NCBI GenBank assembly: GCA_001603145.1 | Contig: LVBI01000014.1 | Span: 23,558 to 87,557, forward strand | Length of the DNA stretch: 64,000 nucleotides | Source: Spirochaetales bacterium Spiro_07 | GTDB lineage: Bacteria; Spirochaetota; Spirochaetia; Treponematales; Treponemataceae | Direction: 5' to 3' | Part shown: in pieces, positions 1 through 64,000 of the stretch | Position numbering within the stretch: position 1 is the first letter of the stretch | Layout: the number at the start of each line of letters is the position of its first letter | Notes under the pieces: generated by a model | What the model was told of the DNA's origin: nothing | Seen by the model: the letters and a program-made list of their open reading frames with translations, nothing else | The model's database searches: none | Translations under genes and position numbers: made by a program

Positions 1-1067
1 ACAACCGCATAAAAGAAGTCTGGAACACAGTTTTTGACCAATCTTCAAAAGAAAAATTCTATCATCAGCAGACAAGCGATTTGGGCTGCATGGAAGACAC
101 CGGCAACATTGACGCGAGAACAGAAGGCATGTCTTATGGCATGATGATGGCTGTTCAGATGAACCGCAAAGACATTTTTGACAGCATCTGGCATTGGTCA
201 AAAAAATACATGTTCATGAACGAAGGCAAAATGAAAGGCTATTTTGCATGGTCTTGCACCCTTGAAGGCAAGCATAATGCTGAAGGCCCTGCACCTGACG
301 GCGAAGAATTCTATGCTATGGCGCTTTTCTTTGCTTCAAAAAGATGGGGCAACGGTTCAGGCATCTACAACTATGAAGCAGAAGCAAAAAGCTTGCTCAA
401 AACTTGCCTTACCCACAAATATCCGATGTGGAACAGTGAAAATGCTTATATCCTTTTTGTTCCGGCTTGCCCTGACACAGACCCTTCGTATCATTTGCCG
501 CATTTTTACGAGCTGTTTGCCGAATTTGATACAGACAACCATGATTTCTGGAAAAGAGCTGCACAAGCAAGCCGCGAATATCTTGAAAAAAGCATGAACA
601 AAGATACCGGTCTTTGCCCAGAATATGCGCATTTTGACGGCTCGCCTGTCTTAGATTGTGCGTGGGGCGACCACGGCTGGTTTTACAGCGATTCATACAG
701 AACGGCGGCAAACGTCGGACTTGATGCTTTATGGAACGGCACAACTGTACCACTTTACGAGCGCATAAAGGCGATTCAGCTTTTCTTTAAAGACATTGCG
801 CCATGCGATTACGGCATCTATAAAATTGACGGCACACCTGTAGAAGGCACTGCGCTGCATCCAGTTGCGCTGCTCGCAACGCTTGCACAGTCAAGCCTTG
901 CAATTTTTGCAAATCCTGAAGCTGACAAAAAAAGCCTTGAAATTGCAGAACATTACGTGCACCTTTTCTGGCACACACCGCTTCGCACTGGCAAAAGACG
1001 CTATTACGACAACTGCCTTTACATTTTTGCTCTTCTTGCTTTAAGCGGAAATTACAAGCCTTTTTGA
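1..1067 (+). CDS. Glycoside hydrolase family 8 (exo-oligoxylanase/endoglucanase-like), 5'-truncated by window edge
   Basis: Frame of ORF 81..1067 stays open back to base 3. GH8-like motifs TEGMSYGMMMAVQMN, DGEEFYAMALFFASKRWG and DPSYHLPHFYELF. Confidence 0.75.
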   Translation, partial: NRIKEVWNTVFDQSSKEKFYHQQTSDLGCMEDTGNIDARTEGMSYGMMMAVQMNRKDIFDSIWHWSKKYMFMNEGKMKGYFAWSCTLEGKHNAEGPAPDGEEFYAMALFFASKRWGNGSGIYNYEAEAKSLLKTCLTHKYPMWNSENAYILFVPACPDTDPSYHLPHFYELFAEFDTDNHDFWKRAAQASREYLEKSMNKDTGLCPEYAHFDGSPVLDCAWGDHGWFYSDSYRTAANVGLDALWNGTTVPLYERIKAIQLFFKDIAPCDYGIYKIDGTPVEGTALHPVALLATLAQSSLAIFANPEADKKSLEIAEHYVHLFWHTPLRTGKRRYYDNCLYIFALLALSGNYKPF

Positions 1068-1133
1068 TGAATTTTCTGCCGCAAGCGCGCATAAAAGCTT
1101 GCGGTACATTGCTTTACAAGGTAGAATTATCAC

Positions 1134-1946
1134 ATGAAACATTCAGTTTTTTTCTTTTTTATTTTGGCTGCTTCTTTATCGGCGGCTGCGCAAACAATGC
1201 CGACTGTGTCTTCGCCAGAAATGCCTTCATTTTCAAGCTTTCCGTCTGTGTCGCAGTCTAGCCCTGCAAGCATTAGCACACCAGAAAAAAGTAACGCGGC
1301 TGACACTAAAAAAGATGAAACAGCCACTTCAAAGAACGACCAATATCTTACGGCGGCAAGCCTTTCAGATTTTACGCGCGTTCTTTCGGGCAATTCAAAC
1401 AACACCGATATTATTTCTTCGCTTTTAGGCAAAAACAACAAGACAGCCGATGATTCAGCCGCCACAAATGCACTGCTTCAGCAAATTTTAACACAGCTTG
1501 AAAGTATGCAGCGCGAAGCAGATGAAAAGCCTGTGTTCGATTCAGTACAAGAAAAGCCGCAGACTTTTGAAGAAAAACCTAAGAACAAAGCAAAAATCAT
1601 ACGATTTACGGCAAACGGCTATAATCTGCTATCTACATGCCGTGAGATTTTCTCTTCAGGCAAATCTGACGACGGCAGCTTCTTGATTACGGGCGACCGC
1701 AAATATTTGTCGAACAACGAAACACGTAGCGAAACATTCTATTTGCTGTTCAATAAAATTTCAGATAAAACATACAACGTTGCGGTTACTGTCTTGCAAG
1801 ACCGGCTCAACGTTTATTCGTTTTTGTACCAGCTTTCTGGCAAAACGCCGCTTGTTGCCACATCAACTGGCAATCTGGTTGTGCTTACAGTGAATGAACC
1901 TGAATGGAAGTTCGATTTGCTTATTGACATTGCCAATTTGGACTAA
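1134..1946 (+). CDS. Hypothetical exported protein
   Basis: 270-aa ORF with N-terminal signal peptide MKHSVFFFFILAASLSAAAQ and a Ser/Pro-rich linker. No recognisable catalytic motif. Confidence 0.6.
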   Translation: MKHSVFFFFILAASLSAAAQTMPTVSSPEMPSFSSFPSVSQSSPASISTPEKSNAADTKKDETATSKNDQYLTAASLSDFTRVLSGNSNNTDIISSLLGKNNKTADDSAATNALLQQILTQLESMQREADEKPVFDSVQEKPQTFEEKPKNKAKIIRFTANGYNLLSTCREIFSSGKSDDGSFLITGDRKYLSNNETRSETFYLLFNKISDKTYNVAVTVLQDRLNVYSFLYQLSGKTPLVATSTGNLVVLTVNEPEWKFDLLIDIANLD

Positions 1947-1985
1947 ACCGTTCGGCCTTATATAAAAATTAAATGAGGTTAAAAA

Positions 1986-2378
1986 ATGGTCAACAAAAAA
2001 TTTAAAATTGCCGCAGTTCTTATGATAATTCATGGAGCTTTTATGGAGGCGCTCACAGGTCTTACGCTAATGCCTTTCGTTTTGAAATCAGGCTTTAACA
2101 GCAATGCGATTCCGCCTTTTTTTGTGATTGACTTCTTTAGGAACAATCTTGTTTTCATGCTGCCGATGGCAGTGATTTTCGGAATAACAAGGATTTTCGG
2201 CGCAATCGGTGTTCTTAAAAACCGAAAATGGGGATTTGTCCTTTCAGTTATAAACTGCGTTTTGACGATGAACCTTATGCTTTTTATGATTCCTTCAGGA
2301 ATTGCAGACGGCATTTTTGCATGTTCTGCATTGATTCTGCTTCTGACTGGCTATTACGAAAAAGAATCTATCAATTAA
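1986..2378 (+). CDS. Hypothetical integral membrane protein (about 4 TM)
   Basis: 130-aa ORF made almost entirely of hydrophobic helices. AAATGAGG SD-like sequence upstream. Confidence 0.55.
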   Translation: MVNKKFKIAAVLMIIHGAFMEALTGLTLMPFVLKSGFNSNAIPPFFVIDFFRNNLVFMLPMAVIFGITRIFGAIGVLKNRKWGFVLSVINCVLTMNLMLFMIPSGIADGIFACSALILLLTGYYEKESIN

Positions 2379-2413
2379 TTTTTCGTTCCGATTAAACCAA
2401 CATTCAATCGCAT

Positions 2414-2453
2414 AAAAAAAGCACATCTGAAAACCAGATGTGCTTAATTTTTT
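2414..2453. terminator. Bidirectional rho-independent terminator between convergent genes
   Basis: A-run, stem GCACATCTG (2421-2429) / CAGATGTGC (2435-2443), then a T-run. Confidence 0.75.
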
Positions 2454-2520
2454 CAAGTTAATACAAGCTTAAACTTTTTAAAGTTTATAGGGAAAAGACT
2501 TGTAAAAACCCTAATGCCTT

Positions 2521-3468
2521 TTACTCTTTTACACCACCGATTGTCATACCAACTACGAAGTATTTCTGTACGAATGGATAAACAACCAAGATAGGAAGCG
2601 TTGCAACCATTGTAATAGAAGAACGTATACTGATTGGTGTTGATTTAGATGCTGTTGAACCTGCGCCCGCTGCAACAGCCATTGAGTTTGCATCGGCAGC
2701 CGAAGAACTCTGGTTCTGGCTTTGCTGCAAGAACGACATCAAGACATACTGCAAAGAATGCAGCTTCGGCTTGTCTGAACAATACAAGTATGTATCAAAC
2801 CAGCTGTTCCATGCATTAACGGCAGTGAACAAAGAAATCATCGCAACAGAAGGCACAACAAGCGGCATAATGATATTCAAGAAAATCTTAAATTCATTCG
2901 CACCGTCAATACGGGCAGATTCAACAAAGCTGTCCGGCAATCCGTTAATGTATGTTCTTACAAGAATAAAGTTGAAAATATCAACAAGGCACGGAATGAT
3001 ATAAACGGAATATTTGCCCAAAAGGTGGAGCTTCTTGATAAGCATATATCCCGGAATCAAACCGGCGTTTACATACATCGAAATAACAAGAATTGTCGTA
3101 AGCCATTTTCTAAGCACGAATTCCTTGCGGCTCAAAGCGTAAGCAAGCATTGTTGTACAGAATACGCTTAAAATTGTCTGCAAGATTGTTCTTGTTACAG
3201 AAATGAAACCAGCCTGAAAGATACGCGGTGTAACGAACAAGTCTTGATAGTTCTTCCATGTAAATTTACGAGGCCAGAGTTTAATTCCTCCCTTAAGAGA
3301 ATCAAGACCATCATTCAAAGAAATGGCGATTGTATTCCAGAAAGGATAAACTGTAGCAACAACTACAAATAAAAGTACAGCATATATAATCACATCGAAT
3401 ATGAAGTTGCCCAAAGCAGTGCGTCTTTTGGCAGCAGCATATTCTGAACGTTTTTTATCATCTATCAT
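2521..3468 (-). CDS. Carbohydrate ABC transporter permease (LplC-like)
   Basis: 6-TM protein with EAA loop ESARIDGANEFKIFLNIIMPL. 4-nt overlap with the upstream permease gene. Confidence 0.85.
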   Translation of the reverse strand: MIDDKKRSEYAAAKRRTALGNFIFDVIIYAVLLFVVVATVYPFWNTIAISLNDGLDSLKGGIKLWPRKFTWKNYQDLFVTPRIFQAGFISVTRTILQTILSVFCTTMLAYALSRKEFVLRKWLTTILVISMYVNAGLIPGYMLIKKLHLLGKYSVYIIPCLVDIFNFILVRTYINGLPDSFVESARIDGANEFKIFLNIIMPLVVPSVAMISLFTAVNAWNSWFDTYLYCSDKPKLHSLQYVLMSFLQQSQNQSSSAADANSMAVAAGAGSTASKSTPISIRSSITMVATLPILVVYPFVQKYFVVGMTIGGVKE

Positions 3469-4436
3469 ATCAAACGCTCCTCACCGCTCTTCTTAGCGAT
3501 AGTATTTGCTATGATAAGAAGAAGAATATTAACAACATTCTTAAAGATACCGGCAGCAGTAGCCAGACCGTATCTAGATAACTTGAAACCATATTTCAAT
3601 ACATAAATATCAATTGTTTCAGCTACATCCTGAATCATGCCATTCTGCAACAAGTATGGCATTTCAAAGTTAGCATCAAGAATATGACCGGCAGACATAA
3701 TCATCATAATGATGATTGTTGGCTTAATTCCTGGCAATGTGATATGCCAGATTTTGCGGAGACGGCCGCAACCGTCAATCTGTGCTGCTTCGTACAAACA
3801 AGGGTCAATGGCTGTCATTGCACCGAGATATACGATTGTGTTCCAACCTACTTCCTTCCAAACATAAGTCCAACCTATGATATGCCAGAAGTATTTTTGT
3901 ACAGCGAGCCATTGAATCGGCTCGTTTACAATTCCAAGCCACAACAATATGTCATTTAAAATTCCGTCTTCAACGGAAAGAACATTCGCAACCAAACCCG
4001 TAACAATAACCCAAGAAAGGAAGTGCGGGAGATAAGAAACTGTCTGAACGAACCTCTTGATGCCGATATTACGAACTTCGTTCAAGAAAACAGCAATCAA
4101 AATTGCAGTAACATAACCAAGAGCCGTACTGATAAGGCTCATGCCTACTGTATTTCTTAAAGAAAGAAGGAATTCTGGTTCAGTAAAAAGCTGGGCAAAC
4201 CATTTCATGCCAACCCAAGTCTGGTCGGTGAATGATTTATAAGGCTTATAATCCTGGAATGCCATTGACCAGCCAAAAAGAGGAATATATCTGAACAGAA
4301 TAATATAAAGTACAAATGGGAGCGACATAAGAATAAGCATTTTCTGCTTACTCAATATCTGCCATTTGCTTTTTTTATTCACAAGCACTGTTGAGGTTGA
4401 TGCCGTTGCAGTGCCAGAATCATTTTTATTTTTCAT
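3465..4436 (-). CDS. Carbohydrate ABC transporter permease (LplB-like)
   Basis: EAA loop EAAQIDGCGRLRKIWHITLPGI. Start moved to the ATG (MKNKNDSG), because codon 1 of the listed ORF is TTG. Confidence 0.85.
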   Translation of the reverse strand: MKNKNDSGTATASTSTVLVNKKSKWQILSKQKMLILMSLPFVLYIILFRYIPLFGWSMAFQDYKPYKSFTDQTWVGMKWFAQLFTEPEFLLSLRNTVGMSLISTALGYVTAILIAVFLNEVRNIGIKRFVQTVSYLPHFLSWVIVTGLVANVLSVEDGILNDILLWLGIVNEPIQWLAVQKYFWHIIGWTYVWKEVGWNTIVYLGAMTAIDPCLYEAAQIDGCGRLRKIWHITLPGIKPTIIIMMIMSAGHILDANFEMPYLLQNGMIQDVAETIDIYVLKYGFKLSRYGLATAAGIFKNVVNILLLIIANTIAKKSGEERLI

Positions 4437-4462
4437 AAAAAAACACTCATCCAAAAAATGAT

Positions 4463-4500
4463 TAAAAAAAAGTCCACAGAATATCTCCGTGGACTTTTTT
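4463..4500 (-). terminator. Intra-operon hairpin / partial terminator after the binding-protein gene
   Basis: Stem AGTCCAC (4471-4477) / GTGGACT (4489-4495), flanked by A8 and T6 runs. A second hairpin GAACTGT/ACAGTTC lies at 4509-4527. Confidence 0.55.
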
Positions 4501-4598
4501 AAGACAGAGAACTGTTCTTCACAGTTCCCTGCCCATGTTTAAGCTAGACACTATTGTGTCCAAGCCTTAAAGCTTTGCAACTTCAAGGCTTGACTTAA

Positions 4599-6323
4599 TT
4601 AGTCCTGAAAACCACCGAATGCTTCAACACGGTGATCGAGCTGCTGCTGCATGAACTTGTTGTATTTCTCTGTAAGAGGTTTCAACAATGCACAGTATTC
4701 GTTCCATGTCTTATCGAAATCAGCAGGTTTGCCCATAATCATCAATGGGAGATACTTTCTCTGGACTGTTTCGAATCCAGTCATAGCAATAGCTGCTTCT
4801 TCTTCAAATCCACCGTTTTCAGCAGATGGGTTGCACTGCCACATCGGATACCAACCGGCATTCTTTGGCGGGTTAGGATCTACGAATTCGGCATAAGAAC
4901 CAACGTCATAAGCTTTCCACAGGTCAAGGTCAACTTGCTTCTGGCTAACAGCATATTCCCATTCAAGGTCATCCATCTGGCGTGTATATCCAGAAGGCAA
5001 TCTTCCTTCAAGTTTTGGAGCTTCTTCTGTCCAAAGAATAGCACGGTTTTTCTGAAGCCATACAGGATCTTTCTGCTGTGCGCGCTGTTCGTCAGTTCTG
5101 TAAGCAGCACCTTTTGTGCCTGTCTTAGAACCGTCTGTATCGATGAGATAATCTTCACCTTCAAAGCCCCAGTAAAGAACTTTCTGGTTTTCTTCTTTAA
5201 TCATTTCATCCATGAACTGAAGAATCTTGATAGCTTTGTCTTCTGGGCACTTAACAGTGATACCATAACCTCTCTGAAGGTTTGGAAGTGAGCGGTCGCG
5301 GTAGTGCGGCTTAATTGACTCATCAAATACGATTGGGAGCGGAGCATAAGTTCTTTCGTCTTTTCCAGCTGTCCAAAGTGTCTGTTCTGGTTCACCCATG
5401 AACTGCCAACCCTGAATGAACATACCGAGAACACGGCCCTGTGCAATCTTTGCATAGTACTGGTCGCGGTTGTCTGTGAATGAAGCAGGGTCAATCAAGC
5501 CTCTCTGGAAGTAACCGTTAGCAAGTTTGAACCATCTGTAAGCATTCTCGTCAACGAAGTTATCTGTGTAGATATACTTACCGTTTTCAAGAGTAACGTG
5601 TCCGTTACCATCATTTGGATAACCAGCCAAGAAGTTTGGTGGGTTCCACAAGTCGAATGCTTCCCAGTCAGCTGTGATGATTGAGAACGGAATTGTTGGC
5701 ATACCGTCGATTGTCGGATATTTCTTGTAGTAAGCTTCGATGAGATCGAAATATTCATCGATTGTCTTAATCTTTGGATAACCAAATTCTTTAAGAACAG
5801 CTTTCTGAATCCACCAACCGTTCTGATTGTAATATGTGTCAGATGGAACACCATCGATTACACCATAGTTTGGCAAAGAGTAGATGTGCTCTACTTTGAT
5901 AGAACCGTCTGGATTCTTTTCTGAATCCTGGTCAATCATCTTCTTCCATGCAGATTCATAATGCTTTCTAAGATTTGGAGCATATTTTTCTACAAGAGGC
6001 TTAAGGTCGCGGAGACAACCTGCACCCTGGAACTTCTCTGAATCTACTTCTACGAGATCAGGAAGGTCACCTGAAGCGATGAGCAAACCAATTTTCTGGT
6101 CTTTGTCACCAACGAGGATATCCCAAGAGAATGTTACACCGAACTTATCCTCAATCCATTTGTAAGCCTTGTTGTCAGCAGGCGGCTGTTCACGCTGCTG
6201 AATAGTAAAAACAGAGATGTTGAGGGCTTCTTTCTTGCCTTTAGCAGAAGAACCGCCCTTGCTACATCCTACCAAGCTCAATGCCAGGACTGCTGCTGCA
6301 GCAACTAACACGATTTTTTTCAT
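4599..6323 (-). CDS. Extracellular solute-binding lipoprotein of an oligosaccharide ABC importer (LplA-like)
   Basis: Start set at MKKIVLVAAAAVLALSLVGCSKGG (lipobox LVGC), with GGAGGAAAT SD 5 nt upstream. Size and W/Y-rich composition are typical of family-1 large SBPs. Confidence 0.8.
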   Translation of the reverse strand: MKKIVLVAAAAVLALSLVGCSKGGSSAKGKKEALNISVFTIQQREQPPADNKAYKWIEDKFGVTFSWDILVGDKDQKIGLLIASGDLPDLVEVDSEKFQGAGCLRDLKPLVEKYAPNLRKHYESAWKKMIDQDSEKNPDGSIKVEHIYSLPNYGVIDGVPSDTYYNQNGWWIQKAVLKEFGYPKIKTIDEYFDLIEAYYKKYPTIDGMPTIPFSIITADWEAFDLWNPPNFLAGYPNDGNGHVTLENGKYIYTDNFVDENAYRWFKLANGYFQRGLIDPASFTDNRDQYYAKIAQGRVLGMFIQGWQFMGEPEQTLWTAGKDERTYAPLPIVFDESIKPHYRDRSLPNLQRGYGITVKCPEDKAIKILQFMDEMIKEENQKVLYWGFEGEDYLIDTDGSKTGTKGAAYRTDEQRAQQKDPVWLQKNRAILWTEEAPKLEGRLPSGYTRQMDDLEWEYAVSQKQVDLDLWKAYDVGSYAEFVDPNPPKNAGWYPMWQCNPSAENGGFEEEAAIAMTGFETVQRKYLPLMIMGKPADFDKTWNEYCALLKPLTEKYNKFMQQQLDHRVEAFGGFQD

Positions 6324-6611
6324 ATTTCCTCCATATTCCTTTATGTAAATATGATAAGCGACTGTTAAACGATTTACAAATAGGTAAAACCCCCTATAAA
6401 AAATAGCCATCAGACTACTACATATAATACGAGTATTTACAGATCTGCTTCTCATTAAGAAAATAATATTTTCCGCTTTTTTAGGCCTAAATTTCAGATT
6501 AACTATACAAAACAAAAGTAACGAACACCTCTTTCGGCTACTAACTTGAAATATGTATAGCTAAAACCAAATTTTGTGCTATATTTTTTTATAGAATTAT
6601 CGAATTCCTAC

Positions 6612-6640
6612 TTGCCCACGCTTTTCAATTCAAATAATAT
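6612..6640 (+). promoter_or_regulatory. Candidate sigma70-type promoter of the shikimate operon
   Basis: TTGCCC, 17 nt, TAATAT, about 40 nt upstream of the aroF start. Confidence 0.3.
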
Positions 6641-6678
6641 AAAAACATCAATTAGCACAGATTTACAGGAGTATATAT

Positions 6679-7686
6679 ATGGTTGTTGTAGTAAAAAAAG
6701 ACCACGATCAAACACAATTTGATAATTTGACAAAATGGCTTACGAGCCTCGGCGTAAAGATTCACACAAGCGAAGGTGAAAATTCAATCGTGCTCGGCCT
6801 TGTCGGCGACACATCGACAGTCGACATTGATTTGGTGCGCTCGCTCGACATCGTAGAAGACGTAAAGCGTATCCAGGAGCCTTACAAAAACGCCAACAGA
6901 AAATTCCACCCGCAAGACAGCATAATCGACGTGAACGGCGTCAAATTCGGCGGCGGAACATTCAATATAATAGCCGGTCCTTGCTCTGTTGAGTCTGAAG
7001 AGCAAGTTGTGAGCATCGCAAAGCAGGTCAAAGCTTCTGGTGCAACGATGCTCCGCGGCGGCGCATTCAAGCCGCGTACTTCGCCATATTCTTTTCAAGG
7101 TCTCGGCGCAAACGGCATCGAGTATCTTTTAAAAGCGAAAGAAGCGACCGGTCTTCCGATTGTTTCAGAAATAATGGAATTCTCTCAGCTGCCGCTTTTT
7201 GACGACGTTGATCTTATTCAGGTCGGCGCACGCAACATGCAGAATTTTGAGCTTCTCAAGGAGCTTGGCCACACAAAGAAGCCGATTCTTCTTAAGCGCG
7301 GCCTTGCAAACACGATTCAGGAGCTTCTTATGAGCGTTGAGTACATAATGGCGGGCGGCAACGAGAACGTGATTCTCTGCGAACGCGGCATACGCACTTT
7401 TGAGACCGCCACAAGAAACACGCTCGACATTTCAGCTATTCCAGTCTTGAAAAAGCAGACTCACCTTCCGATTGTTATTGACCCGAGCCACGCATGCGGA
7501 ATTTCTTCTTATGTTAAGCCGCTCGCAATGGCTGCAACAGCCGCCGGTGCAGACGGTCTTATGATTGAAGTGCACAACGATCCTCAACATGCGCTCTGTG
7601 ACGGCGCTCAATCGCTCACGCCGCAAGTTTTCGACGATGTGGCAAAATGCTGCTTTGCACTCAGACCTTATGCTTATAAAGGCTAA
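6679..7686 (+). CDS. aroF: 3-deoxy-7-phosphoheptulonate (DAHP) synthase, type I-beta with N-terminal regulatory domain
   Basis: About 70-aa ferredoxin/ACT-like N-terminus, then a KDO8P/DAHP barrel with motifs AGPCSVES, KPRTSPYSFQGLG and VIDPSH. Confidence 0.9.
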   Translation: MVVVVKKDHDQTQFDNLTKWLTSLGVKIHTSEGENSIVLGLVGDTSTVDIDLVRSLDIVEDVKRIQEPYKNANRKFHPQDSIIDVNGVKFGGGTFNIIAGPCSVESEEQVVSIAKQVKASGATMLRGGAFKPRTSPYSFQGLGANGIEYLLKAKEATGLPIVSEIMEFSQLPLFDDVDLIQVGARNMQNFELLKELGHTKKPILLKRGLANTIQELLMSVEYIMAGGNENVILCERGIRTFETATRNTLDISAIPVLKKQTHLPIVIDPSHACGISSYVKPLAMAATAAGADGLMIEVHNDPQHALCDGAQSLTPQVFDDVAKCCFALRPYAYKG

Positions 7687-7734
7687 GCAAGTCTTTCAGA
7701 ATAAAAAGCAAAAATTGTATTTTCGGAGTATTTC

Positions 7735-8583
7735 ATGATAGTTGGAATTGTAGGCTTAGGTCTCATCGGCGGCTCTGTAGCAAAAGCGATAAAGCACAGC
7801 ACGCCTCATACAGTTTTGGGAAGGGATGTTCTTGAGCCGGTTTTGCGGAAAGCGATTCTTCTGGATGCGGTTGATGATTCTTTGACAGATGAGAAGCTCT
7901 CTATTTGCGACATCATCATCATAGCCACATATCCTGGCATCTGCATCGACTTTGTAAAGAACAATTATACAAAATTCAAGAAAGACGTAATCGTGATGGA
8001 CTGCTGCGGCGTTAAGCAGGTCGTATGCGACGCATTATTTCCGCTGGCAAAAGAAAACGGCTTTACCTTCATAGGCGCACACCCGATGGCGGGCCTTGAA
8101 TATTCGGGCTTTGACAACGCACAGCGTAAGCTTTTCAACAACGCATCGATTATACTTGTGCCGCCGCAGAACACAGACCTTGAGCTTCTGCATAAAATCA
8201 AGCAGCTCTGGAGCGAACTTGGATTCACCAATTTTGAAATTACGACACCCGAAAAACACGACAGAATCATTGCCTATACATCGCAGCTTGCGCACGTTGT
8301 TTCAAGCGCATACATAAAAAGCCCCACCGCAAAAGAACATGCCGGTTTTTCAGCCGGAAGCTACAAGGACATGACGCGCGTTGCAAGGCTCAACGAAACG
8401 ATGTGGACGGAACTTTTTCTTGAAAATGCAGAAAATCTTGAAAAAGAAGTGGACACTGTAATTGAAAATCTGACAAAATACAGAGATGCCATTAAAGCCA
8501 AAGACGAAACAACGCTGAAGGAACTTCTTAAAGAGGGCAGAATCTGCAAAGAAAACGCAGACAAAGGAGAAGACCGCCTGTGA
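7735..8583 (+). CDS. tyrA: Prephenate dehydrogenase
   Basis: Rossmann motif IVGLGLIGGS, then GAHPMAG and SQLAHVV. Confidence 0.85.
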   Translation: MIVGIVGLGLIGGSVAKAIKHSTPHTVLGRDVLEPVLRKAILLDAVDDSLTDEKLSICDIIIIATYPGICIDFVKNNYTKFKKDVIVMDCCGVKQVVCDALFPLAKENGFTFIGAHPMAGLEYSGFDNAQRKLFNNASIILVPPQNTDLELLHKIKQLWSELGFTNFEITTPEKHDRIIAYTSQLAHVVSSAYIKSPTAKEHAGFSAGSYKDMTRVARLNETMWTELFLENAENLEKEVDTVIENLTKYRDAIKAKDETTLKELLKEGRICKENADKGEDRL

Positions 8584-9650
8584 AGAAAATCGAAGTAAAA
8601 GCTTCAAAGACTTACCCAGTTTTTATTGATTCAAACTTGATTGGCGATGCCGGAAAATTCATCAAGGACACAGTTTCTCCGCTGCCTGCAAAAGTTGCGC
8701 TTTTCTGCGACGACAAAGTGGAACAGCTCTATGCCGCCGTTGTCGAAAAATCACTTAAGGACAGCGGCTTTGAAACATATAAATTCGTATTTAATAACGG
8801 CGAAGCCCAAAAACACATGGGCACAATTGTTCAGATGATAGAATTCCTTGCCCAGAATGATTTTACGCGCAAAGATTTGGCGGTTGCACTCGGCGGCGGC
8901 GTTACAGGCGATATGACCGGGTTTTCTGCCGCCATCTACAAGCGCGGCATCAGATTCGTGCAAATTCCGACGACGTTGCTTGCAATGGTCGATTCTTCGG
9001 TCGGCGGCAAGACAGGCTGCAACTTGAGCGCAGGCAAAAACCTTGCAGGCGCATTCTATCAGCCGGAACTCGTAATCTGCGATACAGACTGTCTTAAAAC
9101 TTTAGACGACAAAGATTTCGCTTGCGGGCTTGCAGAAGCGATTAAAACAGCCGTTATCCGCGATGCAAAGCTTTTTGAGGTTTTCAAAAGGCGCATAACG
9201 AAAAACGATTCGGAAACGCTCAAAAATATTATAGCCCGGTGCGTTGAAATTAAGGCTGACGTAGTTGCCCAAGACGAAAAAGAAGGCGGTCTCCGCCAGA
9301 TTCTGAACTTTGGGCACACAATCGGCCACGCAATTGAAAAGCTTAGCGACTACAAGATTCCGCACGGAGAAGCCGTATCAATCGGCATGGCAACAATAAC
9401 TAAAGCTTTTGCAAAAACTGGCAAAGCCGCGCCCGCGCTATACGAAGAGCTTACGGCGGTGCTTGAAGCGAACAACCTACCGGTCAAACACGCATATTCG
9501 GCACAAGCTGTATATTCTGCCGCATTGTCAGACAAAAAACGCAATGCAGCTGATTCAATAACCGCTGTCTGTGCGCCGGAACTTGGCAAGACAGAGCTTC
9601 TGCCGATGAAACTGAAAGATTTTGAAAATCTAGTTTCAGCAAGCTTTTAG
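8580..9650 (+). CDS. aroB: 3-dehydroquinate synthase
   Basis: GTG start overlaps the tyrA stop (GTGA). Motifs GGGVTGDMTGF, VDSSVGGKTG and LNFGHTIGHAIE. Confidence 0.9.
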   Translation: MKKIEVKASKTYPVFIDSNLIGDAGKFIKDTVSPLPAKVALFCDDKVEQLYAAVVEKSLKDSGFETYKFVFNNGEAQKHMGTIVQMIEFLAQNDFTRKDLAVALGGGVTGDMTGFSAAIYKRGIRFVQIPTTLLAMVDSSVGGKTGCNLSAGKNLAGAFYQPELVICDTDCLKTLDDKDFACGLAEAIKTAVIRDAKLFEVFKRRITKNDSETLKNIIARCVEIKADVVAQDEKEGGLRQILNFGHTIGHAIEKLSDYKIPHGEAVSIGMATITKAFAKTGKAAPALYEELTAVLEANNLPVKHAYSAQAVYSAALSDKKRNAADSITAVCAPELGKTELLPMKLKDFENLVSASF

Positions 9651-9664
9651 CCGACGGAGAATCA

Positions 9665-10891
9665 ATGATTTTAGAATTACAACCGGGAAAATTGAAAGGC
9701 ACTGTTGAGGCAATAGCTTCAAAATCTGACGCGCACAGAGCTTTGATTTGCGCGGCTTTTGCAGATGCGCCGTGCAGCCTGAAAATTTCAACAACATCAA
9801 AAGACATTGAAGCAACAGCCGAAGTTCTTCGTGCTTTCGGTGCAGATATCGAACAGTCTGATGATTTGTACAAAGTCATTCCGTCAAAATGCAGGGCGCT
9901 GAAATGCACGGCCGACTGCAACGAAAGCGGCTCGACACTGCGGTTTCTACTGCCGGTTGCAGCTGCCGTCGGCGGCGAAGTGCTTTTTACAGGCAGCGGC
10001 AGGCTTCCGTTAAGACCTATGACTGAATTGTGCAAAACCCTGCAAGACAACGGCATTTCATTTGTTCAACATTCTGAAAATTTTTTGCCGCTCACGCTTT
10101 CTGGCAAATTGAACGGAAAAAGCTTCAAGCTGCCCGGAAACATAAGCTCTCAATATATAAGCGGCCTTTTATTCGCTTCTGCCGTAAGCGGCGGCGGCAA
10201 AATCAGCCTTACTTCTGAGCTTGAATCTGCTTCTTATGTTGAAATAACACGCCGTGTGCTTGAAAAATTCGGCGTAAAAACTGAAAAATCTGACGGCTGC
10301 TACAAAGTGCCTGAAAACCAGAAGCTTGTCTCGCCCGGCTCTTACACCGTTGAAGGCGATTGGTCATGCAGCGCATTCTGGCTTTGCGCCGCTTTTATGG
10401 GCTCTAAAATTTCAGTCTTAAACCTTGATTCAAGCTCTCCGCAAGGCGATAAGGCTGTTGTAGAAATCTTAAAAAAGTTTGAATCTTCTACAGAATGTTC
10501 CGTAGATTGTTCTGATATACCAGACCTTGTGCCGCCGCTTGCAATTGCAGCCTGCGCCAGAAAAAGCGCAACGCATTTTGTAAACGCAGGCAGATTAAGG
10601 CTCAAAGAAAGCGACCGCATTGAATCAGTAGCAAACCTTGTGAATAATCTTGGCGGAAGGGTTGAAACCGCACAAGATTCTCTAACGATTTTTGGCAGCG
10701 GCGCACTTAAAGGCGGCAAAATTTCTAGCCAAAACGACCACCGCATCGTTATGGCGGCGGCCATTGCTTCAACAATATCTGAAAAGCCTGTAACAATTGA
10801 CGGCGCAGAAGCTGTCCAAAAGTCATATCCGACATTCTTTCAAGATTTTAACAAGCTGGGAGGTGCTTTCAATGTCATCAGCCTTCGGTAA
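9665..10891 (+). CDS. aroA: 3-phosphoshikimate 1-carboxyvinyltransferase (EPSP synthase)
   Basis: Motifs KSDAHRALI, GSGRLPLRPM, LKESDR and NDHRIVMAAA. Confidence 0.9.
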   Translation: MILELQPGKLKGTVEAIASKSDAHRALICAAFADAPCSLKISTTSKDIEATAEVLRAFGADIEQSDDLYKVIPSKCRALKCTADCNESGSTLRFLLPVAAAVGGEVLFTGSGRLPLRPMTELCKTLQDNGISFVQHSENFLPLTLSGKLNGKSFKLPGNISSQYISGLLFASAVSGGGKISLTSELESASYVEITRRVLEKFGVKTEKSDGCYKVPENQKLVSPGSYTVEGDWSCSAFWLCAAFMGSKISVLNLDSSSPQGDKAVVEILKKFESSTECSVDCSDIPDLVPPLAIAACARKSATHFVNAGRLRLKESDRIESVANLVNNLGGRVETAQDSLTIFGSGALKGGKISSQNDHRIVMAAAIASTISEKPVTIDGAEAVQKSYPTFFQDFNKLGGAFNVISLR

Positions 10892-11957
10892 CTGCATCAA
10901 AATCTCGATTTTTGGTCAGTCTCATTCTGAGTCAATCGGCGTCGTTATAGACGGGCTGAAAGCTGGCTTCAAGCTTGATATGGACGCAATAAGCGCATTC
11001 ATGAAACGCCGTGCGCCCGGCCAAAACGCCGTTTCTACGCCGCGCGCCGAAGCAGACGAGCCGCATATTGCAAGCGGCCTAGTTGACGGCGTAACATGCG
11101 GCGCGCCTTTATGCGCAATCATCAACAATACGAACGTGCGCTCTAAAGATTATTCCAAACTAAAAGAAGTACCGCGCCCGGCTCACTCTGATTTTCCGGC
11201 TTTTGTAAAACATTCTGGCTTTAACGACATTCGCGGCGGCGGCCATTTTTCGGCAAGGCTCACCGCGCCGCTCTGTTTTGCGGGCGCAGTCTGTATGCAG
11301 CTGCTTCAAGAAGAAGGCATCTACATTGGCGCGCACATTTCTTCAATAAAAGACGTGCACGACCTGCCTTTTGACAGCGTTTCAGTTTCAAAGGCAGAAC
11401 TTGAAAAGCTGAAAAATGCGCCTATGCCGTTGCTAAATCAAGAAACATGGGCTTTAATGGAAAAAACAGTGCTTGACGCAAAGGCACAGGGCGATTCAGT
11501 CGGCGGCATAATTGAATGTGCATGCATCGGCTTAAAGCCCGGCATCGGCGAACCGATGTTTGACGGCATTGAGAACAGAATCTCGCAAGCAATTTTTGCA
11601 GTGCCAGCCGTCAAAGGCATTGAATTCGGCGCAGGCTTTAAAGCAGCTGAACTTTTCGGCTCTGAAAACAATGATTCGTTCTATTTTGACGGCGGCACCG
11701 TAAAAACAAGGACGAATAACCACGGCGGCATTTTGGGCGGCTTAAGCTCAGGCATGCCAATCATTTTCAGGGCGGCATTCAAGCCGACGCCTTCAATTGC
11801 AAAAGAGCAGGATTCGGTCAGCTTGACCGCCAAAAAGAACGAGAAACTCAAAATTGAAGGGCGGCACGACCCGTGCGTTGTGCTTCGCGCAGTGCCTTGC
11901 GTAGAAGCCGCAACAGCAATAGCAATTTATGACCTTCTTTTGGAAAGCAGACGCTAA
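10872..11957 (+). CDS. aroC: Chorismate synthase
   Basis: Start moved to ATG 10872 (MSSAFGN), with a GGGAGGTG SD and a 20-nt overlap with aroA. Motifs GQSHSES, RPAHSD and GRHDPCV. Confidence 0.9.
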   Translation: MSSAFGNCIKISIFGQSHSESIGVVIDGLKAGFKLDMDAISAFMKRRAPGQNAVSTPRAEADEPHIASGLVDGVTCGAPLCAIINNTNVRSKDYSKLKEVPRPAHSDFPAFVKHSGFNDIRGGGHFSARLTAPLCFAGAVCMQLLQEEGIYIGAHISSIKDVHDLPFDSVSVSKAELEKLKNAPMPLLNQETWALMEKTVLDAKAQGDSVGGIIECACIGLKPGIGEPMFDGIENRISQAIFAVPAVKGIEFGAGFKAAELFGSENNDSFYFDGGTVKTRTNNHGGILGGLSSGMPIIFRAAFKPTPSIAKEQDSVSLTAKKNEKLKIEGRHDPCVVLRAVPCVEAATAIAIYDLLLESRR

Positions 11958-11989
11958 ACAAGAAAAATCAGCAAACACAAAGGAATAAT

Positions 11990-13477
11990 ATGGCAGAAAA
12001 TCTTGAAACGTTGAGAAACAAAATCGATGAAATTGACACTCAAATTGCAAAGCTCTTTGCAGAGCGCATGGACGCTGTTGAAAAGATTGGAATCTACAAA
12101 AAAGAAAACGCACTCGGCGTGAACCAATCTGAAAGGGAAAAATCTATCATAAAGCGGCTTACAAAGCTAATTCCACCGAAATATGCAGACGCAATCGAGC
12201 AAGTTTACGAAGCAATCTTTGCAACGAGCAAGCGCTATCAGTCAAAGCTTGTCGGCAAGGCTAAATTCGGTTTGATTGGCCGCAACATCGGCTATTCGTT
12301 CTCAAAAGAAATTCACGCCGCACTTGCAGATTATGACTACAACATCATCAACCTTGAGCCTGAAGAAGTGAGCGGATTTTTCGCCAAAAAAGAATATGCC
12401 GGTTATAACGTGACAATTCCATATAAGCGCGATGCAGCCGCCTTGTGTGACGAGCTTTCTCCGCAGGCAAAAGCGATTGGCTCGGTAAACACTGTTGTGC
12501 TACGCAAAGACGGCACACTTTTCGGCGACAACACCGACTATTACGGCTTTTTAAACATGGCAGAAAAAGCCGGAGTTGATTTTAACGGCAAGAAAGTGCT
12601 TGTCTTTGGCAACGGCGCAACGAGCGCAACAATCTGCGCGGCCGTAAAAGACAAAGGCGGAATCATTACAGTAATTTCGCGCAACGGCAAGACAACTTAT
12701 GCAGATTTGCCTAAGCACAAAGACGCGCAGATTCTGATAAACGCCACACCTGTCGGCACTTTCCCAGAAACTGAAAATCAAATTACGTCGATTGACCAGT
12801 TTGAGCAGGCAGAAGCCGTGCTCGATGTTGTGTACACACCGCTTAAAAGCCGCTTTGTTCAGCAAGGGCTTGAGCGCGGTTTAAAGGCTAGCGGCGGTCT
12901 TCCAATGCTCGTCGGACAAGCGAAAAAGGCTGCAGAGCTTTTTGCCGGCAAGGAAATAAGCAAAGAAGAAGAGGAAAAAGTCTATCACAAGATTTTGCGC
13001 CAGAAGCAGAATCTGATTCTTATCGGAATGCCCGGCTCGGGCAAGACAAGCCTCGGCAAAGCCGCCGCAAAGAAGCTCAACCGCCCTTTTATCGACATAG
13101 ATACAGAAATCGAAAACCGCGAGCATCTTTCTATACCAAAAATATTTGAAAAATTCGGTGAGAGCCATTTCAGGGCAATTGAAACCGAAGTGATTGCTGA
13201 AATTACAAAAACTTCTGGCGCGGTGATTGCTACAGGCGGCGGCGCGGTGATGAACCGCCGAAACAGGCTGAACATCAGACAGAACGGCTTTTGTGTCTTG
13301 ATAAAGCGCGACCAGGAAAAGCTTGCTCTTGAAGGCCGGCCTGTTTCAAAAGCAAAAGGCACAAAGGCGCTTGAAAAAGAGCGTATGCCTGTCTACAAAG
13401 AGCTTGCAGAAGCCGAAATCTCGAACAACGGCACGATTGAACAAGCTCTGGCAGATATTCTGGAGGCTTTTAAATGA
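11990..13477 (+). CDS. Trifunctional chorismate mutase (AroQ class) / shikimate dehydrogenase / shikimate kinase fusion
   Basis: Residues 1-85 are CM-like (LRNKIDEIDTQIAKLFAERM). About 90-335 is AroE-like (GLIGRNIGYSFSKEIH, NVTIPYK, NTD). About 340-495 is AroK-like (LIGMPGSGKTS, GGGAV). Confidence 0.85.
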   Translation: MAENLETLRNKIDEIDTQIAKLFAERMDAVEKIGIYKKENALGVNQSEREKSIIKRLTKLIPPKYADAIEQVYEAIFATSKRYQSKLVGKAKFGLIGRNIGYSFSKEIHAALADYDYNIINLEPEEVSGFFAKKEYAGYNVTIPYKRDAAALCDELSPQAKAIGSVNTVVLRKDGTLFGDNTDYYGFLNMAEKAGVDFNGKKVLVFGNGATSATICAAVKDKGGIITVISRNGKTTYADLPKHKDAQILINATPVGTFPETENQITSIDQFEQAEAVLDVVYTPLKSRFVQQGLERGLKASGGLPMLVGQAKKAAELFAGKEISKEEEEKVYHKILRQKQNLILIGMPGSGKTSLGKAAAKKLNRPFIDIDTEIENREHLSIPKIFEKFGESHFRAIETEVIAEITKTSGAVIATGGGAVMNRRNRLNIRQNGFCVLIKRDQEKLALEGRPVSKAKGTKALEKERMPVYKELAEAEISNNGTIEQALADILEAFK

Positions 13478-13905
13478 AGATACTCGTGATAAACGGCCCG
13501 AACATCAACATGCTCGGCATAAGAGAGCCTGCCATTTATGGCAAGCAAAGCTACAAAGATTTGGTAAAATTCATAAAAGATTCTGCAAAAGCGCGCGGCT
13601 TGAAAGCTGTGCTTTTTCAGTCAAATTCTGAGTCAGCGATTGTGACCAAAATCCAAAAAGCTTTTAACCGCTTTGACGGCATCGTCATAAACCCGGCTGC
13701 ATACACGCACACAAGCGTGGCCATTTTAGACGCATTAAAAGCCGCCGCGGTTCCGGCTGTGGAAGTGCACATCTCAAAAGTTTCAGAAAGAGAAGCTTTC
13801 AGACAAGTGTCTTACGCCGGTATGTATTGCTTTCAAACTTTTGCAGGCTTCGGCTTTGAAGGCTACGCAAAGGCAATGGATGCGCTAATAGAAAAGCTCA
13901 AATAG
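13474..13905 (+). CDS. aroQ: Type II 3-dehydroquinate dehydratase
   Basis: ATGA overlap with the preceding gene. Motifs ILVINGPNINMLGIREP and INPAAYTHTSVA. Confidence 0.9.
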   Translation: MKILVINGPNINMLGIREPAIYGKQSYKDLVKFIKDSAKARGLKAVLFQSNSESAIVTKIQKAFNRFDGIVINPAAYTHTSVAILDALKAAAVPAVEVHISKVSEREAFRQVSYAGMYCFQTFAGFGFEGYAKAMDALIEKLK

Positions 13906-13912
13906 CGAAGTA

Positions 13913-13950
13913 CAAAAAAAGCTGCCGGAAAACCCGACAGCTTTTTTTTA
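13913..13950 (+). terminator. Terminator of the shikimate operon
   Basis: A-run, stem GCTGCCGG / CCGACAGC (one mismatch), then T8. Confidence 0.6.
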
Positions 13951-13952
13951 AG

Positions 13953-13975
13953 ATTGCCGTGTCAGGCACGGCAAT
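13953..13975. repeat. REP-like hairpin repeat (ATTGCC-type)
   Basis: ATTGCCGTG tcagg CACGGCAAT. Same architecture as the copies at 21722, 42722 and 46265. Confidence 0.7.
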
Positions 13976-14000
13976 GCACATTTGGTTTTAGCATAATCAC

Positions 14001-14025
14001 GTCATTCCGAACTTGTTTCGGAATC
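14001..14025. repeat. REP-like hairpin repeat (GTCATTCCGAA-type)
   Basis: GTCATTCCGAACTTGTTTCGGAATC, identical to 28068-28092. An inverted variant lies at 16506-16530. Confidence 0.8.
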
Positions 14026-14050
14026 TATACGCTGATAGAACGGATACGGC

Positions 14051-14080
14051 AAAAAAAAGACCCCGAACCAAGTTCGGGGT
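14051..14080 (-). terminator. Terminator of the MCP gene
   Basis: On the minus strand: stem ACCCCGAAC ttg GTTCGGGGT followed by U8. Confidence 0.75.
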
Positions 14081-14099
14081 GACTTTATAAAAACTCCAA

Positions 14100-16283
14100 T
14101 TACAGTTTGAAGCCCTTTGTCTGCTCGTAGAGGTCGTCTGACAACTGATTGTTCTTGCCAGACAAAGAAGAAACGCTGTCAACAGAATTGTTAATCTGAT
14201 CCATTCTCTGGCTAACATTCTGCGTAACTTCCTTAACCTGATAAGCAAAGTCGCGGAGATTGACCATTTCTTTCTGAACCATTGCAGCGCCGCTGTTCAT
14301 TTCGCTTGAACCGTTCAAGATAAGCGTTGTTGTGTTCTGCATTGTGCGCAAAGATTCAAGAACTTGCTGAGAACCTTCAGCCTGCTCGTTCATAGACATT
14401 GAAATCTCTGACATCAAATCGTTGACGTTACCAATCTGACCAGAAATATCTTCAAATACGGTGTTCGCATCAGTTGACTGGTCAACAACGTTTCCGATGT
14501 TTGAAACTACAATGCGGAGCATTTCTGCAATCTTCTTAGACTGCTCAGAAGTATCTTCCGCAAGCTTACGGATTTCATCAGCAACAACAGAGAAGCCCTT
14601 ACCTGCGTCACCCGCATGGGCAGCCTCAATTGCCGCGTTCATAGCAAGCAAGTTCGTCTGAGAAGCGATTGTCTCGATAAGTTCGTTCGCTTCAAGCAGC
14701 TGCTGTGAATGCTGCGCTGTTTCTTTAACAGATTCGATAACGCCTTCCATCGTGTTTCTACCGGTTTCTGATGCGCCCTTAAGCTCTGTAAAGGTCTTGC
14801 TTGCGCGGCCCAAGTTGTTTGAAACAGACTGAATGTTTGCAACCATCTCTTCGATAGCGGCAGAAGATTCGTTTACGCTGTTAGCCTGATTTCCAATCTG
14901 ATAGTTCAAGCTTTCAATAGTCTTTGAAATCTCATGGACTGTTGAAGTTGTCTCTTCAATGCTTGCGCTCAAATTAATGGCGTTCTTAGAAAGCGTGTCT
15001 GTCTGGCCATTGATATCGCCGATTGCGGTCTTAGTCTGTGAAACAGTATCATTCAAGTTGTTTGAAACGTTACCGAGCTGTTCTGCTTCAGACTGAATTG
15101 ACTTGATGATGTTACCAAGCATCTCAAGGAAGCGGTTGAAGCTCGTAGACATGCGCGCAATAACATCGTTGCCGTCTTCTTTTGATTCAAGGCGCACTGT
15201 AAGGTCGCCTGCACCAGTTGCAAGGGTACCGAAGCTGTTTGCAATTGTGCTCAACGGAAGAACGATGCGCTTAGAGAAGATGAACGAAACGACCGTTACG
15301 ATAAGCGTAACAAAGACGAGCCAAATAGCCGCAAAGCCGAGCTGACTTCTTATCTGTGCGAACATCGGGTCGCGGTCAACGAAAATGCCCATCGTCATAT
15401 AAGTGCCGTCAATCGGAGCAAAAGAAAAAAGCTCTTTTGTATTGTCCAAAGTATATCCTACGACACCAAAGTCTTTTTCTCGGCTAACCATCTTCTGGGC
15501 ATATTCTACAAAGTCAGACGGCAAATCAGATATAGAAGATGTAACAGAAATTTTGCTGCCGTTTTCTTCCTTTACATGAACCAACATATTATCATCCCAG
15601 TGATATACGATGTTGCCCTGGTCATTAACTATAAGAAATTTAACGTTCGTGCCGAATGTTTCCTGCGCCTGCTCCTGAAGCGTCTGAAGTTCTTTTGCGA
15701 ACAAATCAAAAGAAATAGAGCCTGCAATCATTCCGTTAAGATGACCGTTCTTGTGCAAAGTCTGGCAAATCATTATCTGCCTTACGCCATTACTCAAAGA
15801 AACCACTGGCTCAGAAACATAAGACATGTTCTTTTCAGCTTTGTTGTTCGTAACGATGTCTTTAAAATAATCACGGATAGCAATTGAAGAAAGCTTCGCG
15901 TTCGGGCTTTTGTTGTCCGATGTCTGCTTTCCGTCAAAATATGGGTTTCCGCCACCCGTATTGTGATAAGTTCCGTCATTGAAGGCAAGAATTATCTTTT
16001 CATAAGTGCCTTCGCTAACTACAGCCTTCATTGAAGAAGATACGTTTTCCCAGTCATGGTTGATAACACCATCAACCTTAGACAAGGTTGAAGCTACAGA
16101 AACCTTTTCATGAAAAAAAGCTGAAACAGAAGAGGCAGCATTGTTGACATAAGTTTCATAATAAGCGTAGATATCACCGACAGTAGCTTTGTAATTCATA
16201 ATCAACAACATCGCGCTACTTACAAATAGCGGAATCGTTGATACAGCAAAGAACAACGCGCGCAGCTTGTGAGTTAATTTCAT
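14100..16283 (-). CDS. Methyl-accepting chemotaxis protein with periplasmic Cache-type sensor
   Basis: TM, about 280-aa sensor, TM, HAMP. Signalling hairpin [32 protein letters not shown]. Confidence 0.9.
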
Positions 16284-16505
16284 CTAAACTCCCATAAAAA
16301 GTTAAGCAATCCGCCAACTTTTTTAATGAATTCTATCAGACAAATTTTTCATTTATGAAAATATTCTTTTCTTTATCGGCCATATTTTGAAATTTCTTTT
16401 GCATCAGAAACTCATAAAACACCAAAAAATTAAATATTTCCAGTTCTTACATATTACAATCAATAGTAATATTTTGACAAGATTTTTTTTGAAAGATTGC
16501 AATGA

Positions 16506-16530
16506 GATTCCGAAATAAATTCGGAATGAC
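16506..16530. repeat. REP-like hairpin repeat (GTCATTCCGAA-type, inverted orientation)
   Basis: GATTCCGAAATAAATTCGGAATGAC. A partial copy CGTCATTCGGGG lies at 16555-16566. Confidence 0.7.
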
Positions 16531-16618
16531 AAACTAGACAAAATTTGCAAAAACCGTCATTCGGGGTTTATAATTATTTAAGTTTTATCTTATTAATCTA
16601 TATGAAGTCTGGGAAAAA

Positions 16619-19600
16619 ATGTCTGAACAAAAAAAACAAATACGCACGCGTCTTTTATTTTTCATTCCGGTAATAATCGTTCTTGCTGTTGTGCTTGTAA
16701 CCGCAAGCCTTCTAATCATAGACCTGAAAACGAAAGAGCTTGCGTCGCAGAACCTGCACACGCTTGAACAGCAGCGCTCAACTTTTGAGATTTCGCTCAA
16801 CTATGAGCTTTTGAAAACACGCTCTGCCGCAGAAGAATTTGCCGCCGCTTTGCAAAACGGCAAAGACCCGGCTGCAACTCTTGCGCTTCTGCAATACAGC
16901 CTTGCGTCAGACTACATATTGTACGACAGCACTGCCGAAAGCAAATGCTATTCATCAAGCAACAAGAACCTCGACAAAGACCGCAGCAACATACATACGC
17001 TGCTTTCTCGCAAAAGCGGCTTTTACGGGCCGGAAATCATCAGCCCGCACGAGCCGGATGCTGAAAAAAAAGCGGTTTTCGTTTTTTCTGCGCCGGTCAG
17101 CACAGGCATTGAAGATTACGGCTTTTTGGGCGGCTTTGTCTATGCAGAGAATATCTTCAACAAGTTTATGCCCGCCGACATGAAAGACAAAGGCTCTTTC
17201 GTGCTTTGCAGCAAAGATGGCACGATTCTGACTTCAACATCAGGCCTTGTGCCGCTCGGCTTTTCGGTCAACGAACCTCTTTCTGGCTGCATGAATCATA
17301 CAAAGAACTTCATTTTTAAGAATAAACCGGCCGGGCTTATAAAGACATCTTTTGAGAATGACCCAAACGGAATGTTCATTTTTGTAGACAGCAACGGCGG
17401 CACGCATTTTGCAACTTTTATTACAGTGCCTGACCGCAACTGGATTTTGCTTTCGATAAGCTCAACAGAAGACTTTAAGGCGAACCTGCTTTATATTGTA
17501 GCGACAATCTGGGCTTTGGCTGGGTTGCTGCTCATCATCTGCATTATAGTTTATCACTTGCGCAGCAGAATCTACATTGCAAGAGAAAAGCTTGCTGACT
17601 CAAAATATGAGCACGAGCGTTTCTTGCGCGAAATCTGCTGCGACATTTACGAGAACGTCATTGAAGCAGATGTAACGGACAACGTGATTCTTGGCAAGTC
17701 TTCCGATGCACTTTTGGAGCATCTGAACCTAAGCAAAAAGACCAGCTACGACGAGTTTCTTAAAACGCTCGTAAAGCAGGTGATTCATCCGAATTTTGCG
17801 TCGCAGTTTTACGAAGCATTCTGTTCAGAGACCTTGCTTAGCAAATATGAGAAAGGCGAAAAAGCAGGCGACATTGTCTTTATGGACAACACCTACAGCG
17901 AGAATTATCTGTGGAAAAGTGCAAAGATTACGCTTTATTATTCTGAATCGACCAATACGGTACGCGCCATCATCTTTGTGCGCAACATCGATGAAGAAAA
18001 GCGCAAAGAACTTTCGCTTATCGAAAAAAGCGAAAAAGACATACTCACGAATCTTCTCAATAAGTCTTCGTTTGACAGCAAGGCAAAAGATTTTCTTGCA
18101 GAAGCCGGAACTACAAACTGCCACCACGCGCTTGTAATCTTAGACATTGATAACTTCCGCCAGATTAACGAAACGCTCGGCTATTTGAGCGGCGACTCGA
18201 TAATCATGGAATTCATCGAAACGATAAAGCGCAACATCAGAAGCGAAGACATTGTGGGCCGTCTTGGCGGCGTAAGCTTTGCAATTATGGTAAAGAACTA
18301 CGGCAACCGCGCCATGCTCAAGACACAGCTGCAAATTCTCTGCGACGAGCTGCACCGCCAGGTTGTGCACGAGAATATCACTTGTACAGTTACAGCGAGT
18401 ATCGGTTGCGCGCTTTACCCTGAGCACAGCACAAGCTATAAAGAGCTTTTCGGCAAGGCGAATGAAGCGCTTTATTTCAGCCAGACGCACGGCATGGACA
18501 CATACACAATTTATGAGTCGCAGCTGCTTAAGCATCAGGCGCTTTTTGTTGATGAAAAAGACATCGACGAGCTTGTAAACACCGCTGCGGACGGAATCGC
18601 AAAGCTTGCGGTGAATCCGGAATTCACTTTTCTATATACTAACCAGAAATTCCTGAACCTTATTGGCCGAACTTCAAAAGACATTGAAGCCGACGGCTTT
18701 ATGGGCATCAAATATTTCCACCAAGACGACGTACCGCAGATTTTCGAAGCATTGTATTTCGCTATGGAAAAGAAGATGCCTTACTCGATTTCTTACAGAA
18801 TTCAGCATAAGAACGGCCAGTACATTTCGGTGCGCACAAAATGCCTTTTCGTAAACGAAAACTACAACGGCACGCCGGTTATGTACAGCATCTTTACAGA
18901 CATTACCGACATGGTAAAGATGAACGAACAGCTTCGCGAAGCAAAAGAAACCGCGCTCGCCGCCACAAAAGCCAAATCGAACTTCCTTGCAAGCATGAGC
19001 CACGAAATCAGAACGCCAATGAACGCCATTATGGGCATGAGCGACCTGATTCTTTTGGACAAGTCTTCGTCAAGCTCGAACATTGAATACGCGCGGAACA
19101 TTTCTACGGCGTGCCGCAGCTTGCTCGGCATCATCAACGACATTCTCGACATTTCAAAGATTGAATCTGGAAAGCTCACGCTTACGGTCGTAACATACAA
19201 CTTCATCGAAATGATAAACGACGTAATTACGATGATAAAGCTCCGCGCGCAAGACAAATACCTCGATTTCTTCGTTCATATAGACCCGAAAATTCCAGCT
19301 GAAATGACGGGCGATGAAATCCGCTTGAAGCAGATTCTGCTCAACATGCTCAGCAATGCCGTAAAATACACCCACGAAGGTTACCTTTCATTGACTGTAG
19401 AGGGGCGCGAAAAAGACGGCAACTACGAACTGCGCTTTATCGTCAGCGACACCGGCATCGGCATCAAAGACGAAGACAGGAAGCATCTTTTTACTGAATT
19501 TGAACGCCTTGACGCGCAGAAGAACCGCAACATCGTGGGTACGGGCTTGGGTCTTTCCATTACAAAAAAGCTGTGCGAAATGATGAACGGCTCAATTTCA

Positions 19601-21148
19601 GTCAAGAGCGAATACGGCAAAGGCTCGACGTTCACCGCCGTGGTTCAGCAATCAGTTTCAGAATACAAGCCGCTTGTTGACACAAAAGACGCGCTCAATA
19701 AGAAGATTCTCTACTTTGAGCCGAACAACCGCACAAGCAAGTTCATGATGAAAGAATTCGAGGTGCTTGAATCGCAGGTTGATCTTTGCGTTGACGTTAA
19801 GACCGCAACGGAATGTCTTGAAAATCACAAAGACGGCAGCAAATCTGATTATGATTTCGTTTTCGTCGGTTCAAAATATTTTGAGAAAATACAGCAGTGC
19901 ATAAAGGCTGAAAACCTTTCTGACCTGAAGGTTGTTCAGATTGCAGAAGATTCTGCCGCCGTTTCGCAGAGCAAGACTTGCGTGCTCGTTACGCCAGTTA
20001 CATGCATTCAGCTGGCGCAGCTGCTTTCTGGCAACGAATCTATTGCGCAGACGCACCTTGCGCAGACGCACAACTTTAACCGCGTATTTGCGCCAGACGC
20101 AAAGGTTCTTGTCGTTGACGACAATTCGGTCAACCTTAAAGTTGCGCAAGGTCTTTTGAAGACACACGACATTGAATGCGAAACAGCGAATTCGGGCTAT
20201 GACGCGCTCGGCATGATTTACAAAAAGACTTACGACCTGATTTTCATGGATCATCTTATGCCTGATATGGACGGCATTGAAACGACGCACAAAATCAGGG
20301 CGCTTGAGAACAACGAAAACAGCAAGAAACCGATTGTTGCGCTTACGGCAAACGCTTTGAGCGGAATGCGCGAAACATTCCTTTCGGAAGGACTGAACGA
20401 CTTCTTGTCTAAGCCGATTGAGCCGGCAAAGCTGAACGCAATTCTTGCAGACTGGCTGCCGATTGAAAAAATCAAGTATGAATCGGCAGAATCTGCTCAG
20501 ACAGCGCTGCCTGAAAAAGCGGCTGAACCTGAAGAAACTGCAATTGAAGGCATAAACTATCAGAACGGTCTTGGCTTTGCCGGAGGCGACAAGGCGACTT
20601 ATATGGATATTCTTAGGACTTTTTCAAACGACTATGAGAAGCGCGACAAAGAACTTCACGGAATGATTGAAGCTGATGACATTCAGTCTTTCACCACAAA
20701 CATTCACGGCCTTAAAAGCGCTTCAAGATACGTCGGTGCAGATGAAGTTTCTGACCTTGCCGCAAAGCTTGAAGAAGCCGGCCAGAAGAACGACAAAGAA
20801 TTTATAGATTCGCACTTTGAAGAATGTATGACGCTTTACAAGACTGTCTGCCAGAATATTCAGAACTATCTTGGAAAAGAAACTGTACAGCAGAATGCGT
20901 TCCCCAAGGGCGATATTCAGACTTTAAAAGCAACTGCAGAGCTTCTAAAGCAATATGCCTACGATATGGACATAGTTAATTTTGAAGAAGAGCTGAAAAA
21001 AGTTGCTAATTACACATGGGATGATATAATAAAGGCAAAACTTGATGACGTTTCGCAAGCTGCTTATTCTTATGATTATGGGAAAATGTCAGATGAAACC
21101 GAAAAGCTTTTGTCAATAATAAATGGCTATATCAAGCAAGAAGCATAA
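16619..21148 (+). CDS. Hybrid sensor histidine kinase: TM-sensor-TM, degenerate GGDEF, PAS, HisKA, HATPase, pseudo-receiver, REC, HPt
   Basis: GGDEF-like block ILDIDNFRQINETLGYLSGD...RLGGVSFAI (signature GGVSF at 18266-18280). H-box SHEIRTPMNAIMG (His codon 19001-19003). G-boxes DTGIGI and GTGLGLSI. REC VLVVDDNSVN...IFMDHLMPDMDG. HPt HGLKSASRYVGA. Confidence 0.9.
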   Translation: MSEQKKQIRTRLLFFIPVIIVLAVVLVTASLLIIDLKTKELASQNLHTLEQQRSTFEISLNYELLKTRSAAEEFAAALQNGKDPAATLALLQYSLASDYILYDSTAESKCYSSSNKNLDKDRSNIHTLLSRKSGFYGPEIISPHEPDAEKKAVFVFSAPVSTGIEDYGFLGGFVYAENIFNKFMPADMKDKGSFVLCSKDGTILTSTSGLVPLGFSVNEPLSGCMNHTKNFIFKNKPAGLIKTSFENDPNGMFIFVDSNGGTHFATFITVPDRNWILLSISSTEDFKANLLYIVATIWALAGLLLIICIIVYHLRSRIYIAREKLADSKYEHERFLREICCDIYENVIEADVTDNVILGKSSDALLEHLNLSKKTSYDEFLKTLVKQVIHPNFASQFYEAFCSETLLSKYEKGEKAGDIVFMDNTYSENYLWKSAKITLYYSESTNTVRAIIFVRNIDEEKRKELSLIEKSEKDILTNLLNKSSFDSKAKDFLAEAGTTNCHHALVILDIDNFRQINETLGYLSGDSIIMEFIETIKRNIRSEDIVGRLGGVSFAIMVKNYGNRAMLKTQLQILCDELHRQVVHENITCTVTASIGCALYPEHSTSYKELFGKANEALYFSQTHGMDTYTIYESQLLKHQALFVDEKDIDELVNTAADGIAKLAVNPEFTFLYTNQKFLNLIGRTSKDIEADGFMGIKYFHQDDVPQIFEALYFAMEKKMPYSISYRIQHKNGQYISVRTKCLFVNENYNGTPVMYSIFTDITDMVKMNEQLREAKETALAATKAKSNFLASMSHEIRTPMNAIMGMSDLILLDKSSSSSNIEYARNISTACRSLLGIINDILDISKIESGKLTLTVVTYNFIEMINDVITMIKLRAQDKYLDFFVHIDPKIPAEMTGDEIRLKQILLNMLSNAVKYTHEGYLSLTVEGREKDGNYELRFIVSDTGIGIKDEDRKHLFTEFERLDAQKNRNIVGTGLGLSITKKLCEMMNGSISVKSEYGKGSTFTAVVQQSVSEYKPLVDTKDALNKKILYFEPNNRTSKFMMKEFEVLESQVDLCVDVKTATECLENHKDGSKSDYDFVFVGSKYFEKIQQCIKAENLSDLKVVQIAEDSAAVSQSKTCVLVTPVTCIQLAQLLSGNESIAQTHLAQTHNFNRVFAPDAKVLVVDDNSVNLKVAQGLLKTHDIECETANSGYDALGMIYKKTYDLIFMDHLMPDMDGIETTHKIRALENNENSKKPIVALTANALSGMRETFLSEGLNDFLSKPIEPAKLNAILADWLPIEKIKYESAESAQTALPEKAAEPEETAIEGINYQNGLGFAGGDKATYMDILRTFSNDYEKRDKELHGMIEADDIQSFTTNIHGLKSASRYVGADEVSDLAAKLEEAGQKNDKEFIDSHFEECMTLYKTVCQNIQNYLGKETVQQNAFPKGDIQTLKATAELLKQYAYDMDIVNFEEELKKVANYTWDDIIKAKLDDVSQAAYSYDYGKMSDETEKLLSIINGYIKQEA

Positions 21149-21163
21149 ATAAGCGAGGAATAA

Positions 21164-21529
21164 ATGAAACAGATTTTTCTTGTAGACGATGAAATCACAA
21201 ACTTGCGTGTTGCAGAAAGTGCATTGAAAGACCGCTATCAGCTAAGGCTGCTGACAGGCGGCAAGCAGCTTTTTGTAATGCTTGAGCGCGCATTACCGGA
21301 CTTAATTCTGCTTGACATACGGATGCCGGAAATGGACGGCATTGAAGTCATGGAATTATTGAAGCAACATGACGATTATAAAAAGATTCCGGTCATTTTT
21401 CTTACGTCAAACACAGACAAAGATGTGGTTACTCATGCGCTCAAGCTCGGCGCGGTTGACTATATCGCAAAGCCTTTTGATGTAAACCAGCTGCCGATAA
21501 GAATCCAGAAAGTCATCGGTTTTGATTGA
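21164..21529 (+). CDS. Single-domain response regulator (CheY-like receiver)
   Basis: Motifs IFLVDDE, LILLDIRMPEMDG and DYIAKPF. Starts 15 nt after the kinase gene. Confidence 0.9.
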   Translation: MKQIFLVDDEITNLRVAESALKDRYQLRLLTGGKQLFVMLERALPDLILLDIRMPEMDGIEVMELLKQHDDYKKIPVIFLTSNTDKDVVTHALKLGAVDYIAKPFDVNQLPIRIQKVIGFD

Positions 21530-21574
21530 TGCAGCTTAAACCGTACGACTAAACCTTTGCCAAAAACAAAAAAA

Positions 21575-21610
21575 GCTCAACTCTGAATTACACAGAGCTT
21601 GAGCCTTTTT
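21575..21610 (+). terminator. Terminator of the kinase-receiver operon
   Basis: Stem GCTCAACTCTG / CAGAGCTTGAGC (one bulge) followed by CTTTTT. Confidence 0.75.
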
Positions 21611-21623
21611 AGCTTCAAAAATA

Positions 21624-21647
21624 TCATTATCGGGCTCGGCCCGATAC
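21624..21647. repeat. REP-like hairpin repeat
   Basis: TCATTATCGGGC tcg GCCCGATAC. Confidence 0.6.
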
Positions 21648-21721
21648 TCTCAGGTTCGCACAATTAAGTTTGACTAGCAAAATAAGCTTCATCTTGCGAG
21701 CCACAGCAAGTTTGTTGTCAG

Positions 21722-21747
21722 ATTGCCCGATTAAGTCGGGCAATGAC
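21722..21747. repeat. REP-like hairpin repeat (ATTGCC-type)
   Basis: ATTGCCCGA ttaag TCGGGCAATGAC. Confidence 0.7.
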
Positions 21748-21776
21748 ACATATTCTGAAAAGCAGGCGCTTTTCGG

Positions 21777-23336
21777 TTAATATCTTGCCTTGCGTAGGCG
21801 AACCTGTTCGATGTCGCTGCTGAAAAGCTCGCGCAAGTCGTTCAAGCCAAGCGCCATCAAAGCCATGCGGTCAATGCCGATGCCCCAAGCAAGAACAGGA
21901 CAGTCAATTCCCATAGCTTTTGTAACTTCCGGCCGGAAAATACCAGAACCGCCAAGCTCAAACCAACCAAGAACAGGGTGCTTGATATGCACTTCAACAG
22001 AAGGTTCTGTGAACGGGAAGTAACCCGGAACATATTTGACTTCTGTAGCACCGGCAATTTCAACTGCAAACATTTCAAGGAAGCCGAGCAAAGTCTTAAG
22101 ATTTACGTCTTCGCCCAGAACGATGCCTTCTGTCTGATAGAAATCTGACAAATGAGTTGCATCAACCTTGTCATAGCGGAAACAACGTGCAATTCCGAAA
22201 TATTTGCCAGGAATCTTCGGTTTTGAGGCAAGCTGATGGGCAGAAAGAACCGTGCCCTGGCTTCTCAAAATCAGGCGGCGCGTAAAGTTCGTGTCGAATT
22301 CGTAGTTCCAGCCGCGGCTGCCTGAGTTTCCGCCGTTACGGTGAACGGCTGCAACATTAGAAAGATACGGCTCTTCGATTTTCTTTGCATGTGTAGGATT
22401 CTTCACATAATAAACGTCATGAATATCGCGTGCAGCGTGAAACTGCGGCATGAACAAAGCGTCGCCGTTCCAGAATTCTGTTTCTACGAGCGGTCCGTCA
22501 AATTCTTCAAAGCCGATTGAAACAAGCTTGTCTTTTACGCTTTCAAGGAAAGACACATAAGGGTTTGTTCTGCCCAAAATGATGCGTGCCGGCGGAACTG
22601 CGATGTTGTAGCCGCGGAAAGCTTTATCTTTCCATTCGCCAGATGCGATCATTTTCGGGGTTAGAGCGCCAAGCTCTTCGCCTGTAACACCTGCGGCAAG
22701 CAGCGCCTTTTTTACATTCTCTGCGTCTGATGTAAGCTTATAAACTACAGTTTCGCGCTCAACAATGCGGAATGCGGCGTCAGCTGCCCCGCGCTTTTTT
22801 GCCAAAGCACCAATGCAGTCAAGCTCTTCTTTTGAAAGAGAAGCCTGATCCATAAGGCCGCCTTCACAGGCAGCAGCTTTTTTAAGCAATGCAGCTGTTA
22901 TGGCGATGCGGCCGCTTGCTGGCTTGCCTGTATAGGCGGCTTTTTTGTTGCCGTCCATAGCGAGCACACCTTCTTTAGAAAGCTGACCGAAAGCGCTGCC
23001 TACGTCCTTGTTCTCAATCTTGAGTGCTGCGGCAATTTCCGGCAAAAGATGCGGGCCATTGTCCTTCAAAAACGAAATAATGCGCTCATCATTTGTGCCG
23101 TTCTCAGCAAAAGCACGGCCAAGGTCTGTAATCTCAAAATAGGTGTGCGGCTCGCGGCGTACCACTGCAGCAAGTTCCTTGCCCGCAAGCCAAGAAAACG
23201 CCTGGTTTGCATGGCCTTCTTTGTAATCAAGCTCTTTCTGCAAACGTTCAGCCGTCAGTTCATCTTTTGCACCGTATGTACGCAAAACACGTATTTCGAG
23301 CGGGTGCAAATTTTTGATAAGCGCATTTGTGTCCAT
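21777..23336 (-). CDS. pheS: Phenylalanine--tRNA ligase alpha subunit, archaeal/eukaryotic type
   Basis: About 500 aa with a long winged-helix N-terminus. Class II motifs FRYDKVDATHLSDFYQTEG, GYFPFTEPS and GIGIDR. Start set to ATG 23336, because the listed codon 1 is TTG. Confidence 0.9.
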   Translation of the reverse strand: MDTNALIKNLHPLEIRVLRTYGAKDELTAERLQKELDYKEGHANQAFSWLAGKELAAVVRREPHTYFEITDLGRAFAENGTNDERIISFLKDNGPHLLPEIAAALKIENKDVGSAFGQLSKEGVLAMDGNKKAAYTGKPASGRIAITAALLKKAAACEGGLMDQASLSKEELDCIGALAKKRGAADAAFRIVERETVVYKLTSDAENVKKALLAAGVTGEELGALTPKMIASGEWKDKAFRGYNIAVPPARIILGRTNPYVSFLESVKDKLVSIGFEEFDGPLVETEFWNGDALFMPQFHAARDIHDVYYVKNPTHAKKIEEPYLSNVAAVHRNGGNSGSRGWNYEFDTNFTRRLILRSQGTVLSAHQLASKPKIPGKYFGIARCFRYDKVDATHLSDFYQTEGIVLGEDVNLKTLLGFLEMFAVEIAGATEVKYVPGYFPFTEPSVEVHIKHPVLGWFELGGSGIFRPEVTKAMGIDCPVLAWGIGIDRMALMALGLNDLRELFSSDIEQVRLRKARY

Positions 23337-23758
23337 CAATTGTCTTCCTGAATTAGATATTTTCTAAATATTATGTTGGCTCTATATCGGGCCAGGTGAT
23401 TCACATTATCGAATCTCAGCACGGCAGCTGATGCATAGTTATACCAGTCATAGCCGAATTCTGCCGTAAGCTTACGTGCAACGTCTCTGACGGCATAAAC
23501 TGCGTCGCTTTCGCGGTAAAGGCTGTCAAGAACGACGTATGTAATATAAGCCTCATCTCCATACGGAGAATAGCGCACTTCTACAGTATAATTCAGCGTA
23601 GTATCCGGAATTGTATCGGAAAATGTTCTGTACACAATCTCTTCCCACGGCTTGATGTTGTTTGACTCAGATTTTCTTTCAGATTCAGAATTCTGAGCAA
23701 ATACAAAACCAAACGCAACTAAACTGAATAAAACAGCGAAAAATGTTTTTTTCATCAT
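23336..23758 (-). CDS. Hypothetical exported protein
   Basis: Start at MMKKTFFAVLFSLVAFGFVFAQ (signal peptide) with a GGGAGAG SD. Its stop overlaps the pheS start (TGATG). Confidence 0.6.
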   Translation of the reverse strand: MMKKTFFAVLFSLVAFGFVFAQNSESERKSESNNIKPWEEIVYRTFSDTIPDTTLNYTVEVRYSPYGDEAYITYVVLDSLYRESDAVYAVRDVARKLTAEFGYDWYNYASAAVLRFDNVNHLARYRANIIFRKYLIQEDN

Positions 23759-23952
23759 AATGCACTCTCCCTGAGTTGGAAAAATAATATCAGCCGATGA
23801 CAATGCATCCGGCTGATATGCTTATGCACAACCTCAATAATTGTACTCTTTTCTTGAAATCTGGTAAAGCATTTGCAGCAAAAAGACGTATACAAAACTG
23901 ATTATAAGCTGTTTCCATAAGCGGAAACCTGCTGCTCCTTAGCGGAACTATG

Positions 23953-24693
23953 CTATTCCTTCCAGCGGATGCGGCATTCAGTTCCTTTTAAATCTGTCAG
24001 AAGCGTAACCAAAGGTATGCTCATAGTTATTGTATTGTCTTTTACGGCAATGTCGTTTTCTTTGCTGTTGGTCATTTCAGCAGAAACAATCGTACCCGGC
24101 ACAGAAAACATCAGATTGACTCTTGCTTTAAGAAGGTCTTGTGCTATTTTATCACCATATGCGATAGCAATCAAATCTGTATATTCCTGCGGAGTCATTG
24201 CTTCGCCTGTAAAGACCGGCGCAATAAGAAGCTCTATATAAAGAGCTGTATCTTCCGGCATGACGGCGACAGCTTTTCTCACGTTTTCGGGCGTAAGCTT
24301 AATGCGCATATCGTTTATGCCGTTGCTGTTCGTTACGGTAAGAAAATCCTTAGAACCGCGGAGCATTGTCGTTATGTTCTTGGTTTCCGCAGTTACGGTA
24401 ATGGCCGACTTTGAAGGAAATTTCAAGCCTGTAACGGCAAAACCTGCTGCCTTGAGCGAGGCGCGTATCTGCGCCGCATCGAACAGCTCTTCAGTTGAAT
24501 CAACACCGGCAAGCGATGAAACCAAAGTCTGAACGGACGGGCTGAGCTTTGTCTGCATGGCGACAGCCCCGGATTTATCTGTGCGCGCATCAAGCGAAAC
24601 TGATGTGGTGCAGCTTGTAGAAATGATACAAACTGACAGCGCCAAGCAGCAAATCAATGATGCAAGGCGCGTGTTTTTCTTATTAAATTGCAT
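23953..24693 (-). CDS. Hypothetical lipoprotein
   Basis: MQFNKKNTRLASLICCLALSVCIISTSC signal with a lipobox-like Cys. Immediately follows the NlpC/P60 gene. Confidence 0.6.
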   Translation of the reverse strand: MQFNKKNTRLASLICCLALSVCIISTSCTTSVSLDARTDKSGAVAMQTKLSPSVQTLVSSLAGVDSTEELFDAAQIRASLKAAGFAVTGLKFPSKSAITVTAETKNITTMLRGSKDFLTVTNSNGINDMRIKLTPENVRKAVAVMPEDTALYIELLIAPVFTGEAMTPQEYTDLIAIAYGDKIAQDLLKARVNLMFSVPGTIVSAEMTNSKENDIAVKDNTITMSIPLVTLLTDLKGTECRIRWKE

Positions 24694-24694
24694 A

Positions 24695-25942
24695 TTAATA
24701 AATAAAACCATCAGTTGAAATAGTTACATCCGGAAATGAAAGAATCGAACGGTAGCTTGTGTCAGCAACTTTAAGCGCTTCTTTGCTTGCCTGTGTTGCT
24801 TCGTTCGCGGCTGCCTTTGCTTCTTGTGCTGCAGCGGTAGCTTCTTTGGCTGCTAAAGTAGCTTCTCTTGCGGCGGCGGCAGCTTCTCTTGCAGCCTGTG
24901 TAGCTTCTTGCATAGCCATAGACTGCTGGTTCTGCGCATTAATTTGCGCAGCCTGATTTGCCTGCATCTGGGCTTGTGCCTGTGCAAGAGCTTGCGCTTG
25001 GGCTTCAGCCTGTGCTTTAGCATAAGCCTGAGCTTGTGCCTCTGCCTGAGCCTTCGCATAAGCGGCTGCCTGTGCTTCAGCTTGAGCCTGAGCATCCTGA
25101 GCCGCCTTAAGCTGTGCCTGCGCTTCTGCGAGCGCCCTAGCCTGCTCTTCGGCTTGTGCCTGAGCCTGCGCAAGAGCGGCTTCTTGTGCGGCAAGCTGCT
25201 CTTTCTGTTTCTGGGCTGCAATTTCTTCGGCAGACGGGCCTGCACTGATTGTGCCCGGCACAGGAATAGCTGTAAACACTTCGCCCTGGTTTTCCGTTCC
25301 GGCTGGAACTGCTTCAACTTGAACAAAGCCTGTTTCCGGCTCTTCTGCCTTTTCTGGTTCTTCCGGCACTACGGCTACAGCAACAGGCAGCACTTCGGGT
25401 TCTGCCTTTACCGGTGTTTCGACTTGAACCGCTTCAGCTTCCTCTTTTTTGGGAAACGATTTACCTATCCGCTCCGGGTGCGTTGCAGCAGGAAGGAATT
25501 TTCCGCAACCGACAAAAGTTGTGTTCCAATATGAGTCGCTCATTTTCGAGATGATTACGCCAGTTTTCGGGCCGTCGCTTGCAGCATGAATAAATTCGTC
25601 GTCGCCAAGATAGACAGCCGCGTGATTTACGGTGTTTGCAGCCTTAAAGAACAGAAAATCGCCAGGCTGAAGCTGGTCTTTTTCAAGACGTTCCGTTGCA
25701 TTATACAAATCTTCTGCACGGCGCGGCAGCTTTATGCCCAAAGACTGCTTTGCTGAAGTAAAAATGAGACCGGAGCAGTCCATTCCGGTTTTAGAAATTC
25801 CACCATATTTATAAGGAGTTCCTAAATATGCTTTACATTGTTCGATGAATACAGTGCGCTGCTCTTCAGGAGTTAAATCCTGCGCACAAGCAAAGAAAAA
25901 CGCCGTGCAAAGCAGAATGCACAACGTAAGCAGTTTTTTCAT
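24695..25942 (-). CDS. NlpC/P60 family cell-wall peptidase with long Ala/Gln/Glu-rich C-terminal region
   Basis: Start at [21 protein letters not shown] with a GGAGGAAAG SD. Catalytic block [17 protein letters not shown]...NHAAVYLG...HAAS. About 155 aa of AQAEAQA-type low complexity. Confidence 0.85.
24765..25228. repeat. Imperfect tandem/low-complexity coding repeats (GCNCAG/GCNGAA-rich)
   Basis: Encodes repeats such as [40 protein letters not shown]. Produces the mirror ORFs listed on both strands. Confidence 0.8.
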
Positions 25943-26289
25943 TGTCTTTCCTCCATGAAATGCCAATTTTTTGCACAAACAAGCTTTTTAACGTTAAGCA
26001 CTAGAAGTACAGTCATCCTTGACAATAGAAGCTTCCTCATGCAAATGAAGTTACAATAAACACGGAACAAAGCCCGAATTTAAAGAAACTCATTTTTAGT
26101 ATCGGCACATCTCCAAATTTAACGCACCCTTGAAATAAAAAAAGCGCACCAGTGCGCATGTTTTGCCAGACAGAGCAAAAACCGCAATTTCTATCGATAA
26201 AAATCACTTTTATTTGATTTTTCTTGCAACCTAATACAGAATTCATGTGTCAAAGTATATACGGAATTTTCCGTAAAAAAGGATTTGAT

Positions 26290-28023
26290 ATGAGCAAAAT
26301 ACAAAAACGTCCCCTGCCGTGGGCAGCAATCGAGCCGTGGCGGGGAAAAACCTTCAAAGGCGAATGGCCGACACTTGCCGAGCTGATTACAATAAGCGCA
26401 GAACGCTTTGCCGACAGGCCTTGCTTTACAGACTTTGACCCGGACAGAAGAACTTACACTTATGCACAGGTCATGGCGAAAATTCAGCAGCTTGTGCAGT
26501 GGCTTTGCAGCGCAGGCATAAAAAAAGGCGACTGCATCGCGGTTTCTGGCAAAAACTCACCGGAATGGGGTGTTGTATATTTGGCAGCCGGTTTTGTCGG
26601 CGCAATCATCGTTCCAATAGATTATGCTTTGCATGAAAAAGAAGTTGTAAACCTTCTTAACACGGCAAAACCTAAGCTTTTCTTTGTAGACGAAGAAAAG
26701 TACAAATACTTTTCAGAAAACCCTTGCGGTGCAAAAATCTATTCGCTTACACCGAAAATTCCAGAAACATACGTATTTAACCTGAAAACAGAAACAAACT
26801 ATACGCCTGAACCTGCAACCGAAAACGATACGGCTGCCTTGCTATTTACTTCGGGCACAACCGGAAATCCGAAAGGCGTAATGCTTTCGCACAAAAACCT
26901 TACGGCAGACTGTTTCATCGCGCAGACAAACCTGCTCATTCTTGAAACTGACGTGTTCTATGCACTTCTGCCGATTCATCACGCATATACGATGCAGGCA
27001 GCCTTCATCAACCCGCTTTCTGTCGGTGCTGAAATAGTATTCGGCAAGACAATGGCTGTTTCCCGCATGTTGAAAGAGCTGCGAGAAGGAAAGATTACGC
27101 TTATTCTTGGCGTTCCGCTGCTTTTCAACAAGCTTCTTGCCGGCATTATGAAGGGCATACGCGCAAAAGGCGTTGTCGTATACGGCCTCATGAAATTCCT
27201 GATGGGACTTTCATACATCATCAAGAAAATTACCGGCAAAAACCCTGGCAAAAAGCTTTTCAAGGCCGTGCTTGAAAAAGCAAGCATAAGCACTTTGCGC
27301 GTGGCAATCTGTGGCGGCGGCCCGCTTGCAGCAAGCGTATTCAAGACTTATCAGGAACTCGGCATAGACTTTATTCAGGGTTACGGCCTTACAGAAACGT
27401 CTCCGATTATTGCGCTCAATCCGAAAGAGCATTTCAAGATTGAAAGCGTAGGCCGCGATTTTTCTCCGCACATGGAAATGAAAATCATCGACCAAGACGA
27501 AAAAGGTATCGGCGAAGTTGTTGTTAAAGGCCCGATGGTTATGCAAGGATATTACAACATGCCAGAAGAGACTGCCGCAATGTTTACAGAAGACGGCTTC
27601 TTAAAGACTGGCGACTTAGGCTGGATGGACAGCGAGCATTATCTTTATCTTTGCGGAAGGGCCAAAAACCTTATAGTTACTGCCGGCGGCAAGAACGTTT
27701 ATCCTGAAGAGATTGAAAATGCTTTCCAGCTTTACTTTAACGACATCAACCAGATTACGGTTGTTGGCTACGAAAAAGAAGCAGGTTCAAAATCAGAAGA
27801 AATTGAAGCGCAGATTTACCCGGCCGACGAGCTTCTCAAAAAGCTCGGCGTTCAGAGAGGCGATGCAGCAGCACAAGATGCAATCTACAATGCAATTTCT
27901 GACATTGTTGAAAAGGTCAACAAGACCTTGCAGCCTTACGCACGCATTTCTAAGATAACCATTCTTGACGAGCCGCTCGAAATGACGACGACTCAAAAAG
28001 TTAAACGCAAGTACAATAAGTAA
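26290..28023 (+). CDS. Long-chain fatty acid--CoA ligase (AMP-binding family)
   Basis: Start set at MSKIQKRP. Motifs LLFTSGTTGNPKGVMLSH, GYGLTETS, TGDLGWMD and GGKNVYPEEIE. Confidence 0.85.
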   Translation: MSKIQKRPLPWAAIEPWRGKTFKGEWPTLAELITISAERFADRPCFTDFDPDRRTYTYAQVMAKIQQLVQWLCSAGIKKGDCIAVSGKNSPEWGVVYLAAGFVGAIIVPIDYALHEKEVVNLLNTAKPKLFFVDEEKYKYFSENPCGAKIYSLTPKIPETYVFNLKTETNYTPEPATENDTAALLFTSGTTGNPKGVMLSHKNLTADCFIAQTNLLILETDVFYALLPIHHAYTMQAAFINPLSVGAEIVFGKTMAVSRMLKELREGKITLILGVPLLFNKLLAGIMKGIRAKGVVVYGLMKFLMGLSYIIKKITGKNPGKKLFKAVLEKASISTLRVAICGGGPLAASVFKTYQELGIDFIQGYGLTETSPIIALNPKEHFKIESVGRDFSPHMEMKIIDQDEKGIGEVVVKGPMVMQGYYNMPEETAAMFTEDGFLKTGDLGWMDSEHYLYLCGRAKNLIVTAGGKNVYPEEIENAFQLYFNDINQITVVGYEKEAGSKSEEIEAQIYPADELLKKLGVQRGDAAAQDAIYNAISDIVEKVNKTLQPYARISKITILDEPLEMTTTQKVKRKYNK

Positions 28024-28067
28024 AGCGTTTTTCATAAAATTTAAGAGGCTGCCTGATAAGCTCAAAT

Positions 28068-28092
28068 GTCATTCCGAACTTGTTTCGGAATC
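28068..28092. repeat. REP-like hairpin repeat (GTCATTCCGAA-type)
   Basis: GTCATTCCGAACTTGTTTCGGAATC, identical to 14001-14025. Confidence 0.8.
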
Positions 28093-28110
28093 TCAATGCT
28101 ATATAGCGTA

Positions 28111-28154
28111 GATGCTGAGCTGAAAGCCGCGAAGGCTAACAAGTTCAGCATGAC
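28111..28154. repeat. REP-like compound hairpin repeat
   Basis: GATGCTGAGCTG...AGCCgcgaAGGCT...CAAGTTCAGCATGAC. Outer and inner stems, ending in the AATGAC/CATGAC signature. Confidence 0.65.
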
Positions 28155-28275
28155 AATACTTATCTGGCAGCCTTTTTTATCGCCACGCACCAAGCCTGGT
28201 GCACAAAAATCTGGTTCAAAAAAGCTGGTGCAGCTAACGCCGGTACGCTAAAAATGCGCCCATGCCTTAATTTTT

Positions 28276-30465
28276 TTAGTCTTTGCGGAATTCTTGTGCA
28301 AAAGTCTGAGCCGGCACAGGCTTGCCGAAAAGATAGCCTTGCACTTCATGGCAACCCAAATCTGCAAGCATGTTAAGCTGATTTTCAGTTTCAACGCCTT
28401 CAGCAAGAATCTGCATGTTAAGCGTGTCTGCAAGCTGAATTATTGAAGACAAAATCTTCTTGCCAACTGTATCTTTTTCAGCCTTATAGATGAAAGCCTT
28501 GTCTATCTTTAGAACGTCTGCCTTAATGTCGCGCAGCAAGACCAAAGAAGAATAGCCCGAACCAAAATCATCGATTGCAACCCTTATGCCGTACATATGA
28601 AGCTTCGCGATAAGGTCATTCAGTACGGCTGCATTTTCATACATGATTGTTTCGGTTATCTCAACCTCGATAAACTGCGGCGGCAGATTGTACTTTTCAA
28701 TCGTAGTTGTTATTACGTTGAAATAAATCGGGTTGAGCAATAGCAGCTTAGACTGGTTCACAGAAATCGGCACAGGTTCTATGCCAAAATCAATCCAGTG
28801 GCGTAAAAGCTGGCACGCACATTCCATCATATAAAGGTCAATCTGTATGATAAAGCCGGTCTTTTCAAAGACAGGAATAAACTCGTCAGGATATTTCTTG
28901 TCTTTTGCAGTGCTTTCCCATCTTACAAGAGCTTCGCTGCCGACAAGCCGCTTTGTTACAAGTTCGTATTTCGGCTGAAGATACATCTGGAATTCAAGAT
29001 TCTCAAATGCTTCGTGCATTGTGTTTTCAATCAGCTTTTGCCTAATGGCTTCTTGCCGAAGCTTTTCTTGATAAACAAAGCCCGGCACGCCTTCTTTTTT
29101 GGCGCAGTTATGAACGTGATTCGCCTTTTCAAATATTAAAGAAACATTATCTGTCGTCGATTCTTCAATTCTATAAAAGCCCACCGTAAAAGTTATGTGA
29201 TACGGCTTTTTGTTCTTTTCGAGCATCGCATTGAAAGAATCTGTAAAAATATCGCGTTTTGTAAGCAGCTCGTCTTCTGTGCCCGCAAAATTAGTAATTA
29301 TATAGAAAGTATCTGTAGTTGCACGGCACACAAGCCCAGAAGAAATATGGCTTCCGAGCATTTTGTAAACAAGCTTAAGAAGATTGTTGCCTTCGTCAAA
29401 GCCGTACAAATCATTGAAGATGCGGAAATCGTTGATGTCAAGGCAAACAGCAAGCAGCGCGTCTGACTTATGATAGTTGATGTACTTTTCTGCATCATCA
29501 AGAAATTTCTGGTAGCTTATGCCCTGCGTTACAGGGTCTGAAAAAGCATAAGCCTTAAGCTGATTGAGATGCGTCGTATAAATCAGCACCATAACCATAA
29601 TGAGTATTGAAAAAGCTAAAAAATTGCAAATTGAAGCAAGAATACTCCATAGATTCACCGAAGAATAACGCTCAGAAGCTTTCCGTTCCGGAATTACAGA
29701 AACAAGCTGCCATTTGTTTTGCGAAATATTATCAAAATATGCAAAATAATTTTCCTTGCCTATCTTGAAAACCTGCTTTATGCCGTTGCTGATATTTGCC
29801 GTCTTCAGATAAGCAAGCAGCTTGTCTTTGCCGTCTATATCTTCAGAAAAAGCTATGATGTTCTGATGTTCATCGAGCAAAAACGAATAAACATTTCCGG
29901 CAACGTTCTGAAAAAGCTTTTCGTTTGTTGTTGCCTGAATGTTTGTTCCGCCGAGTATTCCGCCAACTTTTCCGTCTTTATCAAAAATAGGAACCGAAAC
30001 AACAGAAAAGATTTTATTTTCTTCTATAAGGAAATTATTCAGCGTATAAAAATATGAATTTCCTTTTAGCCCTTCTTTAAAGAAAGGTTCTTGATCAAGC
30101 TGATAATGTTCATTTGCGTTGTTGACACAAGAACCGTCAAGCTGAACAAAAAACAAAAAGTCGAATGTTGTGTTTTTTTTGCAAAACGCAAGTTTTTCTA
30201 CAATTTTCTGCTCATCGTATGGCTGCGAAGCATCAAAAAAGAGAGACGCCATGTGGAGTGATTCTTTTCTTGAAGAAACGAATGAATCTATTTCATGCTT
30301 GTGCTGTTCCGAAACAGCTTCAAGCGTCATGTATACACTTTTCTTTGAGAAATTCTTCATTTGCAGCAGAAAAAGGCCGAGCGTGCATGCAACAAAAAGA
30401 GCAGCTATGAGAGCGAAAAGTAATATTTGATAACGCTTTTTGTACATATCCAAAAATCGCTGCAT
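28276..30465 (-). CDS. c-di-GMP phosphodiesterase: TM, Cache-like sensor, TM, degenerate GGDEF, EAL
   Basis: Start set at MQRFLDMYKK. EAL motifs EALVRW, EVEITE, AIDDFGSGYSSL, LKIDK, LAEGVET and QGYLFGKP. The GGDEF signature is replaced by ATTDTF. Confidence 0.85.
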   Translation of the reverse strand: MQRFLDMYKKRYQILLFALIAALFVACTLGLFLLQMKNFSKKSVYMTLEAVSEQHKHEIDSFVSSRKESLHMASLFFDASQPYDEQKIVEKLAFCKKNTTFDFLFFVQLDGSCVNNANEHYQLDQEPFFKEGLKGNSYFYTLNNFLIEENKIFSVVSVPIFDKDGKVGGILGGTNIQATTNEKLFQNVAGNVYSFLLDEHQNIIAFSEDIDGKDKLLAYLKTANISNGIKQVFKIGKENYFAYFDNISQNKWQLVSVIPERKASERYSSVNLWSILASICNFLAFSILIMVMVLIYTTHLNQLKAYAFSDPVTQGISYQKFLDDAEKYINYHKSDALLAVCLDINDFRIFNDLYGFDEGNNLLKLVYKMLGSHISSGLVCRATTDTFYIITNFAGTEDELLTKRDIFTDSFNAMLEKNKKPYHITFTVGFYRIEESTTDNVSLIFEKANHVHNCAKKEGVPGFVYQEKLRQEAIRQKLIENTMHEAFENLEFQMYLQPKYELVTKRLVGSEALVRWESTAKDKKYPDEFIPVFEKTGFIIQIDLYMMECACQLLRHWIDFGIEPVPISVNQSKLLLLNPIYFNVITTTIEKYNLPPQFIEVEITETIMYENAAVLNDLIAKLHMYGIRVAIDDFGSGYSSLVLLRDIKADVLKIDKAFIYKAEKDTVGKKILSSIIQLADTLNMQILAEGVETENQLNMLADLGCHEVQGYLFGKPVPAQTFAQEFRKD

Positions 30466-30814
30466 CTTAAGACCTTCTTCTCTATGGTAAAATTCCAGTA
30501 AAATTTTGGAAAACTGAAACCCACTATAAATGATATTATGATTGTAGTTTGCTGTCAAATAAAAAGAAATGTTAAAAAACAGAAGAATTCGCTATAAATT
30601 TCACAGATTTTTCAGAAAAGATTCTTGAAATCTGCATATAAAACCGATACTCATATTGGTTAGCGCAATAGGGTAAATTTCCTATTCATTAAACGATTAA
30701 CCGGATTCAAACTTATATTAGTCTTTTCATAAGGAATTGTTGTTTGTCATCTTATTTTGCAGCCATAAAAAAAGTTTCTTGCCGTAAAAGGTTCATCCTC
30801 CTAACTTTTACGGC

Positions 30815-30851
30815 CTAAAACCCAAACAGAAACAGCCTGTTTGGGTTTTTC
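30815..30851 (-). terminator. Terminator downstream of mtnN (also terminator-like on the plus strand)
   Basis: Stem CCCAAACAG (30821-30829) / CTGTTTGGG (30837-30845), flanked by A4 and T5. Confidence 0.7.
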
Positions 30852-30922
30852 TTTCGATGCGAATCAACAACCTGGCCACAAATGAAAAACAAACCCGAAC
30901 GGCCGCAAAACACTTGCACAAA

Positions 30923-31657
30923 TCAGATTAAAGAAATCATCTTCTGGACGAGCTTTGCGCTTAATTCAGCGGCGGCTTCTTCGTTGAAGCTGTATGTAGT
31001 CTCGCCGTTGTCGTCAGCCATGTCGCTCATGCATCTGATAACAATGAAAGGAATCTGGTTCAAGTAACAAGCTTGTGCAATTGCCGCGCCTTCCATTTCT
31101 ACGCAGGCAGGTGCGCAGTTTTCCATGATTTTTGCCTTCACGTCTTTAGAAGCGATGAACTGGTCGCCGGTTGCGACTCTGCCCTTTACAAGCGAATGAC
31201 CTTTGGCTTCTTTTAACGAGGCAAATGCCTTTTCGGCGGCTTCAATGAGCTTTGCATCTGCCTTAAAGTCAGAGCATTTCATGCCAGGAATTTCTGTAAT
31301 CTTATAGCCGAAACCAACGGCGTCCATATCGTGGTAAAGCGCGTCTGTAGAAAGAACTACGTCCTGCACCTTTAAGCCGTGAGCCATTGCACCTGCAATG
31401 CCTGTGTTTATCACATGGGTTACGCCAAATTGAAGCGCAAGACGCTGTGCACAAAGCGCGGCGTTTACCTTGCCTACGCCGGACTGAACAATTACAACAG
31501 GCGTTCCGTCAAGCAGACCTTCCATAAAAGTGCATGAACCTGCTTCTGTGATTTTTATTTCTGTTTCTTGCGGCAGCGGCTTCAAAAGGCTTTTGAGCAT
31601 TTTGACTTCAATATCCATTGCACCGATAATTCCAACTTTAATTGCTTTTTCTGACAT
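30923..31657 (-). CDS. mtnN: 5'-methylthioadenosine/S-adenosylhomocysteine nucleosidase
   Basis: Motifs VGIIGAMDIEV, TGIAGA and VEMEGAAIAQ. Confidence 0.9.
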   Translation of the reverse strand: MSEKAIKVGIIGAMDIEVKMLKSLLKPLPQETEIKITEAGSCTFMEGLLDGTPVVIVQSGVGKVNAALCAQRLALQFGVTHVINTGIAGAMAHGLKVQDVVLSTDALYHDMDAVGFGYKITEIPGMKCSDFKADAKLIEAAEKAFASLKEAKGHSLVKGRVATGDQFIASKDVKAKIMENCAPACVEMEGAAIAQACYLNQIPFIVIRCMSDMADDNGETTYSFNEEAAAELSAKLVQKMISLI

Positions 31658-31856
31658 AGTTTTTCCTGCTTATAATGAGTTTCTGAAAATATTTAATTGA
31701 GTATATCAAAAATGCGGAGCATTTGTCAGCAACAGTTTTTGCACAAATTATCCGCCAAAACCTTCAAGTATTTGTAAAATTATCGTAAAACATTGTCAAA
31801 AATCGCATTATTTGCAAACTTTTCAAGCATTTTGCAAAAAACCGCAACGTTTGCTA

Positions 31857-31883
31857 TTGACAATTTCAGTTTATTGTTATACT
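31857..31883 (+). promoter_or_regulatory. Candidate promoter with extended -10
   Basis: TTGACA (31857-31862), 15 nt spacer ending in TGT, then TATACT (31878-31883). Confidence 0.35.
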
Positions 31884-31887
31884 TTAT

Positions 31888-31958
31888 ATACAACAAACAG
31901 CAATACTTTGAAAAAAGGCCGTATTTTTTCTTTCCTCCTTTAGCGGCCTTTTTTCTTT
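31888..31958 (+). ncRNA. Putative short transcript or leader ending in a hairpin with a CCUCC-containing loop
   Basis: Stem AAGGCCG / CGGCCTT enclosing the loop TATTTTTTCTTTCCTCCTTTAG, followed by T6. Lies between the candidate promoter and the next plus-strand gene. Confidence 0.25.
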
Positions 31959-32070
31959 TTAAACCGCCTTTCAATTTTCTTTAAGAATATTCACATTTGA
32001 CTTTTACATTTTCCTAAAGTATTTTATCATTACTAAGACAACTAAATTCACATTGATACCGGAGGATTTT

Positions 32071-32790
32071 ATGTACATCGATCCATATTATATCATGCTT
32101 GTCGTGCCGACGCTTATCATTTCGCTTATAGCACAAGCAAAGGTCAAATCAACATTTTCAAAATATTCAAAACAGGCCTCAAAAAGAGGCATGAACGGCG
32201 CGCAGGCGGCGCAGCTGCTACTTAGGGCGAACGACATTACAGACGTGCGCATAGAGCATGTAGCAGGCAGCCTTACAGACCATTATGCACCGACACAGAA
32301 AGTTCTCCGCCTTTCAGATTCTGTCTATTCGCAGACTTCAATTGCCGCAATCGGTGTTGCAGCGCACGAAACAGGCCACGCTATTCAGCATGCGCGCGGC
32401 TATGCACCGCTCTGGCTTAGAAGCGCAATTGTTCCTGTGGCAAATTTCGGCTCAAAATTCGGGCCGCTTCTTGCGATTATCGGCTTGGGCTTCGGCTACG
32501 GCACATCTGGCAACGGCGGTTCTTCTCCAATCGGCGAGCTTTTGGTAAACATTGGGCTTGTGCTTTTTTCAGCTTCTGTCATTTTTTCGCTTATCACCTT
32601 GCCGGTTGAGTTCAACGCATCGCACCGCGCCATCAAGATTTTGCGCCAGACAAACACACTCGACGAAGAAGAACTTCGCGGCACTAAAAAAGTGCTTGCC
32701 GCCGCCGCAATGACTTATGTCGCTTCGGCATTAACCGCAATTGCTTCTTTCCTGCGAATTCTCCTCATTTCGAAAAACAGAAGAAGATAG
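32071..32790 (+). CDS. Membrane zinc metallopeptidase (YpfJ/PF04298-like)
   Basis: ATG start with a GGAGGA SD. HETGHAIQH zinc motif, with N- and C-terminal TM helices. Confidence 0.8.
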   Translation: MYIDPYYIMLVVPTLIISLIAQAKVKSTFSKYSKQASKRGMNGAQAAQLLLRANDITDVRIEHVAGSLTDHYAPTQKVLRLSDSVYSQTSIAAIGVAAHETGHAIQHARGYAPLWLRSAIVPVANFGSKFGPLLAIIGLGFGYGTSGNGGSSPIGELLVNIGLVLFSASVIFSLITLPVEFNASHRAIKILRQTNTLDEEELRGTKKVLAAAAMTYVASALTAIASFLRILLISKNRRR

Positions 32791-32793
32791 CAA

Positions 32794-33279
32794 ATGACAA
32801 AGATAATGTTCGTTTGTCACGGAAATATCTGCCGCTCAACAATGGCAGAATTCGTGATGAAAGATTTAGTAAACAAGGCCGGCCTCGCCGATTCGTTCTT
32901 TATCCGCTCAAGCGCCACAAGCCGCGAAGAAATCGGTAACGACACGCATTACGGCACAAAGCAAAAGCTCCGCGAAATGCACATTCCGTTTGAAAGACGG
33001 CAGGCCGTTCAGCTTACGCACCACGATTGCCAGGAATATGACTACATAATCGGTATGGACTACGCCAATATACGGAACATTCTGCGGATCGGCGGCGAAG
33101 ATGCCGAAGACAAGACACACCTGCTGCTTGAATTTGCGCCGGCTTCTTACAAAGGCGGCGTTTCAAGCATGTACGGCAGCATAAAAGAGATTGACGACCC
33201 GTGGTACACAGGCAATTTTGACCAGACTTTTGAAGATGTTTTTGCAGGCTGCAAAGGTCTTTTAGAGCATCTTCAATAG
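32794..33279 (+). CDS. Low-molecular-weight protein-tyrosine phosphatase
   Basis: P-loop VCHGNICRS (CX5R-S) near the N-terminus and a DDPWY acid loop. Confidence 0.85.
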   Translation: MTKIMFVCHGNICRSTMAEFVMKDLVNKAGLADSFFIRSSATSREEIGNDTHYGTKQKLREMHIPFERRQAVQLTHHDCQEYDYIIGMDYANIRNILRIGGEDAEDKTHLLLEFAPASYKGGVSSMYGSIKEIDDPWYTGNFDQTFEDVFAGCKGLLEHLQ

Positions 33280-33295
33280 CTTAAGCCCCGGAATG

Positions 33296-34741
33296 TTATT
33301 TTTTCCAGAATTCGGGGAAGAAGAACAAAATCAGCGTGTAAAGCTCAAGACGGCCGGCAAGCATTGCAAAGCAATACCACCACTTTACAAACGGAAGTAA
33401 AGCGCCGTAATTTTCAGAAGGACCGAGCATACCGAAGCCAGGGCCTATGTTGCCGACCATCGACAAACCGCCGGTGAACGCAGAGAAAAGGTCAAGCCCG
33501 CCCAAAGTGCCCACAAAAGTGGTTATCAGCACAAGAATTCCGTATAAAAAGCCGAACGCCGCAACACTGAAAACCAAATCCTTTCTTCCCGGGTCATTGT
33601 TGATGCGGATTGTGAAAATTCCGTGCGGATGCAGAAGATGGCGCATTTCGTTTGCGGCCTGCTTGCCGAAAACAACCCAGCGGATTACTTTGAAGCCGCC
33701 GCCTGTTGAACCTGAACAGCCGCCCACAAACATAAGCACAAATATTATGAACTGAGCCGAAGGTGCCCATACCGTAAAATCGGCGGTTGCAAAGCCAGTG
33801 GTAGAAACAATTGTTACAACCTGAAAAGCAGCAAGCCTTAAAGCTGTTGAAAAGCTCTTGTACTGCGGAAGAATGAAGATTGTTATGCCGGTTATGCACA
33901 CAAGAAGCAATACAATATAAACTTTCAGTTCCGTGTTTTCAAAAATGCTTTTGATTTTGCCGGTAAAAGCTTGAAAATAAAGGCTGAAATTGATGCCCGA
34001 AAGCGCCATGAAAATGCAGCAGACCCATTCAATTGAAGCTGAATTATATCCGCCTATGCTTGCATTTTTAGATGAAAAGCCGCCCGTTCCAAGCGTAGAA
34101 AACGAATGTGCAAGAGCATCCCAAAAAGACATGCCGCAAATCATAAGCAGAACAGTTTCAGCCAAAGTCATGCCGAAGTAAATAAACCAAAGAATCTTGG
34201 CAGTTGTGGCTATTTTGGGCGTAATCTTGCCTTTGTCCGGGCCGGTCGTTTCGGCTTTTACAAGCGTAAAACCGCCCGCATCCAAAAGCGGCAGCAGTGC
34301 AACCGTAAGCACCACAATTCCCATGCCGCCAAGCCAGTGCATCTGCATTCGCCACATGTTTATGCAATGCGGCAAAGGCTCAACCTCACTCAAGACAGTT
34401 GCGCCTGTCGTAGAAAAGCCTGAAACGCTTTCAAAAAGAGCGTCTGTAAACGACTTCATCGTGCCCGAAAGCAGAAGCGGAACAGCACCGAGAATGCACG
34501 CCATAACCCATGCAACTGCAACAAGCACATAGCCGCTCCGCAAAGAAAGCCGCTTTATTTTCTTGTTTTTTCCGGCAAACCACATGACGACGGCAAACAG
34601 AATACAGACGACAAACGGCAGCGCAAAGCAAGAAATCAGCTGATATTCTCCGTAATAAAGCGCACAAGCCACAGGAATTACAAAAGTCAAAGCGATAATT
34701 GCAAGCAAAAACGATATTAGCCGAACAACAAAAATGAACAT
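33296..34741 (-). CDS. trkH: TrkH/KtrB family potassium uptake membrane subunit
   Basis: About 10-12 TM, with repeated pore-loop motifs SGFSTTGATV, LGTGGFS, STTGFAT and GSTGGGFKV. Confidence 0.9.
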   Translation of the reverse strand: MFIFVVRLISFLLAIIALTFVIPVACALYYGEYQLISCFALPFVVCILFAVVMWFAGKNKKIKRLSLRSGYVLVAVAWVMACILGAVPLLLSGTMKSFTDALFESVSGFSTTGATVLSEVEPLPHCINMWRMQMHWLGGMGIVVLTVALLPLLDAGGFTLVKAETTGPDKGKITPKIATTAKILWFIYFGMTLAETVLLMICGMSFWDALAHSFSTLGTGGFSSKNASIGGYNSASIEWVCCIFMALSGINFSLYFQAFTGKIKSIFENTELKVYIVLLLVCITGITIFILPQYKSFSTALRLAAFQVVTIVSTTGFATADFTVWAPSAQFIIFVLMFVGGCSGSTGGGFKVIRWVVFGKQAANEMRHLLHPHGIFTIRINNDPGRKDLVFSVAAFGFLYGILVLITTFVGTLGGLDLFSAFTGGLSMVGNIGPGFGMLGPSENYGALLPFVKWWYCFAMLAGRLELYTLILFFFPEFWKK

Positions 34742-36178
34742 TTAGTCTCCAAATTTATCAAGCACATGCTTTGTGTCTTTCACGTCTGCAATAAACACAA
34801 GCTTATCGCCGCCTGAAAGCACGGTGTTGCCGTCTGCAATTGCATAAGACTCGCCTTTGTTGACAAGCAGAATCAAGAAAGTCTCATCGCCGCTTCTCAA
34901 GTCTTTAAGCGCTTTTCCGTCAACCTTTGAGTTTTTCGGCAGTTCATACTCGACAACCTCGAAGCTGCCCTCTGAAAGCGTGTGAATTCCGGTTACGCTC
35001 TTGCCGCGCAGATGGCTCATAATTGTGTCTACAACGGTGTCTTTAATCGGAACAACTACGTCGATGCCTATGTTGCGCGTAATTGATGCATAAGAAGAGC
35101 TTGTAACAAGGCAGATGCTCTTTGAGCAGCCCTGCGCCTTAAAATAAGCAGAAGTAACTATATTCAGCTCGTGGTTTCTTGTAGCCGCAATCACAAGATC
35201 ATAGCTTGAAAGGTCGCCTTCTTCAAAGATAAAGCTTTCATCGGTGATGTCAGCGTTGATTACATCAGCTTCTGGGAATTTTGCCTTAGCTTCTTTTGCA
35301 AGCTCTCGGTCTTTTTCGATTATTACAAGGTTGATTTTTGGCTTGAAACGCTTGTCAAAAACTTTTGAAAAGAAATTAGTCGCCCCGGACTTTTTCAAGA
35401 TTCCGTCAGCAACATTTGAGCCTACTTTGCCCGCACCGACGAGCGCGACACGCTTTATCGGTTTCTGACCGGTTGTGCCCGCAAGCTTAAGAAATTCTGG
35501 CAGCTGGCTCTTTTCAAGCAGCAGCGAAAGCGTGTCACCTGCATAAAGCTTCGTGTCGCCGCGCGGAAGGAATGATTCACCATTGTGCGAAACAACCGTA
35601 ATCAAAAAGCGGAACGGAACGAGCGGCTTTATAGCTTGAACGAGAATTCCTTCAAGGCTGCTTCCGGCTTCAATATCGAGAGAAGCAATTGCGTAAGGCG
35701 AATCTTCAAATTCCATCACCTCGGCAACTGCGCCATGCTCATAGGCGGCCACAATTATCTTTGCTGCTTCAACGTCTGGGTGAACCATAACGTCAATGCC
35801 GTAAAGCGGCGGCCGCGAAGTGTTCTCAAGCCATTTCTGCGCCGCAAGCAGCTTTGAATTGGCGTAATATTCGTCATTGCGCACACGCGCTATCTTGAAC
35901 ACATCGGGATAAACTGAATCGACGAGCGAGCAGGTTATCATATTAAGCTCATCAGATTCGGTAAGAGCCACGAGCGCATCAGCTTTTGCAATTCCGGCTG
36001 ATTCAAGCGTTTCAAGGCTGTTGCCGTTAGCCTGAACCACAAGGCAGTCCACACGGTCTGAAAGATGGCGGACAGTCTCTTCGTCATTGTCAATCAGCAC
36101 AACATCATTCTTTTCTGAAACAAGCCGCTTTGCAAGCTGAACGCCTGTAAAGCCCGCACCAACAATAATTATTTTCAT
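34742..36178 (-). CDS. trkA: Trk system NAD-binding regulatory subunit
   Basis: Start set at MKIIIVGAGFTGVQLAKRL. Second Rossmann motif VALVGAGKVGSNVA. Two RCK-C-like segments. Abuts trkH with no gap. Confidence 0.9.
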   Translation of the reverse strand: MKIIIVGAGFTGVQLAKRLVSEKNDVVLIDNDEETVRHLSDRVDCLVVQANGNSLETLESAGIAKADALVALTESDELNMITCSLVDSVYPDVFKIARVRNDEYYANSKLLAAQKWLENTSRPPLYGIDVMVHPDVEAAKIIVAAYEHGAVAEVMEFEDSPYAIASLDIEAGSSLEGILVQAIKPLVPFRFLITVVSHNGESFLPRGDTKLYAGDTLSLLLEKSQLPEFLKLAGTTGQKPIKRVALVGAGKVGSNVADGILKKSGATNFFSKVFDKRFKPKINLVIIEKDRELAKEAKAKFPEADVINADITDESFIFEEGDLSSYDLVIAATRNHELNIVTSAYFKAQGCSKSICLVTSSSYASITRNIGIDVVVPIKDTVVDTIMSHLRGKSVTGIHTLSEGSFEVVEYELPKNSKVDGKALKDLRSGDETFLILLVNKGESYAIADGNTVLSGGDKLVFIADVKDTKHVLDKFGD

Positions 36179-36300
36179 ACACTGAAAAACTAACACGAAT
36201 TGAACTGACGCGCAAGTCAAGAAATTGGGTCAAATATAACGACAAGCTGAAAAAGGTTTCGCTGAACAGCTTTATACCACATATCAAAAAATATATCGAA

Positions 36301-36867
36301 TTATGGATTTAAAATTTTTATTGTATTGCCTATTATGTAAAAACAGATGAAAAATGTAAAAATGAACAAACCAAAAGTTATTATAAAAGAAACTAGTATA
36401 TCCTTTTTAAGTGTTTCTCCAGATAATTCTAATCCAGAATTAGCTTTCATATAGTTAACAGCAAAAAAGTATTTGTATACAATTACAAGTAAATCCAAAT
36501 ATATACCAATATCCAAAAACATAAAAATAATATCTATTATTAATCTAATAAAATTCATTGAAACAATCATCTTGAAAATTAAATTTAGAATTTTTACATG
36601 TTCTTTCCGTAAAAATTTCTGGTATAATGTATATCCGAATAAAAAATCAAATAAAATTAATACAACTGCTCTTGCAAGCATTATAACGAGAAAACGAGTT
36701 GTTGACATTGACACTTTATCTGTCACTTGAAGCCATGAAAAAAGTAATATAAATTCAAAAAGGAAAACCATAATAATAGATGCTATAAAGAATGAATTCT
36801 TATAAGAATTCACTTCTTTCATGGCTTTTTTGTCCATAAACATTGTCAAAAAGACGTTTTTTAGCAT
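36301..36867 (-). CDS. Hypothetical polytopic membrane protein (AT-rich islet)
   Basis: 188-aa ORF with 5-6 hydrophobic helices, in a visibly AT-rich stretch. No motif recognised. Confidence 0.5.
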   Translation of the reverse strand: MLKNVFLTMFMDKKAMKEVNSYKNSFFIASIIMVFLFEFILLFSWLQVTDKVSMSTTRFLVIMLARAVVLILFDFLFGYTLYQKFLRKEHVKILNLIFKMIVSMNFIRLIIDIIFMFLDIGIYLDLLVIVYKYFFAVNYMKANSGLELSGETLKKDILVSFIITFGLFIFTFFICFYIIGNTIKILNP

Positions 36868-36911
36868 TTACTTTTCTCCTTAGTTTATCGCTTTAGGCTT
36901 TTCAACAGACA

Positions 36912-37322
36912 CTATAAGACATTGAAAGCACTAAATTTGTTGAAGGCTTTTCTGGTTTTGCAAAAATATTTATGAAAAAATCTTGAATACGAAAATCTTT
37001 TTATGACAAATGAATCGCTGGAATCTATTAAAACTATCAGCTGCTTATTGCCATTTTGAAATGCTTTTATCATGCCACCATACAAATATCCAGAATACAA
37101 GATTTTATTTCCTTCTGAAGAAATAACTCTCCACTCATTGGCGTCATCTCTTAATAAGCCCATTTTCTCATTAGCTTCAGCTAAAATTTGCACACTTATT
37201 GTTTCTTTTTTACCATTACTGTTTAAATCTATTTCTAATTTCTGAATGGTTTGCCAAGCTTCAGAAAGTCCACAAGAACAAAAGCAAATCAACATCAAAA
37301 CAAATAAAAAACCTTTTTTCAT
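36912..37322 (-). CDS. Hypothetical lipoprotein (AT-rich islet)
   Basis: MKKGFLFVLMLICFCSCGL lipobox. Starts 7 nt after the remnant stop codon at 37330-37332. Confidence 0.55.
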   Translation of the reverse strand: MKKGFLFVLMLICFCSCGLSEAWQTIQKLEIDLNSNGKKETISVQILAEANEKMGLLRDDANEWRVISSEGNKILYSGYLYGGMIKAFQNGNKQLIVLIDSSDSFVIKRFSYSRFFHKYFCKTRKAFNKFSAFNVL

Positions 37323-37329
37323 TTTATTC

Positions 37330-37378
37330 CTACCTTTTGTGGCATTCTGTGCAGCCTAAAATGTGCACGTGATGGGCG
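37330..37378 (-). pseudogene. Orphan 15-codon copy of the 3' end of the zinc-ribbon gene (AHHVHILGCTECHKR-stop)
   Basis: Aligns base-for-base with 37817-37865 at an offset of 487 nt. All 6 sense-codon differences are synonymous, and the stop differs (TAG vs TGA). An in-frame TAA lies a few codons upstream, so it is not part of a larger ORF. Confidence 0.75.
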
Positions 37379-37409
37379 TTAAACCTATTTTATGCCTAAA
37401 TGAATTGGA

Positions 37410-37802
37410 TTAAAAAGCCACAATTATTTCATATATTGCATTATTCTCGAATTTCATAATCCATAAAATATTAAGTTCATTCCAAATAAATTTTGAACCT
37501 ACATATTTATATTTGTCAAAATTCATTAATGAATATGCACTTTCAATCTCTTCTGGTTTAACTTGTTTCTCTTTTAGGCTATTTTGAATAATTTTATTAG
37601 TAAAATCAAAATCCCATTGGGGTTCAATTTTGCAAAAACGATTACAAATATCTTCATCATCATAATAGCCATAAAACTGAATTTCTCCAAAAGTATCATG
37701 CGATACAATAAAGCTCGTATCAATATCTTCAGTTTCTCTATTTGATTCTGCAAATACAAATGTAACTAAAAAAATCAAGATTAAGCATAAAATACGTTTC
37801 AT
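37410..37802 (-). CDS. Hypothetical exported protein (AT-rich islet)
   Basis: Start set at MKRILCLILIFLVTFVFA with an AGGAG SD. Begins 14 nt after the zinc-ribbon gene stop. Confidence 0.55.
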   Translation of the reverse strand: MKRILCLILIFLVTFVFAESNRETEDIDTSFIVSHDTFGEIQFYGYYDDEDICNRFCKIEPQWDFDFTNKIIQNSLKEKQVKPEEIESAYSLMNFDKYKYVGSKFIWNELNILWIMKFENNAIYEIIVAF

Positions 37803-37816
37803 TTGGTTGCTCCTGC

Positions 37817-38239
37817 TCACCGCTTATGGCATTCGGTGCAGCCTAGAATGTGCACGTGATGGGCACCGCCTTTGCGTTCAAACATGCGCGCGGTAAGGTG
37901 GCCGTCTAGCGGCACGGTTTTTCTGCAAACTGGGCAGACGCGCCTAATTTCTGGCGATTCGGGCGGCAGGCAGTGTGGGCAGCCGTGAATGTAGCATAGC
38001 CTGTCGCTTGCTTTTCCGCCTTCAAAGACAGAAGACTTGATTTTTTCTTTACCGACTAAAAATGTGCCGCACAAGGGGCAGCAGCCTGGGTTTATTCCGT
38101 CTGCATATTTTTTTGCCGGCGCGCCCTGCTTTGCTCGTTTTTTCCGCTTTTTTGAACCGAACGCCAGTTTCCCGCTAAAGACAAGCATAAGCAGGCAGAC
38201 CGCAACCGAAAGCAGCACAAAAATTATAAACATTTGCAT
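37817..38239 (-). CDS. Membrane-anchored protein with four CxxC motifs (double zinc ribbon)
   Basis: Start trimmed to MQMFIIFVLLSVAVCLLMLVF (TM), because the longer listed ORF overlaps rsmI on the other strand. Lys/Arg-rich linker, then CPLC, CPHC, CPVC and CTEC. Confidence 0.6.
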   Translation of the reverse strand: MQMFIIFVLLSVAVCLLMLVFSGKLAFGSKKRKKRAKQGAPAKKYADGINPGCCPLCGTFLVGKEKIKSSVFEGGKASDRLCYIHGCPHCLPPESPEIRRVCPVCRKTVPLDGHLTARMFERKGGAHHVHILGCTECHKR

Positions 38240-38300
38240 AACAATATATTGCAGTATAAATTCACTTGCTTCAAGTAAAAAATCACAGTATACTAGTAGT

Positions 38301-39008
38301 GTGTCAGAATTATTTATTGTAGCCACACCGATAGGCAATCTTAGCGACATGACTTTTAGGGCAATTGAAACTTTTAAAGCAGTTGACGTAATTGCCGCTG
38401 AAGACACGCGCCACACATTGCAGCTTCTGACGCATTTTGAAATAAGAAAACCTTTGGTGTCTTGCCGTTCGCAGAACGAGCTTGAAGCGGCGCAAAAGAT
38501 TGTGCAGCTGCTTGACGAAGGCAAGAACGTAGCTTATGCAAGCGATGCGGGCACACCGGGCATCAGCGACCCGGGCGCTGTTCTGGTTGCAGAAGCAAGA
38601 AAAGCCGGGCACAAAATCTGCCCGATTCCCGGCGCATCGGCTTTTGCTTCGCTTTTAAGCGTTGCCGGCATTGCGGGTAAGACCGTAATATTCGAGGGTT
38701 TTCTTTCACCAAAACCGGGCAGACGGCGTTCAAGGCTCAAAGAGCTTATCGCCACGGGAGATTCATTTATTTTATACGAATCACCGTTCCGAATTGTTAA
38801 GCTTTTGACAGATATTGCCGAAATTAATAATGAACGTCGTGTTGTTATTGGGCGGGAACTTACCAAGCTTCATGAAGAGATTCTTGAGGGAACGGCTGGC
38901 GAGCTTAGGGATGATTTTTCCGCACGGAGTAAAATTCTAGGCGAGTTTGCAGTTTTTGTAGCAGGCGAAAAAAAGCTTAAAAAAACTGAAGACGATGCCG
39001 ATATTTAG
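38301..39008 (+). CDS. rsmI: 16S rRNA (cytidine1402-2'-O)-methyltransferase
   Basis: GTG start chosen just before LFIVATPIGNLSDMTFRAIETFKAVDVIAAEDTRHT. GISDPG motif present. The listed 38037 start would overlap the divergent gene. Confidence 0.8.
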   Translation: MSELFIVATPIGNLSDMTFRAIETFKAVDVIAAEDTRHTLQLLTHFEIRKPLVSCRSQNELEAAQKIVQLLDEGKNVAYASDAGTPGISDPGAVLVAEARKAGHKICPIPGASAFASLLSVAGIAGKTVIFEGFLSPKPGRRRSRLKELIATGDSFILYESPFRIVKLLTDIAEINNERRVVIGRELTKLHEEILEGTAGELRDDFSARSKILGEFAVFVAGEKKLKKTEDDADI

Positions 39009-39033
39009 TGTAGAGGAAAAAGGTAGGTTTTTT

Positions 39034-39321
39034 ATGGTAATTAATCGACTTGACGGCATTAATCCACTGCAAGACAGGCAGGCTGCACAAAAGTCACAGA
39101 ACAAGTATTCTGTACGCGATACGGCAGATTCCATAAATCTTTCAGACGAAGCAAGAGAGCTCGCAGAAGCTTATTACGCCTCTGAAGTTGCAAAAGAGAC
39201 TCCGGATGTCCGCGCAGATAAAATTGCAGAAATCAAAGAAAAGATTAAGGATCCGTTCTATATCAATGCCGCTGTCATCGACACAGTTGCAAATAGAATT
39301 ATGGATGCATACGGTATCTAA
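39034..39321 (+). CDS. flgM: Anti-sigma-28 factor FlgM
   Basis: About 95 aa. C-terminal VRADKIAEIKEKIKDPFYINAAVIDTVANRIM is typical of FlgM. GAGGAAAAAGG SD. Confidence 0.7.
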   Translation: MVINRLDGINPLQDRQAAQKSQNKYSVRDTADSINLSDEARELAEAYYASEVAKETPDVRADKIAEIKEKIKDPFYINAAVIDTVANRIMDAYGI

Positions 39322-39354
39322 GCAGTCTAATGCTGTTTGTGTATGCTGATTTAA

Positions 39355-39384
39355 AGGCGGATTTTCTATCCGCCTTTTTTTTTC
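39355..39384 (+). terminator. flgM terminator
   Basis: Stem AGGCGGAT / ATCCGCCT followed by T9. Confidence 0.85.
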
Positions 39385-39403
39385 TAAATTTTGAAGGAAC
39401 AAT

Positions 39404-40549
39404 ATGAACGATTTATCTTTTAAAGTTGCCCCGCACGTTCTTCTGGGTAATCAGACTTCTTCAAGACTTGGTGCGCTCGCTTCGCCTTTGGCTTCAAGAT
39501 ACCTGCTGATTTTGGATCCGGCCACAAAAGAATCAAAAGCCAAAGAAAAACTTTCGCAAGTTCTTTCTGACAGCAATATTGATTTTATCGTCTATGACGA
39601 TATGCCGAACAACACCGACACAGAAACCTTGATTCAGGTTCTGAAACTTGCCCAGGGCGCGCACGTTCAGGGCATCATCGCTTGCGGCGGCGAAAAAGCG
39701 CTGAACCTTGGCCGCGGCGTAGCTTCACTTTTTAACGAAGATAAACCTATTTATGATATTGTTGACGGCGACGTTTCTCGCGCAGAGCCGCTGCCGCTCA
39801 TTTGTATGCCGACCGCAATCCGCGACACTTTCCTTTTTTATGAACGCTGCGCAATCATCGACGCACGGTCTAATCAGTTCAGACTTATTAAAGTTCAAGA
39901 AGGCCTTACAAAAGAGATTATCTTTGACGTTGCGCTCGGTGCAACGCTTACAAAAAACCAGATTTCTTCGATTTCTTTGAATATTCTCGGCCTTACATTT
40001 GAGACTTATTTCTCTAACCGCTCAAGCTTTTTGTCTGACGCAATTGCAGAAAAGATTTTCGAGCTGATGGCTCCGGCTGATAACCTTACAGACCCGCTTG
40101 CATCGCCTGAAACTGTAGACGAAGCGTTGCTTCAATGTGGCTGCATGTCTGCTTTGGCTGCGTCTTTGTCTGCGCCTGGCCCTGTTACGGCATTAACCTT
40201 TGCGGCTCATGCCCGCTACAAGATTTCGCGCACATTGCTTTCAACAATTCTTCTGCCTTATCTTATTGAAGAAGCTGTATTCTCTAGCGACAGGATCAAA
40301 AAAGCGGCAAAGCTTCTTGGCGCATGCGGTGAAAATGCTTCTCCAGAAGAAGCTGCTGATCTTCTTGCAGAGAACATCCGAGGACGCATCGCCCGCGCAG
40401 GGCTTCCGGCCAGAATTAAGGAATTGTCTATTTCAATTGAACAGGTTGCAGCAGCGGTCAATGATGCAATGCAGCTTGACTTTATGCCTTTCTACGCAAA
40501 GCCTGTTACAGCAGACAGCCTCTTCAACTTGGTAAAACAAGCTTACTAA
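39404..40549 (+). CDS. Iron-containing alcohol dehydrogenase family protein (divergent)
   Basis: Fe-ADH-like length and layout. The usual GGGS nucleotide loop reads CGGEKALNLGRGVA, so activity is uncertain. Confidence 0.5.
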   Translation: MNDLSFKVAPHVLLGNQTSSRLGALASPLASRYLLILDPATKESKAKEKLSQVLSDSNIDFIVYDDMPNNTDTETLIQVLKLAQGAHVQGIIACGGEKALNLGRGVASLFNEDKPIYDIVDGDVSRAEPLPLICMPTAIRDTFLFYERCAIIDARSNQFRLIKVQEGLTKEIIFDVALGATLTKNQISSISLNILGLTFETYFSNRSSFLSDAIAEKIFELMAPADNLTDPLASPETVDEALLQCGCMSALAASLSAPGPVTALTFAAHARYKISRTLLSTILLPYLIEEAVFSSDRIKKAAKLLGACGENASPEEAADLLAENIRGRIARAGLPARIKELSISIEQVAAAVNDAMQLDFMPFYAKPVTADSLFNLVKQAY

Positions 40550-41383
40550 ATGATTTCTCCAGAAAAGCTCTTTCAAATCGAAGGCGGTCAGCGCAGGCGG
40601 AAGCTTGCGCTGTGCTTTGGCGCGCTTGAACGTGATATAGCCGGAGTTGCAGAGCCGGGCTGTATCTATGACATCAAGACAATGCCGCGACAGGAATACA
40701 CCAAAAAGATTGCCTCCGTTCTTCTTACAGACCCGCAAATAAGCCAGCAGGCAAAAGACGAAATAAGCGCACTCATAAAGGCAGAGCCTTTTGATGAGCG
40801 GCGACTCTGCAACGTGGCGCGCAACCATCTTCTTGCCGTAATCGGTACATTACCGGCCGAATGGGATTTAGTGATTGCACCGCATAATGCGCCGCGCGAT
40901 GAAAACGGTGCGCTTCTTGCAAGAAATTTTTACGAAGGTGTTCAGGTTTTTGCCGAAGACATACGCTCGCCTTTCAATTTAGGCTCAATATTCAGAAGCG
41001 CAGAAGCATTCGGCGCAGAAAAAGTGCTGCTCTCGCCTTTCTGCACAGACCCAAACCACCCGCGCGCAATCCGCTCCGCTATGGGCTGCATTGAATCAAT
41101 TCCGTGGGAAAGAACTTCTTTAGACAATCTGCCCGACGACATGCCGGTTTTCGCGCTTGAAACAGGCGGCACGCCGATAGACGATTTTGTCTTTCCGCGG
41201 AAAGGCATCGTCATTTTAGGCTCAGAAGAGCTTGGCTGCAGCCCCAAAGCGCTTGCAAGAGCAACTTATGGCTGCGTCACAATTCCGATGACGGGCATAA
41301 AAGCTTCGCTGAATGTGGGCGTTGCTTTCGGCGTGCTTATGAGCATGTGGATGCAGAAAATCAGGCTCGGTCAATGCAAGTAG
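40550..41383 (+). CDS. SpoU/TrmH family RNA 2'-O-methyltransferase with about 120-aa N-terminal extension
   Basis: Motifs SPFNLGSIFRSAEAFG, IVILGSEELG and IPMTGIKASLNVGVAFGVLM. Confidence 0.65.
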   Translation: MISPEKLFQIEGGQRRRKLALCFGALERDIAGVAEPGCIYDIKTMPRQEYTKKIASVLLTDPQISQQAKDEISALIKAEPFDERRLCNVARNHLLAVIGTLPAEWDLVIAPHNAPRDENGALLARNFYEGVQVFAEDIRSPFNLGSIFRSAEAFGAEKVLLSPFCTDPNHPRAIRSAMGCIESIPWERTSLDNLPDDMPVFALETGGTPIDDFVFPRKGIVILGSEELGCSPKALARATYGCVTIPMTGIKASLNVGVAFGVLMSMWMQKIRLGQCK

Positions 41384-42582
41384 CGGAAAAGCCGGCTCTT
41401 TTTATTGCCGGAGCAACAAGCGTGCCCGGCTTGAGCGCAATTAAAGAAGCGTTTGAAGCAGAAGGTTTCAGCGTTTTTTTTGTAGACGCGCCTTTTATGA
41501 AGCCTTTCCTTTCTTCAGACGAAACTGAACCTGTCTTGTTTTCAGCCTCAATTAAAAGCCCCGGAAACAGCATCATAATTCCGTTAAGCGAATACTGGAT
41601 TTCTTATTGCATTTCAGACTGCAATGCGGAGAACGTGAGAATAAGCCGAAACGCATTGCTTAGCTCGCGCTCAAAAGAATTTTTCTACAGCTTGCTTGCT
41701 TCGCATAAAATCGACGTACCGGAAAATTTCAGCTCAAAAGAAGATGCGCTAAAAGCTTTGAAAAGTGGCCAAAAGATTATCGTCAAGCCGAAAGGGCTGC
41801 ACTCTGGTTATGGCGTTGAAATCTTGAAAGATGCCGACCCTGCCCTTTTAGACAAGCATTTTTTGTGTGCCGGAACAATTACGAACAAAGCAATGCGCAT
41901 TATGAAAATCGAAAACAACGGCGCAATGATTTCAGAATTTATTGAAGGAACTGAATATAGCGCGGACTGTTTCTGCTTTAACGGCAAAAAAAGCCTTGTG
42001 CGGCTCTGCAAAAAGAAAATCGTCTATATAAAAGACAAGCCATGCACGGCGGCGTGCCAGCTTGTAAAGCCAACAGCAGAGATTGTTTCTGCCGTTCAAA
42101 GCTGGCTTGACGCGCTTTTTGACGCTTCTGACATCTCTTTTGCGCAGTTTGACTTTATTATAGATAAAACCGGAAGAATTGTGCCTATTGATTTTGCCTG
42201 CCGCGTCGGCGGCGGAATGTTTGAGCTTCTTAAAGAGCTGCCTTTCAACGTTTATGCAGAAGCCGTTAAAGAAGCAGCCACCGCAAAAGATGAAACGCTC
42301 AAGACAGCTTTTTATTCAAGGCTTTTTGCGGACAAAGCTTTTGAAGACGCGCCTTTGACGCAGCTTAACTACCTTTCAACAAAGAGCGGTTACATAATCA
42401 ACGATAATTACCCGCTTTATGACGGCAAGCAGATTATCAACAAACATAAAGGCGATTACGCAATCTCAAACCCTTCAAGCGTGCAAAGCCGCCTTGCCGT
42501 TGTTGTAGCGCACATAAGCGAAGCCGCCCTTTCAGATGAGTTTATAAGCTCGCTGCTGCTGTCAGACTTCGTTTCGCAATAG
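41374..42582 (+). CDS. ATP-grasp domain protein
   Basis: Motifs IVKPKGLHSGYGVEIL, EFIEGTEYSADCF and a DFACRVGGG-like C-terminal ATP-grasp block. The start is ambiguous (41347 or 41374). Confidence 0.5.
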   Translation: MQVAEKPALFIAGATSVPGLSAIKEAFEAEGFSVFFVDAPFMKPFLSSDETEPVLFSASIKSPGNSIIIPLSEYWISYCISDCNAENVRISRNALLSSRSKEFFYSLLASHKIDVPENFSSKEDALKALKSGQKIIVKPKGLHSGYGVEILKDADPALLDKHFLCAGTITNKAMRIMKIENNGAMISEFIEGTEYSADCFCFNGKKSLVRLCKKKIVYIKDKPCTAACQLVKPTAEIVSAVQSWLDALFDASDISFAQFDFIIDKTGRIVPIDFACRVGGGMFELLKELPFNVYAEAVKEAATAKDETLKTAFYSRLFADKAFEDAPLTQLNYLSTKSGYIINDNYPLYDGKQIINKHKGDYAISNPSSVQSRLAVVVAHISEAALSDEFISSLLLSDFVSQ

Positions 42583-42664
42583 CATAATCTTAGATAAAGC
42601 TTGTTCGTGAAACGCGCCGTTTTTGTTTTACAAAATCAGCAGATTGTGAAGTCCGCGCCAGACA

Positions 42665-42706
42665 AATAAAAAAGGTTCTGCCTCTTTAAGAAACAGAACC
42701 TTTTTC
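42665..42706. terminator. Bidirectional terminator between the convergent ATP-grasp and htpG genes
   Basis: A-run, stem AGGTTCTG (42673-42680) / CAGAACCT (42694-42701), then T-run. Confidence 0.75.
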
Positions 42707-42721
42707 CGTTCTTGATGATTT

Positions 42722-42748
42722 GTCATTGCCCGGCTTGACCGGGCAATC
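42722..42748. repeat. REP-like hairpin repeat (ATTGCC-type)
   Basis: GTCATTGCCCGG cttga CCGGGCAATC. Confidence 0.75.
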
Positions 42749-42758
42749 TTGCTCAAAT

Positions 42759-42785
42759 GATTGTCGGGGCATGCCCGACAATGAC
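42759..42785. repeat. REP-like hairpin repeat
   Basis: GATTGTCGGGG cat GCCCGACAATGAC. Forms a head-to-tail pair with 42722-42748. Confidence 0.75.
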
Positions 42786-42817
42786 GAATTGCTAATAATG
42801 CAAACTCGAAATTAAGC

Positions 42818-44743
42818 TTATTTTACCATCAGCTTGTTGATGCGCTTAACGAAATCTGCCGGGTCTTTAAGTTCGCCGCCAGAAACAAGCAAAGCCTGGT
42901 CAAGCAGAACATTTGATACATCGGCAATATATTCTTCGTCAGAAGAAGCCTTGAGCGCGGCAACAAGCGCATGGTCGCCGTTCACTTCAAGAATCGGCTT
43001 AACTTCGCCCATCGTAGCCTGGCCCATTGCCTTCATCATTCTTTCAAGCTGAAGCGACGGGTCGTTTTCGTCAACAACGATGCATGACGGCGAGTCAGAA
43101 AGGCGCTTTGAAAGCACAACGTCTTTTACGCGGTCGCCGAGTGCTTTTTTGATTTTCTCAACAACAGGCTTGAATTCTTCAGCCTTTTTCTCGGCTTCAG
43201 CCTTGTCTACGCCAAGCTCTTCGTCGCTGCCGGCGCGGTTCACAGCCTTAAGGTCATATTCTTTATACTTGTTCAAAGACGGAATAACGATGTCGTCGAT
43301 TTCGTCTGCCATGATAAGAACTTCAAAACCCTTAGACTTATAAGCTTCAAGCAGAGGCGAAGCGCGGAGCTGCTTTTCGTCAGTTCCGGTAATGTAATAA
43401 ATAGCCTTCTGGTCAGGCTTCATGCGCTGAACGTAATCTGCAAAGCTTGTCCATTTGTCGTCGCCGGTGCCTTCTTCGGCCGTGCTCTTGAAGCGCACAA
43501 TCTCGGCAATTTCTTCGCGGTTTGCAAAATCTGAATAAAGCCCCTCTTTCAACGGGCGGTTATACTGAGAAATGAATTTGCTCCACTTCTTTTTGCCTTC
43601 GTCGTCAGTCTTTTCAGAGAGCTTCTTGAATTCACCGAGAAGCTTCTTTACTGAAGAAGTCTTGATGTTCGTCAGAATGCGGTTTTGCTGCAAGATTTCA
43701 CGGCTTACGTTAAGCGGCAAATCTTCGCTGTCGATGATACCGCGTACAAAGCGCAAATAAGAAGGCAAAAGCTCCTTGTCATCGTCTGTGATGAACACGC
43801 GCTTTACGTAAAGCTTTACACCGCTCTTATAATCGGCCTGATACATGTCGAAAGGCGCGGTTTCAGGCACATAGAACAATGTCGTGTATTCCTGCGTTCC
43901 TTCAGCATGAGTATGAACATACATGAGCGGGTCAGCCGAATCATGAGAAATTGTCTTATAGAAGTTGTTGTAATCTTCAGGCTTCAAATCGCTCTTTGAG
44001 CGCTGCCACAACGCGCTTGCGCTGTTAATCTGGTCGACTTTGGCTTCTTTTCCTGTTTCCTTGCCTTTGTCGTCATATTTGCGCTGCTCATAATGAAGGA
44101 AAATCGGGAAAGCGATATGATCTGAATAGCGTTTTACGATTTCTTCAACCTTCCAGCGCGAAGCATAAGAACCATCGTCATCGTTGAGATACATTACAAC
44201 AGCTGTGCCGTTTGAAGCATCAAGCCCATATTTTTTGGCTTCTTCGCTGCCGGCGGCAACTTCTTCAAGCTCATAAGAGTTTGTGCCGTTGCTTGACCAG
44301 CGGAAAATTGTGTCTGTCGCGGCCTTGCGGCTGTAAACATCAATTTTTGAAGCAACCATGAAAGCTGAATAAAAGCCTACACCGAACTGACCGATGAGTG
44401 CAGAATCTTTCTTTGCATCAGTTGTAAGCTTTTCCATAAAGGCTTTTGTGCCTGAACGCGCGATTGTACCGAGGTTTGCAACCAAATCATCTTGATTCAT
44501 GCCGATGCCGGTGTCTTTTACGACAAGCACTTTCTTGTCTTCATCAAATGAAATATCGATACGCGGCTCAAAATTGACTGACTTGTAAGTTTCGTCTGAA
44601 ACAGTCAGATACTTCAATTTATCCAAAGCATCTGAAGCATTTGAAACGATTTCGCGCAAAAAAATGTCTTTGTTTGAATACAGTGAATGAATGATAAGCG
44701 TAAGAAGCTGGTTCACTTCTGTTTGAAACTGATAAGTTGCCAT
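42818..44743 (-). CDS. htpG: Molecular chaperone HtpG (Hsp90)
   Basis: Start set at MATYQFQTEVNQLL with an AGGAGATTCG SD. Motifs EIVSNASDALDK and IGQFGVGFYSAF. Confidence 0.95.
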   Translation of the reverse strand: MATYQFQTEVNQLLTLIIHSLYSNKDIFLREIVSNASDALDKLKYLTVSDETYKSVNFEPRIDISFDEDKKVLVVKDTGIGMNQDDLVANLGTIARSGTKAFMEKLTTDAKKDSALIGQFGVGFYSAFMVASKIDVYSRKAATDTIFRWSSNGTNSYELEEVAAGSEEAKKYGLDASNGTAVVMYLNDDDGSYASRWKVEEIVKRYSDHIAFPIFLHYEQRKYDDKGKETGKEAKVDQINSASALWQRSKSDLKPEDYNNFYKTISHDSADPLMYVHTHAEGTQEYTTLFYVPETAPFDMYQADYKSGVKLYVKRVFITDDDKELLPSYLRFVRGIIDSEDLPLNVSREILQQNRILTNIKTSSVKKLLGEFKKLSEKTDDEGKKKWSKFISQYNRPLKEGLYSDFANREEIAEIVRFKSTAEEGTGDDKWTSFADYVQRMKPDQKAIYYITGTDEKQLRASPLLEAYKSKGFEVLIMADEIDDIVIPSLNKYKEYDLKAVNRAGSDEELGVDKAEAEKKAEEFKPVVEKIKKALGDRVKDVVLSKRLSDSPSCIVVDENDPSLQLERMMKAMGQATMGEVKPILEVNGDHALVAALKASSDEEYIADVSNVLLDQALLVSGGELKDPADFVKRINKLMVK

Positions 44744-45149
44744 TTTAACGAATCTCCTAATATTTGCCGCCTTTTTTTGACAGCTATGCATAACTAAAAT
44801 ACGGATAAAATACTGAATCGACAAGGCTAAAATTTGCTCGCAGAGTTTGCACAAGCACGAAGGGCTTGATAAGCCGCACTTTCGGCAAAATTTTCAGCTG
44901 AAACTAAGCATTATACGTCATGCTTTTCAAGCGTTTTCAATAATATACAAGCACTTGCAAAAGATTCAAAACTCTATTACATTGACTTTAGATGTTACGT
45001 TTGCGATGACTGTCGGCAGACCTGCTGCCTAACGAGCCCACGAGTGCTCCTACCACTACATCAACAAGTATATCAACCAGACATTTTTATCTTTCTCAAT
45101 TCAAAGCTTTGCGGCGTATTTTCGCGTTGCGCAAAGTCATGGAGGTTCT

Positions 45150-46217
45150 ATGCACCCAAGAGTTAAAAGGTATCTGATTGATGCCATGAGTGGTATGGCG
45201 CAGGGATTGTTCGCTTCTCTTTTGATTGGAACAATCGTTAAAACATTAGGACAGCAGCTTCTCCGTTTAGGCGAGAACCCTGTCTTCTCTTTTTTGGTTA
45301 ATGCCGGCAACTTTGCAACAGAAAGCCATGTTGTAGGCGCGGCAATGGCTGTGGGCATCGGCTTTGCAATGAAAGTACCGCAGCTTGTGCTTTTCTGCCT
45401 TGTTGCTGTCGGTGCGGCGGCAAATGTTTCTGGTGGCGCAGGCGGCCCACTTGCAGTTCTCTTTATCGCGATAATCAGCGCGGAGCTTGGCAATCTTGTA
45501 AGCAAAAAGACAAAGCTTGATATTCTTGTTACGCCGCTTGTGACAATCTTGAGCGGCGCGCTTCTTACGGTGCTTACCGCATCTTATATCGGAAAAGCAG
45601 CTTCTGCTTTCGGCAATCTTATTGTCTGGGCGACAACGCTCCACCCGTTTGTTATGGGCATGATTGTTTCTGCTTTGGTTGGCATTGCGCTTACACTGCC
45701 GATAAGCTCTGCCGCAATCTGCGCCGCACTCGGCTTGACCGGTCTTGCAGGCGGCGCGGCTGTTGCAGGCTGCTCTGCACAGATGATTGGCTTTGCAGTC
45801 ATGAGCTTTAGAGAAAACAAAACAGGCGGCCTTTTGTCGCAAGGGCTTGGTACATCAATGCTTCAGATGCCGAACATTATCAAAAACCCGAAAATTTGGA
45901 TTCCGCCAATTCTTACTTCGCTCATCACTGGCCCGATTGCAACTTGCATTTTCGGCCTTGAAATGAACGGCGCCGCCGTATCAAGCGGAATGGGTACATG
46001 CGGCTTTGTCGGTCAGATTGGCGTTATTACAGGCTGGTACAGCCCAAGCGAAGTTGCAGTTTCGCACGGCGCAACTGCTATAAGCCCCACATTCTTTGAC
46101 TGGCTTGGGCTTATCCTTATTTGCTTTGTGCTTCCGGCGCTTCTTACATGGGCTTTCGGGCTTTTCTTCCGCAAAATCGGCTGGATTAAAGACGGCGACT
46201 TGACTTTAGACGAATAA
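45150..46217 (+). CDS. Polytopic membrane protein, PTS EIIC_2-like permease (tentative)
   Basis: About 10 TM, Gly/Ala-rich. The N-terminus RYLIDAMSGMAQGLFASLLIGTIVK resembles PTS_EIIC_2 family proteins as I remember them. Confidence 0.45.
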   Translation: MHPRVKRYLIDAMSGMAQGLFASLLIGTIVKTLGQQLLRLGENPVFSFLVNAGNFATESHVVGAAMAVGIGFAMKVPQLVLFCLVAVGAAANVSGGAGGPLAVLFIAIISAELGNLVSKKTKLDILVTPLVTILSGALLTVLTASYIGKAASAFGNLIVWATTLHPFVMGMIVSALVGIALTLPISSAAICAALGLTGLAGGAAVAGCSAQMIGFAVMSFRENKTGGLLSQGLGTSMLQMPNIIKNPKIWIPPILTSLITGPIATCIFGLEMNGAAVSSGMGTCGFVGQIGVITGWYSPSEVAVSHGATAISPTFFDWLGLILICFVLPALLTWAFGLFFRKIGWIKDGDLTLDE

Positions 46218-46264
46218 TCGGTTCAATTCGAGTTTTCAAAAGAAGTCGTTTTCTCTTCAAAAAT

Positions 46265-46293
46265 GTCATTATCGTGGCGGGCACGGCAATGAC
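46265..46293. repeat. REP-like hairpin repeat
   Basis: GTCATTATCGTG gcggg CACGGCAATGAC. Confidence 0.7.
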
Positions 46294-46312
46294 ATTATAG
46301 GCATTATATAAC

Positions 46313-46354
46313 AAAAAAGCCCTGCTGCTTCATTTGAAGTGCAGGGCTTTTTTA
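46313..46354. terminator. Bidirectional terminator between convergent genes
   Basis: A6, stem AGCCCTGC / GCAGGGCT, then T6. Confidence 0.8.
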
Positions 46355-46428
46355 TAGCAAATCAGCAAGATTATCAGCTTGCCGCCGTTATTGCTTTCGC
46401 CTAAACCAGACAGCTGATATTTTTCGGG

Positions 46429-47175
46429 CTAATCTTCTTCTTTTATTTCGTTCAAGCGTGAAATGTGTCTGTTGCTGTAGCCAAGCCAAATCATCACAAC
46501 GGCTGTCGTGAAAATAATCGAAGCAACAGCTTCAAGAATGCCGTTTGTTGAAGTAACAAGAATTGCAACTTCTTTGGTGAGCATTCCTTTTGAGAAAATG
46601 ACGAGCGAGCCAAGAACAAACACTGTATTGGCCATTGAGCCGAAGAAGGCAGAAACAGCAATTACAGAGCGTTTGTCATCAGTTGCAAAGAAAATCGACA
46701 GCAGACATGCTACAAAAGCCGAAATTGAAGCTGCGATTGTTTTTGGCAATGCTTCAATTGGAGATAAAATTGTGTAAAGCAAGGCAGCAACAAGCGCGCC
46801 AAGCAATGCCGAAACGATGTAGCCAGCAATTTTCGGCATTTCCTTAATTTTGCTCAAGCCTGAATAAACAAGCCATGTTACAACCGCAATCAAAAGGCGC
46901 GGAACAATTGAAACAAGCGGATTAACGAAGAACGGATCCAATGCTCCGGCTGGAGAAATAGCTGCACGTATCAAGCTATAAAGACCAAAAACGAATGCCG
47001 TCACAAGACCAACAACAGGGCCTTCGATAATTGTGCCGACAATTACAGGCACATGCAGAAGAGTTACAGAAACTGTCGGTGAGCATGGAATCATTCCCAA
47101 ATTTGTCAAACCGAGCAGAATAATGAGGGCGCTCAAAACACCCGCCGTAGAAATTTTTCTAAGTTTTGTATTCAT
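46429..47175 (-). CDS. ECF-transporter S-component-like membrane protein
   Basis: About 6 TM. The N-terminus KISTAGVLSALIILLGLTNLGMIP...TLLHVPVIVG is typical of ECF substrate-capture subunits. Confidence 0.5.
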   Translation of the reverse strand: MNTKLRKISTAGVLSALIILLGLTNLGMIPCSPTVSVTLLHVPVIVGTIIEGPVVGLVTAFVFGLYSLIRAAISPAGALDPFFVNPLVSIVPRLLIAVVTWLVYSGLSKIKEMPKIAGYIVSALLGALVAALLYTILSPIEALPKTIAASISAFVACLLSIFFATDDKRSVIAVSAFFGSMANTVFVLGSLVIFSKGMLTKEVAILVTSTNGILEAVASIIFTTAVVMIWLGYSNRHISRLNEIKEED

Positions 47176-47269
47176 GGGCTTAATATGACATTTTTTGAAA
47201 AAATGTTCAAGACTTTTTCTTGGTTTTATATAAAATTATATGCTCAAAGCTCGTAAACTTATTATGTGA

Positions 47270-48118
47270 CTATTTCTTTTCGTCATTAGTATATTGATAA
47301 AATTTCAATCCTATACTTTCAACGGATTTTTTTAATTCTTCTGGATCTTCATGTTTTTCATTAGCAGAAAATTCTTTCACATATCCGCCGAAAATCCATA
47401 CATAGAAAATATCTCCTTCGTTTCTATCTAATGGATCATGTTCTTGCTGCTGAATATAATACCATGGAGCTGTAATGCCATCTATCGTTTCTGTTTCAAC
47501 TGTTTTTGCAATTGCAGGAATAACCATTCCTTTGAATACAACTTTTCGAGATTGTTCGACCCAACCGTTGCATCTGAAATCACAGCCTTTTATTTCTACA
47601 GCTTTTCCTTTTAAAGAATTGGTATCTCGCATTTTTAGATTTTCTGTAATGTATATTTCATTTCTAACTTTATAAGCCTTTATTCCATTTATTTCTATAA
47701 TCATGTCTGATGGAATTTCTTTTGTAGACCAGAAATAAGATTCGTCTTCAAGATTATACAGACAGCCAATAAATGTGCCATTGTTTGAATCAGGCAAATA
47801 GCGATATTTTGAATCAAGATTCAAGTTTCCGTTGTTATCTGTGCAGATTATCTTATTAGCCCATTCAGTTCCTTTTACATTTGAAAAAGAAATAACACCT
47901 TTATTAATTGAATATTGTCCTTCAAAGTTGTAGCCATCGCCACCTTTAGTTCTAAAATTTGAAACAAAAGTATTGTCGGCTTTGCATTTCAAGTAATCTC
48001 CAAATTCATTTTGAGTGACTAATACATCTTTTATTTGCGCATCCGTTAATTCATTAGTTTGCGAAAAAGCTTTTGAGATAAATAATAAAACAAATAAAAA
48101 TACAGCAAATCTTTTCAT
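47270..48118 (-). CDS. Hypothetical exported protein (AT-rich islet)
   Basis: Signal peptide MKRFAVFLFVLLFISKAFSQ. No motif recognised. Confidence 0.55.
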   Translation of the reverse strand: MKRFAVFLFVLLFISKAFSQTNELTDAQIKDVLVTQNEFGDYLKCKADNTFVSNFRTKGGDGYNFEGQYSINKGVISFSNVKGTEWANKIICTDNNGNLNLDSKYRYLPDSNNGTFIGCLYNLEDESYFWSTKEIPSDMIIEINGIKAYKVRNEIYITENLKMRDTNSLKGKAVEIKGCDFRCNGWVEQSRKVVFKGMVIPAIAKTVETETIDGITAPWYYIQQQEHDPLDRNEGDIFYVWIFGGYVKEFSANEKHEDPEELKKSVESIGLKFYQYTNDEKK

Positions 48119-48119
48119 T

Positions 48120-48220
48120 TTTCTTTCCTAAAACAGTACCCCAGTGCGGGCGTCCGTGTAACAACTAGCTGCGCCGCAGCGGGCTTAACTTGAAGCTCCG
48201 CTACGGTCATGCATCGGGGT
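48120..48220. repeat. Junction repeat copy A (core 48161-48216)
   Basis: The 60-nt core ACAACTAGCT...GGGCTTAACTTGAAGCTCCGCT...GGTCAT matches 49561-49620 with about 9-10 mismatches, at an offset of 1400 nt. Contains the hairpin CCGCAGCGG-GCTT aacttg AAGC-t-CCGCTACGG. Confidence 0.75.
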
Positions 48221-48526
48221 TCGCTCATTTATAAAATCAGTGTGAAGAATAACTTCTTTTCCTAGTTTTTTTGCATAAGCTATTTCTTTTTTCACTTGCT
48301 CACCGATATATCCGTTAAGATTTACAACGTAGATGGCATCTGAAATTTGAATTTTACTAAGATGCGCTTCGTTCAGGTGTTTTATATCATCGTCGCTTAA
48401 TTCGATATTCTCTTCGTTGTAGACACACTGCAAGACATTCATGTTGTGAGATTTTTCCAAAATAAATGCGATTTTTTTCATTTCATCCGCAAATCGCATA
48501 CTTCCACAGATTGTAACTACTCTCAA
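48185..48526 (-). CDS. Small cytoplasmic protein, nucleoside 2-deoxyribosyltransferase-like fold (tentative)
   Basis: 113 aa. ICGSMRF...SDAIYVVNLNGYIGEQVKKEIAYAKKLGKEV resembles the Rossmann-like deoxyribosyltransferase superfamily. The last 8 codons (HDRSGASS-stop) lie inside junction repeat A. Confidence 0.4.
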   Translation of the reverse strand: MRVVTICGSMRFADEMKKIAFILEKSHNMNVLQCVYNEENIELSDDDIKHLNEAHLSKIQISDAIYVVNLNGYIGEQVKKEIAYAKKLGKEVILHTDFINERTPMHDRSGASS

Positions 48527-48587
48527 AAAGGTGTTGCTCCTTTAGGTCAATTGAAGCTTTGCTATGTGGTTTTCCATATAACTTCGT

Positions 48588-49520
48588 CTACCAGTTTTTT
48601 GGTGGGTCAAAATCCTTAAGGTGTCTAGTCCATTCATAACTAAATTCATTAAGATAATTTGACCAAATCCAGCCAATATATTCTGTCTCTGTTTCAACCA
48701 AAACCCAAAATCCGTTTTTTCCTTCCATTTGAGTTATTGCAGGGTCAATGCTCAAGACTCTTACTTCAGTTCCTTTTTTAAGAAGTTCTATTACATTTGC
48801 GTCTTTAGAATTTGATGTTCGCAAACGAAGGTTATCATCAGTTATGTAAGTCTGATAATAAACTTCGCTCATAGATGTTGCACCATCTATGCCTAATAAC
48901 CATATACGATGATGACTGTTTTGGTCAAAAATTTTATCTTCGTCGTCAGAATAAACATATGTCTGGTCGTGCATATTCCTTCTAAGAATCTTTCTTCCCT
49001 GAAGATAATAATATTTAGTCGGGATAGACATTAATGCATTATACTTTTCTGCATCGCTGAAAGATTGCCAGACACAGTCTATGCTGTTCATTACAAAATC
49101 TGAGCCATCAAAAGATATAATAACTGTATCAATACCAATACCTGAATTAAACTTCAGATATATAATTGGAGGTTCGCAACTTATAATGGAATAATCCATA
49201 ATTCCTGAACTATAATTATTAAATGATTTATAATAGTAAACTTTTTCTTTATACAGAATAACAAAAACAAATTTATAATTTTTCTCTGGTTTTATTGAAT
49301 CTTGAGAAATGTTTACATCATTCAGATAATAAAAAGAAAAATCATTTGTTCCAGAAAGATATGTACCGTTTTTAACAATGTACTCTTTTACAGCGTTATT
49401 TGCTTTTTCAAACTTCTTATTATCAAAAGTATTAGGGACCCAATCTTCTGAATAGATGTTTTCCAAAAAGCAAATTGAAATTATAAAAAGTAAAAAAAGT
49501 TTTCTGATTATTCTTTTCAT
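48588..49520 (-). CDS. Hypothetical exported protein with C-terminal SH3b-like domain (AT-rich islet)
   Basis: Signal-like N-terminus LFLLFIISICFLENIYS. The C-terminus LRLRTSNSKDANVIELLKKGTEVRVL...GFWVLVETETEYIGWIWSNYL is SH3_3-like. Confidence 0.55.
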   Translation of the reverse strand: MKRIIRKLFLLFIISICFLENIYSEDWVPNTFDNKKFEKANNAVKEYIVKNGTYLSGTNDFSFYYLNDVNISQDSIKPEKNYKFVFVILYKEKVYYYKSFNNYSSGIMDYSIISCEPPIIYLKFNSGIGIDTVIISFDGSDFVMNSIDCVWQSFSDAEKYNALMSIPTKYYYLQGRKILRRNMHDQTYVYSDDEDKIFDQNSHHRIWLLGIDGATSMSEVYYQTYITDDNLRLRTSNSKDANVIELLKKGTEVRVLSIDPAITQMEGKNGFWVLVETETEYIGWIWSNYLNEFSYEWTRHLKDFDPPKNW

Positions 49521-49620
49521 TTTTTTCTCCTATGCGCCTCAAGTAGTGGGTGTCAGCAGAACAACTAGCTATACCACAGCGGGCTTAACTTGAAGCTCCG
49601 CTGCGGTCATACGTCGGTTT
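49521..49620. repeat. Junction repeat copy B (core 49561-49616)
   Basis: See copy A. Starts directly after the M48 peptidase stop codon. Confidence 0.75.
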
Positions 49621-49623
49621 TGG

Positions 49624-50421
49624 TTATTTCTTTTTAGCTGAAGTTGCTTTTTTGTACTCTTCAGTATTGCGCTGATAAAGTTCCTTTAATTTGGCTATGC
49701 GGTTGTCATCGAGCGGGTGCGTTGAAAGCCATTCCGGCATAGAGCTGCCGCCGCCGCTGAGCGATTTAAGCTTTTGAAGCATAGAAAGGCCGCCGTCCGG
49801 GTTATACCCTGCGCGTGCAGCGTATAAGCTTCCGAGATTGTCTGCTTCATATTCGTTCTGCCGCGAATAAGGCAAAACGATGCCGTACTCTGAACCAAGA
49901 CCATAAGCTACAGAAAAAAGCGCAGCACTTGTATCTGATTTCATTGAGCTTTGAACGACAGACCCTACAAGCGAAATAACTGTCTGCTGGCTCATGCGCT
50001 GTGCGCCGTGCCTTGCTGTTACGTGGCCAAGCTCGTGGCCCACAACATAAGCAAGCTCTTCGTCAGAAGCAATTGCCATAAGACCAGAATAAACTGCAAT
50101 CTTTCCGCCCGGAACGGCAAAAGCATTTACCTGCTCGTCTTCAATAACGTGATACTCCCACTGCGTTCCTTCGGGCGCATCTTTGCCCACAGCCTGAATA
50201 AGCCGCTTTGCAACTTCATCAAGACGCTTATTGTAGGTGACATTCGTAGAAAGCTTGCTTTCTTTCAGAATTTCATTATAAGACTCTGTGCCGAGCTGCT
50301 GCTCTTCTTCGAGAGACATCAAAATAAGCGCATTCTTGCCGGTGCTTTCAACCTTGCTATAAGCACAGCAAAAAAATGGTACTGCAATCAACAAAGCAAT
50401 AATTACAGCTAATCTTTTCAT
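49624..50421 (-). CDS. M48 family zinc metallopeptidase (lipoprotein-like)
   Basis: Start set at MKRLAVIIALLIAVPFFCCAYS with a GGAGGAC SD. HELGHV zinc motif, and a downstream NEYEAD region containing the likely third zinc ligand (E). Confidence 0.85.
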   Translation of the reverse strand: MKRLAVIIALLIAVPFFCCAYSKVESTGKNALILMSLEEEQQLGTESYNEILKESKLSTNVTYNKRLDEVAKRLIQAVGKDAPEGTQWEYHVIEDEQVNAFAVPGGKIAVYSGLMAIASDEELAYVVGHELGHVTARHGAQRMSQQTVISLVGSVVQSSMKSDTSAALFSVAYGLGSEYGIVLPYSRQNEYEADNLGSLYAARAGYNPDGGLSMLQKLKSLSGGGSSMPEWLSTHPLDDNRIAKLKELYQRNTEEYKKATSAKKK

Positions 50422-50554
50422 GGGAAAGTCCTCCATGTCTTTTCTACTGAAACGGCAACAGCCGATTTTTAGAAACTTCGACTATACCGTTGATTTAGTT
50501 ATTTTATGAAAAATGATATATGAATGCAGAAAGTTACAAAAGGCGAGATTTTTG

Positions 50555-51043
50555 TTAATAGCCGAATTTGCCTTCGAGAGATTCGTCGTTTTTTACCCAG
50601 TCTGAAACAGGAATAACGTTGAAATGATCTTTGTCTTTTCTGATATAGACAGTTTCTATGCCGGCGTTGATTACTGTGCGCTTGCACATTGAGCAGCTTG
50701 AAGCGTTCTTTACATATGAATTATCTGAAACTTCAAGCCCAACCAGATAAAGCGAAGCACCAATCATTTGGTCGCGGCTTGCGCTTATTATGGCGTTTAC
50801 TTCGGCATGAACTGAACGGCAAAGTTCGTATCTTTCTCCGCGCGGAATCTGCATTTTCTGCCTTATACATTCGCCGATGTCAGAGCAGTTTTTTCTGCCA
50901 CGTGGCGCGCCTACATAGCCGGTTGAGATAACTTCGTCGTTTTTGACGATTACAGCACCGTAGCGGCGGCGCAAGCATGTGCTGCGCTGAGAAACCATTT
51001 CAGCCAAATCAAGATAATAATTGTGCTTATCGCGTCTTTCCAT
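50555..51043 (-). CDS. Deoxycytidylate (dCMP) deaminase
   Basis: Start set at MERRDKHNYYLDLA with a GGAGGAATC SD. Motifs HAEVNAI and PCSMCKRTVINAGI. Confidence 0.85.
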   Translation of the reverse strand: MERRDKHNYYLDLAEMVSQRSTCLRRRYGAVIVKNDEVISTGYVGAPRGRKNCSDIGECIRQKMQIPRGERYELCRSVHAEVNAIISASRDQMIGASLYLVGLEVSDNSYVKNASSCSMCKRTVINAGIETVYIRKDKDHFNVIPVSDWVKNDESLEGKFGY

Positions 51044-51059
51044 AAGATTCCTCCGCTGC

Positions 51060-51389
51060 TCAGACAATGCTTTTGCCGACAAAGCAAAATGTCGGCACTT
51101 CACCAGCTTCGTCGATGCAGCCGTCAACGCCGTCGTTAAAGAAAGAGAAGCCGCCAAGAATTATTGTTGAGTCTGTAAAATTTGATTTAGGCTTGCGCAA
51201 GATAAGCAGCTCAGCAGAAGAAAGGGCCGTGTCCCATTTCCGTTTGTCGAAAGAGCTGCGTATTTCGTCATCTGAAATTTGGAATTCATTTCCTACTTCT
51301 ATGCTGACGTAGGCAACGGGAGGTAGTTCCTCTGTTGTAAAAGGAAGCATCTGCTTGTAGATTCTTTCAGAAATTTCTTCTGCGTTCAT
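51060..51389 (-). CDS. Hypothetical cytoplasmic protein
   Basis: 109-aa ORF (from MNAEEISERIYK) ending 16 nt upstream of the dCMP deaminase start. No motif recognised. Confidence 0.45.
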   Translation of the reverse strand: MNAEEISERIYKQMLPFTTEELPPVAYVSIEVGNEFQISDDEIRSSFDKRKWDTALSSAELLILRKPKSNFTDSTIILGGFSFFNDGVDGCIDEAGEVPTFCFVGKSIV

Positions 51390-51451
51390 ACAATACAGTT
51401 TAGTAGCATAACCGCTAAAAATCAAGTTTCAGTTAAGTGTAACGAGCTTCT

Positions 51452-51463
51452 CAACTTAAGTTG
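51452..51463. promoter_or_regulatory. Perfect 12-bp palindrome CAACTTAAGTTG (candidate operator)
   Basis: Lies about 63 nt upstream of the 51389 start. A related half-site CAGTTAAGTG is at 51430-51439. Confidence 0.3.
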
Positions 51464-51583
51464 ATATTAGCGGTTAAAAGCGCCAACAACTTGCAATGCA
51501 TAAGCAAAGCAAGTCATTGACCTCATTATAATTTTCGGTAAAAATGCCGGAAAATCTGATTCTCTTTTCAGCTTTTTTACAAG

Positions 51584-52816
51584 TTATATTCTATCAAAAG
51601 ATGCTATATCAGCTTCGTAGTCAACACCGGCAATGTCAAAACCGCTTGTAGCAAGGAAGTCGTGCCTGTAGCCTGCAAGGTCTGTAAGCTGCGCGCTGTT
51701 CTCGCTTGTTACAGTCGGCATAATGCGGCTTACTTCAGCTTGAACTTCTGGGTTCATCTCAAGGTCGTCAATTCTGATGCGGTTTTCTTCATCAACAGGA
51801 ACAGGCGTCTTTGAACGGTCTTCGCTGATGTAAAGGCGTTCTGCAAAAAGGCGGTTAATCTGCTCGATACAACCTTCGTGCGTTCCGCGAGCCTTCATCA
51901 CCTTGAAAAGCACAGAAAGATAAAGCGGAATAATTGGAATTACCGCGCTTGCGCGTGTAACAAGGCCTTTGTTTACAGAAACATAAGCGTGGCCGCCGAA
52001 TGAAGCCATTTTTGCGTCAAGCTCATGCGCAGTCTTTTCAAGATGTTCCTTTGCCTTGCCGATTGTGCCGCTTCTATAAATTGCGTGCGAAACTTCCGGC
52101 CCGATGTATGAATAAGCAATAGTCATACAGCCGTTTGCAAGAAGATTTTCCTTTGAGAGCTTGTCAATCCAAAGCGCCCAGTCTTCGCCACCCATAACTT
52201 TTTGCGTATTCACAATTTCTTCGTCTGTTGCAGGTTCAGCTGAAATTTCTTTGAGTTCGCCTGTAAAAGGGTCAATCGTCATGCCTGAGAAAACCTTGCC
52301 CGTCGGCTTGAGCACAGACTTGTACATAACGCCTGTATCCGGGTCTACGCGCACAGGGCTTGCAAGGCTGTAAACCACAAGGTCAAACTTGATATTCTGA
52401 GCTTTAGCTTCGTCAACAACCTGCTGCTTTATAGCATGAGAAAATGCATCGCCGTCAATTGTAACAGACTTGATATTCTCTTTTTTGGCAGCCGCATCAA
52501 AAGCAAGGTTGTTGTACCAGCCCGGTGTTCCCCATTTTGTTGCGCTTCCTGCTTTTTCAAAAGAAACGCCGATTGTAGATGCGCCGTAGCCAAAAGCGGC
52601 TGTAATGCGGCTTGCAAGGCCGTAGCCGTTTGAACAGCCGAGCACAAGCACATTTTTCGGGGCAGCCTTGCTGTCTTTTGATACGCTCTTTCCGGCTTTT
52701 GCTCTTTCAGCAGCCTGAGCCTTTACAAATGCAATCTGATCTTCAACAGCCTTTTTGCAGCCTGCCGGATGTGCATTCAAGCAAATATTGCTTCTAACCA
52801 TTGGTTTGATAATCAT
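51584..52816 (-). CDS. fabV: Trans-2-enoyl-CoA/ACP reductase (FabV/TER family)
   Basis: About 400 aa. MIIKPMVRSNICLNAHPAGC, GCSNGYGLASRI, YSLASP and Y...GTIGKAKEHLE are typical of FabV/TER. Confidence 0.9.
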   Translation of the reverse strand: MIIKPMVRSNICLNAHPAGCKKAVEDQIAFVKAQAAERAKAGKSVSKDSKAAPKNVLVLGCSNGYGLASRITAAFGYGASTIGVSFEKAGSATKWGTPGWYNNLAFDAAAKKENIKSVTIDGDAFSHAIKQQVVDEAKAQNIKFDLVVYSLASPVRVDPDTGVMYKSVLKPTGKVFSGMTIDPFTGELKEISAEPATDEEIVNTQKVMGGEDWALWIDKLSKENLLANGCMTIAYSYIGPEVSHAIYRSGTIGKAKEHLEKTAHELDAKMASFGGHAYVSVNKGLVTRASAVIPIIPLYLSVLFKVMKARGTHEGCIEQINRLFAERLYISEDRSKTPVPVDEENRIRIDDLEMNPEVQAEVSRIMPTVTSENSAQLTDLAGYRHDFLATSGFDIAGVDYEADIASFDRI

Positions 52817-52831
52817 TTTGTTCTCCTGTGC

Positions 52832-53272
52832 TTATTTATCAGCGTTGCCCACAAGGCACATCCATGTGGCTTCTGCAGCAACTTCGTCGCCTACATAAGT
52901 CACGCCCTGCTGCTTAATCATGTGTGGTGAAACGCGCAAGTTCTGCACTTCAAGGCGAACTGTGTCGCCAGGACGCACCTGATGGCGGAACCTTACTTTA
53001 TCAACTGTAGCGAGAAAGAAAAGCGAACCGTCTTCAAATATATGCTGTGCGCTCATACCTGCACCGCCAGCCTGAGCCATTGTTTCAACTAAAATAACGC
53101 CTGGAACAACTGGATATTCCGGAAAGTGGCCTTTAAAGAAAAACTCTTTATCGGTAAAAGTACGCTCTGCAACAACTTTGTCTTTATCAGCACTTATAAT
53201 GCGGTCAACAAATTTGAACGGGTCTCTATGCGGAAGCAAAGATTCAATATCATCTGTCAAAAAATCGCTCAT
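52832..53272 (-). CDS. fabZ: 3-hydroxyacyl-ACP dehydratase
   Basis: Motifs LPHRDPFKFVD and GHFPEYPVVPGVILVE. Confidence 0.9.
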   Translation of the reverse strand: MSDFLTDDIESLLPHRDPFKFVDRIISADKDKVVAERTFTDKEFFFKGHFPEYPVVPGVILVETMAQAGGAGMSAQHIFEDGSLFFLATVDKVRFRHQVRPGDTVRLEVQNLRVSPHMIKQQGVTYVGDEVAAEATWMCLVGNADK

Positions 53273-53281
53273 ATCTGTTCC

Positions 53282-54538
53282 TTAAGCCTTATATTTCTTG
53301 AAAATAACTACGCCGTTATGGCCGCCAAAACCGAGCGAGCCAGAAGCTGCGCAGTTAATCTCGCCTTTTACGCCAACATTCGGAACATAATCTAAATCGC
53401 AGCCATGCTCCAAATCAGGCTCATCAAGGTTGATTGTAGGCGGGAAGAAGCCGTCCTGAATTGCCTTAACACAAACAGCAGCTTCAATTGCGCCGGCTGC
53501 ACCAAGACAGTGGCCAGTCATACTCTTTGTAGAAGAAATCTTCATTTTATAAGCATGTTCGCCGAAAGCCTTTTTAATCATTTCTGTTTCAGAAGGGTCG
53601 TTAATCGGTGTTGAAGTTCCGTGTGCGTTGTAATAATCAACCGCCTCTGGCTTCAAGTTTGCGTCTTTGAGAGCCTTTACGATTGCAGCTGCACCGCCTG
53701 AACCGTCTGGATTCGGGCTTGTAATATGATAAGCATCGCTTGAAGCGCCGTAACCGGCAAATTCTGCGTAAATCTTTGCGCCGCGTGCCTTTGCGTGTTC
53801 TTCTTCTTCAAGAATAAGTACTGCTGAGCCTTCGCCCATTACAAAGCCTTCGCGGTTTTTGTCAAACGGACGGCTTGCCTTTTCCGGATTGTCGTTATAA
53901 GAAGAAGCCAAAGTCTGAAGCACGCTGAAAGCTGAAATGCCGTAGCCTGTTACTGTAGCTTCTGCACCGCCGGCAAGGCAAACATCAATCCTGCCAGAAC
54001 GAATCTGGTCAAGAGCCGTTCCAAGAGCATCTGTACCTGAAGCACAAGCTGTTGCAAGAGACATTGACGGGCCTCTGATGTTGAAAAGCATACTTACATT
54101 GCCCGGCGCTTCATTCGGAATGAGCATCGGAATTGAAAGCGGCGGAACACGGTTCGGAGCAACCTGGAAGTATTTTCCCATAGAAGATTCAAGAACTTCA
54201 AAACCGCCGATACCTACACCGAGAATAACGCCTGTGCGGTCGCCAAGCTCGCCGTCCATATCTGCTTTTGAAAGGCCAGCATCCTGCAAAGCCATTGCAG
54301 AAGCGGCGGCGGCAAACTTTGTAAAGCGCGCCATCTTTCTTGATTCCTTGCGGTCAACCCACTGTGTTACGTCAAAATCTTTAACTTCACCGGCAATTTG
54401 AACGCTATAGCCGGTTGCATCAAAACCTGTAATCTTTGCGATGCCGCTTTTGCCTGCGCACAAAGAAGCCCAAGTTTCGTCGATTGAATTGCCAACAGGT
54501 GTAACTGCACCCAAACCAGTAACTACAACTTTTCTCAT
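53282..54538 (-). CDS. fabF: Beta-ketoacyl-ACP synthase II
   Basis: Start set at MRKVVVTGLGAV. Motifs ATACASG, NAHGTSTP and GHCLGAAG. Confidence 0.9.
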   Translation of the reverse strand: MRKVVVTGLGAVTPVGNSIDETWASLCAGKSGIAKITGFDATGYSVQIAGEVKDFDVTQWVDRKESRKMARFTKFAAAASAMALQDAGLSKADMDGELGDRTGVILGVGIGGFEVLESSMGKYFQVAPNRVPPLSIPMLIPNEAPGNVSMLFNIRGPSMSLATACASGTDALGTALDQIRSGRIDVCLAGGAEATVTGYGISAFSVLQTLASSYNDNPEKASRPFDKNREGFVMGEGSAVLILEEEEHAKARGAKIYAEFAGYGASSDAYHITSPNPDGSGGAAAIVKALKDANLKPEAVDYYNAHGTSTPINDPSETEMIKKAFGEHAYKMKISSTKSMTGHCLGAAGAIEAAVCVKAIQDGFFPPTINLDEPDLEHGCDLDYVPNVGVKGEINCAASGSLGFGGHNGVVIFKKYKA

Positions 54539-54539
54539 G

Positions 54540-55286
54540 TTAAGCCCCCATTCCGCCATCTACGCCCAAAACTTGCGCAGTAATATATGTTGATAAATCT
54601 GAACCTAAGAAAACAGCCGCATTTGCAACGTCCAAAGGTTTTCCGCTTCTCTTTAATGGAATTGTATCAAGCCAGCCTTTGCGTGCTTCTTCTGAAATTG
54701 CGTCTGTCATGTCTGTTTCAATAAAGCCCGGCGCAATTGCGTTTACTCTTACGCCACGGCCGCCAACTTCTTTTGCAAGGCTTTTTGTATAGCCGATAAG
54801 ACCGGCCTTGCTTGCGGCATAATTCACCTGGCCGCCCTGACCGTGAAGTCCGACGATGCTAGACATATTGATGATTGAACCGGCACGCTTGCGTATCATG
54901 TCGCCGGAAATAATCTGACAAGTGATGAACACAGCTGTAAGGTTTACGGCTATAACGTCATCCCAGTCCTGCTTTTTCATGCGGAACGAAAGACCGTCGC
55001 GTGTAATGCCTGCATTGTTTACAAGAATATCGAAAGAACCGGCTTCTGCAAGCGCGGCCTTTACTGTTGCCGTAAGAGCATCTGCATCTGCACAGTTTGC
55101 ATAAATCTCGTGAAAGGCTGAGCCCTTCTCTGCTGCAAATGCTTCAAGCTCTGCCTTTGCCTGCGAAGGTTTTGTGCACAAGCCCCAGACTTCACATCCT
55201 TCTTCCAAATAGCGGCGGGCAATTTCTTTGCCCAAACCGCGGGAAGAACCTGTAATTAAAGCTTTTTTGTTCTGTAAAAGGCCCAT
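54540..55286 (-). CDS. fabG: 3-oxoacyl-ACP reductase
   Basis: Motifs ITGSSRGLGKEIA, NNAGI and YAASKAG. Its stop is 1 nt from the fabF start. Confidence 0.9.
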   Translation of the reverse strand: MGLLQNKKALITGSSRGLGKEIARRYLEEGCEVWGLCTKPSQAKAELEAFAAEKGSAFHEIYANCADADALTATVKAALAEAGSFDILVNNAGITRDGLSFRMKKQDWDDVIAVNLTAVFITCQIISGDMIRKRAGSIINMSSIVGLHGQGGQVNYAASKAGLIGYTKSLAKEVGGRGVRVNAIAPGFIETDMTDAISEEARKGWLDTIPLKRSGKPLDVANAAVFLGSDLSTYITAQVLGVDGGMGA

Positions 55287-55295
55287 AACCCTCTC

Positions 55296-56240
55296 CTATT
55301 TGTTTTCTATAAAATCTTCCCACTGAAAAGCCGGAATTGTTTCAATGTTGCCGCTGTCGCGCCAAAGTCCGTTCAAGACTTTTCCAGGCCCAACTTCCAA
55401 AAATTTGAATTCATCTGAACTGCTCTTGCAGAAATCAGCAATTGCACTTTCTTCAGAAGTCCACAAAACAGGGTGTGTCAGATGCTTTATGCAGTTTACT
55501 TTTGCTTCTTCTGCGCTCTGAACCTGCTTGCCTGAAACATTCGAAAAAATCGGGAATTTCGGGTTGTTGAAATGCAACTCGTCAAGAACCTTTTCAAACT
55601 GGTCTGCCGCTCTCTGCATCAAAGGCGAATGGAAAGGGCCTGCAACTTTGAGCGGAATATAACGCTTTGCACCTGCTTCTTTAAGAGCTTCGCCGGCTTT
55701 TTCAAGTCCGTCTTTTGTGCCGGAAAGTACAGTCTGGCGCACGCTGTTAAGGTTAGCCGCAAAAACACCGTCTAAGCCTTTAACAGCTTCAATTACAGCT
55801 TCCGGAGTAAGACCGATACAAGCAGCCATGCCAGGCGCATTGCCCTGAGATTCAGCAGCAATGCCTTCGCATACAGCCTGCATGATTTCGCCGCGGCGTT
55901 TTACAGCATAAGCTGTTTCTTCAAAAGACAGAACGCCGGAAACGCAAAGTGCGCTCCATTCGCCCAAGCTGAAACCGGCAGCCACGGCTGGCTCTGCACC
56001 GAATTTCTTCAATATTTCAACAGCAGCAAGAGAAGCCGCCGTAATTGCAATCTGGCTGTTGTCGCTTCTTGCAAGCTCGGCTTCTGTAGAATTCCACAAA
56101 AGAGCAGGCACATCAATTCCGATAACCTTGCCGAACTTATCGAGAACAGCCTTGCCTTCTGCGTGTTTTTCGCATACAGCTTTCATCATTCCGGGTGTCT
56201 GTGCGCCCTGCCCCGGAAACGCAAAAATGTATTTTACCAT
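55296..56240 (-). CDS. fabD: Malonyl-CoA:ACP transacylase
   Basis: Start set at MVKYIFAFPGQGAQ with a GGGGAGG SD. Active-site motif GFSLGEWSA. Confidence 0.9.
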   Translation of the reverse strand: MVKYIFAFPGQGAQTPGMMKAVCEKHAEGKAVLDKFGKVIGIDVPALLWNSTEAELARSDNSQIAITAASLAAVEILKKFGAEPAVAAGFSLGEWSALCVSGVLSFEETAYAVKRRGEIMQAVCEGIAAESQGNAPGMAACIGLTPEAVIEAVKGLDGVFAANLNSVRQTVLSGTKDGLEKAGEALKEAGAKRYIPLKVAGPFHSPLMQRAADQFEKVLDELHFNNPKFPIFSNVSGKQVQSAEEAKVNCIKHLTHPVLWTSEESAIADFCKSSSDEFKFLEVGPGKVLNGLWRDSGNIETIPAFQWEDFIENK

Positions 56241-57190
56241 GTCAGTGAACATCCTCCCCAAGTCAATCCTGCGCCAAAACCGGCAAGCAGAATCTTCATG
56301 CCGTGTTTCAAAATTCCGCGTTCAGCCAAATCTACAAGCGAAATCGGAATAGAAGCACTTGATGTATTTGCATATTCTTCAAGTAATATAGGAAACTTTT
56401 CAATCGGATAATTGAGACGCTTTGCAGCGGCGCGTATGATGCGCTCGTTAGCCTGATGGCAGACAATCAAATCAACATCGTCAATCGTCAGTTTGTCTTT
56501 TTCCATCAATGTCTGAATTATTTCAACCATTTTGCCAACCGCAAAACTATAAACAGCGTGACCGTCCATGCGTATTTTAAGCTTTTCTGAATCAAGATAA
56601 AGCACGTCTGCGCCTTTGCCGTCCGCACCCAAAATGAAAGAGCCGAATGTATCTGCACCGTCGTCCGTCCTTTCAAGAACAACTGCACCGGCGCCGTCGC
56701 CAAAAAGAATGCATGAGCTGCGGTCGCTCCAGTCCACAATCTTTGAAAGCATTTCAGAGCCAACGATAAGCGCATGTTTCCAGTTCATCTGGTTGAGCAT
56801 AGAACGGCCAACCTGCATTGCATAGATAAAGCCCGAACAAGCAGCCGTCAAATCGAATACGGCAGCTTTAGACGCGCCAAGCCCTCTCTGAATAAGACAG
56901 GCGTTTGACGGAAAACTCCAATGCACAGCCGTAGCGGTTGAGCATACAATCAAGTCAATATCTTCAGCCTTAACAGAACAGCCGTTTGACTGCGCGTTCA
57001 GCAAAGCCTGCGCCGCGGCATTTGTACCGAGCGTAGCAGAATTTTCATCTTCAGAACAAACATAACGGTTGCCTATGCCCGTATGCGAACGAATCCATTC
57101 ATCAGATGTTTCAAGCTCTTTGGGCAGCTCGCTGTTCAAAACTTTTTTTCTTGGAAGAGCCTTGCCGGCTCCAACAATCTTTACAGCCAT
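56234..57190 (-). CDS. fabH: Beta-ketoacyl-ACP synthase III
   Basis: Start set at MAVKIVGAG. Motifs AACSGF, HQAN and GFGAGLTWG. Confidence 0.9.
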   Translation of the reverse strand: MAVKIVGAGKALPRKKVLNSELPKELETSDEWIRSHTGIGNRYVCSEDENSATLGTNAAAQALLNAQSNGCSVKAEDIDLIVCSTATAVHWSFPSNACLIQRGLGASKAAVFDLTAACSGFIYAMQVGRSMLNQMNWKHALIVGSEMLSKIVDWSDRSSCILFGDGAGAVVLERTDDGADTFGSFILGADGKGADVLYLDSEKLKIRMDGHAVYSFAVGKMVEIIQTLMEKDKLTIDDVDLIVCHQANERIIRAAAKRLNYPIEKFPILLEEYANTSSASIPISLVDLAERGILKHGMKILLAGFGAGLTWGGCSLTW

Positions 57191-57217
57191 ATTATCCCCA
57201 TATTTAGTAGCAAACAA

Positions 57218-57282
57218 ATTGACAATATCAAATATAATGTCATGAACGGCTTATGATGAACAAAATTGCAAAAATTGTCAAT
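57218..57282. promoter_or_regulatory. Inverted 9-mers ATTGACAAT / ATTGTCAAT in the fabH / ravA-like divergent region
   Basis: ATTGACAAT at 57218-57226 and its reverse complement at 57274-57282. Confidence 0.3.
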
Positions 57283-57398
57283 AACAATTAGTTAGATGAG
57301 CAAAGCTCATTAATTTTGCGAAAAGCCAATGATGACTTTTTGAAGCAAAACTGTCAACTCACATAAAAAACCATGCTAATATAAATAGTGGAGAAATT

Positions 57399-59537
57399 AT
57401 GGCAAATCAAATAACTAACGATGATATTAAATCAAAAATTAAAACGATTTTTGCTTATCTGAACCAAAATCTTTACGGCAAAGAAGAAGCCGTGAGGCTT
57501 GCGCTTTTAAGTGCCGTTGCTAATGAAAGCATTTTCTTTATGGGGCCGCCCGGAACAGCAAAAAGTATGATAAGCCGCCGCATTGCAGCCGCGTTCAGCG
57601 ATTTTTATAAAAAAGGCGAAGACGGCAAACTTAAGTTCACCACAGAGGACGGCGGCTATTTTGAATATCTGATGAACGAATTTTCTACGCCGGATGAAAT
57701 CTGCGGCCCGATTGACCTTTCTGCGCTTAATGAAAAGCCGAGCCGCTATGTGCGCCAGACAAAAGGCTATCTGCCGAGTGCAAACGTTGCCTTTCTTGAT
57801 GAAATCTGGAAGAGCGGTCCCGCAATTTTGAACACGCTGCTTACAATTATAAACGAAAAGAAATTCCACAACGGTAGCAAAGTTGAAAATGTGCCGCTTG
57901 TATCGCTTGCAGCGGCTAGTAACGAACTGCCCGAAAAAGACCGTGGACTTGAAGCCTTGTGGGACAGGTTCGTTCTGCGCGTGTTCGTAAATCCGGTTGA
58001 AACCGAAGATGACTTCTTCAAAGTTGTTGATGACGGAAACAAGGATTTTGCCCCGACTGCGGAACAGGCTGCATCTTTGCTTAAAATTGATGATGTAGCA
58101 AGCTGGCAGGCTGAAATCAACAAAGTTACGCTGAGCGACGAAGCAAAAGAAGTGATTTCTGCAATTAGAAAAGAGCTTGCACTTCTTAACACTGACGAAA
58201 ACCACAAAGATGACGAAGCATATTATGTTTCAGACCGCCGCTGGAAAAAGATTGTGCATATTCTAAAAACAAGCGCATTCTTGAACGGACGTAATGCTGT
58301 AGATTTAATGGACTGTTCTCTTATCGAATACGCAATCTGGAACACCGATAAGCAGCATGATGAAGTTGGCGGAATTATCGAAAAGATTTTGAAGCAGAAT
58401 GGAATAAGTTTTGATAATGACACGCAGAAAATTGAAGACGACATAAAGGCTTTTGATAAATACGTTGATAAACAGTTTTATATAAAATCCAACAATAAGC
58501 TCAAGAAAGATCCTAAGGTTTTTGATACACCAGATTTGCTTAAACTTCGTTCTAACAAAGCTGATTCTGAATGGTATGAACGGATTTCAACAGAAATAAA
58601 AGATTCCTTAAAAGAAATTGATGACTTTAAAACTGAACAGGAAAAGCCTTTTAAGCAGAATCATTTTTCGGCACAAAAGTATTGCGATGTAATTATGTCA
58701 ACCGTTAAAGCAGCCAGCGAACAGATAGAAAATTTGAAAGTTGAGCTTGATAAAGTTAAAGACAGATATTCTTCAGAAAAAAATGTTCCGCAGGCTTCTT
58801 CTGCAACAGAAAAAAAGCAGCCAAATTATTCAGCACCCAAAGCAAACCTTAGTACTGAAATGATTGCCGTGGACGGTGGCATATTTGAACGCGAGGGATA
58901 TGATATTACGGTAAGCAGTTTTGAAATCGGAAAATTCCCTGTTACACAAAAACTATATCAAAGCATAATGGGCAAAAATCCAAGCAACTTTAAAGGTGAA
59001 AATCGACCTGTGGAATGTGTAAGCTGGTTAGATGCCGTGGAATTTTGCAATGCTTTGAGCAAAAAAGATGGACTTTCTCCATGCTATTCTGGAAGAGGCT
59101 CAAGCATAAAGTGCAATTTCAATGCAAACGGCTACAGATTGCCAACCGAAGCGGAATGGGAGTTCGCAGCTCGTGGCGGCAATCAAAGCGACGGATACGA
59201 ATATTCTGGCAGTGATGACTTGGACGAAGTAGGCTGGTTTAAGTATAATTCAAGAAATGAAACACACGATGTAGGGCAGAAAAAACCGAATGAACTTGGC
59301 ATTTATGATATGAGCGGAAACGTATGGGAATGGTGTAACGATTGGTATGACGATTACGAGGAGGTCGACCAGATTAATCCGCTCGGTGCTTCTTCAGGGG
59401 ACTACCACGTCTTTCGTAGCGGTTCTTGGAGCAATATTGATGACATCTGTACTGTTTCTTGTCGGAACTACGACGATCCAGGCTACAGCGACGTCCATCT
59501 TGGTTTTCGGGTTGTGCGCTCCAGTTCTAAAAAATAG
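57399..59537 (+). CDS. RavA-like MoxR AAA+ ATPase fused to a C-terminal FGE-sulfatase (SUMF1-like) domain
   Basis: Walker A GPPGTAKS (57542-57565). Walker B and sensor AFLDEIWKSGPAILNTLLTIINEKKF and AASNELPE...ALWDRFVLRV. Coiled-coil middle region. From about 58860: FEIGKFPVTQKLY, ECVSWLDAVEFCNALS, GYRLPTEAEWEFAARGG, GNVWEWCNDWY, RSGSW and HLGFRVVR. Confidence 0.85.
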   Translation: MANQITNDDIKSKIKTIFAYLNQNLYGKEEAVRLALLSAVANESIFFMGPPGTAKSMISRRIAAAFSDFYKKGEDGKLKFTTEDGGYFEYLMNEFSTPDEICGPIDLSALNEKPSRYVRQTKGYLPSANVAFLDEIWKSGPAILNTLLTIINEKKFHNGSKVENVPLVSLAAASNELPEKDRGLEALWDRFVLRVFVNPVETEDDFFKVVDDGNKDFAPTAEQAASLLKIDDVASWQAEINKVTLSDEAKEVISAIRKELALLNTDENHKDDEAYYVSDRRWKKIVHILKTSAFLNGRNAVDLMDCSLIEYAIWNTDKQHDEVGGIIEKILKQNGISFDNDTQKIEDDIKAFDKYVDKQFYIKSNNKLKKDPKVFDTPDLLKLRSNKADSEWYERISTEIKDSLKEIDDFKTEQEKPFKQNHFSAQKYCDVIMSTVKAASEQIENLKVELDKVKDRYSSEKNVPQASSATEKKQPNYSAPKANLSTEMIAVDGGIFEREGYDITVSSFEIGKFPVTQKLYQSIMGKNPSNFKGENRPVECVSWLDAVEFCNALSKKDGLSPCYSGRGSSIKCNFNANGYRLPTEAEWEFAARGGNQSDGYEYSGSDDLDEVGWFKYNSRNETHDVGQKKPNELGIYDMSGNVWEWCNDWYDDYEEVDQINPLGASSGDYHVFRSGSWSNIDDICTVSCRNYDDPGYSDVHLGFRVVRSSSKK

Positions 59538-59552
59538 ATGGAATAAATATAC

Positions 59553-61562
59553 ATGAGCATTTCCGACAAATCACGCAGATTTTCTCTTTTGGCGTTAGAC
59601 GAGCTTGAAAAAATAATGCAAAAGTATCCGTCCATGCCAAAAATCAATTCATTGGGCGAAGAACAAATTTCATGGCTCAATGAACGCATACGCACTTTCC
59701 ATGAAAGCGTTGTAAAAACTAATTGCAAGCGTTTTTCATTCTTGGACGAAAGCAAAGTCGTGCGAAATGCGATTGCTCATAGCACGGCGGAAGTTTCTAA
59801 AGCAGAAATCGAAGAGAACTGGCAGAAGTTCTTTGGTTTTGCAGATAAGGCAAAGATTGAACTTGAAGCAAACATAAAAAGAAGTGATTCCAACCGCAAA
59901 GAAATCCGCAAGTTTGAAAAGTTCGGTTCTTCAAAGTTCGGCAATGAACTTGAACGCAAACAGCTTTCGCAGGCTCTTGCTGACGAAATGGATTCATCGC
60001 TTAAAGACAGCGAAAAACTTGATTTTGCAGAAACCCAATCTTCAAAAGAAGTTCAGAAATTTCTTAAAGCTGAGAATCCGTTGCAAAAATCGTTGCTTGA
60101 TTTTGCAAAAAAACATAACGAGCTTAATCAGCAGATTCAGTCAGAAATCCTTGAAACGCTTCAGACTGCTTATGATGAAACTGAAATTACAAATCCGGAG
60201 AATCCGTTTTATGCAGAAAATCTTTTTGTGCAAAACGCAAATCAGTTCACAGATGAAGATTTACTGAAAAATCTTGCAGAACATAAGGCAGAGCTTTGCA
60301 CTACCCCAACCGGCAATGACAATTCGGCAAACTTTGATTTTTATCAGAAAAAGTATGAAGAGATTCTGAGACAAGCTCAGAATGACAAGAATCCACGGGG
60401 TGACGCGGTGGTTGAGCGTAGTCGAAACCACGAATTTGAAATCCTTGCGCGAAACCTCAAGGCAGATTTGCAGAAATCTTTGACCGAACGTTACACCGCA
60501 TGGCAGCTCGAAGAAATCGACAAAAAACGGCGCGAATATCTTAAAGAGCTTTACAAAAAAATCGAGCAGTTCAAAAAGCTTGAAGAACTGCTTTCGCCTG
60601 TCATCAATAACTTTGGGCGTTTGTGGGATTTATCTAAAGGCAATTTCAACGATTACGGTTTTGAAATTCTTAAAGATTTTGCAGATATCCTTGAAAACGA
60701 CGAATCTTTGAAAGAACTTGCAAATTTAATCGGCCGGCAAGAAGCCGAAAAAGAAATCTACGAGAAAGAGCTGCGTGAAAAAGTTGTGCTAAAAACAGAA
60801 TATCACCCAAAGCCGGCGTACCGTGGTCAAATCAGCGGCTTGCGCTTAAGCGGCGAGATTACTTCTGCACTGCCAAGCGAGCTTGCAATGTCAAAGAACC
60901 CTGCGACACAGCGGTATTTTGCCCAAAAATTTGCAGAGAAAAAGCTGCTTTCGTATGCATACACAAACCGGCAGAAAACTTATCGCACTGAAACAACAAC
61001 AAAAGAAGTTGAGGTTGCTAAAAAAGAAACCGAACAGAAAGGGCCTGTCATAATCTGCGTAGACACAAGCGGCTCAATGCAGGGTACGCCGGAGCGTGTA
61101 GCTAAGACTATCACGTTCGCGCTTGCAAAAAAGTGCCTTGATGAAGACCGCAAATGCTTTTTGATTTCGTTTTCCACAGAAATAGAAGTGCAGGATTTAT
61201 CTGATTTTGAAAAGTCCAACGGTCTTGCGGAGCTTGTCGCGTTTTTGCGCATGTCGTTTAACGGCGACACAGATGCAAGCCCGGCGCTTGAAAAATCGCT
61301 GGAGCTTATGCAGACTAACAAATGGAAAAACGCTGACGTTCTTGCCGTTACAGACGGAGAAATGGGTGGCTTTTCAGCAAAACTCGTTTCTGATGTAAAT
61401 GCACATAAAGAAAAGAAGTCTAAATTCTATCTTTTGGAAGTAGGCTATTCTGGAAATCCAGAAGTTATAAAAGTGTTTGACGAGCACTGGCAGTATGACA
61501 CAAACGCAAGAGATTCAATGCGCCATCTTGTAAGACAGCTGCATGATTCTCAGTTCGTTTAA
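59553..61562 (+). CDS. ViaA-like vWA (MIDAS) protein with about 480-aa coiled-coil N-terminal region
   Basis: Starts 15 nt after the ATPase gene. MIDAS motif CVDTSGSM (DTSGS at 61062-61076), then FNGDTDASPAL and VTDGEMG. Confidence 0.8.
   Translation: MSISDKSRRFSLLALDELEKIMQKYPSMPKINSLGEEQISWLNERIRTFHESVVKTNCKRFSFLDESKVVRNAIAHSTAEVSKAEIEENWQKFFGFADKAKIELEANIKRSDSNRKEIRKFEKFGSSKFGNELERKQLSQALADEMDSSLKDSEKLDFAETQSSKEVQKFLKAENPLQKSLLDFAKKHNELNQQIQSEILETLQTAYDETEITNPENPFYAENLFVQNANQFTDEDLLKNLAEHKAELCTTPTGNDNSANFDFYQKKYEEILRQAQNDKNPRGDAVVERSRNHEFEILARNLKADLQKSLTERYTAWQLEEIDKKRREYLKELYKKIEQFKKLEELLSPVINNFGRLWDLSKGNFNDYGFEILKDFADILENDESLKELANLIGRQEAEKEIYEKELREKVVLKTEYHPKPAYRGQISGLRLSGEITSALPSELAMSKNPATQRYFAQKFAEKKLLSYAYTNRQKTYRTETTTKEVEVAKKETEQKGPVIICVDTSGSMQGTPERVAKTITFALAKKCLDEDRKCFLISFSTEIEVQDLSDFEKSNGLAELVAFLRMSFNGDTDASPALEKSLELMQTNKWKNADVLAVTDGEMGGFSAKLVSDVNAHKEKKSKFYLLEVGYSGNPEVIKVFDEHWQYDTNARDSMRHLVRQLHDSQFV
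60363..60432. repeat. REP-like composite hairpin element lying in frame inside the vWA gene
   Basis: ATTCTGAG acaag CTCAGAATGAC (family signature), followed by GTGGTT...AACCAC. The 66-nt core at 60366-60431 equals 22 codons and translates as LRQAQNDKNPRGDAVVERSRNH. Confidence 0.6.
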
Positions 61563-61756
61563 AATAAAAAAGGGAGACGAACGTATCCTCTCCCCCAAAC
61601 AGGCTCCCGCGATTCATGTTAAATATTCTAAGGCATCATGGCAAATGTCATATGTTTATGCAATTTTTCAAGAGATGTAGCAACAGCATCAAGCCCGTTC
61701 ATAGATCTACACCGTTTAAGAAATCAATGGCATTAGCTACTTTATATCATTATGCT

Positions 61757-61838
61757 AAATTGCCATGACTTTGTGCCAAAACCTGAGACTAATTGCCTTG
61801 ACTTTAGGTAATAAAAGCCATAAAATTGCATTGATTTT
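61757..61838 (+). promoter_or_regulatory. Three direct repeats AATTGCNNTGAYTTT at about 33-nt spacing, overlapping a TTGACT-17-TAAAAT promoter
   Basis: Copies at 61758-61772, 61791-61805 and 61824-61838. Candidate -35 at 61798-61803 and -10 at 61821-61826. Confidence 0.4.
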
Positions 61839-61862
61839 GTACTAAAGATAAAGGGAATAACC

Positions 61863-63209
61863 ATGACTTCAGGATTCAATAGGAAAATTCTTGAAAATTT
61901 AAGAAACTGGAAAACTTCTCCAAGCAGAAAACCTCTTGTTTTAAGAGGAGCCAGACAGGTTGGCAAAACAACAGTTATCAAGAAATTTGCTGAAGAATTT
62001 GACAGTTTCATATATTTAAATCTAGAAATTGCCGCTGATAGAAAACTTTTTGAAAATGAACTCGATGTGCATCAGCTTTTTCAGATGATTTGTCTTGAAA
62101 AAAATATTTCGCCAAAAGGTCAGATCCTTTTGTTCATTGATGAAATTCAAAACTCTCCAAATGCTGTAATGCAAATGAGGTATTTTTATGAAGATTTTCC
62201 GGAACTTTTTGTTATAAGCGCAGGTTCTCTTCTTGAAATCATGATGGACATGCATAAGATAAGCTTTCCTGTTGGCCGTGTGGAGTACCGCTATCTTTTC
62301 CCCATGACATTTGAAGAATTCCTGGAAGCCATGGATGAAACCATGTCATTGGAATATTTCCGGCAAATACCACCGCCTTCCTTTGCACATAAAAAGCTTA
62401 TGGAACTTTTCAGGCTCTATACATTTATTGGAGGTATGCCGGAAGCTGTTTCTAGATATAAAGAAACCAAAGATTTTGTACAGGTTGCGTCTGTTTACGA
62501 ATCTCTTTTTTCATCTTTTAAGGATGATGTTACAAAGTATGCCAAAAACTCTAACGAAACGAACATAATCCGGCATGTAATAGAGACAGCCCCTTTTGAA
62601 GCAGCAAAGCGAATCACATTTGAAAAATTTGGCAATTCAGGTTATAAATCCAAAGAAATTGGCAATGCACTTAGAATTTTAGAGCGTACCATGATTTTAT
62701 ACCTACGTTATCCTGTCACGTCTTTTTCGTTGCCTTTTTTGCCGGACTTAAAGCTTAAACCATATCTCCAGTTCTTAGATTCGGGACTTTTGAATCATGC
62801 ACTTGGAATTACAAGCTATTATTTTAAGAATGATTCTTTAAGTGAGCTTTACAATGGAAAACTTGCAGAACTTATTGTAGGGCAGGAACTTCTTGCAAAA
62901 TCATGCTTGAAATTAGAAAAACCGATTTTTTGGGTACGCGAAAAAAAGCAGTCCAACGCAGAGCTTGATTTTCTGACTGTAAAAGATGGAAATGTCATTC
63001 CTGTCGAAGTAAAGAGCGGCAAAACCGGAACATTGCGCTCTCTTCACTCTTATATAGAAAATTCAAATGCAAATTTTGCCTTACGGCTCTATAGCGGCGA
63101 GTATTCCGTAGAACATGCCGTTACTCCCGTACAAAAAAAGGAATACACCCTTATAAATCTTCCATTGTATCTAGCCTCCCGCATAGAAGATTTTGTAAGC
63201 ATCGAATGA
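61863..63209 (+). CDS. AAA ATPase of the AAA_14 / DUF4143 family
   Basis: Walker A LRGARQVGKTT, Walker B LLFIDEIQ. The C-terminal PD-(D/E)xK-like ELDFL...IPVEVKSG is typical of DUF4143 proteins. Confidence 0.8.
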   Translation: MTSGFNRKILENLRNWKTSPSRKPLVLRGARQVGKTTVIKKFAEEFDSFIYLNLEIAADRKLFENELDVHQLFQMICLEKNISPKGQILLFIDEIQNSPNAVMQMRYFYEDFPELFVISAGSLLEIMMDMHKISFPVGRVEYRYLFPMTFEEFLEAMDETMSLEYFRQIPPPSFAHKKLMELFRLYTFIGGMPEAVSRYKETKDFVQVASVYESLFSSFKDDVTKYAKNSNETNIIRHVIETAPFEAAKRITFEKFGNSGYKSKEIGNALRILERTMILYLRYPVTSFSLPFLPDLKLKPYLQFLDSGLLNHALGITSYYFKNDSLSELYNGKLAELIVGQELLAKSCLKLEKPIFWVREKKQSNAELDFLTVKDGNVIPVEVKSGKTGTLRSLHSYIENSNANFALRLYSGEYSVEHAVTPVQKKEYTLINLPLYLASRIEDFVSIE

Positions 63210-63267
63210 ACGAACCCCGACGCAGAGTGTGCGGGGTATCGTTCGTTCTGCTAAGGAATTGCACTCA

Positions 63268-63329
63268 GGTTTAATACCCTTTATTTCGCCCCAGAGGGGG
63301 ATGTTTCCTACGGAAACAGGTATTAAACC
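63268..63329. other. Compact predicted three-way-junction structure (unknown RNA or repeat element)
   Basis: P1 GGTTTAATAC (63268-63277) / GTATTAAACC (63320-63329) encloses CCCC-agag-GGGG (63289-63300) and GTTTCC-tac-GGAAAC (63303-63317). Confidence 0.3.
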
Positions 63330-63523
63330 CTCGGCACGAATAAAAAATTTAGAAGTTTGTTTCGTATCTTCCTTGTCCTGCTTTTGCCGCAAAAACAAAT
63401 CATTATTTCATAGACAAATAAGCTTGATTTTCGCTATAATCTAATCAGCGCGTTCGTTTTGCGCTTATCTGCGGAACAAAGCGGTGCTTTTCAGCCTGCT
63501 CTGCCGTCTATGAGGAACATTTA

Positions 63524-64000
63524 ATGCCTAAAATTGAAGTTAACGAAAAACTTTTTTTTAACCTGCTTGGTAAAAAGTATGATTATGCAAAATTAGAGAA
63601 CCGCCTTGAAAGCGGAAAAGCAGAACTTGACGAAAAACCGGACGAATCGCTGCCGGAAGATCAGCGTGTCATTAAAATTGAGCTTAACGACACAAACCGC
63701 CCGGACTTATGGTCAACAGCCGGTATTGCACGATGCCTTCGAATTCATGACGGCGGCAAGCGTACCGATTATTCAGAATTTCTTTCTACAAAAAGCAAGA
63801 CCTGCGATTTCGGCAACCGCGTTGTAAACGTAAATGCTAACATCAAAGATATAAGACCTTTTATGACAGCATTTGTCATTTCCGGCAAACCGATTGATGA
63901 GCCGATGCTTCTCGACATCATTCAGACTCAGGAAAAACTTTGCTGGAACTACGGCCGCAAACGCCGCTCAATTTCTATGGGTGTTTATCGCTCGGCAAAC
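63524..64000 (+). CDS. pheT: Phenylalanine--tRNA ligase beta subunit, archaeal type (3'-truncated by window edge)
   Basis: Not in the ORF track because there is no stop in the window. Manual translation from ATG 63524: MPKIEVNEKLFFNLLGKKYDY...IKIELNDTNRPDLWSTAGIARCL...RPFMTAFVISG...IQTQEKLCWNYGRKRRSISMGVY. Confidence 0.8.
   Translation, partial: MPKIEVNEKLFFNLLGKKYDYAKLENRLESGKAELDEKPDESLPEDQRVIKIELNDTNRPDLWSTAGIARCLRIHDGGKRTDYSEFLSTKSKTCDFGNRVVNVNANIKDIRPFMTAFVISGKPIDEPMLLDIIQTQEKLCWNYGRKRRSISMGVYRSAN

Follow-up and report, generated by a model that had tools for sequence, protein, structure and literature searches.

The 64-kb stretch of treponeme DNA analyzed here (the window) contains, on the minus strand, a second copy of the last 15 codons and the stop codon of a conserved gene for a zinc-ribbon protein (ZR). 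This orphan copy (37330–37377) is separated from the intact gene by a single inserted gene, gene X, and is the 3' end of a different ZR allele, one that lies directly before a lipoprotein gene in related strains. Its origin is probably sequential displacement, in which a homologous exchange anchored in ZR was completed by an illegitimate joint downstream, and the same process appears to have acted at least twice more at the ZR locus. Sequential displacement is known already; new here are a core gene that is not a toxin gene and a tie to the integron cassette pool.

The ZR gene (37817–38239, minus strand) encodes a membrane-anchored protein of 140 residues, with an N-terminal transmembrane helix, a basic linker, and four CxxC motifs. 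It is a conserved anchor gene with rsmI and flgM as neighbors. The 30 ZR homologues are all from Spirochaetaceae/Treponema-type metagenome sequences; the eight cysteines are invariant among them, as is the tail at the protein level. ZR belongs to no Pfam or NCBIfam family, and its AF2 model (pLDDT 80) has no fold match or neighbor in the PDB. In this model, the last strand (residues 127–134) and the Cys-134/Cys-137 knuckle fall within the repeated 15 codons. Because the repeat encodes the last β-strand and one zinc knuckle, the ZR tail is, according to the model, structurally needed.

The orphan and the functional copy (37817–37864, minus strand), which comprises the last 15 ZR codons and TGA, match without a gap at an offset of 487 nt, and 41 of the 48 positions are identical (85%). 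The initial annotation had reported the same gapless alignment over 49 nt; the repeat is 48 nt long, as the outer positions 37378 and 37865 mismatch (C versus T on the coding strand). Two independent tools detect the repeat; the window contains only these two copies, and none is expected from shuffled sequences. The initial 18 nt of the copies are identical. Seven bases differ, five in sense codons and two in the stop codon. The differences at 37359 (Leu), 37348 (Thr), 37339 (His), 37336 (Lys), and 37335 (Arg) are all synonymous, and those at 37331 and 37330 change the TGA of ZR into the TAG of the orphan. All of these except 37330 had been listed before, for a total of six. Both copies translate as AHHVHILGCTECHKR followed by a stop. 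Five random substitutions in these 15 codons would all be synonymous with a probability of 2e-4 in a Monte Carlo simulation and of 5e-4 to 2e-3 when calculated as p^5 with a transition bias of 1–4, so that the synonymous excess proposed earlier is borne out (P about 2e-4 to 2e-3). The peptide and its stop are preserved in the orphan, as had been noted, behind an in-frame TAA, which we located at 37392–37390; the orphan is untranslated.

Every base that is specific to the orphan is found somewhere among functional ZR alleles. An in-situ duplication, with slippage or unequal exchange producing a second tail in the same genome and divergence following, would also give a direct repeat 487 nt apart. 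However, a non-coding copy would not gather synonymous changes only, and the end of the orphan and its spacer match the allele class of L001 and L007 (see below) and not the adjacent functional copy, which leaves such a duplication very improbable. A generic repeat was ruled out: other copies of the 48-mer are confined to ZR loci, and no phage or viral contig carries the sequence.

The order of the genes in the window is as the initial annotation gave it. ZR is followed by a 14-nt spacer (37803–37816, minus strand; GCAGGAGCAACCAA) with a Shine-Dalgarno-like AGGAG, which is conserved before X in L013, L010, and L015. Gene X (37410–37802, minus strand; 393 nt, GC about 0.27) encodes an exported protein of 130 residues with the N-terminal signal peptide MKRILCLILIFLVTFVFA|ES. 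It belongs to no Pfam or NCBIfam family, and its AF2 model is poor and unsuitable for a structure search. The 3' flank of X (37378–37409, minus strand) consists of 32 nt, TCCAATTCATTTAGGCATAAAATAGGTTTAAC, and ends at the illegitimate joint with the orphan. After the orphan and a 7-nt spacer comes a probable lipoprotein gene (36912–37322, minus strand) for a protein of 136 residues (MKKGFLFVLMLICFCSC…), and 44 nt farther on a gene for a membrane protein of 188 residues with five hydrophobic segments (36301–36867, minus strand; GC about 0.2–0.28). The conserved right flank is trkA (34742–36178, minus strand), whose upstream block CTTGCGCGTCAGTTCAATTCGTGTTAG is common to all alleles. The region 36290–37816 has a G+C content of 20–31%, compared with 45–55% in the flanks. 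Toxin or immunity families of Pfam and NCBIfam were found in none of the four proteins (ZR, X, the lipoprotein, and the membrane protein). The lipoprotein and the membrane protein, like the other two, belong to no family of these databases.

A 19-nt inverted repeat brackets X (37381–37399 and 37781–37799, 17 of 19 positions matching). An element of the MITE or IS type with terminal inverted repeats was considered and rejected: the 5' arm is situated within the signal-peptide codons of X, and the repeat persists only in part in L013 and is absent from L010 and L015. We treat it as chance or as RNA pairing.

The cassettes are promoterless small genes situated 7–35 nt behind ZR or behind one another. 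A metatranscriptome contig of the uninserted allele links ZR to the lipoprotein gene, and no terminator-like site was found between the genes; on these grounds the cassettes are probably read from the ZR promoter, also in the strain of the window. The last bases of the orphan, AGGTAGGA, lie 5 nt before the ATG of the lipoprotein gene and, judged from the sequence, likely serve as its ribosome-binding site. A ribosome-binding site carried by the stub would favor joints that retain at least the last ZR codons.

The locus was compared with 28 related loci (L001 and following), onto each of which the window proteins and a ZR-tail profile were mapped. A metagenome scan using the ZR alignment gave two loci only, owing to unspecific peptide patterns. 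Among the relatives, rsmI-ZR and trkA are kept and the flanks are 73–99% conserved, but the intervening content is variable, with at least eight structural alleles in the ZR-trkA gap. The gap is empty in L004, L006, L020, and L021 (a spacer of 50–140 nt). It contains the lipoprotein gene alone in L001, L005, L007, L019, and L022–L024, the membrane-protein gene alone in L008, and X alone in L013 and L014. A TIGR04076-family gene, a ZR stub of 36 codons, and X are present in L010 and L012 and partially in L009 and L011. In all, X homologues occur at this locus in L009–L014 and L025–L028. In L025–L028, X is followed by the 15-codon stub and the lipoprotein gene, and the window has the same arrangement with the membrane-protein gene added. 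Finally, L002 and L003 contain two unrelated islands of 2–3 kb with genes on the opposite strand. Alternative genes thus do occur directly behind ZR, and this variation in gene content supports one of the two examples in the initial annotation, a hypervariable locus at which alternative cassettes are stacked.

Each gene retained in the window is also found directly behind an intact ZR elsewhere: X in L013 and L014, the lipoprotein gene in L001, L007, L019, and L022, and the membrane-protein gene in L008 (99% identical at the amino acid level). In L001, L007, L019, and L022, the intact ZR ends in …AAAAGGTAG or …AAAAAGTAG, followed by a 7-nt spacer, which is GAATAAA (TAATAAA in L019), and the lipoprotein gene. 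The junction in L001 and L007 (…AAAAGGTAG, GAATAAA, ATG) matches the orphan junction of the window exactly. The lipoprotein of the window is 99% identical to that of L001 and 100% identical to those of L025–L028, and the segment 37378–36897, which covers the orphan and the lipoprotein gene, shares 97.9% of its positions with L001, compared with 92% for the flanks. A cassette is always linked to particular terminal codons of ZR, AAGCG(G/A)TGA with X and AAAA(G/A)GTAG with the lipoprotein gene. Because each cassette has its own ZR tail, the orphan is the tail that formerly belonged to the lipoprotein cassette. This accords with the earlier proposal that it came from a diverged functional allele, as do the variants in functional alleles. 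The functional ZR end of the window is of the X-linked type (…AAGCGGTGA) and is identical to that of L002. In L013, L014, and L025, X likewise follows an AAGCG(G/A)TGA end, which is found also in the L010 orphan and, decayed, in L015. Within the stack of the window, X is probably the newest cassette, the lipoprotein gene an older one, and the membrane-protein gene the oldest.

The window resembles metagenome-assembled genomes, and ZR-lipoprotein and ZR-X alleles co-occur in rumen samples, so that co-occurring alleles might have been joined during assembly through their common ZR tail. Such a chimera is excluded. The joint of the X flank with GCCCATCA shares only about 8 nt, which is below the length of a k-mer join. 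Twenty public runs, which come from 14 studies, contain all sampled 31-mers of the junction (37305–37400). A contig of 18.7 kb at a depth of 28 covers 36100–38400 gaplessly, differing at 28 substituted positions, and the junction is also crossed by short contigs of three further studies. The junction is identical in L025–L028 and in the X11 contig. Four other runs contain a derivative that is missing 72 nt (37316–37387) by a deletion between AAAA repeats. Stub and spacer are gone in this derivative, and the lipoprotein gene has lost its start codon with the rest of its first 7 nt. The stub can therefore be lost again.

The order of events and the recombination pathway that we infer would start with a resident strain in which ZR stood directly before the lipoprotein gene, the orphan being the 3' stub of this resident ZR. 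DNA from a donor strain with ZR followed by X would have recombined with it. On the left, the crossover would have been an ordinary homologous one within conserved ZR sequence. On the right, the donor had no homology, and its end would have been joined illegitimately where the X 3' flank (…TAACGCNCATCA…) resembles ZR codons 126–130. The product would have been an intact ZR with the donor tail, X, the last 15 codons of the resident, and the old lipoprotein gene, with most of the resident ZR copy displaced and the resident downstream gene retained. In a second event, the X-orphan-lipoprotein block would have been placed before a ZR-membrane-protein allele, and in other strains a further event would have placed the TIGR04076 gene before the 36-codon stub and X. 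Ordinary allelic replacement, with both crossovers homologous, would give the single-cassette alleles, and stacking would be a rarer by-product.

The ZR backbone of the window belongs to the L001/L007 lineage (92–98% identity) up to the last ~100 nt, in agreement with a short donor tract. The left crossover is placed within these last ~100 nt, the population being too mosaic for anything finer. The homology is one-sided: ZR is shared, but the X flank and the resident ZR tail have only 8–14 nt in common. At the first joint (37370–37377, minus strand), the microhomology is GCCCATCA and the fusion occurs within GC(N)CATCA. In other alleles the X flank contains GC(G)CATCA or G(TG)CATCA, and 11 of 14 positions match ZR codons 126–130 (GCCCATCACGTGCA). 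The X 3' flank of the window is homologous to that of L013 and L010, which continues as …TAACG(T/C)GCATCAGATGCA; in ZR-X alleles the flank reads …TAACG(T/C)GCATCAGATGCAAAATAGC and then passes into the trkA promoter block. The sampled loci include neither a donor ZR-X allele whose X flank is exactly that of the window (…AGGTTTAAC; …AGGTTTAACG…) nor a recipient ZR-lipoprotein allele with the exact orphan sequence (tail GCCCATCACGTGCACATTTTAGGCTGCACAGAATGCCACAAAAGGTAG), so that the first joint is bracketed and not pinned. Chance alone could well produce a likeness of 11/14 somewhere when a flank of 60 nt is compared with a gene of 420 nt (by our estimate, about one is expected), and the motif GCGCATCAGATGCAAAATAGC in the X flank could instead be an older, decayed ZR stub.

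At the second joint (36897–36904, minus strand), only the stop codon is left of the ZR stub, and it lies in an 8-nt microhomology, TGAAAAGC. This sequence is common to the 3' flank of the lipoprotein gene (…GTTGAAAAGCAGCGG in L025) and to the ZR stop and spacer of L008 (…CGGTGAAAAGCCTAAAG). Both joints with sampled parents are thus situated in microhomology. The third joint is at the 36-codon stub of L010, which starts at …TGCGACAAAACCG, where ZR has …TGCAGAAAAACCG; the donor is absent from the sampled loci. The joints of all three stacking events fall within the last ~110 nt of the resident ZR, a clustering near the gene end that is not an obvious outcome of pure accident. It might be explained, ad hoc, by heteroduplex geometry or by selection for cassettes to be expressed behind ZR.

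The initial annotation had also offered an integrative element that restores its target gene. Elements that duplicate their att sites in tRNA, tmRNA, or protein genes likewise leave a direct repeat of a 3' end around the insert and an intact target. However, the insert at the ZR locus is a single gene of 393 nt for an exported protein, without a recombinase, and its repeat is 85% identical as opposed to nearly 100%. Independent ZR inserts also have repeats of unequal length, with stubs of 15 codons in the window and L025–L028, 36 codons in L009–L012, and about 23 decayed codons in L015–L018. This explanation was therefore not retained.

Another alternative is a Campbell-type integration, in which a small circle of 487 nt, or a multiple of this length, brings in the ZR tail together with X by a single homologous crossover in the 48-nt tail; a cassette circle excised from an L015-like integron array is one conceivable source. 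A single crossover of this kind yields exactly a direct repeat around the insert, and the identical first 18 nt are also compatible with a crossover inside the repeat. Tail-carrying circles could exist, given that an X homologue and a relic of the ZR tail occur together in a genuine integron array. On the other hand, the 32-nt segment between X and the orphan has no attC-like site or hairpin, so nothing marks the excision of a circle. In addition, 48 nt with 18 nt of perfect identity are a poor RecA substrate, TGAAAAGC at the second joint and the 36-codon stub would each require a separate circle, and L013 and L010 suggest that the X flank continues colinearly past the joint. On balance we regard this route as unlikely.

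The integron array in question contains P0036, a homologue of X (62% identical) that is encoded downstream of a bona fide integron integrase on the same strand. The L015 integrase scores 415 bits against the TIGR02249 model (cut-off 265). The same arrangement has been described for Treponema integrons (PMC3607928). The attC sites form hairpins (z = -7) and have …CAGTTG|TTA at their end, beyond which the contigs diverge in sequence, as expected of cassette boundaries; true boundaries of the G|TTRRRY type are present in L015–L018. The 84 nt preceding P0036 match the ZR tail and spacer at 52 of 84 positions in an ungapped comparison, against a background of 20.7 ± 3.9 with a maximum of 37 (19,627 positions), and 21 of the 32 mismatches are G/C-to-A/T transitions. 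An integron cassette of L015–L018 thus contains a relic of ZR, decayed and ~23 codons long. A left boundary common to the orphan and the L015 relic, which nhmmer had indicated (162 versus 164), was rejected by the ungapped comparison: the boundary is not shared, since the relic extends to about codon 118.

A further alternative is site-specific insertion by a tyrosine recombinase, either the integron integrase at a secondary, attG-type site of the genome or an Xer-like enzyme at GGTGCCCATCA, which resembles a XerC arm, with the ZR tail as part of the cassette. The clade has integron-type attC sites, one of which immediately follows the ZR stop codon of L010 and L012, and GTTTAAC just upstream of the orphan fits RYYYAAC. 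Integrases can insert cassettes at GWT sites in genomes, where these are expressed if a promoter is near (bioRxiv 10.1101/2022.09.11.507474). However, a profile search detected no attC of the clade family in 36290–37816, and neither boundary of the orphan has G|TTRRRY, reading instead …TTTAAC|GCCC and …GGTAG|GAAT. The three stubs begin at three different places in ZR without a common motif, and the target sequence is not duplicated by integrase recombination. Site-specific insertion is improbable, somewhat more so than a Campbell-type integration. A tblastn search of the 64 kb with the L015 IntI gave nothing below E = 1. Without an attC in the ZR island, an intI in the window, or G|TTRRRY boundaries, the orphan is not assigned to integron recombination; the gene pool is shared with integrons, and the joining chemistry at the orphan junction looks illegitimate.

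In a broader form of the integron connection, the ZR tail itself would travel with cassettes and the ZR hot spot would exchange genes with true integrons, which we consider doubtful. If this were so, the relic in L015–L018 would document how a chromosomal operon gave rise to an integron cassette, homology could bring cassettes with a tail back into ZR loci, and an integrase-independent, gene-end-anchored capture system would exist in parallel to the integron. The relic gives a concrete and testable example for the unsolved origin of integron cassettes, and it is the part best suited to specialist follow-up.

Sequential displacement, the reading that we prefer, has close parallels. Arrays of orphan immunity genes behind T6SS effector genes of Vibrio cholerae have been explained in this way (Kirchberger et al. 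2017, PMC5361080), and at Rhs/CDI loci, according to work cited there (Poole 2011, Jackson 2009), orphaned 3' regions form strings. Homology-facilitated illegitimate recombination is the mechanism proposed for both (PMC5361080). As at those loci, a conserved upstream gene at the ZR locus acts as the homologous anchor, new modules adjoin it and push older ones downstream, 3' remnants of the displaced gene precede the retained downstream genes, and allelic replacement is commoner than stacking. In contrast, ZR is a small conserved protein with an invariant tail and not a polymorphic toxin with a variable C terminus, the retained genes have no recognizable toxin or immunity domains, and the stubs are tiny (0 to 36 codons).

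A second parallel is the homology-facilitated illegitimate recombination of transformable bacteria (de Vries and Wackernagel 2002; Prudhomme et al. 2002; Meier and Wackernagel 2003; cited in PMC5361080, see also PMC3240628). The likeness lies in the one-sided anchor, the heterologous tail joined at a short microhomology, and the foreign DNA beside the anchor. The ZR case differs in being deduced from natural alleles alone, and its joint is upstream of the anchor end, which gives a short duplication and not a deletion in the recipient.

Polymorphic toxin loci are the usual context for orphaned gene ends and head-first stacking; here both are found at an ordinary conserved gene of uncultured rumen treponemes. 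As the footprints are the same, short untranslated copies of gene ends can be used as a signature of accessory hot spots, and also to order the history by which accessory genes were acquired.

The ZR island also resembles integron arrays and CALIN, SALIN, or attG-inserted cassettes in its small, promoterless, AT-rich genes on one strand, with the newest nearest the promoter-bearing unit (PMC3607928; bioRxiv 10.1101/2022.09.11.507474); in Treponema chromosomal integrons, intI itself has the orientation of the cassettes (PMC3607928). Cassettes of the ZR locus, namely the X homologue and the attC of L010, are shared with true integron arrays. Unlike integrons, the ZR island of the window has no attC, integrase, or G|TTRRRY, and its boundaries are stubs of the upstream gene. 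Elsewhere, the clade attC profile detects sites in L010, L012, and L015–L018 and at positions 48141–48211 and 49545–49611 of the window. The latter two are situated in a second AT-rich island (47270–49617, minus strand), where the attC at 48141–48211 starts 3 nt past the stop codon of a core gene for an M48 peptidase.

The functional 3' tail of the zinc-ribbon gene differs in an 18.7-kb contig from a public sequencing run (X11) that spans the locus. At window positions 37856–37865, this contig carries four synonymous changes that make the tail resemble that of L001 and L007 (GCACACCATGTG), two related loci in which the intact zinc-ribbon gene is followed by the lipoprotein gene. The contig is otherwise colinear with the window, and the orphan, an untranslated 48-nt copy of the zinc-ribbon 3' end, is unchanged despite the altered tail. 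The contig thus shows ongoing homologous shuffling within the tail.

The orphan itself has been lost in other strains. Contigs of four sequencing runs (X1–X4), drawn from four studies, lack exactly 72 nt (window 37316–37387). The missing stretch covers the orphan and the spacer and continues 7 nt into the lipoprotein gene, taking away its ATG. A 4-nt microhomology, AAAA, accompanies the deletion, and the lipoprotein gene is probably dead in these strains. Their membrane-protein gene is also divergent, with segments replaced at 36258–36439 and 36614–36702.

A decayed relic of the zinc-ribbon 3' end and spacer is present at L015 4917–5000, with 52 of 84 positions identical and mismatches that are mainly G/C to A/T; it is also found in L016–L018. 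The relic precedes a homologue of the exported-protein gene X and lies within an integron cassette array that contains a bona fide IntI (L015 2376–3569). In the window, gene X is surrounded by a 19-nt inverted repeat (37381–37399 and 37781–37799, 17 of 19 matching), of which one arm lies within the signal-peptide codons and the other is situated 3 nt before the orphan. The repeat is partial in L013 and gone in L010 and L015.

Behind the lipoprotein gene, L007 (5085–5200) has an imperfect G+C-rich hairpin of ~80 nt (GGAAAGTAGCGGC…GGATTTCC), as do L001, L019 and L025–L027, all of them alleles in which trkA is the next gene. Just past the hairpin, L007 and L019 contain …CAGTGT(T)ATAAG, a motif that L001 and L025–L027 do not have. 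The hairpin could represent either a terminator or a long attC-like site. The window has no such hairpin, and the membrane-protein cassette is joined in its place.

A second AT-rich island of the window (47270–49617) contains three genes on the minus strand, coding for products of 310, 113 and 282 residues, two of which have signal peptides. The island includes two 70-nt attC-like repeats (48148–48217 and 49548–49617) that are 83% identical and belong to the same family as the attC sites of true Treponema-type integron arrays. The first repeat starts 3 nt past the stop codon of the adjoining core gene, an M48 peptidase gene (49624–50436). The island looks like a CALIN inserted directly behind this core gene. 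The 64-kb window itself lacks an integrase.

In two contigs from different samples, the TIGR04076-family gene inserted behind the zinc-ribbon gene (L010 1145–1509, L012 502–866) is frameshifted into ORFs of 57 and 64 residues. Another locus, L002 (JAILIF010000063.1), is labelled a Bacilli metagenome-assembled genome. Its zinc-ribbon protein is 97% identical to that of the window and its trkA start is of the treponeme type, and the label is therefore probably a binning error. Elsewhere in the window, positions 24965–25189 hold G+C-rich degenerate short repeats of GCCTGAGC / GCTTGTGC units, in eight overlapping 51-nt copies, presumably a low-complexity Ala/Gln-rich coding repeat.
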